Of a stretch of DNA of 64,000 bases, positions 1 to 64,000 are shown piece after piece. The DNA comes from Trichosphaerium sp. ATCC 40318 (taxonomy: Eukaryota > Protista > Tubulinea). The stretch lies in assembly GCA_038496445.1 (NCBI GenBank), contig JALMLS010000322.1, positions 124,001-188,000 on the forward strand, read 5' to 3'. The notes under the pieces are model-generated. The model saw only the letters and a program-made list of their open reading frames with translations, was not told where the DNA came from and made no database searches. Within the stretch, counting starts at the first letter, position 1, and each line of letters opens with the position of its first letter. The position numbers were made by a program, and so were the translations under genes.

Positions 1-146
1 TAACGCCACAATAAAAAGGATCGCTCATCTTGATGAGTTAACGGCGAAAAATAAGCGTTAAAAACCGTAGAGCGGCTAATTCGTATGTAAAGTGCTAGTT
101 TTATTCTCTGGTTACTAGTAAAAAGTCAGACGGTGTCTCTCTGTCT

Positions 147-545
147 TTACTTGTCAGCTTTTTTGAGGTCTGCGCCTTTGGCTACCTCGCTGAGGAGACT
201 CTTGTGCTCGTTCTTCTTAATCTTGACATCCTTATCGATAGCAGGAGCGGATTTGTCTGTGGTTTCGGCGTGTTTCAAATCAGAACCCTTGGCAACCTCC
301 TTGAGGAAAGGATCGCGATCAACCTTCTTGATTTTTACGTCTTCTAAACCGAAGAAGTTAGTTTGGGAGTAAAATAAAACCAAACGCCGCTAGTACAACT
401 ACCAAACGGCCGGCAAAGAACAGTGCTAAGTTAAGAAATACGTACTCTCAATCACTGGTTTGGATTTGTCAGTGGTTTCAGCGTGTTTTAGCTCTGGTTT
501 GGCTTTGGCGAGTTCGGCTACGGCTTTGTCGTGTGCTTCAGTCAT
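147..545 (-). CDS. Actobindin-like WH2-repeat actin monomer-binding protein (2 exons: 446-545, 147-343; 98 aa)
   Basis: Spliced product MTEAHDKAVAELAKAKPELKHAETTDKSKPVIEKDVKIKKVDRDPFLKEVAKGSDLKHAETTDKSAP... has repeated LKHAETxDKS motifs; GT-AG intron 344-445 keeps frame. Confidence 0.9.
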
Positions 546-1579
546 TGTGAGAGTGGAGAGTTGTTGTGTTGCTTGTTATGTTTGGGCAAGAATGAATTGT
601 TCAATGAGATTCACACAGACTTGTGAATCAGCAATGGCGCTTGTATCCTCCTTTTCTAGCTCCCGTGAGCCTTATAATTGCCATTACGAGGGCAAAAGAA
701 AGGTGCAGTTTTTGGTGCGTGGGCGGTTTTTGTACGCCAGTTGTGGTATCCTTGCGAGTTGTTATGCGTTTTAGGTTTGGCATGTACAGAAAACCGCGAG
801 CAAGTGACACATACAAGAAGCTATTTTTGCATTCCCTCAAACTTCAGGAGTTGTGCGTAAACGGTACTACCAATCTACGTTGGCAGCTTGAACGCGAAAC
901 CAAATACGTACTGAATAGTTTAAAAACCCAATTGAGACTTTGTTTTTCACAATAGCGCCATTTAGCGCACTATTATGTACCACAACATTGAAAACTATCC
1001 CCTGGGCGAATTGGGAGCGTTCAACGTCTCCAACTTGCGTAATATTACCGATAGGCTGTGTACCACTACTACGTAGCGCATTTAGGTGTCAGTGTGAAAC
1101 AGAACAAAAGTCGACGAATCGGATAACTTTACTCCGCAATGCACTCGTACGTAATGTTATTACCTTCTTAGCGGCTTACGGCCAATAACGGTTTTGTAAA
1201 CGGTTTATTTTTCAAAAAACAATTTAACTATATCTGAGCGATACAAAGAGCGACACAACACCCACAAACGTCTTTTTGACTATTTTTATTTTATTTTTGA
1301 TCTGTGTTTAACAAAAACCTTCCTCTCTGCTTTGCACGTGTCTCAATTGCGTTGTAAAACTCTTTTTTGTTTGAAGTACCAAACAAAATAAAAAAATTCG
1401 CAGATTACTTTGTTTTTACATCAAAAGCTAATAATTGAGGCCTCTTTTTACACTTTTTTTTTGGTTTTATTCAAGTATTGTAAAATAGTATAAACGTGCG
1501 TAACCAAATAAAACTATTGGTTTGTTAAATTCTAGTTTGTTTGAATTGCAGCAACAACAATGAATAGATCCTACCTAGT

Positions 1580-3237
1580 CTATGATGTAGTTAGCAAACT
1601 CCGCAAGAACAAATAAATCAAAGAACACGTGAGTAAGAAAGATGCTTTGTTTAGAGCTGAGGTGCTGCTCTCACCCTTAAGGTTAGAGGTACGGCAAAGT
1701 AGATTGACTACCAATTATCTAAGGTTTGTTAGGACATAGAGGGTTGTTTACTGGTTGGTTTTTGATCGAAACAACGATGTTGTCATGGAAATTGACACCA
1801 GATTTGATTTTTGTATGACGGCACAGAAAAGTTGGCTAACCCTACAAAGAAAACGAGAACAGCAAATGCAATGACATGCGACAACTGGCTTTTGCTATTA
1901 ATAAAGGCATTAAGCCAAAGAAAAAAAGGTAACGTGCCATAATCACATGCCACTTGTATACCTTGAGCATCTCCATCAAGCTTTGATAGATATTTTTCAA
2001 GACAAACTTCCCAGTTAGAGAATTGTAAACAGAAGTGTAATTGTACGTAATCAGTATATTTGTGTTTAAGTTTATGCCTTTTCTTGTAATCCTCCTTATT
2101 CCAATTTCATTCTGATTCGAATGATAAAAATATCAATGGCTACCTACTCATCAGTGAAGCTTGAACCTAAACAAAACATTATGTACCAATTTTCAAATAG
2201 ACTTTAAAACGTAGAGGTTGTGATGTAATGTTTTATTGCTTCCGATTTGTACATCTACAAATTGTCATGGTTTGGTATTAATGTAAAGTTTGTGTTGTTT
2301 ATTGTTAATAGTTCTCCGACCTCAGGGAGTGTTTGCAAGTCCTTTTTGAGATTTGTCATGGAGCTATACCCATTGTACACGACCATCTTTCCCAGTGTTG
2401 TCAAAGGCAATAATAGTCGTTGTTACCTCAAAGAAATTAATGTGCATGTGAAGTCGTCAGGCCATATTATACGTTCTGTACAAAGCTGATTTATTTCTTA
2501 CAAGTTTTTGAAGTCACGTGATAACAAATGACTCAAACGATTTTTCTTTCCTATTAATTCAAGGTTCTAAAAAGTGGAGTTACGGACGGTTGAACTCCGT
2601 GAAAGTCGTGACCAACGATCAAAGCTCTTTTTTCGTAGATAGCTACGAATTTAATAAGAAAATCAACTTTTACGCAATCACACTTACGAAACCCATTCTT
2701 TTCTTTCTTTTCTTGTTCTGGCTTTTAACTACATTCTATTGGTATAAAATAGTTTCAGTTTAACGTACTTTTATCCTTACACCATTTCCAAATTTAAGAG
2801 TGAATTTAGTTGTAGAGTTTTCTGATTCTATATCCTCCATGTGTGCTAAATCGCAGTGTCCTCTATAAATGATGTCTATGTAAATCACACGTGTGTGTAT
2901 ACGTCATTTATTTTTTAACAAACCTTGGCGCAACACCAGCACATGAATTGTCTTTCAACTAACACCAAAAATAAGCAATCAAAAAAAATCACATCAAGTG
3001 TAGGCTAACCTTAGCGTAGTAATAGATAACACCATGATCTTCTAAAAACATACCCTTATTTAACCAAAAGGTTCACGGATATTTTATAAATACACTTACC
3101 AACAAAAAACCGCTTGCACTTGAGATAAACAAGTAAGAGAGTGTTGACAATACAAACAAGTATCAAAAAATTGAAGCGTACGTAAAGACCATGACGAGGA
3201 GAGTATTTATCCAACCAACCTTGTTTCCCACATCCAT
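1580..3237 (-). CDS. Multi-exon hypothetical secreted/surface protein
   Basis: ATG at 3237 gives MDVGNKVGWINTLLVMVF (signal-like); series of short GT-AG introns; hydrophobic C-terminus (ASFLLTCSLIYLFLRSLLTTS*). Exon chain not fully resolved. Confidence 0.4.
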
Positions 3238-3853
3238 CGTGGTCCTATGTTTGTTGTAAGTTTTTGCCGTTATGATCAACCGAGAAAAGTGCGAAACGAT
3301 CAATTTGATAATATTATTTTTGGAGTCGTTTTTCAAACACGTGATATTTTGGACCGCTAGTAATGACGTACTTCGTCGATGTAGTCTTTTCTGTTTAACT
3401 TGTTTGGTTTTTTGTGTTTCTTAGTCCTTTTTCGCACTTTAGTTACAGCTGTCTTCCTCCTACTCATTTGTATGATCTAAACCTTTGTAAGAACATTCCA
3501 ATAATTCGTTTGTATCGTTTACTGTTAGTAATTAGCCTTGGAGCGTTCACGTGCGATGATGAATGGATGGAAGTACTGTATTGATTAACGATAGTGACTT
3601 TTGGAATTTCTTAAGCTGGCACACAGATTTCTGTTTTACTGAACGGAATAAACAAAGAGAATTTGAAAAGACGCTGTGGCAGCATCAAAAGATATTTATG
3701 GTGACCAGTCAGTTGCAAATAGTTTATGGCTGGCTACGTCGTTGACTGGTAAACAACTTGTAAGGTACACTGAATGATTTATTAAAGTACACTGACCAAG
3801 TAAAATACATGAGAAAACAAATAAGATTATCAAGTTCTTGAATTCATGGTATT

Positions 3854-6008
3854 TTAAGAAGCAAGTGCTTCTTTGAAGTCTTCTCTGTAGTCACCGGTGC
3901 CGACAAGATTGTACTTCTCTTTCAATAACTTAACCATATTTGGTGTACAAAACGCAGGTGCACGTGGTCCAAGATGAATACCTTGAATATTGAGATGAAG
4001 GAGTGTTAACAAAACAGCAACGGCCTAGACTTAGTTAGACATGAAACTAGATACGTTCACACCACAAAAAACCCTGTACCTTTTGTTCGAACCAACTTAT
4101 GGCGTAGTTAATTGGTAAATCATTGACACCAACGTCAAGAGCTTTTGAAAGTTCGATTGCCACTTGAACAGCGCCAAAGGCGTCATTACACTGACCCATA
4201 TCAAGCAAACGAGGAATGCCTCCCAGTGTGCCAAGCTCAAGCTTATTCAACCTGAATTTCCCACATCCCTGAAACGGTTAGTCAGCTCTTGCTTCGAAAG
4301 CGTGTTTGATGTACCATTGTTAATATAAGAGATTCATCAGGTGCCGTTTTAGCTAGGTCAGTAAAGTAGCTTCTGTCACTTTCTGTACCATCACATCCTC
4401 CGATAACGAAGAATTGTTTCAGCTTGCCTGCTTTGATGGCATCCACGACAACACTTGCTTTACTGAGAATGGCATCCTTACCGTAGCCCTTAATAATTTT
4501 AATAAGTACAAAACACGTTACTCAAAACAAGAGGGCACATACAACGGTGAGTGTCTTTGGAGGAGAAACCGTTTCAGTAAAACCAGGCATTGATTTTGCC
4601 ATTTTTATTACTTCAGAGTAGTCTTCCGTGCTGATATGTTTAACACCAGGCCAACCTGTTACGGTTCGTGTGAACATCCGGTCCTGGAGAATAACTGAGT
4701 ACGAATTGTGATGTTGTCTACTAAATCAAAGACGCACCTTGTAAGAAGGATCAGGTTCAATCAAACAATTCGTTGTAATAACAATAGGTCCTGGAAAACG
4801 AGCAAAATCCCTCCTTTGTTTTTGCCATGCTCTTCCCCAATGTCCTGCAAAGTGTTTATATTGCCTCAGTTTAGGGTAGCTATGCGCAGGAAGCATCTCT
4901 CCATGTGTGTATACGTTCACACCGGTGCCTTGGTAAGCTTTAGAAAAATACGCTAATACAGGTGAGGTAATTGCAGTACCTTGAGTTTGCAGTAACAAAT
5001 CGGCGATATCTTGTATGTCATGACCAGATACGAGAATGCACTTTCCTTCAACGGGTGTTTTAAGTACATCATGAGGAGAAGGTACACCAAATTTTGTCAC
5101 GTGATTATACTCAAGAGCTTCCATTGTTTTGTAATTTACTTCGCCAACTTTCAAGGCAACACCCAAAGCATCATCGAGTGTATCAACAGCCTTTGATGAA
5201 TTCCTACCAACAAACTCGAGCGCTTCATGAATACCGCTATTGACTTCGTCTGGTATACTCGACATCCGGCCAGCATGACATGCGTAAGCAGCAGTACCCT
5301 TTAGACCGTACATGATCAATTCTCTTACTCCTAAGATATCAGGATCTATTTTCTTGCTCGCCTCCAATAGCCCAAACTGCCTTGCAAGAGTCGAGAGTTC
5401 GTTTGCATCTTGTTTTTTATCGAATTTGAGTAATACAGGATTAAGAGGATCTCTTGATGTGAGATCTTCGCTTTTTACGCCCTTGGAAGCTGCAGCGCTT
5501 TCATACATTTTCTTCGCCTACAAACAGTTCGTAAGTTTCTTTGTGAAGAGTTATTTGAGATTTAAGTGTACGTTTTCCATGTGCTTGGTTGATTCGTATA
5601 GTCTATCTACAAATCGACTACTATCAAAGTTGACGTTTGTCATTGTAGCGAAAAGCGATTCAATCACAAATGAATCAATATTATGATCTCTCACAGCGCT
5701 CAAATCATCCGCTCTTTTTGTATACATAGCAATACCTTTAACTGCATGGACAAGAAGGTCCTGAAGCGCAGAAGTCTCAGGTGTCTTACCACAGATTCCT
5801 AGTTCGAAACAGTCAATTGAAAGCACGTGCGCAGTTGACATTTTTTTTTCTTCGATCGCGTACCTACTGTAGAGCACCCTGTACCCCCTTTTGTTTGTTC
5901 GCACTGGTAACAAAGCATGTCTGTCCTTGTAGATGTATATCGCCTTTTAACATTGGCTGTACGCTTATAACTTGATTGTCGTATTCGAAGAGAAGCTGCT
6001 CTTAACAT
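3854..6008 (-). CDS. hcp: Hybrid-cluster protein (prismane; hydroxylamine/NO reductase), multi-exon, with N-terminal presequence
   Basis: [19 protein letters not shown](I)CGKTPE cluster motif, [49 protein letters not shown]. Confidence 0.95.
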
Positions 6009-6483
6009 GAGAGGTTTGTAATTAAATAGAAAAGCTATATCGTCAACGTTCTTACTATTCCTCAATCTTACCACAACATCTCAAGTAAGAACAAACCTAA
6101 ACTATCGCAATAGGCGAAGATTGCAGTATTTTTAGAGTCAAACTGTTTTGGTGTGATGTTAGAGCGAAGTGGGGAGGTTTAAAACTCAGACGTCCCCTTA
6201 GTCGTAGTTCAATTAATGTGAATAGCTATATGATCTTTTGGGAAGAAAGGACACATCTGATCTTATTCCACCGTTCAACAACGTGAAGAAATGTGTCACC
6301 ATCAGCGTAAGAATTTCTTTGATGAGCCAAGCAAATGCAAGCGAGGAAAACCATAACTTGTGTTAACAATTAGGTTGTGACTTCTTTTCTTTCGAGTAAA
6401 AAAAAAAAATCGATACGTTTAGTTCGCTAAGTCAAATAGGTTCTGGTTATCACGTGATTGTTGAAAACTAGGCAATACAAATT

Positions 6484-7545
6484 ATGGTATGAATGAGGCC
6501 ATAAACAGAGCTCAAAGCTTACTTCAATCACTAGGACGAATTAAACACGATTACACTGTTGGAACTGCCAACAGAGGTAATAATTTATTTACTGGAGTAC
6601 GTGGATATCCTTGATCGATTTTCCGTTTCTCAAATCTGCACTAAATTATCAGATATCATACACCATCATATTGGCTATAATATAATCCACGTTCGATCGA
6701 CTTCAGATTGTTCTCGCCTCTCAGGCAGTCCTCTTCTGAAAAACACAACAATATCACTTCGTAGATTCCGTTATGCAAGGAATAGCGATCTTGCTTTTCT
6801 TTATGGTGTTCGTGACTTGGTACTTAGCTCTAATAAACATATTACAGATAAGGGATTAAAGCGTGTTTGTGGTGTCACCTGCTTGTGTATTGAATCTTGC
6901 TCAGGAATCACAGACTCAAGCATTATATATCTTGCTGAGCACCTCAAGTGTATTAATTTTTACAACGTTCCTAGAATTACAACAGAAGGATTGAAAGCAC
7001 TTGCTGGAGTACCAAAGGTTGGTCTACCCATACAAGTGACAGATAGTGTGTTATATGCGTTGTCTGGTATACATCACGTCAATTTAAGCAATTGCGATCT
7101 TATAACAGATGAAGGTGTCTCAGCTTTGGCCGGAGTACATACAATAAACTTAAACATGACAAAAGTGACAGATGAAGGTGTCAAAGCTTTGGCTGGAGTA
7201 CATAACATTGTACTAGCTTACTGTAATATCAATGGATCGTGTATGAAGTATCTTTCTGGTGTACATACAATTGATATATCCTTCACAAATGCAACAGATG
7301 AATGGCTCATTCCACTTGCGGGTGTTAGTGTAATCAGTCTTATGTTCTGTGATAAATTGGTTGGTAAGAGTGAGTGTCTTAAAAGTCTTTCAAGTGCACG
7401 TGTTATTAATCTATCACACACTATTGTTACTGATGATTGGCTTTGTCATTTTACAAATGTCAAACAGCTAATATTGTATGGTTGTCATGGTGGTATAACA
7501 CGCAATTGTACAAATATACTCAAAAACACAGAAATACGTTGGTAA
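6484..7545 (+). CDS. F-box / leucine-rich repeat protein
   Basis: LLELPTEVIIYLLEYVD F-box followed by about 10 ITDEGVxAL-type LRRs; probable ATG-only first exon 6484-6486, intron 6487-6534 restores frame. Confidence 0.85.
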
Positions 7546-7703
7546 GAAGTAAGAACAAAAAAAAATGCATTGTAGTATTCTGTAGTATTACAAAACACCA
7601 AAAAGCTCTCAACAAGTGTTGGAATTCAACAAACGCACACTTGGTTTTTCTGTTGTGCTGTAAAAAAAATTGTTTGTACAAATGTTTGATATCTTTTTTA
7701 CTG

Positions 7704-8972
7704 TCATTTACTTTCGCAACCATCAACCCATGTGGATTGATTCTGTAGTTTTCCATCTTCAAACCATCTTTTACTTTCGCCATGTTGTTTACCATCAACC
7801 CACATTGATTGGTATTTGAGTTGTCCATTTTTGTACCATATTTTGCATTCACCGTGTTGTTTATCATCGACCCACATGCCTTGGTCCTCAATTTGTCCAT
7901 TTTCATACCATCCTGTACTTTTACCACATTGTTTACCATCAACCCACATGGATTGTCCTTCCAGTTGTCCATTTTCATACCAATCTTTACATTCACCATG
8001 CTGTTTACCATCAACCCACATATTATTAGCTGCAAGTTGTCCATTCTCATACCAATCTTTACTTGCACCATTTTGTTTACCTTCAACCCACATTGCCAGG
8101 TATTTTAAATGTCCATCTTCATACCACTCCTTGGCTTCGCCATTTTGTTTACCATCAACCCACATGGACTGTTTTTTAAGTTGTCCATTCTTGTACCATA
8201 TTTTGCTTTCACCGTGTTGTTTACCATCAACCCACATGACTTGGTCCATAAGTTGTCCAGTTTCATACCATCCTGTACTTTCACCATGCTCATTTCCATC
8301 AACCCATGTGGACTGGTCCTTAAGTTGTCCGCTTTCATACCAATCTTTGCGTTCTCCATGCTGTTTACCCCAAACCAATGTGCATTGGTAGTCTAGTTGG
8401 CCATTCTTAAACCATCCTTTACTTTCACCATGCTCATTTCCATCAACCCACATGGACTGATCCTTTAGATGTCCGTCTTCATACCACTCCTTGACTTCGC
8501 CATGTTGTTTACCATCAACCCACATGGACTGGTCCTTTAGATGTCCGTCTTCATACCACTCCTTGACTTCACCATTTAGTTTTCCATCAACCCACACAGA
8601 CTTGTCCTTTAGTTGTCCATTGTCATACCATGACTTACTTTCACCTTCGTTTTTATCATTAATCAATATGTACTGCTCCTTAAGTGATCCATTATCATAC
8701 CATTCTTTATACAACCCATTCACTGCATATTGATGAGATTGTACCTTATTATGATTAGTTTATGGTGTTAACAAAACGTGTAAGCAGTATTAAGTACCTT
8801 TCCACTTTTATACCATCTTATCCATATTCCTTTTCTTTGGCGTTTCATCAAAATGTGTATTAACTGCAGCTCTCTTTGATAGAGTGTGGAATTTTGTGAA
8901 CGTTTCCATATTGTATGTACAAATATAGGTTTGAACGTCACAAGGAGTATCCAATAAAGTCAAAGAACCCAT
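7704..8972 (-). pseudogene. F-box-like + MORN-variant (YwqK-like) repeat protein, frameshifted in exon 1
   Basis: About 14 repeats of 24 aa (GExKxWYENGQLKxQxxWVDGKQH) at 7704-8744; upstream exon LTLLDTPCDVQTYIC is 2 nt shorter than the paralog at 21.7 kb and stops at 8808. Confidence 0.7.
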
Positions 8973-9060
8973 ATCATGGTACAATTTTTTGATACGCTTG
9001 GGACAAGAAGACTTCAAAAAAATAATGTTAGAATGTGAGATTAGGGTTCATTCAAATCAG

Positions 9061-9250
9061 TCAACCGCCAGTTTGTTCACTGGCTATTTTCTCAGCTTAA
9101 AGGGCGACGCTCCGTTAAAACTGTTTTTTTGGGTATTTAGGCCTTTCTAGGAAAGCAACGCCCAATGTATTTTCAATAATCAGAACAGACATTTATAGTG
9201 TCCGTATCTTGTAGTAATTCTGAGGCAGCCGAGAAATAACTGGCGGTTGA
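9061..9250. mobile_element. Candidate MITE / short element with terminal inverted repeats
   Basis: TCAACCGCCAGTT (9061-9073) and AACTGGCGGTTGA (9238-9250), perfect 13-bp inverted repeat; no clear target-site duplication. Confidence 0.4.
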
Positions 9251-9973
9251 GAGTTTTCGTAAATAAACCCATTGTGTTATTACTTGATAATTGTACCTAA
9301 GCTGTAGCTAATGTATATTGTGTTTTACGTACCATATTGAATAAAGGCTGCTAATTCGATATGAAACGTGTTTGTTAAGGTTTTGGGGCGAATTCCCTAC
9401 CTTCTTGGTGCTGTTGTCTTCAAAGAAAAGGATTTCGGCTTACTAGGAACGACTTTTTAGATGTGAATTTGTTACGAAAATAGAGGTGGTCGTGGTTCGG
9501 TCCCGGCTAAAAAAATGTGTAGCCCGTTAACCGATTGCTAAGAAATCAGCAACAAAATCTGTACTCGGCTTACTGTTTAAAAATGTGCGATTTTGTTGGT
9601 GTTGTACCTTGGCACCACATGCTTTTTAAGTTCCACCTCTATACGGAAACGCAGGTCATTTGTAAAATGTGGCTTAAGGATTGAAAGTATTCGTCAACAC
9701 AAGGGGCTCTTGCTTTGAATACCTTAGAAAAGAATGTAGTACAACACAAAGCTACTTTTTGCCACAGATGCTGACTTTGTCGATTTCCAGATGTTGCATG
9801 CAATCAGTCGTGGTGATGAGGTATTAACCTCAATGTACTCATACGTAATCTGGACGCTTTTACACCATCTTCAGCAGCTAAATAATCGTACTGACAGGTT
9901 TAAGATAGATTATGAAGAATGTAATAAACAAAAGAACAAAAAATTCTATTAAAGTGCTAAAAATTCTTTTCAA

Positions 9974-11458
9974 TTACAAAATGAGTTTATTGAAAGTAAC
10001 ATCAAAAAATGGATAAAATATAGTTTCTTTATCAACACCTTCCAATCCTTTTATCTTATCTGCAATACTATCCCTTTCCGAGATACGTTGAGACTTACCT
10101 AACATATCCTTATAACCCTCAAGTGCTTGTACATAAATAAAATCACGTGATATTTTTTCATCCTCATAGGTATTAATCAACTTTCTGAAAGAACCTTCAG
10201 CAACTGCATGCTGTGAAAGTATATTTGAGTAAAGACCACCAAGATAAATAAGATAACGTGTTTTTATGCTATTAGGGTCATAATAGACATCTGATATTTC
10301 AATAGCATCGTTAATAATATCTTGAGCTTCTTGTGCTTTGTTTTCATGGTATTGAAGTATTGATAGCTCTGTAAGGAATTCGCTTAGGTATATTTGGATT
10401 TGTGATTTGGATGGATCTTTTTGAACATTGCTCTCGCTTTGATTTACTTTTTTATACGATTCAAGGGTTTCTATACATTCGTTATAATGCCTGATGGCTT
10501 CTTGGCGAGTTTCAGGTTGAAGACCAAGAAAACGAGCGTAAAACCCTTGTGCTATTCCTAAAGATAAAAAAAAGTCAATCAACTTGATTTTTATTGTATT
10601 TAGCCGAACCCTTTGCTGGTGATTCAGATGATGCTGTATCTACAGCTTCTTTGAAAGTAGTCTTTGCAGCTTCGTTATTTTTCAAGAGTACTTGACAATG
10701 CCCTGATCACGTCAGCGATATTTGAAAAAAAAGAAGGAAAAAATTGAAACAAGTACCAACGGCCAGAGAAGCAAGAGATTTTTCTTCGTCGCTTTTTGCT
10801 GCTTTAACCCATTGCTCAGCATATTTTAATGCTTCTGATGTTGTTTTTGGGTCAGTTTGAAGGCCAAGAATCAGATTGTGATAAACAGTTGGCAATGTGT
10901 CAGTTTCACTGGTGAATTCTGTCATTTTACGAAGGCTCGCCAATGCGGAAGCGAACTTCCCGCCTTTGAGTTGAGCTCTAGTGCATAAAATGAGTGTGAA
11001 AGGTTTTTCTTGTTGGTGGCGTTCAAATAGGTCGTAATACGTACCGTGCTAATCGATGAAGAAGTGTGAAAGTGTCAGCGTGCTGTTGACCCATTGCCAT
11101 TTCGCAAATCGACAAACTTCGTTCTAGTAAGACGGTTGCTGATTGGTGATCGCCTTGTGGTTTACGTGAGCGTTTAATGGGTATACATGCTCGAATTAAC
11201 CTCACCTGTTTTCATTAACTCATTTGCTTCTTTTATTTCAGGTAAATCAAACACCATTGAGCGACAGAGTGGAATACAAGTCGTTTTGAAGCCTGCTTTC
11301 TAAAATGAAGTTAGAAATGTACAATCTCACTTTTATTGCTTCTTGCGTACTTGTAGACGCACACTCCGCGTGGTGGGAGCGTTGTACGTTTTTTTGACAC
11401 GGTTAGCCGTTTTCAAACAAGCTGCTGTCCTAGAACCAAGTTGATATACTCTTAGCAT
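9974..11458 (-). CDS. TPR-like helical repeat protein, probably mitochondrial, multi-exon
   Basis: MLRVYQLGSRTAACLKTANRVKK presequence-like start; GDHQSATVLLERSLSICEMAMGQQHADT resembles kinesin-light-chain-type TPR; long last exon to 9974. Confidence 0.65.
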
Positions 11459-11626
11459 GTTATGGGTTCACAGCGGTTATAACGTAACAATCTTGAATGT
11501 CAACACGAGTCTAACGGAAATCAACACATTTGACACGTGCCATATGCACTTATTAACACGAACTCAAGTCATAGGTATTGAAGTACGAGGTAGTCGTCTA
11601 ATGATATTTGATTATTTTTTTTTGGA

Positions 11627-13179
11627 TTAAATGTCCTTGTATACATCATCTAAGTTAATTGGGTCCTTATTCAATAGTTTTAAAAATACAGCGGCAGCAG
11701 ATATATTAGCCTTGACATCTGCGTTTGCAACGCCATGTACATCCTCTAGAAAAGCTTCTGGGTTTGGTTGCATTTCCATTACAGCCAATTCATAAGCATC
11801 CTAAATAGACAATGAATACAAAACAAGCACTTTTGTAACGAATAAATTACAAGCGTACATCTATTGTAATTTTATCATTCCATAAAGCTAAGGCTGTAAC
11901 TAATGACCGCGCTTCATTTGATACACCCTACATAAAAATTAATTGAGTACAGTGTACGCTAAGGACAAAAAAAAAATATCGAAAGAAAAAGCGTTAAAGT
12001 ACTTACCTCTAAGCCGGATATTGTCCAGTCATCCATACTTCTAATTAACATTTCCATACCCTTGATACTTTGTTCAGCTTGACGAAAGTTTACATTATTG
12101 CCAGTGTCCAAAGGAAGTTTGAATTCATCTGAATGAACGGAGTTAACAATAAAAAAATAATTTGCTGCTAGAAATACCTTCAAACCATTTTTTAATTCCT
12201 GGTAGTCTACTATTCAATGTTTGATAGAATCTTGACTTGGTATCTTGTGGCAGGGTACTACTCTCAAATTAATTAAAAGCATAAATTATTAAATTGACAC
12301 TCGGTATGTTGTGAAGTATTTAACAATATCGTTTAAATGTAAAAAACAAAAACAAACAAGAACGCACCAAATTGAGTCGTATTCAAAATAACTGATCATT
12401 TGATCAATATACATTTGTCTGTTGAGTGCTACAGAATCCATAGCAGTACAAGCCATACCTAACTATATCCAGTGTCAACAGATAATTGAGAAACACATTA
12501 TTTTCATAATTTCGACAAAATAAAATTTGCGAGTTGTCAACGAAATCTAATACTGTTTTACGCTTACCAATGGCATACGGCGTGGTTCTACTTCGCCAAT
12601 TTGGGCTTCCCATTCAGCGGCAATCTGGAGTGTCAATTAGTTGAAGTAAAGCGTTTGAAGGCTACACGCGTACTCCATAAGCTAATTCTTCTGTAGGTAC
12701 AGTGAGTTCTTGCTCTTTTGGTGTAAGGATTGCCCGATTATCGAGTAATACCTGAACTAACGTTTAATTCGCATACAATTAGCTGTGTTCATTACCTCCC
12801 ATCTTTCTTTGCCCTCAATTTTTTTTACATTCGTTTTTGTGAAGAATCTTCTTGTTGTACCATCGCGGTTAACTGTTGTAGCAAGTGAGAATTAATTGTA
12901 GGCTTCAAGTACGCTACCATTTCCAATTTTTGCTATGCGTCTCTTTCCGTCGTCCACGTTGCGTAAATCTTCGAGGTGCTGCTCTAGAACGCTAAATCTG
13001 GCTCTAATATCCTCAGCAGTAGTGTGTTTTTCTTTAGCCTCTGCCCCTTCAGCAACAGGCTCATCTGCGCCACTTTTTACCCTTTGTATTGCTTCTTCTA
13101 GGGATGATACTGTTCTGGTGGATGTTTTTGTGCTAACAGCACGCGTCATACTCCTGGATGCTTTAATAAGGCCAAGCAT
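11627..13179 (-). CDS. ATP12: ATP12 / ATPAF2 F1-ATPase assembly chaperone, multi-exon
   Basis: RRFFTKTNV, LLDNRAILTP..ELTVPTEELAYG, IAAEWEAQ..EPRRMPL, GVSNEARSLVTALAL, VEDVHGVANAD; mitochondrial-type N-terminus. Confidence 0.85.
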
Positions 13180-13290
13180 TTTTGAGACAAGCGTAATAAG
13201 CCTTCAAACAAAGGTGTAGCGTCGAAAGAAGGGGAAAATGAGTCAATTGTATTCCATTCTGAATTTGGCACTTGGTTTACGCTTCTGACT

Positions 13291-16200
13291 ATGGAAGTGC
13301 CTGTGTTCGCTGCCAACGCTGAGTTTTTTCAGTTCACGCAAAAATTCAATTCAGCGAGTGCTACAGAACAAGAAAACCTCACAAAACCCAACCTACTAGA
13401 GCAAATATTACAGTCCTTTCGTGTAGACAGAAATGTTAGCTTCAGAATCGCTCTTTTAGTGTTCTTGCAGGAAAATGCCTCAGTACTGCTTGTGGATCCA
13501 CAAAAGTACGCCAAATAGGATCAATGTGGAATTATAGCCTAACTTTTCAGTTGTCACGATTAATCAGTTTTAAGGTTAGAAAGCACTTGCACGCTATTAA
13601 ACAATGTATTAAACAAACCTGATGAATCAGAGACACTAAAATGTCAGGTACATTTTTGACAATCACCAAATACGCTTTATCTGCTCTTATATTACTCTTA
13701 TTGCTTTGGTAAATACCTTTTCAATTTTTTAAACGACACTTAGGTCCTAACTACGCTCACAACGGTCCTCATTCAACAAGAAGTAATCAAAACGCAATCA
13801 CGAGCGTTTGAAACGTACATGGAAGTGTTAATAGACTTCGTTTGCCGCGTAAACGAGCCGCAACAAAGAGAAATGCGTGTATTAGTACGTAACAATAAGT
13901 GTGGCATGTGTTGTAGCCCATTAGAATCATTTTAAACTTGACACTTCATTTGACACGCAAATTTTTCCCATTTTTTTTTTGATGTTTTTTTTTTAGGCTT
14001 GTGAGTGCCTTAAAGAGATTGAATTGGTCTACCCTGGTATCCTTAGTGGTATGTTAGGACATTTATTTAGTTTCGCAAAGAAGGAAAAGAGTCATGCATG
14101 CCAATCTTACGTAACTCTTTTTGCAACGGCTTTACACAATGGTGTGCAGGTAGTGCCTTGTTCCTAGTTATAAGCACTAAATACATTCTCAGATACTCTT
14201 GGAAGCACTTAGTCAAACATCCGGCCAGAGCAAGGTGAGGATTGCTTACTACTTTGTCGTTTCATTCTAATGTTGGATAGTTTCGTCAAGCTAACCAAAT
14301 GTTTGGTTCTGCGTCAAGGTCAAGCTCTTCGTATAGTATGTTTGATACACGCAAGGATATTTCAAAGTTCGAGTTGTTGCCAGGCGTGAATTTCACTCTG
14401 AGGCCATCTGCTATTTCTTATGGTGAGGACAAGATCCAGTTAGTTGAACCAGTGCATACGGTAAGTAATCTCCAATAGTTAAGATATTTCTTACTTTTTT
14501 AAAGGATGTCACTCGTGCCATTCAATTCCTTGTACAAGAACATCCTCAATTAACAGTATGGGGCCAATTGGAGATCACACTTCACCTTTTAGACTTGATA
14601 CAATATACAAACTTGGATAGAAGCATTTTTAGGTAGCGTACAATAACGCTTGGTTTGAAGTTGTAGTTAATTATTTTTTTTCTCTAGACACTTGAGACTT
14701 ATGGGAACATTTATACCGTTACATCTTCACACTAACTTGATGATAAAAACATTGTTTCCAGCTATTTTTAATAGAGAAGATGAAGTAAATATACTTGAGC
14801 AAGCATTGGTGTTCTTAAATTCAACAACTCTGTGCGTACTTGTAAAAAAACTACATGGAGGATTTCGTACTAATTTTTTGGGATTCAGGCCGTTTGAACA
14901 ACGTGCTATGAGTGCATCATGGATATCTAGTTTTCCATTTGTTGATGAAAATACAGCTTCTCCTGATTTGTTGGCTCATATACAAGATATTTTGCCAACA
15001 CCTTTTGACAGTATTCACCTCAAAGAAGCGCGACTGTATCCTAACAATTTTTTTCTTTTTCCAAAAGAACTTTTTTAGTTCTTTTTCTTTGACTCTTTAA
15101 AGACATATTATACCAAACTGTTTTGCTACAATACCGCCTTCAACAAAAATGGTTAAGATATTTGATGTCTTTGAGTTTACAAACTATGACTCAAAGAGTT
15201 ATCACGTCAGCGCAGTTTTCGGTCTATTGAAAGATTTTCTCATAAAATTCCCGTCTCTTTTTGAAAGATTGTTTGGGTAAGTCATAAGCGCAGTCTTTGG
15301 TTACTGTGTTAAAATTAGCTCTTATGTTTAGATTCCTACGAGATACGGTCCTTAGCTACCCGAGATTCAGCACGAACTTGATAAGCTTATTAGATGACCT
15401 TCCAGAAGGTCTAAAATATCAAGTCATTCTAAAGTTCAGTGATATTCTATCAAACCTCGATCCGGAGCAATTCGTAGACTATCTAGAAGTCCTCAATATT
15501 GTCATTACAAATAAATCTATTACACCAATGGTAAGCCAAAGGAAATACAAAACAAAGAATATTCATCTCTAACAAAGAAACTCTTAGAGGTTAATCAAAG
15601 CGTTACTTCGATTTTTAAGGTGCACTGAAACTTGCAATATTGGTAATTGGCCTACTGGTAATGTTCTATTGGCTATTTGTCGTAATATACTTATTGTTCA
15701 TGATTTGAATATGGTATTTAAAGGACTTGCTGATGTCCTCATGTTCATAAGTTTGTATTTTGCGGACGTTGGTACGTGGTGTTTGATTAGCAAAATCTCC
15801 ATGTTTTTTTGAACTTTGACTTATAACTGGTTTAGATATTCGCGATAGAGCACATTTTTATTACCAGTTATTAACACATATACCACCAAACAAGATTCGT
15901 AGTATTGTGAAGCCAAGTGATCAAACGTTTTCTGATGAAGAAACAGGTTACCTATTCATTATTTCAAAGCAAAATCTAATTCATTATTTAGCATCCATGG
16001 TCCCAGTATCAAAACCTGTTTCTCGTTCTAGCAGATCATCATTAGCTACAAGATCGTTTGTCACGCTAACAAGAACAATAAAAGACATTAAATCTCAAGG
16101 TACTGTGCACTCGGTTGTTCTTTGAACACAACTTTATTATTAACTAACAATAATAATGTTTTATTTATAGTAGCCTCTGAAAGCACTTCACAAGAACCTA

Positions 16201-17216
16201 ATGAAAATGGTCATGTTGATATCACAGATAGTCTTATACTTAAGGATTATTACGCATTTATTGCAACCCAGAACCCAAGTATTTCATTATCGTTTCTATT
16301 ACATTACAAGAGTCATCGTATTTTAAGAAATTCAGGGTTTCCTAAAAAGATTTTTGCTGTTGTTTTGAGTTTCTCAGAGTCTCCAATATGTGAAGATATT
16401 AAACGTGTACATATACCTTACCTAGTACAGAGTGAACCCGATCAAGAAGGTACGCATAGAATAAAAAGGTGAAGAGGGTGAGCTTAGATGTAATGTTTTT
16501 TTTCTAGATTTTACAGCTGAGAAGTTTCCGTTTGTTTACAAAGTTGATATACCCATCTCATTCTTGGTTCCTCTTCCAACAACATTTGATGTAACAATGC
16601 AATATAATGGCGATGGTCTTTGTAAGCATAAACACTACTATCGTTAAAACTGACCTTCGGATTTAGGTTCAGAAACAAAGCTATCACCATTGGTTGTATC
16701 TCTTCAAGATTTGTTCCTTCCTGTTAATACATCTCCTCACATACGACCTAAACAACGATTTGAATACATGAATCAACTTTTTGATAAACTATGGGGCGAT
16801 ATAGCTACAGCTAGTGAAGTTCGAAGTGCTCCTGATAAGCCGTAAGTGCTCACAATTTTTCGATATTTTTTTGTTCTAACTTTTTTTGTTCAAGGCCAAT
16901 GCAAGTGCTTTCAGTGAAGTATGTTGAAGTAAAAGCAGAAGTTGTCACATCTTGTTTATTGTCAAATTTTGGTGACTTCCTTGTTGAGCCATTGGAAGAT
17001 GTCAAAAAGGCTCTAGAGGAGAAAAAAGATGCGAAACAAGAAGATGCAAAAGTACCAGTCAAAGTTTTAATATGCTTGCCTAGACGCTTTCATTTGCTCC
17101 TTAAATGCTATGTAAGCGAGAAAGGCATACTAACAGAGATTGCCACAGATTATTGGCGTATTTTAGCTTACATAGATGCCCTGTTGGATGACTTGTACAA
17201 TAAAACCCCAAAATAG
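13291..17216 (+). CDS. AP5B1: AP-5 complex subunit beta-1, multi-exon
   Basis: ACECLKEIELVYPGIL, DIRDRAHFYYQLL and C-terminal ICLPRRFHLLL...IATDYWRILAYIDALL match AP5B1 motifs; start codon approximate. Confidence 0.85.
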
Positions 17217-17295
17217 AAAAGAGTTTAATTGCGGCCACTTTATTTAAGCTTTGTATGCAGTTAGTTTTGTACTACAAGCAAACTTTAGTATACAA

Positions 17296-17428
17296 TGTAA
17301 GAGATGTTGTAACGCTTGTGTAAATAGTTAACGCTGTTTATTACATGAACGTGTTACAATGTCTCAAATAAGTCACTCAAAGTCTATTCTCGTTAACTAT
17401 TTACACAAGCACTACAACATCTCTTACA
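17296..17428 (-). repeat. 38-bp inverted repeat / long hairpin with 57-nt loop
   Basis: 17296-17333 and 17391-17428 are reverse complements at 36/38 positions. Confidence 0.9.
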
Positions 17429-17767
17429 CCTTCTAACAGTTACAAGGTATAATTTTGCCAATTAGCCTGTAGAAATGGAAAAAAGTGTAGGAAAGGTGTT
17501 TACGCCTACAAGAGGCGAAAAACTGAAGTCATCGAATTGTAAGACATCTACAAACGAATTGTTATTAAATTTCGCGCAAACTGCGGCATTCTGTTGCTGA
17601 TACCTTTCAAGTTACCGCAGGAGGTGTTTTACAATCATGTACTGACCCAATAACGAACGAAGAGTATTTTCTATTTGGGGTTACATCTAAACGGACTTTG
17701 TGCCATTTTCACGGTACGTCAGAGAATCATTAATGGCCTATATGGCTAATACTCCTTGTAGGGTTCA

Positions 17768-18614
17768 ATGACGATCGTAAACGAAACAGACTGGACTACT
17801 TTACAGCAGGTACCACCTCTTTTTTCGGCATTTTGACATTTTGACATTTTGACATTTGTCTTCATTGTAGTTCGCACCACTGTGTGTAATGAGTTTGCGG
17901 AAGAGTCTTTAGAGGTAGCAGGAAGCAAAGAACAGATTAAGTATGTATTAGAGAATCAAGGGTTATCATTAAAGGAGCAGTATTGTGTTGACATCTTCGA
18001 TACGCCTAAGCACATTGCTTGTTTTTGGGTTAGTACAAGCGCACTTTTTTCTTATGGTCCTGACGCAATAGTTCTACCTAGGCTCAATGGGTAAGCTAGG
18101 GAGACAATCAATTGTAAAGAGATTCTCAAAGCTTCGTTCTCACCCATTGTACGCTGTAGTTTATTCAATTGTCAATTACATACTTATATGTCAACAAAAA
18201 GATTAAGACCTTGTGAGCGTGAAGTTGGAAGTTTGGTATGGGTAAAAGGTACCTTGGTAGTGTACTTAATAGACTTATAAATTACTTATTTTATTTAGGA
18301 AAAGACTTGGCTGTAGAGAGTGAAAAACGTGGGGAAAAGAATTTATGTGTCCCTGTGGAAGTGTACAATACAAATCAAAAATCTCCAACAATAATGAAGT
18401 TCAGGTTGGTTGAGTTTTTTCACTTTGCAAATTGTAGTTTCTATTTTCTCACAATATTCTTTTTTTTATAAATAGATCTTGGCTTGTTGGTTGGTTTCAG
18501 CCTATATTTCAACACAGTGATGAAAGAGAGGATGGTACTGGCGCTGGATTATTTTATGATGTGTGTATGGGAAACTATGAATGTCATCCGTTGAAGGCAA
18601 TGACTCTACTTTGA
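17768..18614 (+). CDS. Hypothetical protein, multi-exon
   Basis: Open exon-like segments (MTIVNETDWTTLQQ; RTTVCNEFAEES...; KDLAVESEKRG...) bounded by GT/AG; no family recognised. Confidence 0.35.
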
Positions 18615-18817
18615 CAACATAGAAAACTAAACAGGAGAACTGCGCCCAAGAGTACCCAAAACAACCTTGTATTTCTACCTTCAATTAAAATGAAAAAAAG
18701 TATGGTAAAGTACTGCGTTTAATGCACCAATCATGCATCCCTGACAGGTCTTCTGCAAATATACACAAAACCCTCATACACTGGACACAGCTGATAGAAA
18801 TTTTTGTACATCCGAAA

Positions 18818-19295
18818 GGTCGTATTGCTCAGCTGGTTAGAGCGCCGTGCTAACAACACAGGACACTGGTTCCATCATTCCTTTGTATGGTCAAAACATT
18901 TTCGAAACCGAAAGGTCGTATTGCTCAGCTGGTTAGAGCGCTGTGCTAACAACACGGGCACACGGGCACCATCCCCCTTTATGTGACCATAACACTTTTC
19001 TACAGGCCTATCGAGGTTTCAAAAAAAATCTTATGTGAAATACTGAAAGGTCGTATTGCTCAGCTGGTTAGAGTGCCGTGCTAATAAACAGGGAATATGG
19101 GTACCTTTCTCTTTTGTATGGCATAACACTTTTAGAAAAAACCCTAAACGAGGTATGCTGCAATACTATCACGATGTTGGTCTTCAAAAATTTTGTTGCA
19201 CAATACTGAAAGGTCGTGTTGCTCAGCTGGTTGGAGCATCGTGCTAACTACACGGGACCTCGGGTTCCATGATTCCCTATGCTTATTATGGAAAA
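18818..19295 (+). ncRNA. Tandem array of four tRNA-Ile-derived (pseudo-tRNA / SINE-like) units starting at 18818, 18914, 19049, 19212
   Basis: Each begins GGTCGTRTTGCTCAGCTGGTTRGAG..GTGCTAAY (D arm/A box and anticodon arm like eukaryotic tRNA-Ile); T arms degenerate; oligo-T after each. Confidence 0.8.
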
Positions 19296-19357
19296 TGTTT
19301 TTTTTTTTTGATGTACTAGCGCAGTCAAGTGTTGTCACAAAAATTGGTAGCGCACTA

Positions 19358-20888
19358 ATGGTACAGCACATCTTAGTTTTGCTTTGCGTGATAACGTTCG
19401 TTCACGCTACAAAGCTATGCAGTTTCAGTGGCAGTATGGACATACACGAGGTACCTTTCCAATTAATGCTGGACATCGAAAATCGCTAGTATACCACGTG
19501 TTTTGTAACGTTTTTCAACCGTATTACTTCGTGGTTAATTGTTTAACAAGGCAGTTGAAGAGTGGTCACAGAAAAACGTTCATTATTACGTAACGTATAC
19601 AAACTGGGTTCCAGGATACACTCAAACGTATTTCAACCAATTAAAAACTATCTGGGAAAATCATGGTGAAGTACGTTTCACGTGACACAAATTAATCTGC
19701 TTTTCTTTACACTTTTTTTTGTTCTCCTCCTCAACCTTTTTTAATTATTCTTGGTCTCGTTCTGTTGTGTAGTTGACAGAATCGCTAGGCGCCCTTTGTT
19801 AGTTGGCAACCGATCATAGGATGGGATGATAGTAAATGTCCTAAAAACGTTGATGCATTAATTGCCAACGGACATTACGACGATTATATTAACGAGTGGG
19901 TATCAAGCTGGAGCTCTTTCCTAAAAGTGCTGTATACTCATCAATAGTTCTTATATTGATTTTATAACAAGGGAGACGATGGTGAGTGGGATACAGCGGA
20001 TGACAGATGGGCAGTAATGCGTATCGGACATGAAATGAACGGAAACTGGTAACTTTTTTTGTTGTGAAAGCCATGTTCGAATAGAGCTTCTGTTGACGCG
20101 ATGGTGTAGGTACCCATACTCCCCGACTTATCCAGGAGCTAATCAAACAGTTGAAGACTATAAGAATATGTGGATACGTGTCAAGAAGATGTTTAATAGC
20201 GGAGGTAGTCAAGCAAAAAAGAGTTGTCAACACTTAAGCCTAAATTCTCTCTGTAGGTGTTGGCGGCAATAGACTCCCGTTTGTGTTTTGTCCGAATTTC
20301 AAAGACAGTGATAGCCCCAAAATGGAAGAGTTTTGGCCAGGTTGGTTTTTGAACAAAGAAGAACATTAATTTCGTGTGTAGGTGCTGAATTTGTTGACTG
20401 GCTTTGTGTTGACGGGTACAACTGGGGTACTGTAGAGTCCTGGTCTTCCTGGATGGAACCTAAAGATGTATTCCAAGATATGATCTCACGCCTAAGACAA
20501 CTAGGTGGAGCAGGAAAGGTAGTAACTGTGTTTAAGGTTTTTATGTGTCACACAACAACTAAATAACTCTTTTATTTAAAGTACTTGGCAATTGGAGAGT
20601 ATGGTACAGTCAAAGAAGGAGGTGATAAAAATAAATGGATAGAAGATGCAGTGGACTATTTTGTAGAACAAAACGCAACTGTTGCTTGTTATTTTAACTT
20701 TGATATGCTACCAACTGATTGGTAATCTTTTTTTTTTGATTTTTTTTGTGCTTGTTTTTTAATGTTGACATGTTTTTTTCAGGGGTATGTTCGGTGGTAA
20801 GTTTGGTGATAGTACGTTTTTATTTAATGGTACAGCATATAATGTATGGAGCGGATACAAAACAGCTATTCAGAAGCTTGAAAGCTAA
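19358..20888 (+). CDS. Secreted glycoside hydrolase family 26 (beta-mannanase-like), multi-exon
   Basis: Signal peptide MVQHILVLLCVITFVHA; IANGHYDDY, MRIGHEMNGNW (acid/base Glu), VDWLCVDGYNWG, LAIGEYG (nucleophile). Confidence 0.85.
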
Positions 20889-20924
20889 TAAACGATTGAA
20901 AGTTAATTATTAGATTGACTATCT

Positions 20925-21875
20925 TTACAATCTTTCATACCATTGTTCACTACGTTTGCAACCATCAACCCATATTGACTTCTCTCTAATTTCACCATTA
21001 TCATACCATTCTTTGCTCTCGCCATGTTGTTTACCATCAACCCATACACTTTGTAATAAAAGTTGTCCATCTTCGTACCATCTTTTGCATTCACCATGCT
21101 GTTTATCATCAACCCAGAACATCTGGCACTTTAGTTGTCCATTATTATGCCATTCTTTACTTTCACCCTGTAATTTATCATCAATCCGTGTGGTTTGGTA
21201 TTTCAGTTGCCATTCTTTACCTGTACCATGGTGTTTATCATCAACAAAAACCATTTGCCTCTGTAGTTGGCCGTTATCATGCCATGCTTTGAATTCACCA
21301 CATTTTTTGCCATCAACAAAAGAGGTTTGGCATTGTAATTGACCATTATTGTACCATTCTTTGGCCTCACCATGTAGTTTGCCCTCAACCCATATGGCTT
21401 GCTGCTTTAGTTGGCCATTTTCATGCCATTTTTTGGATTTACCATGTTGTTTACCATCCCACATATGCTGGTACTTTTGTTGGCCATTTTCATACCATCC
21501 TTTACTTTGGCCTTGTGGTTTACCATTAATCCGCACAGCCAAGTATGCTAGTTGTCCATTATTGTACCAGCATTTGGATTCGCCATGTAGTTTACCATCA
21601 ACCCATGTGGCTTGGTGGTGTAGTTGTCCATCTTTGTGCCATTCTTTGCACTCACCATGCCGCTTACCCTCAAACCATAAGGATTGCTCCTTTAGTTGTC
21701 CACTTTTATACCATTTCATCCACATTCCTTTTACTCGCAATGTTTCATCAAAATGTGTATTAACTGCAGCTCTCTTTGATAGAGTATGAAATTTTGTGAA
21801 TGTTTCCATATTGAAACTACAAATGTAGGTTTGAAGTTCATAAGGAATATCCAGTAAAGTCAAAGAAGAACCCAA
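20925..21875 (-). CDS. F-box-like + MORN-variant repeat protein (intronless; TTG in place of the paralog's ATG)
   Basis: LTLLDIPYELQTYICSF then about 11 WxxNGQL repeats; N-terminus near-identical to 8808-8972. Confidence 0.75.
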   Translation of the reverse strand: MGSSLTLLDIPYELQTYICSFNMETFTKFHTLSKRAAVNTHFDETLRVKGMWMKWYKSGQLKEQSLWFEGKRHGECKEWHKDGQLHHQATWVDGKLHGESKCWYNNGQLAYLAVRINGKPQGQSKGWYENGQQKYQHMWDGKQHGKSKKWHENGQLKQQAIWVEGKLHGEAKEWYNNGQLQCQTSFVDGKKCGEFKAWHDNGQLQRQMVFVDDKHHGTGKEWQLKYQTTRIDDKLQGESKEWHNNGQLKCQMFWVDDKQHGECKRWYEDGQLLLQSVWVDGKQHGESKEWYDNGEIREKSIWVDGCKRSEQWYERL

Positions 21876-22433
21876 TGTGCTGTATTTTTTCTTGTGGTCG
21901 GTAACAACAGACTTTACAAAAAAACGATGTCAGGACACTGAAAAACACGTGAGAGAACAAAAAAAAAAAGGTTTTGGTGTCACGTGATTAATGCGCTAAC
22001 AATTTTGTTTTGTTTAGAGTGCTTGTGTAGGTTTTTTGAAGTAATTCCGTCAAAGCTTATCGGTATTTTTGCTGCGCTTTGCCCTATGCTCAGAAAATAA
22101 ACGGCAAAACGAAAGGAAGCCTTTGTTGTTTGTGTAGAGAGAGCTTTGGTTTAAACCACGTGGTTTTGGCGTACCATACTGTAATTACTAACTGATGGTA
22201 TAAATGTGTTTATTAATACGGGGGCTTGCTACCACCTGCAAAACTTGGGGTTCCAAGACTTTTTTGTTGACTGAGTCGCAAACACCAAATTCGAATAAAA
22301 TCTAACGTACATTAGAATGATAAACTTGATGGTTGTTCTCCGACACATAGTGAATACTTACCAATATGGACTTTTGATGCTTGGCTTGCATGTGAACCTA
22401 CGAGAGATTAAGTGTTGTCTTTTTTGGAACATA

Positions 22434-22798
22434 GGGCCAGCACAGTTTTTGCACAAAGCTTACAATTTGTCAAAATTGTAGAAATTACAGAAATTGTAGA
22501 AATTCCAAAATGGCAATTTGCTACTTTTACTGCATTTTATGGAATCTTTACAATGCTATTTCTCATCACTGCAATCATTGTTGTACTTTTGATTGTACCT
22601 CATAGTATACAATATACTATAGAGTACTGTTAAGTAGTGAGAAATTATTTCGTTAATTCAGTGGTGAGAAAAGGTATTGCCAGTGCTGCCAGTTTATTTT
22701 CTACCTTGTAATTTCAGGTATTTTCGCAATTTCTCTAATTTTAGGCAATTCGGCAAATTGTGCCAATTGTACAAATTACACAAAAACTGTGCTGCCCC
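22434..22798. mobile_element. Candidate MITE (365 bp)
   Basis: GGGCCAGCACAGTTTTTG / CAAAAACTGTGCTGCCCC 17/18 terminal inverted repeat; subterminal AAATTG/CAATTT short repeats in opposite orientation at the two ends; no credible ORF. Confidence 0.6.
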
Positions 22799-22967
22799 AC
22801 GGTTTGTGAAAGATTTGTAGTTGGTAGAGAAGTTTATTGTTTGTAAGGTGTCTTTGATGGTGCAAAGATAAATGCTTTAGTAAGCTGTAATAACGTAGGT
22901 ACAAAAAACCCACATAATTCTATTGTCAGGTCAAGTCTAGTCTTATAAAACTGTATTCTACATCAAG

Positions 22968-24534
22968 GCGCTTCCGGAAAAAAGACGGCAGAAAAAGAAA
23001 GGAACATTAACAACAACTGTTTACGACATACCTCCGGAAATACTAGAATATACTTTGTATCAAAGCGGTCCTGTTGCTACAATACATCTTAAACGCACAT
23101 CAAAGTGCTTCAATGCAATTGTTTCTTCTGTAAGCAAGTATACACTAAAACGCGTTTTGAAGCAACTCGGATACCTTGAAGAGTATTATGGCTTCAGGAA
23201 TATGACCTTGAAATACTTTTGGTTCAACTACTTGCCAATACACCTCGGATACATTGAAATAGACACCAAAGAGTTTGCAATTCCACCAGATCAATTTAGG
23301 CGTGAAGTTTGGCGGTTAATAGTATCAGATAGTATTCAGTACTCTACCGAGTTCTTTATAGTGCTACAACATTACGCTGAAGAGCTGCTTATCAACTATC
23401 TCAACAATGAAAAAGAGAAATGCGAAGTACTCTTTGATAACAATGGAAGCGAAGACATGGGTGACAATGACACAGATTTTGTTTTTAGTGATGCTCCATT
23501 TGAAGACGAAGATATTCCGTCCGATGTGGAATCACTTGAATGCCTTGAGTTTGTTGTTACAGATAAAGTATCACACGCATCTTTAATAGAGGCAGTTTAC
23601 AATCCTAACGTTAAGCTCGATCACCTTGTACTAGAACAGATATATTCCCTTTTCGGCGAAAAACTCTTCAAAGAACAAGACAAATATGGTACAACTATTT
23701 TAATAATAGGCGTTTTGTAACCATAAATGTGCATACACATACCCAGGTGTCACAACGCTTGAGTATTTGATTAAACACAGTGATGTAAATGCACAAGATT
23801 GTTGTGGTAAAACTGCTTTGATGTATTATTCTTCTGAATGTTCAGGTTATGATGATGAAACTGTTGACCATGATACTTATGACGATGAAGAGGATTGGAT
23901 TTTTGATTTGACAAAGGTACCACAATATGATATTTCTATCACAGATAACAAAGGTTGGAATCTCCTTTATCATGTACCTAGATTCATACGTGACGTCAAT
24001 TTACCTTACATCAAACACTTGTTGCAAGATATCAATTTATTCTGGGTATTATTCAATGAATACAATTTCAAGAAGCTAAGGATGTTGTGTAATCACTGCA
24101 CTTGTTTTGATGATCTTCCTATCCATTGTCCAAATACCAGTGGTAGCACTGCATTAACTCTATTAGCTGAAATGGGTAGTAGTAACAAAGCCTACTACGA
24201 TGTTGTAGATTTTGTTTTGGGTCACAAGGAGTGTGCTATCGACTATTGTGATCATGAAGGTAATACTGCTCTTCTTCTTGCTTGCAAGCATTATAGTTAT
24301 TACAGTTGTTCTATAATTGAAGCACTTCTTGTACATGGGGCCAATGTTGATATAGTCAACAACAAAGGTAGATCTTGTGGATACTATATCAAAAAGGCTG
24401 TTGATAATTATAATTACGGGAGGTCATACCTACTTGGGAAAATAGATATTGTTGAAGAAATATCTAAAATAAATGGCGCTGAAGGAATTCTTAGTCAAGT
24501 GCCTAACAACAAATCCAAAAAGGCTAAAAATTGA
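22968..24534 (+). CDS. F-box + H3-histone-fold-like segment + acidic tracts + ankyrin repeats; 1-nt frameshift at about 23709; start upstream unresolved
   Basis: VYDIPPEILEYTL F-box; ankyrin motifs DVNAQDCCGKTALMY, GSTALTLLA, DHEGNTALLLACK, GANVDIVNNKG. Confidence 0.7.
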
Positions 24535-25166
24535 AGCACTTTGTGACTTATACGTAAATGAAAGCCTCAAAACCTTAACCAAAGTGAGCGCTTTATGGTT
24601 CATGTGGTACGAAATAAAACTAACAAGTTGATTCAACAATTCAATTTCATTTCATGTGTTTTATGAAGCTCTGTTTATTCTTTGTATATTGTAGTACACT
24701 ATTACAGCTTTTTTATCATCAATGAAACTACATTCTTTTACTATAGTCGCCCATTGCTAAACCACAATTTAAATTCTAAGCCGGAGGAAGTGTCGTGTAC
24801 TAACACTTCAATAAGTGGCTTAAAGTACACTTTTTGTCTATTCGACAGAATATATGCTTATAAGTTAGTGTCATCAGATGCTATTGGTAGAAGGCACAAA
24901 GATATTGAACGTGTCCTATGAATAAGTTCCAAAAAGTGGAATAAATACAGACTACTAGCAGGTGTTCACTTTATACAGGGCACCGTTTAAGCTCTGGTCA
25001 AGAAACCGTTTGCTCACATGTTGTTATCCGTTGGCGTGTGAACTCTCAGGCTTCGGCAGTATTGATAGTTACTTGATTTCCAGTACATGTCTTTTTCAGA
25101 GATTACGTTTTTGACAGTGTTCAGTGAAAGGAGTTCTTCTTGTCAATTTACTATTAATAACAACAA

Positions 25167-25514
25167 ATGACTGAACAAGCAATAGAAGAAAAGAAATGGG
25201 TATTTTGTGGCCCTGTAACGTGTTACCAGTCAACAGGGTTTTACATTACTCCAAACACAACGATAAACCAAATAGCGGCACTATACATTGAAAAATGGCC
25301 CTATTGCGGGCAACATAACATACCGACACTGATTATATTTCCTCCTGGCTACGGAGAACGTGACACAGATAGAATAGTCGATTTAATACCAATGGCGGAA
25401 GGCATGGGCACAAAAACAGTATCAGAACTTGGTATTTATAATCGAGCCGATTTAATACGATTCGTGTTCAAAAATAAACACTTAGATCGTGACAAACAAG
25501 AAGTACTAAAGTAG
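25167..25514 (+). CDS. Small intronless protein, possibly ubiquitin-like fold
   Basis: 115-aa ORF with A-rich ATG context and downstream AATAAA; ITPNTTINQI and KTVSELGI resemble Ubl motifs. Confidence 0.5.
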   Translation: MTEQAIEEKKWVFCGPVTCYQSTGFYITPNTTINQIAALYIEKWPYCGQHNIPTLIIFPPGYGERDTDRIVDLIPMAEGMGTKTVSELGIYNRADLIRFVFKNKHLDRDKQEVLK

Positions 25515-26393
25515 CCTGTCGCAAACAACTATGTAAATAAATGTCTTAATTAGAATACCAGGTTGTTTTCATCTTTTAATGCACGTGAATTCTAGACATT
25601 GAAGAGATAGCATGCAGTTAGGTTCGTCAACAATATTAACATATCATTGTTGTCGTATATTTCTAGTACCTACAGAGGCGCCCATATCACTGTATAAAGG
25701 AGCGGTTTGAAACGTATCAGTTGCGGTAGTGACTTAGGAAAAATGGGACAGTACCAGGAGATTATCATGATTCTGCAAGCCGGGAACTTCCAAGAAGCTT
25801 TTTGATTCAGGAACACTTTACTGAAGTGCATGCTCCTCTTTCGTTCGGAAGATCCCATTGGGTCAATACTACTGTTAGTAGCGCACATACTCTGAAAAGC
25901 ATTGATGTCAAATTTACTGCTAGGAAGGGGTTGGCAAAAGTGCTGAGTTAAAGTGTAAAATGGTCATTGGTGCACCGTTAAGAGTGCTAACCCTCTTCGA
26001 ATCGCTTCGATTTAGCTAATATTTAAATGAGTACTTCCCTTGCTTTCGCACTAGCAATGTTTTTGCGACGGAAAGATAGAGTATCACGTGCGCTCTAACT
26101 GTTTAAATTACGACAAACTTTGAAGTTCTGGTGAGATATTTTATGTAAAACCAAGCTAAACGCCTTGTTTTCGATTTGTAAAAGCGCCACTGGCCGTTGG
26201 CCTGTTGAAGAAGGATAGTTGTCTTTGTATTCACCAACCCTTCAAATAATGTTTGTGCGTCAATCGCCATTTTTGTGGAATCAAGACACTTGCGACAACT
26301 CTTTGTTACATACACTGTATCAGGTATGTTACTGAATTCTACAGTCTCCAACGAGTTATCACCACAACTGAATCTATTACGTAGTTTATCAAC

Positions 26394-29300
26394 ATGTCTT
26401 GGACGTCTTTTCATACAGCAGGTGATATTGTAAACTGTGATTGTTGCTGAGTCTATTATAGCTTCTGACGGGGATGATGCAGAGATCATAAAATTATTGG
26501 AGTCAGGAGCTGATATAGAAGTCGGAGCTGGAACAGAAGGCACACCATTGAGTAAAGCAGGTATTATATGTATAAATCTTTGTAACTATTCTAACTCATG
26601 TTAGCTTTTAATGGACACACTAAGGTTGTTAAAAGGTTATTGAACGCAGGAGCCAATATTAATGCCATAAATGAAAAAGGGAATACACCTTTACATCACG
26701 CAGGTACTTCATAATAGGGTTGGCTATAAACCAAGTAACAAGTTCTACTAGTTTTATACGGGCATCATGAAGTTGTTAGAATATTGTTGGAATCAGGTGC
26801 TAATACTGAAGTGTTTAACACTAAATTTGGGTTCACACCTTTGCACGATGCAGGTAGTCGTCCTTTTCAAGTAGAATGTATACAGTGTTAATTCACACTT
26901 TATTACTAGCTCGTGAAGGGTATGAATTGATGGTTCAAGCTTTGTTGAAGTCGGGTGCTAATGCTAATGCGCTTACTTTAACTCAAAGTACACCTTTACA
27001 TTACGCAGGTAACAACAAATACGCTATATAAAACTATCTTACTGTACTATTAGCTGAAGAAGGAAGAGAAGAATCTGTCATTTTGTTGTTAGAAGTAGGA
27101 GCAAGCACTGATGTCAAAGACGAATATGAGGAAACACCTTTACATAAAGCAGGTAAAGAGAGACAAACATGCTACTCTCCATTTACTCAATTTAGCCGAA
27201 CAAGGACATCACGCCATAGTCAAACTTTTACTGAAATCAGGGGCTGATACTGAAATTTTTGATGCTCAACAGCGTACACCCTTATTTACAGCAGGTGCAA
27301 ACTACTAATTTAAATCACGTGCTATTAAATGACACTATACTTAGTGGAGGAAGGACATGAAACTGTTGTTAAATTGTTATTGGGCTCAGGCGCTAATGTT
27401 GACGTTCAAAACATGGGCGAATCTACACCACTAGTTACTGCAGGTAACTTCACTACAGTTTTTCTCACTCACTAAATCCCTACAGTTTGGGGTAAACATG
27501 CCTCCATTGTGACACTACTGTTGAAAGCGAGAGCAAAGATGGACTTCACAAGTGATAGTTGGGAAGGACAAAGAGTTGTCAAGTACATCATTGAAGGAGT
27601 TGTTGAGAACAACCCAACTTTTAAAGATGCTTTCAAATACATGATATCTCAATTACCAAGCAACAAACCTGAATGTCAATCATTTTGGTTAAATGAATTA
27701 AACACAGACCCAACATGGAGGTGTAAACTTGCAGAATGGCTACGCTACTTGGTAAGTTGAGTACACCTTGAACTTTGTACTAATTCATACATTCTCAAAT
27801 AGCCATCACAAGCTTACTTCGAGATCGCAATTGAAAAAGGCATTTGTAGTTTGATCTGTACATACCATCCTATCCTAGTTCTTTCTCAGGTTTGGAACTT
27901 AGTTGGAAACCATTGACGGTTTTGTTGTAGCGTTTTTGGCATTCAAAGCAAGAATCTATGATGGGTATCTTAATGGACTTACCTAAACACATGTGGGACA
28001 ATGCACGTGATGTCATGGACATACAAAAAAGTGAAGCATTGAGGGCCATTGTCAATTTCCATTGTGTTACAAAAGGGTGGTGTCCTCAGAACTTCTTGGG
28101 TATACAAAAGGAAGATAACATGCGTGAGTATCTATCAAAAGCACTAAAATATATTAGTGCTTACTTAAGGTTTAGATGTTTGTGACGATTGTGATAATCA
28201 GGTTGTATGCATCCATTGTGCTGAAATGCAGCATGAGAAACATTTCTACTCAAAGAGGTGCGTACATTCTGACGTCTGCATGCACAAACAAGATGTTCCA
28301 ATTTCAAGGATAATTGTTGATCAAACCAACAGTAAGTAGTGATAGTATTTAACGTCATTTTAAACGTAAGGTTAGAGATCTCAAACGATAATTCTTGGAA
28401 GCTGAGCGAACGATTGAGATATGCACATAGCTGGGATACAACGAATAATGGGTGAGTGTTTACGCAAGACGAAAAAGCTTCTGACATACTACAATAGGGG
28501 ATATGTAAAGAAAGCAACACATTACAAGACTTTGAACCTTCTTGACTCAAATGACAGTGTTGCCAAAAGAGAGTATCTGAAATTACTGGAGCACATGTCA
28601 AAAATGAAAGGATCTGAGTTATACGATATAACAGAAGCATTTCTGGTAAACAACACTGTTTTGAGCGAAAAGTTCAGTACTTACAACGCCATACTTGCTC
28701 ACAGACACAAGTACGTTTATGTTCTATGTTGCCACTCACTAGGCCAGGAAACTACCCACGTTGTTCTGTAAACGTGATTGGGAGAAGAGCCACGACAAGG
28801 ATATGGTGTTTCAAAAGTTCAATGAGCTTTGTTCACTCTATTCTCAAAGCAACAAAGAAGATTCAACAGACGATAAGGTAACACTACTATAACTATAGTG
28901 TTAGTATTGACTTGTGACACCTTTGTAGGTACCAGTGATTTTAATGGCTCACGGAACTTCTAAACAAGCCGCTTGGAGTATTGTACAAGGTGGGTTTGGG
29001 ACAGTAAGCGCATTGGACGCTGGTTTCTATGGACAAGGCATATACTTTACAGTAAGTTGTAATTACACTAGCATTAAACTACATACTAACATGAAAAAGA
29101 GCAATGTAAGGTATGCTTCTATGTACGATACATCAGGACCTGAGAAAACCTTGATTTTGAGCTTTGTAACACCCGGAAACATCTTCCCTGTGCGTCATTC
29201 CGCGTGTCTTTAATCAATAAAAGTAAGTCTTATAATCATGATACTAGGCAACAGAAGATCCGAATAGTACCGGCAATCTACAAGGAGCACCAATAAAATC

Positions 29301-29926
29301 AGGGTATCAAAGTCACTACGCATGTGTAGACAGAATGGGCAGACCATTCAAGATGCCAAAGAACAAAAATACAAAGTCCAAAGCTGTTCAATATGATGAA
29401 CTTGTTGTAGCACAAGGTATCTTTAGCAACGCCCACTATGCATTTCTGATCTTTTTTAAGATGATCAAGCAATTGCACGTTACATAATCACACTTGTGAA
29501 GAAGCCTAAGGGTAAAAAGAACTCTGTTGAAAAGAAGGAAAGAAATATCAAAGAAGTACAAAAAACAAGTTCTGATTCTTCTGATGACGAGTTCTCTGAT
29601 GATGAAGGAGACAATGAATTTGTTCAAAAGCGGTACCAAAAAGTGTCATTATAAACAACAACTAATACAATACAAGGAATCTATGGGGAGCGACTGAGCA
29701 CAGTGAAGAACGAACAACAGCTCCGACTATACTTGCTGAAGGTGTCAAAGACAAAACTCAGGAAACACAAGCTCCTATTGCTTCTAATCTACCTTTGCCT
29801 GACGCCCCAAAACGTCAATTCATCAGTATACAGGAAGAGAACGAATTCTTGAAGCATAAAATTGAAATGTTAGAGCAAGAGAATAGAGCCTTGAAGCAAG
29901 AGAACAACAAATTAAAACTAAACTAA
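26394..29926 (+). CDS. Ankyrin-repeat + PARP-type ADP-ribosyltransferase with acidic and coiled-coil C-terminus, multi-exon
   Basis: 8 ankyrin repeats (TPLHxA); MAHGTS, GFYGQGIYFT, YASMY, YDELVV catalytic motifs; final LEQENRALKQENNKLK. Confidence 0.9.
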
Positions 29927-30112
29927 AAATAATGTTAACTATTATACCTCAACCAATAAACCTCACTTATACCCGTACTACAAAGGGTAAGTATAAGATG
30001 TGAATTGCCTACAGCACGTGAAATAATCAAGCAACAGAGACCAGCTAGTGTGATTTTAAGGCACAAATTTGTTCGCCTTATAAGTAACCTCAGCTCACAA
30101 AATAAAAGTCCC

Positions 30113-33100
30113 ATGAGACACGCGGTTCTTCTTGTTTGTGTGTTAACACTTACAGTTACCGCTTTAACTACATGTGATCTATCTGGATCGAATAAAACAG
30201 GTACTCGTTATACTTACTCAAAAGTTTTGCATAAAAACGTGGTTTCTATAAACTAACACGTGGTAAAGGTTCCTGGTATACTAAAAAAGATACTGATGGT
30301 CATTACCGTTTTTTTCATACGTCAAAAGGACCAAACGCCCAAGTTCTTAAAGGAATCTCAATGACAGTACGTAAATACGCCATAGTCGAAATATCTTTGG
30401 ACTTTTTTTGCTGTCAACAATAGCAGATGCAAATTTCTCTTTCGTAAAGAAGTCTAGCTTACAGCTATGCCAAAAGGCACATCAAGACATTTTTTCTCAC
30501 GTGTTATTAAAGGGGTTCGAAACCGGTACTCGTAACACTGGATCTGGCGCTGGTTATTGGCTATTTCAGGCAGAACAAGCAAGCGCAAATAACTCAGCTA
30601 CTATCATACGAAACATCGTAAAAACTCTTGCTACGCAGTGGGAAGTTAAAGTGATAAGAATGCCAATTTGTGGTTCTGCATGGCTTCAAAATTACCCAGT
30701 GAAAGGCTACGGTGGTATAAGAGACCCTGTTCTTTACAGGCACGTGTTTTGTGACTTACGTTCTGTTCCCACCTTTTAACTTTTGTTCTTGCTTAGAGAT
30801 TGGATTGATATTGCTATCTGTGAAGCTCTAGCTAACGATGTAGTTGTTCTTCTCGATGTGCACTTGTGGGCTATTGGAAAAGTACGTCATAAACGAATGC
30901 ATGTCTCCTCAAGCCTGTTAATTTAGGAAACAAACACAACAAGGAATACTGGCATTGAGGATGGTTGTACAGGTACTATACTCATCCCACAAACTTTGTC
31001 TCATCACCTGTTCTTTAGGTATCAATCGCGTAGATTCAATTGATTCATGTGCTCCACATGACTGGTATGGATCTTACACTTCAGCAAGGTAAATACGAGC
31101 AAAGACATTTTTTACTCATTTTGGGGAAGAACAGGAAAATCCTACAACGAAGGAGATACTCCTGGTGACTGGCAATGCTCCATAGCTAATGCTGATGGCT
31201 GTACGCTTGATAACTTATTCAGAAAAGGAAACAACGGAGTGCAAGGCACAGGTACACGTTCTTCTTTTGTATTGAACAAAAGGCTAATGATCTAATAAGA
31301 ACACTTCTATAACCTATGGTACGAGCTTGCCTTGAAGTACAAAAACGTTACAGATGTGTAAGTAACTTTCGTTTTGTTTACTGTTTTGACGCTGAATGCT
31401 CACCTTTTAGATGGTTTGAACTCTACAATGAACCTTATCAACGTAAGTCAGCAGATTTTGGAACACAATGCGCACATGGTGTATGTCCTCCAGGAACAGG
31501 ATTTGGTGATAATTTGGGTAATCTTCTTATATTTATGATTTTATTCATAATTTTTTTCGCTTATCTCACTTCTTCTTTAGATGAGAGTCAATACGGATGG
31601 TCGATGTGGTCTGAACTTATGGATACCACTATAAAAACAATCAGAGATGACGCAAAGGCTGATAATATCATTATTACCAGTGCTTTAGACTGGAGTTATG
31701 ATTGGCTTGGTAAAGGAGGAAGTAAAACTGGTGGTCCACTTGCTCGACCTAAACTATTGCCTTGGGTTGATAGAGAAGTAAAAAACATTGCTTATGCATT
31801 TCACCCTTATCAGGTGCGATCTCTTGTCTAATGAAGGCATTTCTGACTTTGACTAGCATGGATCTTGCTGTGGCGCTATTGGAGAGACAACAGATGAGAG
31901 TGCTACTGACCCTTACGAGTCAGCATTCTGCCTTTATCCACCAACTGGTGCTGATGGTTATCCTAAACCAGCAGGAGGACCAGTGCCTATTCCAGATACT
32001 ACAGTAAGTAATAAGAAAAGCCTATGTTGATTCTACCCTATTCTAGTGTGACTCGATAGGCTATGCGATTACTGCTGATAAAAAGAGCCCTCCATGTACA
32101 TGGGCACCTCATGCACTCATGCCTGATACACCAACAAATGCTCCGGGATTCAAACCTCCAACTTGCCAGGTAATACCTTTTCATGAAATGTTAATAGTAC
32201 TTACTTTGGTTTTAAATAGACTTTAAATGGACAAAACATTTACGGCCAGAACATGAACCAAGGTCAAAGTCAGCCTTCTGCTGAGTCATGCTGTGAGTCG
32301 TGTACAAATACAAAGGGTTGTGCTGGATGGACATGGATAACAGGAAATAGTCAATGTTGGCTCAAGAGCTCTGTTGATGCCCCTAAGGTAAGCCAGCAAC
32401 AAGTTTCTTTGTTGAGTCACATTACTTACATTACCTTAGCCTGATGGTTCTGTTGTGAGCGGATACCCAAGTACAAACAAAACGTTCTACGAAGTAGAAG
32501 CAACACCTGGTTTATGCGCAGGAGATAGAGCAACATGCATGGTAAATACAACAGATAGTTCTTTAAACTCTAACAACTTCACAAAAGGGACTTTCTGAGG
32601 AAAAATGTAAGGCAGCAGATTGGTCAAAACCAACTTCTGGTGGATGGTCTCAATTCGTTCTACCAATGGCGCAGTATGGACCTATCATCGCAACAGGTAG
32701 GAGTGAATACATTTAGCTAAATATATTTATAATTTTTTTCCTTTAGAACACGGTTCTTTCGATTGTTCGTCAGCTTTTGAAACTTCCTTGACAGGATGGA
32801 TGGAGAAATTTGGTGTTTCTTACACTGCTTGGGCTTTATGGCCTCAAAACTCAGGAGGACCTGGACAGGTAATAACAAAAACCAAAGTTCACGTGATTTG
32901 CCTTATTCGGTTTTTTTTCTTCTTAGTTTCGTAACCTTTTTGTGAACTATAGGGCGCTTGTGGTTACCCTTCAGTGATGTTTCCTTCTCCTGGTTTTTCT
33001 GATGGATTTGGTAAAGGTGGAAATAACTGTGATACCTTAGACAGTACGCTGTTTTCTTTGTTTGAAAAGTGTGCTGACTTTTTTTTAAAGGCTGTTCCAA

Positions 33101-33191
33101 GCTTCTTCAGCCTCTTGGATGGAGCGGTAAGGTAGTTTACGACGATATACGTAAAGCTTCAATGGAAACATCTTTTGTAGAACAGGGATAG
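30113..33191 (+). CDS. Secreted glycoside hydrolase family 5 (cellulase-like) with internal PAN/apple domain, multi-exon
   Basis: Signal peptide; VIRMP, VLLDVH, WFELYNEP, YAFHPY, IIATEHG, SYTAWALW; SAESCCESCTNTKGCAGWTW...CWLKS. Confidence 0.85.
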
Positions 33192-33514
33192 TTCAATAAA
33201 CGTTAAATTCTATTACACGCACTTGTTATTACACTGTGTTAAGCTTAGATTGTCCAAGTGTAACGGAAAAACAGAATAAGAGCCAACTGCAGTCGCTAGT
33301 GTTGTTAGGCTACTAAGAGTGTTTATATCTTCTTCAACGCTGCGTTTTCGTACTTGAATTCATTTGACGAGCGGAAAAATGTCGTTTATTTTACGCTCGC
33401 TCATAGAAGGTCTCCGGTGCTTTAGTTGTGCGTGAAAAAGCATTATTACAGCTTTTGCTAACAATACACAGGTAGTTGAGCGAATTCACATTAAAACATC
33501 CACAAATCAATTAA

Positions 33515-35828
33515 ATGGCGGGCGTATGGCGTTTTAGAAGTGCTCTGGCGCAACCTGTGCGTGTAAACGCTAAATTACAAACAACCACTCAACAAAGCCT
33601 CAAACGCCCACAAACAAGGATATTTTCGCGTTCATACTACAAACGAACGTCTATACTAAAAAATCGGCAAAACTTTTCTCATCGACTGACGTTAAGACAT
33701 GGAGGTCACCATCATCACCATCATGATGCTGAGGTGTACACTTCATATTCAGACTACTTAAAATCACCAGGCGGCCGAGTTACTGGCATAGGATTACTCT
33801 CAAACGTTGGACTTTGCATTGTGCACGTGACGATTTTTGGGAAATATTTCAATCCCTTTTTTTGTTCATTTGCTAATTCTTTATTAGAAAGGTGTGTGTT
33901 GGAATTGTTAGTAACAGTCATGCTATGATTGCTGATGCAGCGTGAGTGAAGTATCTAGCGCGATTTTCGTAACAGTTTTTTTTGTATATTTGTTTGATTT
34001 ACTTAGTGTTGTATTAGGCATAGTGTTGGTGATATGGCTTCGGACTTTGTTACACTTTACACACATAAAAAGTACCAACCTTTCTTTTGTTTAGAGTATT
34101 GGTCCCTAACGCAGGTGGTAGAGCTAACTCTGTTTCTGATAAAGACTTACTTCCTTATGGCGCTGGAAAATATGAGTCTTTGGGTGCATTCGTTATATCG
34201 ATCATGCTCGGTAAGTGTCAAAATGAGATCGTTTTCTGGGTGCTTATTGTTATTTATTGACTTTTTTCTGTAGTTGGTACAGGCTGTGGTATTATAATAC
34301 ATGCATTCGAGCACATAGTAATGGGTGAAGTAATGGTATACTTTTTTTATTACATTTCTGTTTTCAGAGAAATCCATTGTTAAGCTTATGTTTAGATTCC
34401 AACTACACTTGCACTATATGCAGCTGGTTTATCCATAGTTGTAAAAGAAGCACTATATCAGATTACTTATCGTGTAGCCAAATCAGAGAACAGCCCTGTA
34501 AGCAAAACTGTTTTTTATGCAAAAGAACTAATACTACTCATTCAAGGTTTTGGAAGCCAACGCTTGGCATCACAGAAGCGATGCACTTAGTAGTGTTGTA
34601 GCAATGGGTGGTATAGCTGCCGCACAATTAGGTGTACCTATACTGGATCCAATAGCAGGTACATTCTCTTTCTGAAAAACAGTCACTTTCCATGCTAACT
34701 TATTTATTTTTAGCTATTGCAGTTTCAGGTTTAATTCTACAAGTATGAATACATAAATCCTCCCCTTAATTCGTTTGGGCACACATACTAACTATTACTC
34801 TGTAGACTGGATGGCGTATAATGTCAGATAGTAAAGTACGTCAAACCCGTTTAACTTCTGAGTATTCTCTCGCTTAAACTGCTTTGTAGCGAGAGTTGAT
34901 AGATGAAGCGCCTTCTTCTGAGCTCTTAAATAAAATTAAAGCGATACTTGATAACAAACCAGATGTTATGGGTAACTGACATCTCAAGTTCTATTCAAAG
35001 AAAAAACTTAATAATATTTAGGCTACACTGATGTTAGAGCAAGACGCATGGGAAGCTACGTCCTTGGTGAGACAATATAGTGTACACAATCAAATATTCT
35101 TAATTACTAACACGCTCATTTAGTTGATGTATCAATCCAAGTGGACAAATCATACACTGTCTCGGCAGCTCATCATGTATGTTTTTTTAATTCTTGTTGG
35201 GTTTAGTAAGGAGTGCTAACTGTTACTGTAGATAGCATCTAAGGTTACTGCTGCACTTGTAACAAAAATACCAGAGGTATCTGATGCACACGTACATACA
35301 GGTATACCATAAAAGATTTTTTAATCCTACATGTTTATAATCTACTCTCAGAGCCTCACACTGATGATATTCATGAACTTCACTCTTCATCGTTGAGGAA
35401 TCCTTCAGCGATTAAACAAGACATTAGAAACGTAACTTTGCCTACAGCGTTGATACCACTTGTAATGTTGTTCTTTAGATAGTAGCAAAGTATTCAGCCT
35501 TTGATGGCGTTGACACTCTCAGTTGCCATTACACAAACCAAACGTATCATACACTCTTTTATTATTAAGATTTATTAACTAACTCTTTTTTATAGATCTG
35601 TTTCAGTAGTATTGTCTCTGTACATTAACAAAGATATGAGCTTGTCGTAAGCAAACTCGTCAACTTTTTTTGAAACTTTTTTAATCACGTGATAGGGATG
35701 CACGACAAAAATGCTTCATTTTGCATGATGACATCATAAACAGTGTAAAAGAAGCACAGAATGTTGATATTGATGTTCATATGATAGACACCTCAATAGA
35801 GGGTAAAGACCGTGAGAATAAGTCTTAA
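33515..35828 (+). CDS. Cation diffusion facilitator (MMT1/MTP6-like mitochondrial metal transporter), multi-exon
   Basis: Arg-rich presequence, HGGHHHHHHD, SHAMIADA.HSVGD, FPYGAGKYESLG, ANAWHHRSDA, LDPIA, RARRMG, HVHTEP. Confidence 0.9.
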
Positions 35829-36262
35829 AATAAAATGAGCATTCTATCATTGTGGATATTTACTGCTCCAAAATCTTGACTTGCTTGCAATTAAAGTGCT
35901 CGACGATATTGATGTTTAACCTAAACACAAAAACAGCTGTGAGCTGTACAAAGTTACTGATGATTTTAAGTATTTGGAAACATCTAACCACCGATGACAC
36001 ATGTCCTTATACTAAACAAGTGTTCTGGTTTACATGATCCGGATAGAAAATTGATTGCCACCAAAAATACGAGTTCTATCACTGCAAGCAGTACAGCTTT
36101 CCACATCCACTTCATAAACAGTAGTCCCTTCGCAGTCAAGGAATGTATTGTAGTCATTAGGCACAGTTAAGTAGCTTGCATCGTGTTACACATGTGGGAG
36201 ATTGGTTTGGTGCAACTCTTAATGTAACCTTACGAGGACAGACAAAAGGCACGCAATAAAGC

Positions 36263-36732
36263 TGGTGTAATTGCGGAAACCTTCTTCTTTCCTGCGACCG
36301 TATGGCTTGCAGAAAGGGCGAGTTGAAGCTGAAAGCGATTACGCTGAAAACTTGTTTTAACTACTTTTGTGGCAACCTTCTGCTTTCCTGCGACCGTATG
36401 GCTTGCAGAAAGGGCGAGTTGAAGGCGAAAACTCCAGTAGATCAAGTTGGCAGTCTTTTCTTTGTTAGTGGGTGTGAAAGGTCACTAACGCGTGTTAGAA
36501 AGCAACAGCAGAAATAATACGCGAATTGGTAACAGAAAACGAAACGTTAAAAGGAGTGAAGAGAAAATACGACTTACTAGCGGTAGAGCATAAGAAATTA
36601 CGAGCCGAGCTAGCGCGAGCGAAAAAATTTAAAACTGAAGCCTTCGCTTTGGTCGAAAAGCACAAAAAAGCTGATGCTGAAGCTGAACTCGACGATGTGG
36701 TACTCTTAGCGCCAGTCACTACTGTAAATTAA
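36263..36732 (+). CDS. Hypothetical protein with duplicated Cys motif and C-terminal coiled coil (5' end unresolved)
   Basis: CGNLLLSCDRMACRKGELK x2, then ELVTENETLKGVKRKYDLLAVEHKKLRAELARAK. Confidence 0.4.
36278..36424 (+). repeat. 51-bp direct repeat, two copies 96 bp apart
   Basis: 36278-36328 and 36374-36424 identical at 50/51. Confidence 0.9.
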
Positions 36733-36801
36733 TAAATATTGTACTACTAAACTTATCAAATTTATGAAACTCGTAGCACTCGCTACAAACAGAGCGATTT
36801 A

Positions 36802-37197
36802 ATGTCATCAATCACTATTCCATCAACGGAACGTCTACATTATGTACAAGACTCTATCAAGTACAGCGCTGTGATCCAACGCTAATGGCTCTGTTACCAC
36901 TTCTGGAGCTGCTATCAATAAATTTATCAGGTTCAACAAAAGCAAACTGTGCAAAGGGTCCTTTATTTGTATGTTGTGGTAACACAAATCAACGAAGATA
37001 TAGCAAACAACTAATGATTTTTTAGCCAACGTACACCTGAATGATGTTGAACTGAAAGAAACATTGCCTGGAGGACTTGACGTAGATAAAACTCTTCGGA
37101 AAAAAACGGAAAACAAGATTAGCAAGATAGAGCACGTGACACGTAATCTGTCTGCTAGTACACTAGTAAATATGGACAAGGAATATACAATATCATA
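36802..37197 (+). CDS. Small hypothetical protein, multi-exon
   Basis: MSSITIPSTERLHYVQDSIK start and final exon NVHLNDVELKETLPGGLDVDKTLRKK...EYTIS*. Confidence 0.3.
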
Positions 37198-37301
37198 AAG
37201 GCATTTATTTGTAATGATCTGTTATTTGGTTCTCTGCCAGATAAAAAATAAATTAAAAAAAATCTCGTGTGGCGCAACCATTTCTATTTTAGTGGTTGTA
37301 A

Positions 37302-38165
37302 TCAATTTTGTTTGGATCTTGGTCTCTTGTGGTTATCCTCAGAGCTTGAACTATTTGAACGGCGTTTACGCTTCGAGCTTCTACGTCTACTAAGCAAAAA
37401 ATTGTAAGCACGTGTTTACAAGAACTAAACAAATATACTACTCAAGCAACTGGGAGTTTGTTATAAATAACAAATTCGTCCTTGGCACTTTAGCTTACCT
37501 TGATCTTGACGATGAAGACGAAGACGATGAAGATGAAGAGGATGATGAAGATGACGAAGATGATCGCTTACGTCTTTTGCGTGGCTTGGATCTACTGTAC
37601 GAAACACATTACACTGTGATACATGCTTACTGTGGCATACCTGCTTGAACTTGATGATGAACCAGAAGAGCTCGATGAACTACTTGAGCTTGAAGAAGAT
37701 GATGAACTTGATGAACTAGAACTGGAACTTGAAGAAGAACTAGAGCTGCTTTCCTCGTCTCTGGCAGCTCGTGCGAGTGCTTTGCGTTCTTTTTTTGAAC
37801 CATACTTGGCTTTTAGTTTATTGAGTTCTGATTTGTATGCCTCTTCCCTAACATTCAATTTAGCGCGTCAATATGGTATTTTACGCACATCTCAGATACT
37901 GGTGGGCGTGAAGATTTAATTTTACGTAATTTTGGCTTCTTTAGCATTTGAGAGCGTGTTGGACGCGCAGAATACGATGGTTGGCACAATCCCTTCTTTT
38001 TGCACTCCCATGACCACATTCCCACCTAAAATGCGTAAATCGCTTTAAAATATTAATTTGAATACCCTGCCACAGTATTGACACTTGGCACCCTTTTTTA
38101 AATCCCTTAAACATTTTGTTAGTTACTATTAACCTGCATATCGTTACTTACTTCATGCCGTACAT
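37302..38165 (-). CDS. ZCCHC10-like zinc-knuckle, Ser-rich protein, multi-exon
   Basis: KCQYCG...WSWEC and YSARPTRSQMLKKPKL motif followed by long poly-Ser and basic tail. Confidence 0.7.
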
Positions 38166-38329
38166 GTTGTACAGATTGTTTGCGTTGTGTAACGTCTTTG
38201 CTTATTCATACTTTAAGTCACTGGCAAGTACTTACCAACGCGAGCATCAACACCATTGAATACACATACACCATATTAGATGTAAATAAACGTTTCAGTT
38301 GAGTTTTGATTGTATCACGCACCATAAAC

Positions 38330-40286
38330 ATGCGTAGAACGTTTTATAGGCGTAAAAACAACACCAGACACCTTTCAAGAAGGTGATTATTGTATTTAAG
38401 CCTCTAAATTGCTAAATATCGCCTAGAGGAGAAAATCCGAGCTCTCATACAGCATTTGATACAGTAGGAGCAATTCTAAAAATTAAAACGTTAGAAGATT
38501 GGTATGGCGTCAAAGCCTCTGTGGCCAGCCAATATGGCGCTTCCAGGCTCGTAAACAGGTGTTATTAACGCATAAAGGAATTTCACTAACTCGCTTTGGG
38601 CACACAGGATCCATTTCTGCAGCTCTTAGAGCAGCATACCCAAACTACTTCTGGAACGATTCATATTTTAGGCACATCTTTTTTTTGTCAAAAAATTGTC
38701 ACGTTTTTGATCACATGACTTTTGCATGTATTGACAGTAGTTTAGTTTAGTACCACATAAACATTGGCATGATGTACGGAATCAAAAATCAAAGATTGAT
38801 TCTGTTGGTGAGCGGTTGGACATTAAAACATTAGATGATTGGTATAAAGTAACATACCAAGATTTGAAACAAAATGGCACTGGAGGGTTTATAGCAAGGT
38901 TGTTGATCTTTTATTTTGGTTCTAACGGTTTATAGATATAATAATTCAGTAATGAAGTTATTGATGGCACATTACCCAGAGTACTTGTGGCAACCTCATC
39001 GATTCAAGTGAGCTGTTGTTTTAAAAAGTCAGTATTAACACATAGAAGCAAAGCGCTATCTTCACAGGTCTTGCTTCAAAGAAAACTACTACGAACGATC
39101 GCACAGAAGCTAGATATTAAAACACTGTGGGATTGGCATCTGGTAAAACAGGATGAATTCATAGCTGGAGGAGGGCGGAGTATCTTAAACAAGTAAGGCA
39201 ACTAAAAGCAATCAAGCAAAAAACATTACCACTGGAACTTAGATGCTTATATTTTTACTACTTAGATACAATGGATCTCTCTATAATATGCTTACAACAG
39301 TGTACCCAAAATCAAGTTGGGAGTCGTCTGTGTTCAAGTAACTTCATCATATCATCGACGAACTTTTGTTTTTTACTTCAGTTTATAGGCATCACTCAAG
39401 TCGTCCTTATGGATACTGGAATGCTAAAAGAAATCAAATAGATTTTATACAAAGCGCAGAAAGATCTTTAGGTATCAATAAACCGGAGGAATGGTATCTG
39501 AACACGGTTTTAAACTAGCTCTAAACTCATTTCAGGTACCGTGTTTCAATGGATCAAATAAGCAAAATAGGAGGACAAGGTTTACTCAAACGGCTCACCA
39601 CAACCTTAAGAGATATCTATCCACAGATGAAATGGCATAAAAATAACTTTGGATTGTCTGTTAAGCGAGCTAATCAAAGGTTCGTGCATATGAGAAGTGA
39701 GAAAAAGCATCTTCTAACCCAAACAAAAAAAAGACAGTTGGTCGCTTCTGTCAGCAAATTCTTTCCTGGTTGTTTGGTCTACGAAGAACACTTACTTGGT
39801 GTAACTTCATTTGGAAGAGTTTTAACAGTTGACGTTTTTGTACCTGACTACAACATCGCATTTGAGTACCAAGGTATGTAATTTGTCTTCAAAAAAATTA
39901 TTGTAATTACAGCAAGCTCTTACTTTTAAATAGGCGAGCATCACTTTCAAGACTACCACGTGTACCCAGGTGTACTTCCAGCAACGGTTGGAGAAGCACT
40001 GGATAACGAGAAAATGAGTCATTGCGATGACATTGGTACGTCGAAAAATAAGATCAATGAAACGATAACTTGTTAAAAAATAATAGGTGTTTCTTTGGTG
40101 CAAATTCCTTTTTGGTGGCGAGGTAGCCAATCAGAACTGTTGCAATTTATAACGCACTGTTGTCCTCAATTTCTAGCTAACAACGCAATTCATAACACTA
40201 CAATCGGCGTTCCTCACTCAGGAACTGACTTATCACGCAAGTGGCCTGTTATGAGCCCGCCAGCTGCGACTGTTACTGGTTATTAG
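38330..40286 (+). CDS. Helical-repeat protein with C-terminal PD-(D/E)XK / RAP-like nuclease domain, probably mitochondrial, multi-exon
   Basis: MRRTFYRRKNNTRHLS presequence; four repeats L.IKTL.DWY.V...GG.G.L..Y..S...L...YP...W; LTVDVFVPDYNIAFEYQGEHHF; LVQIPFWW. Confidence 0.75.
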
Positions 40287-40794
40287 TTATAATATCTCAA
40301 AATACGCGTGTGTATACTATATAAATCCTTTGGTGACCTCGTTGCTGTTTAGTGCAAAGTAATTGTTAGTCACCTTCCTGAGTATGTAAATTATTCCGTA
40401 AGTGTCTAGTTAGCGAAATACACCGGTTAGTATGTTTTCAAGTTCGTATGAAGCTACAAAACCTCATTCATCACAATACCGCTATTAGAGCAGTTTATAC
40501 TGTCTAAAAAGATATTTCCTGCATGAATTAACGTTACCCGCGCTAATGAAACCAAGTACATTTAAAACCCGGGTTTAGCGATTTAGAAGATTTCATTACG
40601 CTACCATCACAATTACCCGCAAGTTCCTGCGCTTTTGCAATTGTTTCGCCGAAAGTACTCGAAATTTCAGCCGGTTCTTGTGTGGACCTTTTTTTTGCTC
40701 AAACTTTCTGTGAACGTTATTCTGAGTTCCCGTGACGTAAATATAATCATTCATCTACAAACCTCATACATACAACATCTTCTCCTCAACAAAC

Positions 40795-42394
40795 ATGGCC
40801 TCCCAACAGCAACAGATTACAATCAAATCAAAGCGCCAAGGAAGCGACGACTTACGAAGAGTAACACTCCCAATAGCCGGTCTTACCTACGATAGAGTTC
40901 TAGCAAAGCTTTCATCATTCTACAAGACCATTAACTTCGAAACCGCTAAGATTACGTACACAGACCCTGATGGCGATAAAATTACTGTACGTGAACACAT
41001 ACACAACTTGAATTTGAATTGCACTTTGTACTTATTTGAATTTCTTTCTAGATATCTTCTGACGAAGAACTACGCGAAGCCATCAACGTCATTGGTTCTG
41101 GAAACGTTTTGAGAGTCTTTATTTCATTTGAAGAACCAGTTCCTCAAAACAACGCACAAAAGCCTGAAGAGACTAAACCTACTCCACCAGAGGTACCAAA
41201 CAGCCATTTAAACGCAATAACTAACTCTAAACCAGAAACCATCATTCATTGAAACCTTAACTCAAAAATTGATCGAAAACGCTCATCCAACAGTGGCAGA
41301 CGATATTCGCCTTGTAATCCAAGGTATCACCAAAGAGCTTCCTCCTTTCTTCAGGTACGATCCATTTCAGGCATTCTAAACGCCCTTGACGTCAAAAAAA
41401 AGCAAAAAACTAACTTTATGTTCATAGAAGTGTTCATCAACTACAACATGTCGTTGTCTCACAATTGCTCCGTACTTTGCATAACACAGCTCTAAGATTA
41501 ATGCAAACAAACGAAAAATCAAACTTAGAGTTAGCAAAACAGTACTTGAAGGCATTCTTGGAAATTCGTCCTTCAAACCCAACAGCTGCATACAACCTTG
41601 CTTGTGCTGAGTCTCTTCTCGGTAATGTAGAACATGCAATAAGCTCTCTTGTCAACAGCATCCGTAATGGGTTCGACAATGTCGCACACATCAAAGCTGA
41701 TGCCGACTTAAACAACTTAAGGTACGCAACACAAAAAAACAAACAATAACGATTCACTTTACTAATCTATTCCTTTAGAAACAACGACGCTTTCAAAACA
41801 CTAGTAGAGCTACTAGAATCTCGCCAACAATCTTTTGATGGTTGTCATTCCAGACCTCGAAGCCAATGCCCAATGCAAAGACGCAGATGTGGCGTAAACG
41901 CTCGCAAGCTATTTCTTGCCAATGTCAAGATGGCATCGAAAGCAAGACACGACAAAATCGTTCAAGAGATTACAGAGTCACGCCGTAACAACTTTCTCGC
42001 TCAAATAAGAAACGCTACTCAATCTAGAAAGGCTCAACTCCTCCAAGAGGTACTAGAGTCACGTAGAAATGCATTACAAGCCCAGATGGGGAGAGCCATG
42101 ACCGCAAGACGTGCTGAGCTCGTCAAAGAAATGCAAGAGGCCAAAGAACGCAGACAACAAGAAGCTGCAAAAGCAAAACCTCCAGTCGCACCTCCACTTC
42201 CTCAATCAAGAGATGTCATTCCAGATGCTCCTTTCCCTGTGACTCAGTCACAAATCGCTAGAGCTAACGCTTTCAGTGAGGCTGTAAAGACATTGGAAGC
42301 TATGGGATTCACTGATAGAAGAAGCAATATTGAAGCCCTCATTAAAGGCAAAGTAGATCTCGCAACCGCCGTACAAATCTTATTGAACCAGTAA
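40795..42394 (+). CDS. PB1 - TPR - coiled-coil - UBA protein (p62/NBR1-like adaptor architecture), multi-exon
   Basis: ITIK...DLRRV...ITYTDPDGDKITISSDEEL (PB1 OPCA); AAYNLACAESLLG...IKADADLNNLR (TPR); LEAMGFTDRRSNIEALIKGKVDLATAVQILL (UBA). Confidence 0.85.
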
Positions 42395-43229
42395 TTTAAT
42401 CTGGTTTTGTTAATAGTTGAACATATAAATAAACGATCTTTATCTTATTTTGTTTGTGGCCTTTTTTTTTTGTGAAGACGTTATTTGACATTGTAAACAA
42501 CTAAATGTTTCCATCCTGGTTTTTTTCACTGCTTAAGTGAGAAGCTGCATATATTTCAGAGTGCCACACTTGATGTAACGCTGTACAGCACTCCATTACT
42601 TAGTACGTTAATCTTGGTGTTGACTCACAAACAGCTTCTGATCTTCAACGTGTAGGTGACATTATACCATACTTTTTATACTAACGCACTAGAAAGTATT
42701 TGAAGCTCCCACGCTACAATAGCATTTCACTTACTACTAACAACATAAGGACTGCAACAAAACTAACCAACCAAACGGCCAAAGAGCGAAAGAAATGCAA
42801 ATAGATCTACTGGCAGTGCCAGATGAAATAAGTGTCATATTCTAAGCCACGGTCTTTCTTCGGACTAAGATTAGCAGCGCCACCTTCTGAGAGATTTGTA
42901 CACAAACATGTTGGATATAGCGTCACAAAGGTTAAAGACGAAAACGAACCATCACCTTGAACTTGTACAAAAATAACAGATGACGGTATTAAACTTTGGC
43001 TGGAACATACTTTGTATAAAACAGAAGTTACTAAAGAAGGTGTCAAAGCATTGAATGTGCGTGTAATGTTGACTATTCCAGCGCAAGTATTTTTGATGAT
43101 ATTGGTTTTGTGACTTCTGGTTATTGTGAGACAGAGCGAGCTTGATAGCATATCAGAATTTTACAAGAAAAAAGAAACATTCATCAGTTCTTGAACGAAG
43201 CTTATTTTTTTTTTAGGAACATTTTTTTA

Positions 43230-46200
43230 CAAGGTTAACTGTCTCTTCTTCATCACCTTCTGTTCCATTAAGTTTATAAGCAATGTTACAGGCGATCAAA
43301 TGGTAAAACCTACAAAAAATAAAACACGTGAGTTGACAACAATTGCAGTTTTGACAAGAAAAATCAAAGTTGGTTTTTTTGGTGCAGCGTACTTTCCAGC
43401 AAGTCCAGCATGGTATATGAACAGTGTATGTAAGTAAGCCTTTGATATTTTCCATACACTTGTTTCAGTTACTGCTTTTACAGTAGTGAGTGAAGCTATT
43501 GACTTTACAAAACTAAGTTCGCCAAAAATCTATTGTGGGAGTGATTAAGTGATCATAAGTCAGAAAGTTACTGTTTTTTTTTTGTATAACCGGCTGGCTC
43601 GTACTTGATTTTTTTTCAATGTCACCAAGTTTATGACTTCTCCTTTATCCTTCTAGTAATAAACATAAGTACTTTTAACAATTCTTGTATACAGCAACTT
43701 CACAACAAGTTGTTAAACCTAAATCCAAAAAAAAATTACCTTTACTGTCATTTGACAGTGTCCTTCCTTTATCATGTATACACAACTTTGAAATGTTCCT
43801 TTGATTCTGTTTAAGACATAGTTTTTGAAAAAAAGAAAATAGAAAAAAAAATAATTCAATGTTAACATTTTTACCTGGACGCTGTATTATGTCGTCTTTT
43901 GCATACGTATCAATCCGAGATCCTTAAAGTGTATTGTTAACCAAAAAATTGTATGCAAATGAGTGTGTTACCTTTTAGTATCAACTCTAATTCAGAGTTT
44001 GTTAAAGTTCTATTATACTTCATCCCAACAGGTTTTTTTTTCTTCTAATTTTTCTCAAAATAAGTACACAGTTCAAATACATTCAAATTCGTCACTTTCT
44101 TGCTCCATCACCTCATTTAAAATACAGGTTTTATAAGAGAAACAAAGTATACATGTAGGGCATTCAAAAAGAGGATTTGAAGAAAAGAACTACTGCAACC
44201 CTCTTCAGGAACACTACTAAAGTTTTGCAACCCAAAAAAAAAAAAAAGCATGTCTAGTCAAAACAACGTACCAGCTTACCCAAGAAATCGGGTACAGAAA
44301 ATTTAAAAGGTGGCTCAAAATTTAGTCTGACTTTACATTTACAATCAAGGGCTATTGTAGGAATATACTTTCCTTTAAGCGTTTCCTAGGTAAAAATTAT
44401 TTCTTTGGAAACCGGAAAATTATAAGAAAGTTTGTAGTAAGTACGCCGTGTCTTTGCCAAATACCAACAATCTTATCATCAACAGTTGCGAAAACCCTTC
44501 CATTTTTCCTTTGTAAACCAATACCAACACATTTTCCTAAAAACCAATGTTAACGACGGCTCAACAAGCTTTTCCTTTATGAACAGAAAATACGAATCTT
44601 TTTTTAAAGTTCGACGTGCCTCTGTAGCGCCAGAAGAAATGACCTTTTTCATCTTGTTCAGTTTTATTGTATTTCATATCACTTCCATGTACACCGGTGG
44701 AGTAAAACGCAAATGATGTTGGTGACGTCCTGTAAAATCAGGGTTAACCAATAAAAGATCGTTTGATATCTCTTACCCCGGGAATTCGAGTTCTTCGCCT
44801 GGTGGCGTTAAACCTAACGCTATAATGCCAGGTATAGTATCGTCTTCTGTTTCTAGAACATGTACTTCAAAATAAAAGACGTCTGCCATACCATTATCTG
44901 TAAAGTTAGCAGACCTTCAAACATGTCAGAACAAAGTAACGTAGTAAAAAAATAGTTGGTTTTGTGAACGAATCTAACCATTTCTCCGTTGTTGGAAGAA
45001 CTATAGGTGTTCTCTCTTGAGGACTATACGTAATCTCGAGATTAGACTCATCAATAATACAACCATCAATAAGCGAAGAGTTACGCTAAACAATGAGTAA
45101 ATGAGAAAAAAACGAGAAAATTACTAACCTTGAAAGTGGCACTCTGCACACGCATTTGTTCTCCTATAAGTGTTGTACCACTATTCTCCTCATCACCTTG
45201 GTGGTGCATATATTGCCAATATGTATGTAATAGTGTGTAGCATGAGTCTCTTTCTTCAACTTTTGCGAATAAATACTTTGCAACTTCTCCATCCATTTTA
45301 ATGATTTCTATTTTTTTATCTCCTACCTTATCCATAAGCGATGAGTACCCGTTTGTCCTCATGTTATCTTCTTTGATATAAGCATACGTACTTTATTGAG
45401 TAACTCTACATTAGACCAAGGTATTATACTCTAGACAAAGACAAGTGTAAGAAAAGTTATTCGGGTTTTCGGAAGTATGCGTACTACCTTCTTTCCTCTC
45501 AGAGACTTTCCAGCACGATATGAAATATATCTTGGCGATAAATACATTGCTCCACTTGAAGGAATAGTAGTAGAAGTTGACTGACACCTACCACGAAGCA
45601 TCAACCAGAAGGACTTTTACAATGATCAAAAAAAGCTTGTTTTCTTACTTAAATTTCTTCCAAAGTACTTCACCACTGAATCCAAACGCTTTATTGAATT
45701 TGCTGTCCTTAGCAAGCATGTCATCAGACTAAATTGCATTAATAAACGGGAATAAAAAATGTGAGAAAAAATTGTTCCCGTGTCTCCACAAACGACACCA
45801 ACAGAGGCACGCCTAGAAACAAGGGCAAGAAAAATAAAAAAAATGTATTTTAAGTTACCACATCACGTGTTCTTGGTAGACTATTGCTAACACGAAGTTT
45901 CCTTGATGCCCTTCTAGATTCAAACAATTAGTCGTACTTTTCTTCATTCCAGGTTTTGTTCAACGTACTTAGTCTTTGAAGAAATATATGACCTTAAACG
46001 ACTTGCAAGACCAAAAGCAAGTGTGAAAAATAGTTTACCAGCGAGCATACTCCCTGCTAAAGTGAGATTTTACTAATCAATGCAATTCTGGGTTTTTTAA
46101 ACAAAAAGAGTGGTTTACTGACCTCGCTTTCCCTGTGAACCTAGCACTTAGTCAGTCATGTAAGATACGAATTGTTTGGAAATGTACAATGAAATAAAGC

Positions 46201-49113
46201 CAAGTCTACGCTTATAGCATGTGCTGATACATCAGTTTCGGCAAGAACCTTTAAACCACGTTCAAATAAGCAACAAAATTTTATGAGTTTTTTCTTATAC
46301 CTTAACACGAAGATTTACCTAAACGAGTTGGTAAATGCATACATACACTATTGATTGGGATTTGTATTGACGTACGTGATTTGATATTGATAACAATGCT
46401 TCTTCACCAAAAAACTTTCTATGCTGTTTGCAATTGGTGTAAGAATGGAGTATAGAGTATGCATTTACCTTTGATTTTACAGGAGTTACGTTTCCGCCAA
46501 TTACTTGGCTCAACCTGAAGGATTTAATAACAACAACATATACGATGATTCAAGTTACGTTACCTGACTGAGCCACTTTGTAGACTAGGTATTGTAAGTA
46601 TGAAGAAATGACGAGAACAATGTCTTAATACGTACAAATGGAGCTTACCGTCTTTCTGATCAAACCCTACAACTTGCTTGCCTTGTTCATAGCTAACAAG
46701 TTTCGCGCCTATTAAATCCCACTTTAAGTTTAGGTTGCTTTTAAAACTTGCAATTCAATGGACGTACCACCTAAAAGAGTTCCGCTAGATCATAAATAAG
46801 CAAAAAAACACGCGTAAAGAAAGAATACTACACGTACATATCTCGCTCGTTCAAAGTCAACGACAATTCAGGTTCTTTTCTCCGTGATTTTTTCTCTCCA
46901 GTACGAAATGATCCTATGATTTTAACCGTATTATGTGAAGCACTGTGAGATCTACAAGTTTGTTGGAAGGTGTAAAGTAACACTAAAACTCAAGCAGTAC
47001 TTTTTATGTCCTCGTTGCCTCGAAGGAGACCCTATATTGCGTACACGCAGAGAAGTATTCATAGAAGCTCCACTAGTGGCGTCCTTTGCGTATCCCTCGT
47101 TGCGTAGACGAGCAATAGCAATCAATGTTTCAGTATCATCTGGAATAGCATCCGACATTGCAAAGGATTTAACCATTGTAAAGTACGAGTAGTTCTTATC
47201 AATATCGTAGTCTTTCCTCCATTTGAATACATCTCTAACTTGTCTTGCTAGTTGTTGCATTGCTTTCCATGGTATAGCTTTTGTTGATACTTTAATACCT
47301 TCTTGAATCTTTGTAATGTTCATTAAAGTGATAGCTAATAAAAACCTTGATTAACAACTTCACACGTGAAGCATGTTTTTGTCTGCGTACAAATGATCGG
47401 CATACACGAGTGTTCTTTTGCTCTCAATAACGCTATACGTTTTGTATACTTTGGGTACATAGGTGGTGTGAACACAAACTCTTTAAGTTCCATGAGATGG
47501 TTGTACTCACTTCGTCTTTCTATTTTCAAAAGCTGAATTGGAAACAAAAATTAGCGTTTAGGTTTTTTTGGATTAGACTAGTTGCACCTCCATAACTTTA
47601 GTTAATTTTTTGATTACTGTTCCACCTAGACTGTACATGATCATAGCAGCACAATGGAAATTGTTTATCGATACAAGGTGATAAGCAATTTGTATAAACT
47701 TTGTCATTGTATCCAAAGCATTCCTACAGAAATAGAAAATATAAGTGCTTTTGTACCTAAAAACCTAACCAAAGAAAAGAAACCACCCCTTACCATACAT
47801 TATAATAACTTAATATTTTACTAGATACCCACGAAGTCAACTAATCAAATTAAGTTTCTTTCTGAACATTCTATTCTTGTTTGACTATTCTACTTACTCT
47901 GTTTGATGCGTCTATAAAATGCGATAGATTGGGTGCCAATTTACTATCTTTGGGATCCTACAAAACCGTTTAAAAAAACCGTTGTAAATGTACAGAAAAC
48001 CATTATCGTATACCTTCACTAAAAATTCGTGTGGTTGCACCTACATTAAAATTACTTCCGCTAAAACTGTACTCACTATTTTACACGTACACTACGAAGT
48101 TTAAGCATATAAAATAATGTTATTTGAGTTGCTACAAAAGTTGCATCCATGCTGTAAAGTGGTATTGTTGATCTTCTACCAATTGACACTGCTGTAGATA
48201 GTGTAATTATTCGGGTCAAATAAAAAAAAGCATACCAGGGCGTGGTGAAGTACGTAAAGAAGGCAGTTTGGTATCTGCAACATCCTTGCATTTCCCAAGC
48301 ACAGTCATAACCATTTTTTCAGTTGAGCTGAGGCTCTTTACATCACGTGAGTATCACGTGATTTTGAATTCTGATTATTATGCCGCGCACCTTGCGTTTC
48401 TTTGATTTACGCGTTTCTCGTGAGTCTAGCGAAGATTGCATCTGTAGAAACGCAACAAATCGCCTAGTTCAAATTTTAACAATGACTTCACCGTTAAAGC
48501 GTACTGTAACGCGCTAAGATAGCGCATGTCATGCATCATACGACATGCTGCGCTTATAAATACCGTTATAGCCTCTGTTTGAGTGTGATCACTCTTTTTA
48601 CTGGCCTCTGCGTACCTGTAGATCCTCATGAGTCATATTTGTTTACAAAAAAAAAGAAAACCAAATGTAGGACCACCACAGAGCCACGATTGGTATTGTG
48701 CAATCTACACTATAAAAAAAACGTACTCTTTGGTTAAAATATCTAGTAACTCTTCTGTTGTTGTAAATACGCAGTAAGATATTACAAAGTCGCTGAATTG
48801 ATTGTAAAAAACAGTAATCAGACTTGTATTCTACTCACCTGATAAAACTCTCTGGGAACGGTTTGTTACCTTGTAAAATGATGAGGAGATAGTTTTACGC
48901 GTTAACACGTGATATTAGTACATACCATCTTTTGATAAGATTATAGCACGCATTATTTTATTCAGCACAGCGCGAGGGGTTTTATATGAGCTGTGTGACG
49001 AACCTACAAAAAAAAACAAAGCGTCACTCTTCTCACGAACTTCCAAAATCTCCCCGTACCCCGCCTAGTACGATGCTGAGACTGCGACTGAAGGAAGAGT
49101 TAATAAACGGCAT
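43230..49113 (-). CDS. GbpD-like RasGEF: REM - CDC25 - cNMP-binding - GRAM - SPRY-like - cNMP-binding; ends approximate
   Basis: SYCVFTTTEELL (REM); FVATQITL, LTSWVSSKIL, KFIQIAYHLVSINNFH, IPWKAMQQL (CDC25); FFGEEALL and DFGELSF (cNMP); GAMYLSPRYISY (GRAM); VFYFEVHVLE..IALGL..EFPG (SPRY). Confidence 0.8.
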
Positions 49114-49443
49114 GAAATTGGTTATGTTCAACGCGCCATAATGCGATTGTGGTGTTACCCTTGTTCTCTTTAGGGTAAAATCGCCAAAACTGAGCACAAA
49201 AAGAAACTAAACAAGAGCTACGTTGACGAATACTCAAAAAAACGAAAAAGAACGTGAACTATTGGCTATACTTGTAGTCTTACGCGTAGGATACATTACG
49301 GTAGGCTTTAAACATCCCTAAATCGGCAAATTGTTTTCACTACGTGCAAAAAAAGAAACTCACGCTCTATCGGTTTTTCTAGTGTAGTAAAATAGTGTGG
49401 TTTATTGCCTTAGAGAACCTTTTCAAATCTTCAGCTTTTTAAC

Positions 49444-49510
49444 TTTTTTTTGCTTTTTTTTCGTTTTTTTTTGTTTTTTTTTTTTTGCTTTTTTTTGCTT
49501 TTTTTTTTTT
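49444..49510. repeat. Low-complexity poly-T tract with TTTTTTTGC-like units
   Basis: About 65 bp almost entirely T interrupted by GC/CG/G. Confidence 0.85.
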
Positions 49511-50573
49511 GGTTTACGATAAATTGATTTATTGGACATGTCACTCTCCATCTTTGTTTGTACCAGTGAGCTTTTGAGCGCCTGACGGAGCTTCAGAAGT
49601 GACGACCACGGATATTAATACCGTTTGCTGAAGTATGACATATTTCCGTAAACCAGCTGGATCGAAGTGTTCGATAGAGTGGTAAATCTTGTACTGCAAC
49701 GTTGGCAGTTATTTAGTATCGGATTAATTCTCGGCCGGGGAAAATATCCATAATGTAGCGCCAATGCGTGAGGTACAGCCGGACTTGCGATTTTGAAGCG
49801 TAGAAGTCGTAGTAAACCTCATGTGACGTTTCTTGTTTTTGCGAAGGGAGAAACGCTTAACCCACTCAAATGCGAACGTACATGGCATATGTAGAAGTAA
49901 GACCGAGTGAACCGCGTAGTAAATTTTTGTCAATGTTCTGTGCAAAAAGAGAAACAGACTTTTCGGACTTTCTAGAAACGTAATTGACGGTTCTATTACT
50001 TTATCAGACGTAATGTTATTTACTGCCTACGTTGCAATTGTGTAGCCTAATTAGAATTTGTTGCGTGTAGTATTTCGCCTTCCACATGATGCTAGTTCCT
50101 ATTTTGATTCCCACGAAGCTGACAAGAGCCTAGTAGTACCACTGCTAGCCTTTACTTCAATTTAATTTTGTTCGGGCAATACTACGTAGCCAAAAAGCTA
50201 CCAACTGGAAATTATGGCGTAACAAGTTGCAATGGAGCACTACTCCAGCGCACTCCGTACATACTTAAAATGTACAGCATGATTTTCTTTTCAATGAAGA
50301 AAACTTCTGCCCGCAAACTGCGTTCAATCGTTAAATGAGCGTTCAAATAAAAGATATTTCGATGTGAACGAACTTTTTTAACCCAAATCCCATCTTTATT
50401 GGGAAATTTACGCCTCCCCAAATATAAAGCCAGCCGAAAATCTCACAGAGAATGCGGTCAGTTTGGGTCTTTAGGGGAGAAAAACACCGGCGACTCCGAG
50501 GCTTTTACTAAAAAATAACCCCAACAATACAACAACTCTTCAAAAACCTCACTTTAAATTCAAAGTAAGATTA

Positions 50574-51605
50574 ATGCGTGATACATACGCCGAATACAAT
50601 TACCCAGAGCCGTTTTATACGTCCGAGCCACAACTTTCTGGAGTTCCACTTGCATCAGCGGGCGAACTTCCTCCTGGCGCTCTCAGACCGACGGTAGACT
50701 ACTCACATGGCATAAACCCTCTCGAGATAAATAACTTGGACCTTTATTACGAACCGAGCTATTATAACCAATACAACCCTTCATCATTTTCAGAGTACTA
50801 CAACCTATCTGCGGATGAAATACAAGCACCATACTCTAACCCTTACGCGAACCCATATCAACTTGATGACGAAATTGTTTATCAGTCAGATGATGAATGC
50901 GAAGCAATTGCAGCGCCAGTACCTGCAGAACCGAACCCCGAAGAAGAGGAACAATTATTCCTGCAACATTGTCGCGAGACAGGTGAGTCACCACAAACTT
51001 TTCTTTCTTTCCACTTTTATCCACCTTTCTCCGCCCATTACACCCCTCGAGAGTATTTCGGCTTTAAACCCCTTTTTTTACTTTTTCTTTTGGGCTCAAA
51101 ACCCCAACGTCACTTTTTTCACGCGTTGACGCCTAATTAAACGAATATTATTCTAACTCGCCCTCAGTTCATCTCCCGACGACAAAAACACCTGTAATCG
51201 ATACTGTAGCTATGCTCGCTACCATACACCTTTCCTGTCGTCTAGTAGACGATAACACTATTCAAGTGACAAATGCATCCGAGTTTTTGCAAAATATCCG
51301 TGACTTCTGCAAGAAGCGCAAGCAAACCACTTCAGACGATGCACGCGTAAAGGCCTTGAGCCGTTGGTTCCAAGGAATACCTTATAAACGAAAACGTAAA
51401 GACGCCTACACAATGCAAATCAAGGTACTTTATTTTTATTATTTTTTTGAAATGATTTTTTTTTTTGGTTTCACCAAAACCGCCCCAAACCCGAACGATT
51501 GCTGACGTTTTGATTTAGGATAACCAAAAGACCAAGTGGAAACAATCTTTAAAACGAGTCCGCGCCTACGTTAAACAACTCCCTCTTAATCGAGAAGCGT
51601 ACTGA
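50574..51605 (+). CDS. Hypothetical protein, acidic Tyr/Pro/Asn-rich N-terminus plus basic C-terminal domain (putative transcription factor), 3 exons
   Basis: Introns about 50983-51167 and 51425-51518 join exons in frame; C-terminal TIQVTNASEFLQNIRDFCKKRK...RVKALSRWFQGIPYKRKRK. Confidence 0.6.
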
Positions 51606-52783
51606 GACAAGACCTCGGCAACTACGTAGAAGAGCCTTACTTGTACAGAGAAAGGTGCGCTTTTTTTTGTGCAAAAAAGAAAAAAAAAACGCAAAAAAAC
51701 AAAAAAAAACAAAAAACTCCTGTACTAAATTTCCTTTTAGCTCGCGGACCTCCCTTTGTGAATACAACTACCTGCGCGCAGCTGTGAATAGTGTAAATAC
51801 GCCGTTTGTAAATATCATGGCCACGGACACTGCTCGAGATATCGGCTTCTCGAAACCCCCCAAACCTGAGTGTAAAAACTTCGTAACACCCTATACTGTA
51901 TAGACGTATGTGCATACCCATTTTGTAGAAAGTAAATAGTCCTAAAAATCGCTAATGCCGTATTTGGTTTTATTTTTGCGCAAACGAAAAAAAAAGCAAA
52001 AAAACTGTTCGTTAGAACTGCCATAAGTTCAGAAAATAACTTCGGAAGTAGCAGTGCTAGCTCCGCTCATGTTTATGCTTGTACCGGCTTTAGGTAATGT
52101 GGCATGTTTTTATGGTGCCCTAATGCCTACGTGGTTTGTTTCTCGTATTTTCGGGAAGAATCACCATGTCATTCAGACAGTGAGGTACTACCTTGTAGAA
52201 GCATAAAGTATAGTGTGCATAGCGCAGTTTTACAATAAGAAAGCGCGCCCAGAGAATCACGTGGTGTTTTTTTTACTTTAAAATGTGCGTTCAGTAACTT
52301 TCGAAGCGCATTTATTTTACAACGTGGTGAATAATTACGTTCAACATTACCGTACGGTAAACAAAGTGCGTTCAACGAACAGGCACTAGTGTTCCTTAGA
52401 TGTTGTTTAAGAATGGTGTATTTATTATTATTGGAACTAGCGAAGACACCGAGGATTTTAGTGATCTTTTGTGCATATTATCAAATCCGAAAGTGCTTTT
52501 GTGGGAATTATTTTGCGGCCAAACTAGTTCCCATGCCAGGATAGTTACCTAATAGTTGTTTAATTCGTTGTTGCCAGACGTCTACAACTTTTATAAAGAA
52601 AATAAAAGTTTTTGTTCTAAAAACGCGTGAAATTTTTTTGACACTCAGCGCCTGCTTTTGACTTTTTTTTAATTTTTTTAGGGCTGTACGTTAAATTACA
52701 CAAACAGAAATATGAAAATGTTGTTAATTTTTTGACACTTCAATCAAACATGATTGTTTTACCGCCCATCTGAGGTAGTGATG

Positions 52784-53353
52784 TTACGTACGCATAACCC
52801 TATTGTAAGAATTTTGTGAGTAATAATCTTCACATCCCCACGAGTCATAATCAATATGTGCTTCTGTAATTCGCGCTACGAATGTCTCTTCATTAATTGT
52901 AAAGCTATAGTACCATCCCCACCGCTGTGCAAATGTTATGTCTATGCTCTTTTGATGCTTCATATGTTTTAGAATGAGTGCTAGCGTCCTTAGACGGTTT
53001 GAAGGTGATGTCTTCTCCAAATTGATGTAATCTTCAACCGACATTTGTTTGCTGTTTTTATCCGCCTGCTTTTTACTATTAACAGCTGGCGTGGAGAAAG
53101 TGAGGTGGAGTATTGCTGTAGATCTATTGCCTTTTATTTCTCTTGGTTTAAAAGTCTCTGCGACTTTCATATTACTTATCATGCCCGCTCGAGACTTCTG
53201 CTTGCTGATCCTGTAGCTTCGAAAGATTATTGGTGTTGTAAAATACATCTCGTTCCATGAGCGGCATACAAGACGCGCAGCGGTACCTTGTGTAACATCT
53301 GTAAACTCTAAAAAGATCATCTCGATAATTTCGTTTGGTAGTGTGTCAGTCAT
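52784..53353 (-). CDS. Intronless F-box protein
   Basis: DTLPNEIIEMIFLEF...ARLVCRSWNEM. Confidence 0.8.
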   Translation of the reverse strand: MTDTLPNEIIEMIFLEFTDVTQGTAARLVCRSWNEMYFTTPIIFRSYRISKQKSRAGMISNMKVAETFKPREIKGNRSTAILHLTFSTPAVNSKKQADKNSKQMSVEDYINLEKTSPSNRLRTLALILKHMKHQKSIDITFAQRWGWYYSFTINEETFVARITEAHIDYDSWGCEDYYSQNSYNRVMRT

Positions 53354-53724
53354 CCTGTGTAATAGCAGGTAAAGTGCTCAGAGTAGAGTTTCGTTGTGTA
53401 ATACCTGTGGTAAGGATTTTTAAGTACTTAATCAAAAACTCGTGTTTTTTTCGTTAAGTGCTATCTGCACACGTGATCATAGTCATACAAAGTTTTACTT
53501 GTTGTAGGCGGTTGCATTAACACTAACTGAGTCTCCTGGCGCTTTTGTTTAAGTGAGTTTTTTTATATTTTTTGAACGAGTTAAAACATTAGGTGCTTGT
53601 AACAGAATTAGTTTCTTTAGGGTTATACATGGCGTAAAACTAAGCGCCACTAGGTTTTTTTTTGGTTGCAAATACTGGTATCAATATTTGACAAGTATAT
53701 TTCTTGGTAGGTGGTGTACAGTTC

Positions 53725-54878
53725 TTATTTTTTAGCAAAAGAGATGACCATGTGTCTGTTATTTGTAACTTCAAAATTCTGCAAGTTTCTCATAGCCAAA
53801 CCGGATTGATTCTCATCTTCGAACTCTACAAAAGCAATACCAGTCTTTCCAGGTGCCATACGGACGTCGAGAAATCCAGGAAACCTTTTAACAGATCAGA
53901 AACAAAAAAAAGTAGAAAATAATCTTAAAACGCTTCAAAACCGCATAAAAATGATTAAAAACACTACATCTAACATACGCGTTACTAGTAACAACCCAGT
54001 ATGCTAAAAAAAAAACAATTTTTGTAGATTCAAAAAAAATTTTCAAAAAACGAAGAAACGGTTTTTTTTTTCCTCTTCACGTACTGTCTGAACAACATGC
54101 TGACCATCATCTCGTTACTCTCCTCAGGAAGATTTTGTACAAATAGAACCTTATGTGGTGGTGCACGTTGCACTTCTGGTATTTTTGGTGCAGCTCCTTC
54201 GCCGCCTTCTTTTTCAACTTTTGGTTTTTTTGCAGGTGGAGCAGAATCTTCTGCAGTAATACCCATAGCCTCTGAAAGAAGAGTGAGAACATCCCATTAT
54301 TATAATAAAAACCACAAGAAGAGTTTAGGTGGGTTAGGATCGATAAGAATAGAATTAAACGGCATCGCCTGTCAAAAAAAAAAAAAGGAAGAAAAGTTTT
54401 TTATGAGCGGCGACTAAGCGAATATTTCGTTTAATGGTACCTTCTGCTTTGCGCTTGTTTTCTTGTTCCTTTTTTCGCTTTTCTCTTGGAACGTAAGTGC
54501 CATCCAAACGTGCGATTGCGTCTGACTTTGTTTTAGAATATGCTATTCGCTGTGTGGGTGTAAATAAATGTATTCATTAATGAAACGTTAGGTTGTACCA
54601 TTGGCTTTTCATAAAAATCGAATGATTGCATGGCATTCAAAGCAGTACCGGCTGCGCCAACCTCTCCAAAGACTATAAACGCTTGCCCTCGCATTTTGGC
54701 TGTTTTAGTGGCTACGATATCAAGGATAGGTCCATATTGTGAAAATAGTGCGTATAGTGATTTTTTTAGCTCTGGGAGTGGTTAATTAGAGTATAGATCG
54801 TTTCGCTGCCGCACCTTCTTTCTTGACCTTCTCGTTTAAATTATTGACATAGAGGGTCTGGCTTGGTGGAATAGACAT
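53725..54878 (-). CDS. SNRPB2: U2B''/U1A (SNF family) snRNP protein, two RRMs, multi-exon
   Basis: [61 protein letters not shown]; DIVAxKTxKMRGQ is closer to U2B'' than U1A. Confidence 0.9.
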
Positions 54879-55058
54879 TGTGTAGAGTAGAACAAAAAAC
54901 AACCGAGCAAATTATCGCGGTTTGGTTAAATTCAAACGTATGATACCTCTAGTAAAAAATTGATCCGCCACGAAGCTGATGGGCTTTTTCCTTGCGAATA
55001 CCTTAAGCAAGCAGTGCTTAACCTAAAAACGCTGTTTACAGCGCTACAACCCCTTAAA

Positions 55059-56137
55059 ATGAGCAACAACGCTCAGGACATTCTACCGTTTGTATTTCAA
55101 GCTCTCGGGGAGCTTGTTTATGTTTCAGGTACCTGTAATTGGAAGCGATATGCGGTTTACAATTCTAGGAGCGTTAAAGGGCGTTCATAAAACTAAAATT
55201 CAGGAAGTATGTCAAAATTTTGTTGATTCTACGTCAAATCTTCGCTCACTCCGTCCAGTACGTACGAGACAGGTGTTGTTACGTTAGCGCTGGTAAAGTA
55301 AGGGAAACTCTAAAGTTTGGCTTGGACTCTGGCAAATTACGGGTAGAAAATGGTCTGTACACCATAAACTTCTCACCACCGAAGGTAATATCACATTCTG
55401 TAGGAATATTATAACCGACACTTACATTGTGGTTAGGAAACGTATGAGCCTCGAGAATTGTCTGTAGGGCGTCGTGTCGTGATTTGGTGGCCAGCTGAAG
55501 ATGATTGGTACGTACTTATGTGACACTGGGGGCAAGGGGAGTTTACATCTTTGACAGGTTTAACTTTGGCTATTTTTCTGTACTTGACACTTATCTTCCC
55601 TCCTAACTTATAACAGGTTCAAGGGTACTGTTAGAACATACAACCCAGAGACAGGGAAATATACTATAGTATACGATGATGGAGATGTAACAGAGGACGT
55701 ACGTTGGCTTTGTATTTTTATTTTTTTTTTGAGTAGATTTTTGACCAAAAACATGTGACATTTCTCGTTCATTGTAGACTGTACAACGACCACGCCAATA
55801 TTGAAATACGATCACTCGTATAATAAAAATGTTGTTTGGACAAAAACTCTTTTGAAGGGGAACCTCACGTGCTCAAAATCGGTTGAACATTTGTGTTAAC
55901 TTTCTTTTAATTGAAAATATTAAATTATTATTTGCCTAGGCTTGGGATAGCGAAACGAGCTTTATTTATGATGACATGCTGGTTCAAATACACAAGAATC
56001 ACTTACCACAACTTTTAACACCAAAGAAAGGATTACGATGCTTACAATGCTATAATAGTCATATCAAATGTGATAACATGCGACCTTGTGCTAGTTGCAA
56101 AAAAAGAGGTCGAAGGTGCACAAATCGACCTTCATAA
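55059..56137 (+). CDS. Chromatin protein: winged-helix (H15-like) + Tudor + Zn2Cys6 cluster, multi-exon
   Basis: VGRRVVIWWPAEDDWFKGTVRTYNPETGKYTIVYDDGDVTE (Tudor); CLQCYNSHIKCDNMRPCASCKKRGRRC (Zn2Cys6). Confidence 0.8.
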
Positions 56138-57493
56138 TGAGGAAGTTTCGACGAAGAATAGCGTATCTTGTATTTTTAATAAAAAATTGTCATAGTCACA
56201 AACATGTGCTCCCCAATTGGTTTAACCTGTACTAATATTAGTCACGGTGTACTTTTTGACGAGTACTTGCTTTTTCTTACTATTCAATGTATGACATAAC
56301 ACCTTCAGTAACATTTTCACTGTAGCAACATTAGAAACACAGAAACCATTACTATTCTACTTACTGGTTTGCCGATTTATTACAGGCCATATTTGTTACA
56401 CCCACCTGAGAAGTGCTTAGCTGGCTAATATAACATACGGAAACTGTAAGCAAATTGGCTGTTTGTGGTACATTCGGTAATGTTGATGCTTCTACTTTGA
56501 CGCTTTTGGAGGAATGCCGATTAGCATTCATTATAGATGAAGCTCATCTCAACTATCAATTGCATTTGAGTGTGGAAATCTCTTTTTCGGGCAAGAATAC
56601 TGTTTGCCTCAATAACGCTTTTTGTGTTAGCACTAAGCTCATTTTTATAAGATGGTTTATAAAGCTAGGTAGCCTTTGTGCGATTCTGCTGAGCTTCCAT
56701 TACTGTATCCTATGGATACTTAACATGATGATAAGAGCAGAAAGTCACGTGCAAGCTACAAATCAGGAGTAGCTTGAAAAAAGTAAAAGTACTTCATAAT
56801 GTATAAGCTATGGTCCGATGGCTAATGGTTAACAGCGACAAAATGTTGACATGATTATAATTATACGAAACAAACAAGAAAAAGTAAGAATCTTTGCGAA
56901 ATCACTACAAAAAAAAGTGAGTTCAGGTCACACCATATATTTCGGAATAGAATAACCATGCTAGGTACCAGTTGTTTAGAGTGTCACAGTTATAATAACA
57001 CAGTTAGGGTTCAGTAGGTATAGAAGGATCTTTTCCAATCGCCACCGGCCTACAAAATACAATAGCAAGAGAGGTACATAAAAGAGATAGCCAAATTATT
57101 TGTACTGTAAACGCAGTCAAAGAACCAACAATTTTGTTGTCAATGTTTTCAAAGCTAAGCACGTGCTTTGTTGGTCAAACCTTGGGTGCCCTAAGCAAGT
57201 TACTTTTTATACACTCCAGTCACCGGGTAAACTAGAAAAGACTCTCACCGAAACCATTTTGTTTTGCCAAAGCAACATTTTTTTTTGATGCCGACGGGTC
57301 CAACGCTGTTGTGACCGCTCTAGTACTTTTATTATTCATTTTACTAAACTGTTCAAGGCACACGAGTAACCATCCAAAAGCCGTCAATCAGAATTGCACG
57401 TGCGCACTTCGTGACATCCTATATTAATAAAAACAAGTACACAACAAACAGTACATCTCACAAGGAATTAGACGTAAGTTTCTGTTTCATCAT

Positions 57494-58309
57494 ATGCTAG
57501 CGATTTACTACGTAACTAAGGTCCCAATATCAACAGGCTACAAGAACATTGAAAAAGGACCTGGCGCACTTATTAAAAAAACTAGTCAGACAGAAGGACT
57601 TGTACAAGAATGGCACGACAATGGCCAACTGTACCAACAGTACACTCTCAAGAACGGCAAGAAGGAAGGAGAGTGTAAAATATGGCATGAAAATGGCCAG
57701 CTCGCCGGATATTGCATTTTCAAGAATGACAAAGATGACGGCCTTGTCAAAGAGTGGCATGATAATGGTCAATTATCACTTCAAATGAATTCCAGAAACG
57801 GTAAAATGGTTGGAGTACTAAAAGAGTGGCACAAAAACGGTCAATTGAGCCGTCTACAAACCATTAAGGGCGGAAGAGAGGTAGGAGACAAAAGGTGGCA
57901 TGAAAACGGCCAAATGAGTTACCATTGGATACTCACACATGACAAACATGGCAAGGAGGAATGGGAAACCAAGGAATGGTTCGACAATGGTCAAATGTCG
58001 AATCATTTCTTTCACGTGGACTTCAAGCAAGAAGGAGAGCATAAACAATGGCACGAAAATGGTCAACTAGCAGCAATGTGCTTTTACAAGAATGACGTTA
58101 GGGTCGGTCAAGCCAAAACTTGGTACTCCAATGGCCAATTGCACACACAGAAAAATGTGAACGAGGACGTTGGAGAAGAACACTATAAAACATGGAATGA
58201 AAGTGGTGAATTAATAGAGCATATCAAATTTGTGAATATGCGTACTCAGAATGAAAACCACGCAGTTACATTCATGTTCTACATAAAAGGTGACCCAGAT
58301 CTCAAGTAG
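57494..58309 (+). CDS. MORN-variant (YwqK-like) repeat protein; true start probably in an upstream exon
   Basis: About 9 repeats KEWHxNGQL; GTAAG donor at about 57474 and acceptor at about 57520 suggest an upstream exon. Confidence 0.8.
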   Translation: MLAIYYVTKVPISTGYKNIEKGPGALIKKTSQTEGLVQEWHDNGQLYQQYTLKNGKKEGECKIWHENGQLAGYCIFKNDKDDGLVKEWHDNGQLSLQMNSRNGKMVGVLKEWHKNGQLSRLQTIKGGREVGDKRWHENGQMSYHWILTHDKHGKEEWETKEWFDNGQMSNHFFHVDFKQEGEHKQWHENGQLAAMCFYKNDVRVGQAKTWYSNGQLHTQKNVNEDVGEEHYKTWNESGELIEHIKFVNMRTQNENHAVTFMFYIKGDPDLK

Positions 58310-58672
58310 ATTACTACTTAGAGCACTCGTTCAGCAAAAGAAATACCAACACAGAAAAAGCTAAATTGATTGAAAATAAAGTAGTGTTTCAAGTTTACCA
58401 CCGATGTACCAATTTGAAATTGGGTGCATGTTCATCAACCGCTAAGTTTATACAAGTAGGATATTTCTACATAACTTTGTATAACTTCAAAACCCATAAG
58501 TCGAAAGGAGTTAAACAAAAAGAGTAACAATATTTCTTTTCAATTTTGTTTTGACAATTGTAACTATTTTACTATAGCACTAGTCCCGACTATGTTATGT
58601 TTATTTGTCCAATGACGTTCAATTCTATGAAGTTGTGAGTTTATTATTTGGTCTTGCCAGTGTACATTGCTA

Positions 58673-60299
58673 TTACATTGTATCTATTAATTTCAATATA
58701 GGCAGTAACGCTTCACATTGAGGCTTGTTCCATTCATAAGTCACGTTGTGAACTTGTCCTATATCATACGACATTCTGGCCTCGTCTTCGGTAAATGTAT
58801 CCCATCTGGTATACCCAGAAATAGCAAAATTGACCCAGTCATCGCTAACCAACTTTGACAATTTAGCTTCTTCAGTCGTTGCTTCATCTGGAATTGTTTG
58901 GAAAACAAAAGTGAGATCACTTGCATGTGGCACTCCCCAAGATGGTGGTAAGTGTATCCATGAAGGTCTGTGATCAAATACATAAGCATGAGATGATATA
59001 CCGCTTTGAGAATAGTATCTTGTTACCCAATAAGTTGGACAAGTGAAAGTTATATCAGAAACTAAATTACCAATATGTTCACGACAATCGACATCCACGC
59101 AAGGAAATTGTTTTTCTACAGCGTCAAGAACATATGACTCTGAACTCATATATCCAGATGAAGCTATCTTTTCAAGTCCTTTTCTGTACATTGAAGGAGG
59201 AACAGGATCAGGAATGGCGTCGTACACAATGGCTAAAACTTCATTTGTAGTGTCACCTGCTAAAATAGGAACTTTTGCGAAATTTCCAGATGTCATCGTA
59301 TCGAAAAAAGAAGGTGTATTTAAAAACAAAGCATGGTTTATATCATTAGAATTACCATTCAATAAGTCATCAACAGTTTTACCTTCCGAGCACTCAAGGT
59401 TGCTACAATTAATTGACTTGAAAAAACTTTCAGCCTTTTGAAATTTCGTTTTCTCAGAATAACGTTCTAATAAAGGAGCACTGCTCATAATGATTGCCCG
59501 ATGAAAAAAGTTCCACGTGTTTTTTGAGTATAAAAGTAAATAAACAACACTTGAAGCACCTGCGCTCTGTCCTACAATAGTGACATTATTAGGATCACCA
59601 CCAAATCTGTTTATGTTTGTGTTAATCCAATTAAGAGCAAGTTCTTGATCAGATAAACCAAATCTACCTCTATTGACATCAGTCATTTCACTCGACGCCA
59701 AGAACCCGAATACATTTACCCTGTAGTTGAATGAAACGATGATAACTTCACCAGAAGTAAAAACAAGCTTAGAAGCATCATATGCTTCCTGACTTGAACC
59801 ACCTACTATCAACCCACCTCCGTATATCCATACGAAAACAGGAAGAGAAGTTTTGATGTTTCCATTACTACTTAACTGAGAACCTTTCGGTGCCCACACG
59901 TTAAGATTCAGGCAATCCTCTGATAACTTTTGGTAGCTTGGAAAGCCAAAGTTTGAAGGTACAATTTGTGGACAAGCGTCTCCGTACAAAGAAGCGTTGA
60001 AAATTCCTAGTAAAGGTTTCGCTGGTTTTGGTGATTTCCATCTCTCCGCTGTTCCATATGGTATGCCAAGCCATCGTGAAACGTTATTTTCTGTTACTCC
60101 CTGTACTTTGCTTCCGTCTGAGAGTGTAACGATAGGATTAGCTGTTTCTAGTTCGAATTAATAGGCGAAAGCCAGAAAACGGTTGAGAACCAAAACTCAT
60201 AGTGTTTGACTTACGGATTGGTCTACTCAGCGTTCTTGGAACGTGATAAACTGTTACAAGTAATATAATGAGTAAGATATTACTGAAAGTGATGGTCAT
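58673..60299 (-). CDS. Secreted type-B carboxylesterase/lipase (one intron near 5' end)
   Basis: Signal peptide; WLGIPYG, SEDCLNLNVW, VWIYGGG, FGGDPNNVTIVGQSAG, NE, GVPHASDL catalytic triad. Confidence 0.93.
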
Positions 60300-60432
60300 T
60301 TGAACTTGAATTTGTTCGCTGCGTAACAATGAACGCTTAACAGAATTTCGGACTTAATGTATCCCCTACATTCTAAATACGTACCAGTTTCGTATTAAAT
60401 CGTAACGTCGGTAAGGATTGTAGCATACCTGG

Positions 60433-61169
60433 ATGTCTTTTAATTCGCCAGTAAGCAAAATAACTGAATGGCTTTTCTTGGGTTCGTACAGAGTTTACAA
60501 ATATAATGTAATGATTTTCTACGCTCAGGGAACCTTTTTAACGCATCACCGCGTACATTAGAAGCATCTGGTATTAAATACGTATTAAACCTAAAAGGAG
60601 GTACCGAAAAGCGTGCTAAATGACCTGTTGAGTCAGTTGTCATGATTTGACATCTATTTCAAGCTAACGTTCTCAACGAGGCTCCTACAATCTTATTAAA
60701 CACGGATACAACCAAAAAATAGTACCTTTATCTGATTATGGTGATACAGACTTATCAACTGTTTTCGAAGAGTGTTTTGCATTTATAAGTACGTCAAAAC
60801 ACGTTTCTACGCCCAAAAACCTATCCTAAACAACCACGTAGATGAAGCAAAGTCAAAATCAGAAAAAGTGCTTCTTCACTGTAAAAGTGGCATTAATAGA
60901 ACGCCTACAATCGCTCTTTGTTATCTAGGTACGCTTGGTAGTGAATCTCATGTTTTAACGATTTTGTAGTTTCGGAAGGATGGACTCTAAAGGACGCTTG
61001 GAATCATATAAAAGATATCAGAGGTGTTTCATCACCACATGAAAAGTACTGGGATCAGATAAGAGCTTATGAGATCTCAGTCAGAAATGAACTAAGTCTC
61101 ACAAAAGAAGATGTGGGTCCAACTCTACAAGATTTAATGAGACAGATGAAGGACGGAAACCAGGGATGA
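60433..61169 (+). CDS. Dual-specificity protein phosphatase, multi-exon (start uncertain; alternative ATG at 60357)
   Basis: VSKITEWLFLG, GIKYVLNL, KVLLHCKSGINRTPTIALCYL (HCX5R), WTLKDAWNHIKDIR. Confidence 0.85.
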
Positions 61170-61792
61170 AGTGAAATAACTGTACACTAAAATGAAGTTA
61201 AAACAATTAGCTTATCGAGGAGGCGACATCTCTTCTTCTTATGTCTGTAATAAATTAGTATTTGGTCTTGTATTGCTTGTTGTGAATTTTGTTAAGTTTC
61301 ATTATCTGTTGCAAAACAGAAGGTATTGTTATTTTTGGTTTTTTCACATGTCCAGTTTCACGAAAATGACTCTATACTTATGCATTACTACACGCATAGA
61401 GCGCTGTTGTAACAATTAGAGCGCCAGCCATGGAGTTTTAAGCAAAAGGGGAAATGGAAATAAAAACTGTTTAGCGAGTTTTCTGTGCTGCTTAATGCCA
61501 CACGCGAAGTTTTTCAGCGTTTATAGCTTAAGTAAGGTAGGGAATTGGCAAAAAGTTTTTTCATCCATTTTCGGGCACTTTCTCGTGAACTGGACATGGT
61601 TGAAACGTTTTCTTCTTTTTTTCTTCAAAATCGTTTACGTTCATAAGGACAATGTCTTCTCCTTGGTTTTAAAGTACTTTGTGGGTTTGTGACAGATTCA
61701 ATTCTCACAATGTCCACAAGCTAATTTATTAATATACACCCTTGACTCAGACCAATTCAAGAAAAACTAATCAAAGGGTTTATTTAACCATG

Positions 61793-62969
61793 TTAAGTCC
61801 ATATAAAACCTGTAATGAAGCCACCAATTATGGTTGAAGATAACTTACAAATCAAAAATACAGGTACTGGATTAACAACCATACCTCCACAAACAAACCC
61901 TTTTAGCTCATTACCTGAAACATCTTTGAACATTTTTCGTATCCTCTTTATGATAAGGATTCGTTGCACATCTATATCTTCATCGGAGAGATAGTCCTGA
62001 CCATCAGCATAAGTACCATCATTAATATCAATTGAACTGTCAATGTGAAAAACTTCATTCTCTTCCTTTGTCAGTAATTAGCAAAACATCTTTATGAGCC
62101 TTGACTGTTTACGTACAATCTTCAGTTGCTTGATTATGCCTATAGCACATGACATACCATTAGGAGCGGTGACGGTGTTTGTTATTGTCTCATCACAGCT
62201 AGATATGAAAGGTAGAAAGGGATAATCTGATTCAGAAAGTGCAACAATTCCGTGTTCCTTACAAAGATTGTATGCTTCCTTGATAGTCCATAGAGACTTA
62301 TACGCTTCTAGAGGTGAATCGAAATGACTACAAATATCTTTTAAATCTCCAGATGGTTTAATGAGCTTGCAATTTGTCATGCAAAGAGGCGTTGTTAGTA
62401 TGTGGTAGTCTCTACATAAGTTAGAAGAAAATTTGTTTGTAAAAAAAATTGACTTTGTTGGATTGACTAAAAAATTACTGATGCTACAAGGATAACAGCA
62501 AAAGACAGAAGGGAAGGAGCCAATAAATCAAGCAAAGGGACAAAGATCAACAGAAAGAAAAGCGAAGAGGAGATAAAAAAGGGAAGTCAAATCTTGAAGA
62601 TTTGTAAGAAAAGTAAATCTGTTAACTTATCAAACTTACCCTTCAAAATCTGTACTATAGCAGTAACTCTTCCTGTTATAATCAGAAACAGGACATGGTG
62701 GGGTTTCTGTAGACTCTGAGAGGTCGAAATCTTGTTTTATACGGTATTTCCATATACTCTTATCAGATACCACTGCAGCGAATTGCTTAGCTACAAGAGC
62801 GAATGATGGGAGGTTTTTTAGTTCTAAATAGGAACAAATAGCCAACAGCATTTCTGGTACCCTACACACTTGTAGTGATGCTTCTTCAGCTGCAAAACTA
62901 CATTTGTCATTAACAAACACAACCCGTTGATAACATTGCGTGCTTTTTAGCTATTTTCCTTTGCGTCAT
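61793..62969 (-). CDS. F-box protein with uncharacterised C-terminal domain, multi-exon
   Basis: VPEMLLAICSYLELKNLPSFALVAKQFAAVVSDKSIWK; ends NPVPVFLICKLSSTIIGGFITGFIWT*. Confidence 0.7.
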
Positions 62970-63429
62970 TTTGCAAACAGCGTTTTATAGTTGAATTTTT
63001 TGTGTTTGAAAGTTTGCTGACTACGCTATTTTGCTTTCGAAGAAAAGAAAAAGATCAGCTTCACTGATCCTACCGTGAAGAGAAAACCACTGTATGTAAA
63101 AATTGAACCACGTGCCGTTTTTGCATTAAAGAAAATCGTACTGAGTACACAAGTATCTATTGGTATCAAATGAAAAATATGGTTTTGTAGTTTTTGCAAT
63201 ACATAAGCCAATACGGATAACAATTTTGTGTTCAGGAGGTAGAAAATCATAATCTACTGTCTCAAGTCACGTGCGCTTACTCTGGTATTCTTTTGCCAAA
63301 TTTAGACCAAGGTGATAAATGGTACACACAGAATTTATTAAGCAATGACCGGTATGTACAAGGTATTTTTTTAATAATCAATTGCAAAGCTCTACAAACT
63401 TGTGTTTGTTTTCTCTATCGGGTGGGTCG

Positions 63430-64000
63430 TCATCTACTTTTTCCTTGTTTTACCAATTTACTGGCGTAAGCGATGGTAGGTATTATACATGTTGAAGTAG
63501 GAATAGGGTCAAACACGCGTTCCTAGCAACAATAAGAAATAAAAGTTGAAGAAAAAAAAAGTTTCTGTTCTTCTGACAAGATAAAGCTTTGTTCGATATT
63601 TTCTTGATTTGTAGCATACCTGAAGTACATCTATTGCAGTAGGACGTTTTGACATATCCTTAACAAGGCAGCAGATGAGTAAACTCTTGAAAGAAAGAGA
63701 ATAACGCTTCGGATACTTAAGCGTAGGAGGAGGTCTCTCTAAAATTTTTGGAAGGTCTTTAATAGACCGAATATCCGCATTAGGAGGACGCCCTTCAACC
63801 ATTTCAATAGCTGTAATACCCAAACTCCAAATATCAGACTAGAAACAAAGAATAAATAACTTGGTTTAAAGATACGAGGAGGTGTTTTTTTGTTCAAAGT
63901 TTTACGTACTCTGTCATTTGTTTTATCCTTTCTGATGACCTCTGGAGCCATAAATAATGGACTACCAACGTAGTCATTAGCTGGTAGGAACTTAGTGTTA
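63430..64000 (-). CDS. STE20-like Ser/Thr kinase, 3' part (truncated by window end)
   Basis: YVGSPLFMAPEVI, SDIWSLGITAIEMVEGRPP, PPPTLKYP, CLVKDMSKRPTA. Confidence 0.9.

Follow-up and report, generated by a model that had tools for sequence, protein, structure and literature searches.

Four tandem tRNA-Ile-like units that lack tRNA competence and share a near-invariant 5′ segment

Results

Genomic context of the array

The window, i.e. the whole 64-kb stretch of DNA that was analysed, carries eukaryotic genes with short introns. Its region 18811-19310 is occupied by four direct tRNA-like units, which lie on the plus strand between two genes of the same orientation.

16899-17216, plus strand: AP5B1-like gene, C-terminal domain; upstream of the array and on the same strand
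18818-18902, plus strand: unit 1, tRNA-Ile-like body, anticodon AAC
18914-18999, plus strand: unit 2, the best preserved cloverleaf of the four, anticodon AAC
19000-19048, plus strand: spacer between units 2 and 3, sharing partial homology with that at 19134-19211, which separates units 3 and 4
19049-19133, plus strand: unit 3, the sole copy with anticodon AAT
19212-19309, plus strand: unit 4, anticodon AAC, the most diverged 5′ half of the four
19360-20725, plus strand: multi-exon gene with a signal-peptide-like MVQHILVLLCVITFVHA N-terminus, starting about 50 nt 3′ of unit 4

The gene at 19360-20725 contains the motif HEMNGNW, which gave the impression of a glycoside hydrolase; this identity is unconfirmed, as a Pfam search with single exons of the gene returned no match. 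Other genes in the window encode MORN_2, F-box/LRR, ankyrin, Prismane and type-B carboxylesterase proteins. Assembled transcript contigs from JGI sample 3300016894 were the only expression-related data found for this organism, and one of these contigs matches window positions 52287-53409 at 99.6% identity. The best named protein match, at 44% identity, belongs to the amoebozoan Rhizamoeba saxonica, an identity at which placement of the protist by this match is tentative.

The three MORN_2-repeat genes (7653-8744, minus strand; 20895-21755, minus strand; 57494-58309, plus strand) have a DNA period of 72 nt. A 126-nt block at 8842-8967 is 90% identical to 21742-21867, which points to paralogues 12.9 kb apart, and the MORN_2 genes make up a repeat-protein gene cluster with the nearby F-box/LRR and ankyrin genes. 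The hybrid-cluster-protein (Prismane) gene (4726-6074, minus strand) is divided between two or more ORFs, among them 4726-5508 and 5551-5913. Such a gene is unusual in a eukaryote and may have been acquired laterally, with introns gained afterwards.

Units and spacers

The units start at 18818, 18914, 19049 and 19212, and are thus spaced by 96, 135 and 163 nt. An earlier sequence-only reading of this DNA had given the same copy number and spacing, and both were recovered by a 25-mer scan and a profile search. With up to three mismatches allowed, a scan of the 64 kb for the 25-mer GGTCGTRTTGCTCAGCTGGTTRGAG gave four occurrences, the expectation from 100 dinucleotide-preserving shuffles being 0. 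An nhmmer profile of the units found the four alone in the 64 kb (E = 1e-21 to 1e-24), with the next match at E = 3.8. As that reading had also described, every copy is preceded by the hexamer C(C/T)GAAA (CCGAAA in units 1 and 2, CTGAAA in units 3 and 4) and followed by an oligo-T run, at unit positions 82-85, 83-86, 82-85 and 87-98 in units 1 to 4, respectively.

In both the spacer between units 2 and 3 and that between units 3 and 4, an A-run/T-run is followed by ATACTGAAA, which is located immediately 5′ of the next unit; the last 34 nt of these two spacers are 24/38 identical. TRF found no microsatellite-like repeats in the spacers. A fifth, decayed copy either upstream (about 18690-18770) or downstream (19330-19420) had support neither from nhmmer nor from shuffle-tested local alignment. 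Its use as a neutral benchmark was rejected, its resemblance to the units being by eye only and its best local alignment being matched in 8 of 300 shuffles.

Outside the window, the 25-mer and a 20-mer from the anticodon arm had no match in viral contigs. A search of JGI metagenome contigs with a 21-mer gave nine matches, all of them chance hits in G+C-rich bacterial DNA without a tRNA-like continuation.

Relationship to tRNA-Ile(AAU)

Comparators were collected with the pattern GCTCAGYTGGTTAGAGCNNNGTGCTAAYAA, in which either AAT or AAC is allowed; it retrieved 24 loci from public collections, 11 of them viral and 13 labelled 'genome'. ARAGORN, run on 20 of the 24, called tRNA-Ile(aat) at the matched position in all 20 and tRNA-Val in none. 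Since these 20 comparators are without exception tRNA-Ile(aat), the 5′ part of the units is of the tRNA-Ile(AAU) type, and the Ile-like body seen in the sequence-only reading is borne out by a D-arm/anticodon-stem pattern for which all 20 loci run were tRNA-Ile(aat) genes. The signature GCTCAGYTGGTTAGAGC NNN GTGCTAAYAA is matched in full by units 1 and 2, with few departures in unit 3 (C26T) and unit 4 (A22G, A38T). The acceptor stem GGTCGCG/CGTGACC of two fetched genes (L022 and L031) is close to the GGTCGTA/TGTGACC of unit 2. Judged by their sequence, the units are derivatives of tRNA-Ile(AAU).

The anticodon is AAT in unit 3 and AAC, which would correspond to Val, in units 1, 2 and 4, again in agreement with the earlier description. 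Given the tRNA-Ile(AAU) type of the 5′ part, these three units have an Ile body in which T36C has turned AAT into AAC.

Several departures from true tRNA-Ile genes are common to the units. Position 9 is T in 4/4 units and A in 18/18 true tRNA-Ile genes fetched from public collections, position 57 is C in 4/4 units and G in 18/18 of these genes, and in three of the four units a U30-A40 pair replaces the U30-G40 wobble of the 18 genes. These derived defects (T9 and C57 in all units, A40 in three) suggest that a single damaged founder was subsequently duplicated.

In the course of this comparison, contig CAXXMW010000001.1 (L024, L026, L029, L033, L034; labelled as an Arenicella MAG) was found to carry tandem units of about 2188 bp; the contig is 33 kb long. 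In the L024 piece, ARAGORN calls a tRNA-Ile(AAT) and a tRNA-Arg(TCT) in each unit of about 2188 bp. A tRNA-Ile with A34 is of the eukaryotic type, so CAXXMW010000001.1 probably represents an array of eukaryotic tRNA genes misbinned into a bacterial MAG.

Loss of tRNA competence

None of the four units is a competent tRNA. With default settings, ARAGORN called no tRNA anywhere in the 64-kb window, and it called none of the units at default, -ps or -ps80. The -ps80 setting, with or without introns (-i), produced only junk calls on the opposite strand, and the calls listed at -ps60 were likewise all junk; intron-containing or relaxed tRNA models were rejected on these grounds. Rfam gave no match at gathering scores in the whole 64-kb window. 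At E ≤ 10, the region 18600-19500 matched no tRNA, Vault or other tRNA-like family, but only, by chance, a snoRNA-like model at 18 bits. As a control, a true tRNA-Ile placed in a stretch of equal length scored 65.8 bits (E = 6e-14), and ARAGORN also calls true tRNA-Ile genes. Covariance-model scoring, which the sequence-only reading had put forward as a check, hence shows that the units are not standard tRNAs. Vault RNA, Y RNA and other curated RNA families were rejected as identities for the units, Rfam being negative, Vault unmatched at E ≤ 10 and the B box not conserved.

The cloverleaf is lost in some arms and retained in others. In a hand-written cloverleaf alignment, 89% of the cells pair, compared with 36-63% in slid-partner controls. 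The D arm is perfect in 4/4 units. The acceptor stem is complete in units 1 and 2, confirming that it can still pair in these two copies; it has 6 pairs in unit 3 and 4/7 in unit 4. The stem of unit 1, GGTCGTA/TATGGTC, has 7 standard pairs, three of which are G-U, and that of unit 2 likewise has 7 standard pairs. The anticodon stem is complete in unit 2 (5 pairs) and unit 4, carries one mismatch in unit 1 and is broken in unit 3. Units 1, 2 and 4 retain an anticodon loop of 7 nt with U33 and A37.

The T arm is destroyed. Its stem is reduced to a remnant of about three pairs (GGG/CYC) from the canonical five, its loop measures 7-10 nt (TTCCATCATT, CACCATC, TACCTTT and TTCCATGATT in units 1 to 4), and the loop core reads TTCCA, CACCA or TACCT where TTCGA is expected, by which the T54/psi55/R57 positions are lost. 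All copies indeed lack GTTCGA, their sequence at this place being GGTTCCAT, GGCACCAT, GGTACCTT and GGTTCCAT in the order of the units. The excess length of this region, previously put at about 3 nt, is 2 nt: the distance from the anticodon stem to the acceptor 3′ strand is 24 nt in each of the units, as opposed to 22 nt in true tRNA-Ile genes.

In addition, each unit carries a lesion of its own. Unit 1 has a C28-A42 mismatch in the anticodon stem; its T loop is GGTTCCATCATTCC and its terminator TTTT is at 18899-18902. Unit 2 contains an 8-nt microduplication (ACACGGGC x2.2 at 18952-18969), from which its T region GGGCACCATCCCCC partly arises; its discriminator position is A and its terminator TTTT is at 18996-18999. 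The register of the anticodon stem is broken in unit 3, the acceptor 3′ strand of which is short by one nucleotide, and this unit has an internal TTTT at 19112-19115 (unit positions 64-67) besides the terminator TTTT at 19130-19133. Unit 4 departs from the others in its 5′ half (A7G, A22G, G27A, C28T, A38T), has the T loop GGTTCCATGATTCC and a T12 terminator at 19298-19309, and carries 7 extra nucleotides before the acceptor 3′ strand, which displace this strand.

Comparison of the four units on the cloverleaf revealed one-sided changes that preserve pairing in the anticodon and acceptor stems and no compensatory two-sided base-pair changes. Folds of the individual units were no better than those of shuffled sequences. 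An alternative conserved RNA fold was rejected, since the RNAalifold solution was weak (−7.6 kcal/mol), was without covariation and was no better than shuffles.

Uneven conservation along the unit

Mean pairwise identity of the units is 89% at −6 to −1, 97.6% at 1-21, 75% at 22-43 and, at 44-67, 53% when ungapped or 64% when gapped, falling to about 50% at 68-85. The flank at −40 to −7 is 3-63% identical depending on the pair (mean 28%), and the spacers are at most 63% identical. Variable columns number 1 of 21 at 1-21, 11 of 22 at 22-43 and 18 of 24 at 44-67, with one at −6 to −1.

The sequence-only reading held that decay is greater in the T arm than in the rest of the unit, in a manner that simple neutral pseudogenisation does not predict. 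The distribution is indeed uneven: 12 of the first 43 columns are variable, compared with 18 of 24 at 44-67 (Fisher test, p = 3e-4), and the contrast between −6 to +21 and 44-67 is stronger still (p = 6e-7). The step at about +21 is significant (1-21 compared with 22-43, p = 0.0015), but that at +43 is not (22-43 compared with 44-67, p = 0.13). Had the 27 nt from −6 to +21 diverged like the alignable spacers of units 3 and 4 (37%), they would show no more than one difference with a probability of 7e-5. The first 37 or so nucleotides had been described as nearly identical; they do differ between pairs at only 1-6 positions, but the near-invariant block is the segment from −6 to +21, positions 22-43 being just 75% identical. 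This module comprises CYGAAA, the acceptor 5′ strand and the A-box-like TTGCTCAGCTGG and is located as follows.

18812-18838, plus strand: near-invariant module of unit 1
18908-18934, plus strand: its counterpart in unit 2
19043-19069, plus strand: its counterpart in unit 3
19206-19232, plus strand: its counterpart in unit 4

The sharp step near +21 suggests that what is held invariant is the start site and the A box, with the terminator also kept. The arrangement had been tentatively interpreted as a constant leader plus a variable segment. As a design, this receives no support from the data: divergence of the variable part is close to that of the spacers, and this part bears plain mutational lesions, namely the microduplication of unit 2, the 1-nt loss and internal TTTT of unit 3 and the 7 extra nucleotides of unit 4. 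The conserved part coincides with the promoter-proximal module, which is a simpler account of the pattern than one that invokes an RNA domain designed to vary.

Pol III-type signals

The A-box-like element TTGCTCAGCTGG at positions 8-19 is identical in 4/4 units. Compared with the A-box consensus TRGCNNAGTGG, it has T for R at position 9 and one extra D-loop nucleotide, the latter as in true tRNA-Ile genes. The B box GGTTCGANNCC is matched 11/11 in 18/18 true tRNA-Ile genes, as opposed to 7-8 of 11 at the degenerate positions in the units:

18868-18878, plus strand: degenerate B-box position of unit 1, GGTTCCATCAT, 8/11 to GGTTCGANNCC
18965-18975, plus strand: degenerate B-box position of unit 2, 8/11
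19100-19110, plus strand: degenerate B-box position of unit 3, 7/11
19263-19273, plus strand: degenerate B-box position of unit 4, 8/11

T-run terminators (T4, T4, T4 and T12) start at unit positions 82-87 and occupy the homologous position in 4/4 units; the background frequency of runs of at least four T is one per 100 nt. The proposal that the units encode a Pol III tRNA-like non-coding RNA is consistent with the A-box-like block and with the T-run at a fixed distance from it. The B box is normally the main anchor of TFIIIC, and as it is damaged in 4/4 units, transcription driven by the A box is an assumption of the model presented below.

Discussion

A model for the origin of the array

Taking these findings together, we favour, with moderate confidence, the explanation that the units are tRNA-Ile relics of the Pol III type that form a small family at this locus and the promoter and terminator of which would still be under constraint. 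The array would then probably consist of tRNA relics that are still transcribed and would not stand for a new RNA class.

According to this model, the founder lost tRNA competence first, by a change of the T loop from TTCGA to TTCCA with a gain of 2 nt, by the replacement of A9 with T and by the conversion of U30-G40 to U30-A40. The damaged founder would then have been tandemly duplicated. After duplication, the hexamer at the start site and the first 21 nt would have stayed near-invariant and the T-run terminator would have been retained at +82 to +87, while the anticodon arm drifted moderately and the T arm, the B-box region, the acceptor 3′ strand and the spacers drifted at similar, presumably neutral, rates. 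The 'variable T arm' would accordingly be a product of decay and not a designed variable domain. Transcription is presumed to proceed from the A box, aided by the CYGAAA context of the start site and by an A/T-rich element conserved upstream, and to yield tRNA-like RNAs of about 80-90 nt without a D-loop/T-loop elbow. RNase P, RNase Z, CCA addition and elongation-factor binding all need the tRNA elbow, and because the predicted RNAs lack it, they are not expected to be processed, to be charged or to take part in decoding.

Alternative explanations

The most serious competitor, which we regard as less likely, is that the units are dead tRNA-Ile pseudogenes, untranscribed and under no selection, in which gene conversion or unequal exchange between the copies, or with true tRNA genes elsewhere in the genome, has homogenised the 5′ halves. 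Every unit carries structural lesions, and neither thermodynamics nor covariation supports a structured RNA. Furthermore, the groupings of sites along alignments A1 and A2, judged by eye, conflict with each other: units 1 and 2 are set against units 3 and 4 upstream, units 1 and 4 against 2 and 3 in the T loop, and units 1 and 3 against 2 and 4 in the acceptor 3′ strand. These conflicts suggest exchange between copies, so recombination or gene conversion within the array is possible and could mimic constraint. Concerted evolution is documented for tRNA families (PMC4981973).

Dead pseudogenes should by themselves diverge evenly at the rate of their flanks, whereas identity here is 97.6, 75 and 53% by segment, a pattern that gene conversion may nevertheless have produced. 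Several properties of the array speak against this competitor. The homogeneous tract is just 27-43 nt long, with a sharp upstream edge at −6; gene conversion needs longer flanking homology and would smooth the neighbouring sequence too. T9, found in 4/4 units, and A40, found in 3/4, are absent from the 18 fetched tRNA-Ile genes, all from other genomes, which makes a canonical tRNA-Ile an unlikely donor. Terminators, finally, are kept in 4/4 units. With four copies and no orthologous locus, selection is inseparable from concerted evolution.

A distinctly less probable alternative is a lineage-specific, functional tRNA-like regulatory RNA in which a 5′ module is active, as a source resembling 5′-tRNA halves or as an anticodon-arm decoy, and the 3′ part is unconstrained. 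Formulated as a gene family, and held to be equally doubtful, the units would be B-box-independent Pol III genes with a functional 5′ module made up of the acceptor 5′ strand, the D arm and the anticodon arm; the module could be an encoded regulator resembling a 5′ half or a decoy for enzymes that read the anticodon arm, and the 3′ part would serve merely as a bridge to the terminator. The uneven conservation is compatible with such a function, as are the D arm that is intact in all units, the 7-nt anticodon loop with U33 and A37 in units 1, 2 and 4, and the survival of pairing in the anticodon and acceptor stems through one-sided changes. However, the segment 22-43, which includes the anticodon arm, is only 75% identical and not significantly above the T region (p = 0.13), and the register of the anticodon stem is gone in unit 3. 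No relative was found in viral or metagenome collections, no Rfam family matches, and the four copies sit at a single locus within 64 kb.

Far less probable is that the units belong to a tRNA-derived SINE or to some other mobile element repeated head to tail, even though their tRNA-related 5′ end with an A box is a feature of tRNA-derived SINEs. The suggestion of a SINE family, made in the sequence-only reading, is not supported by copy number or architecture within the 64 kb: the window has no dispersed copies, searches of viral and metagenome collections gave no matches, and the units, each about 85 nt long with its own terminator, lack a tRNA-unrelated body, an A-rich or LINE-like tail and target-site duplications; moreover, the B box, conserved in SINEs, is the least conserved part here.

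That the units are working, if unusual, tRNAs, in which an Ile-to-Val anticodon shift supplies a tRNA-Val(AAC) with an atypical T arm, is scarcely credible: three units do carry AAC on an Ile-type body, unit 2 has full acceptor, D and anticodon stems with a discriminator A, and alloacceptor anticodon shifts are known in eukaryotes (PMC3923123), but T54/psi55/R57 are lost, a T stem of about three pairs closes a 7-10-nt loop that differs per copy, each copy has a different additional defect, and ARAGORN (default, -ps, -ps80) and the Rfam tRNA model fail on the units and pass true tRNA-Ile.

Relation to known systems

The array is akin to the clustered or tandem tRNA genes and pseudogenes of eukaryotic nuclei, being the result of local tandem duplication in which every copy has its own 5′ flank and T-run terminator. 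It also resembles them in its tRNA-Ile(AAU) descent and in the loss of the cloverleaf in some arms. In contrast to such pseudogenes, decay is non-uniform, with a near-invariant −6 to +21 segment and a T arm at the level of the spacers, and in contrast to eukaryotic tRNA clusters and pseudogenes, founder defects are common to 4/4 units and the 64-kb window holds no intact tRNA gene.

Another protist with tRNA-type genes in head-to-tail repeats is Entamoeba. Its arrays are reported to hold tRNA genes separated by spacers of short tandem repeats and to account for more than 10% of the genome (PMC2652664). Compared with these arrays, the present one has only four units, none of them competent, and spacers without microsatellite-like repeats.

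The single T36C change from Ile(AAT) to Val(AAC) in 3/4 copies is reminiscent of alloacceptor anticodon shifts, or tRNA remolding (PMC3923123, PMC2997554). The tRNAs in documented shifts stay structurally intact and syntenically conserved (PMC3923123, PMC2997554), whereas the T arm is destroyed in the units described here, and the anticodon shift is consequently probably without effect on decoding.

An A-box-bearing, tRNA-like 5′ end, ends that can pair and a short (predicted) transcript that ends in a T-run are features that the units have in common with vault RNA, SINE heads and trypanosomatid snRNA companion elements, and the small tandem cluster is a further similarity to vault RNA genes. 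Vault RNA, tRNA-derived SINE heads and trypanosomatid tRNA-like elements keep the B box. In the present units, by contrast, the B box is the decaying part, and these have no match to Vault or any other Rfam model at E ≤ 10. A companion small-RNA gene beside the array that such an element could serve, as is found with the trypanosomatid tRNA-like promoter elements, was sought and none was found.

If the promoter-proximal constraint is real, the array would capture the transition from a tRNA gene to a Pol III unit that is merely tRNA-like, in a protist that has been little studied. Transcription signals would then outlive the tRNA fold, transcription would proceed without dependence on the B box, and the array would bear on the origin of tRNA-derived non-coding RNAs and SINE heads. 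If, on the other hand, the 5′ halves are alike through gene conversion only, this is an ordinary decaying tRNA cluster of annotation value only, a value it has because standard tRNA finders miss the units.

Other repeats in the window

Just 3′ of the AP5B1-like gene, a 38-nt inverted repeat (17296-17428) has arms that are 95% complementary and flank a 57-nt loop. The hairpin has a folding energy of −55 kcal/mol (z = −11), and its sole Rfam match is a plant miRNA-precursor-like model at a sub-threshold score (41 bits, the gathering score being 140). The repeat may represent either a hairpin RNA or an element resembling a MITE.

Two 64-nt copies at 36271-36334 and 36367-36430, 92% identical and 96 nt apart, contain a short internal hairpin each; they have no Rfam match, and their fold is no better than that of shuffles. 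Simple repeats of the window include a perfect 8-nt tandem repeat (CATTTTGA x3.6) at 17829-17857 and a T-rich repeat with a period of about 10 nt (TTTTTTTTGC-like) at 49434-49523.
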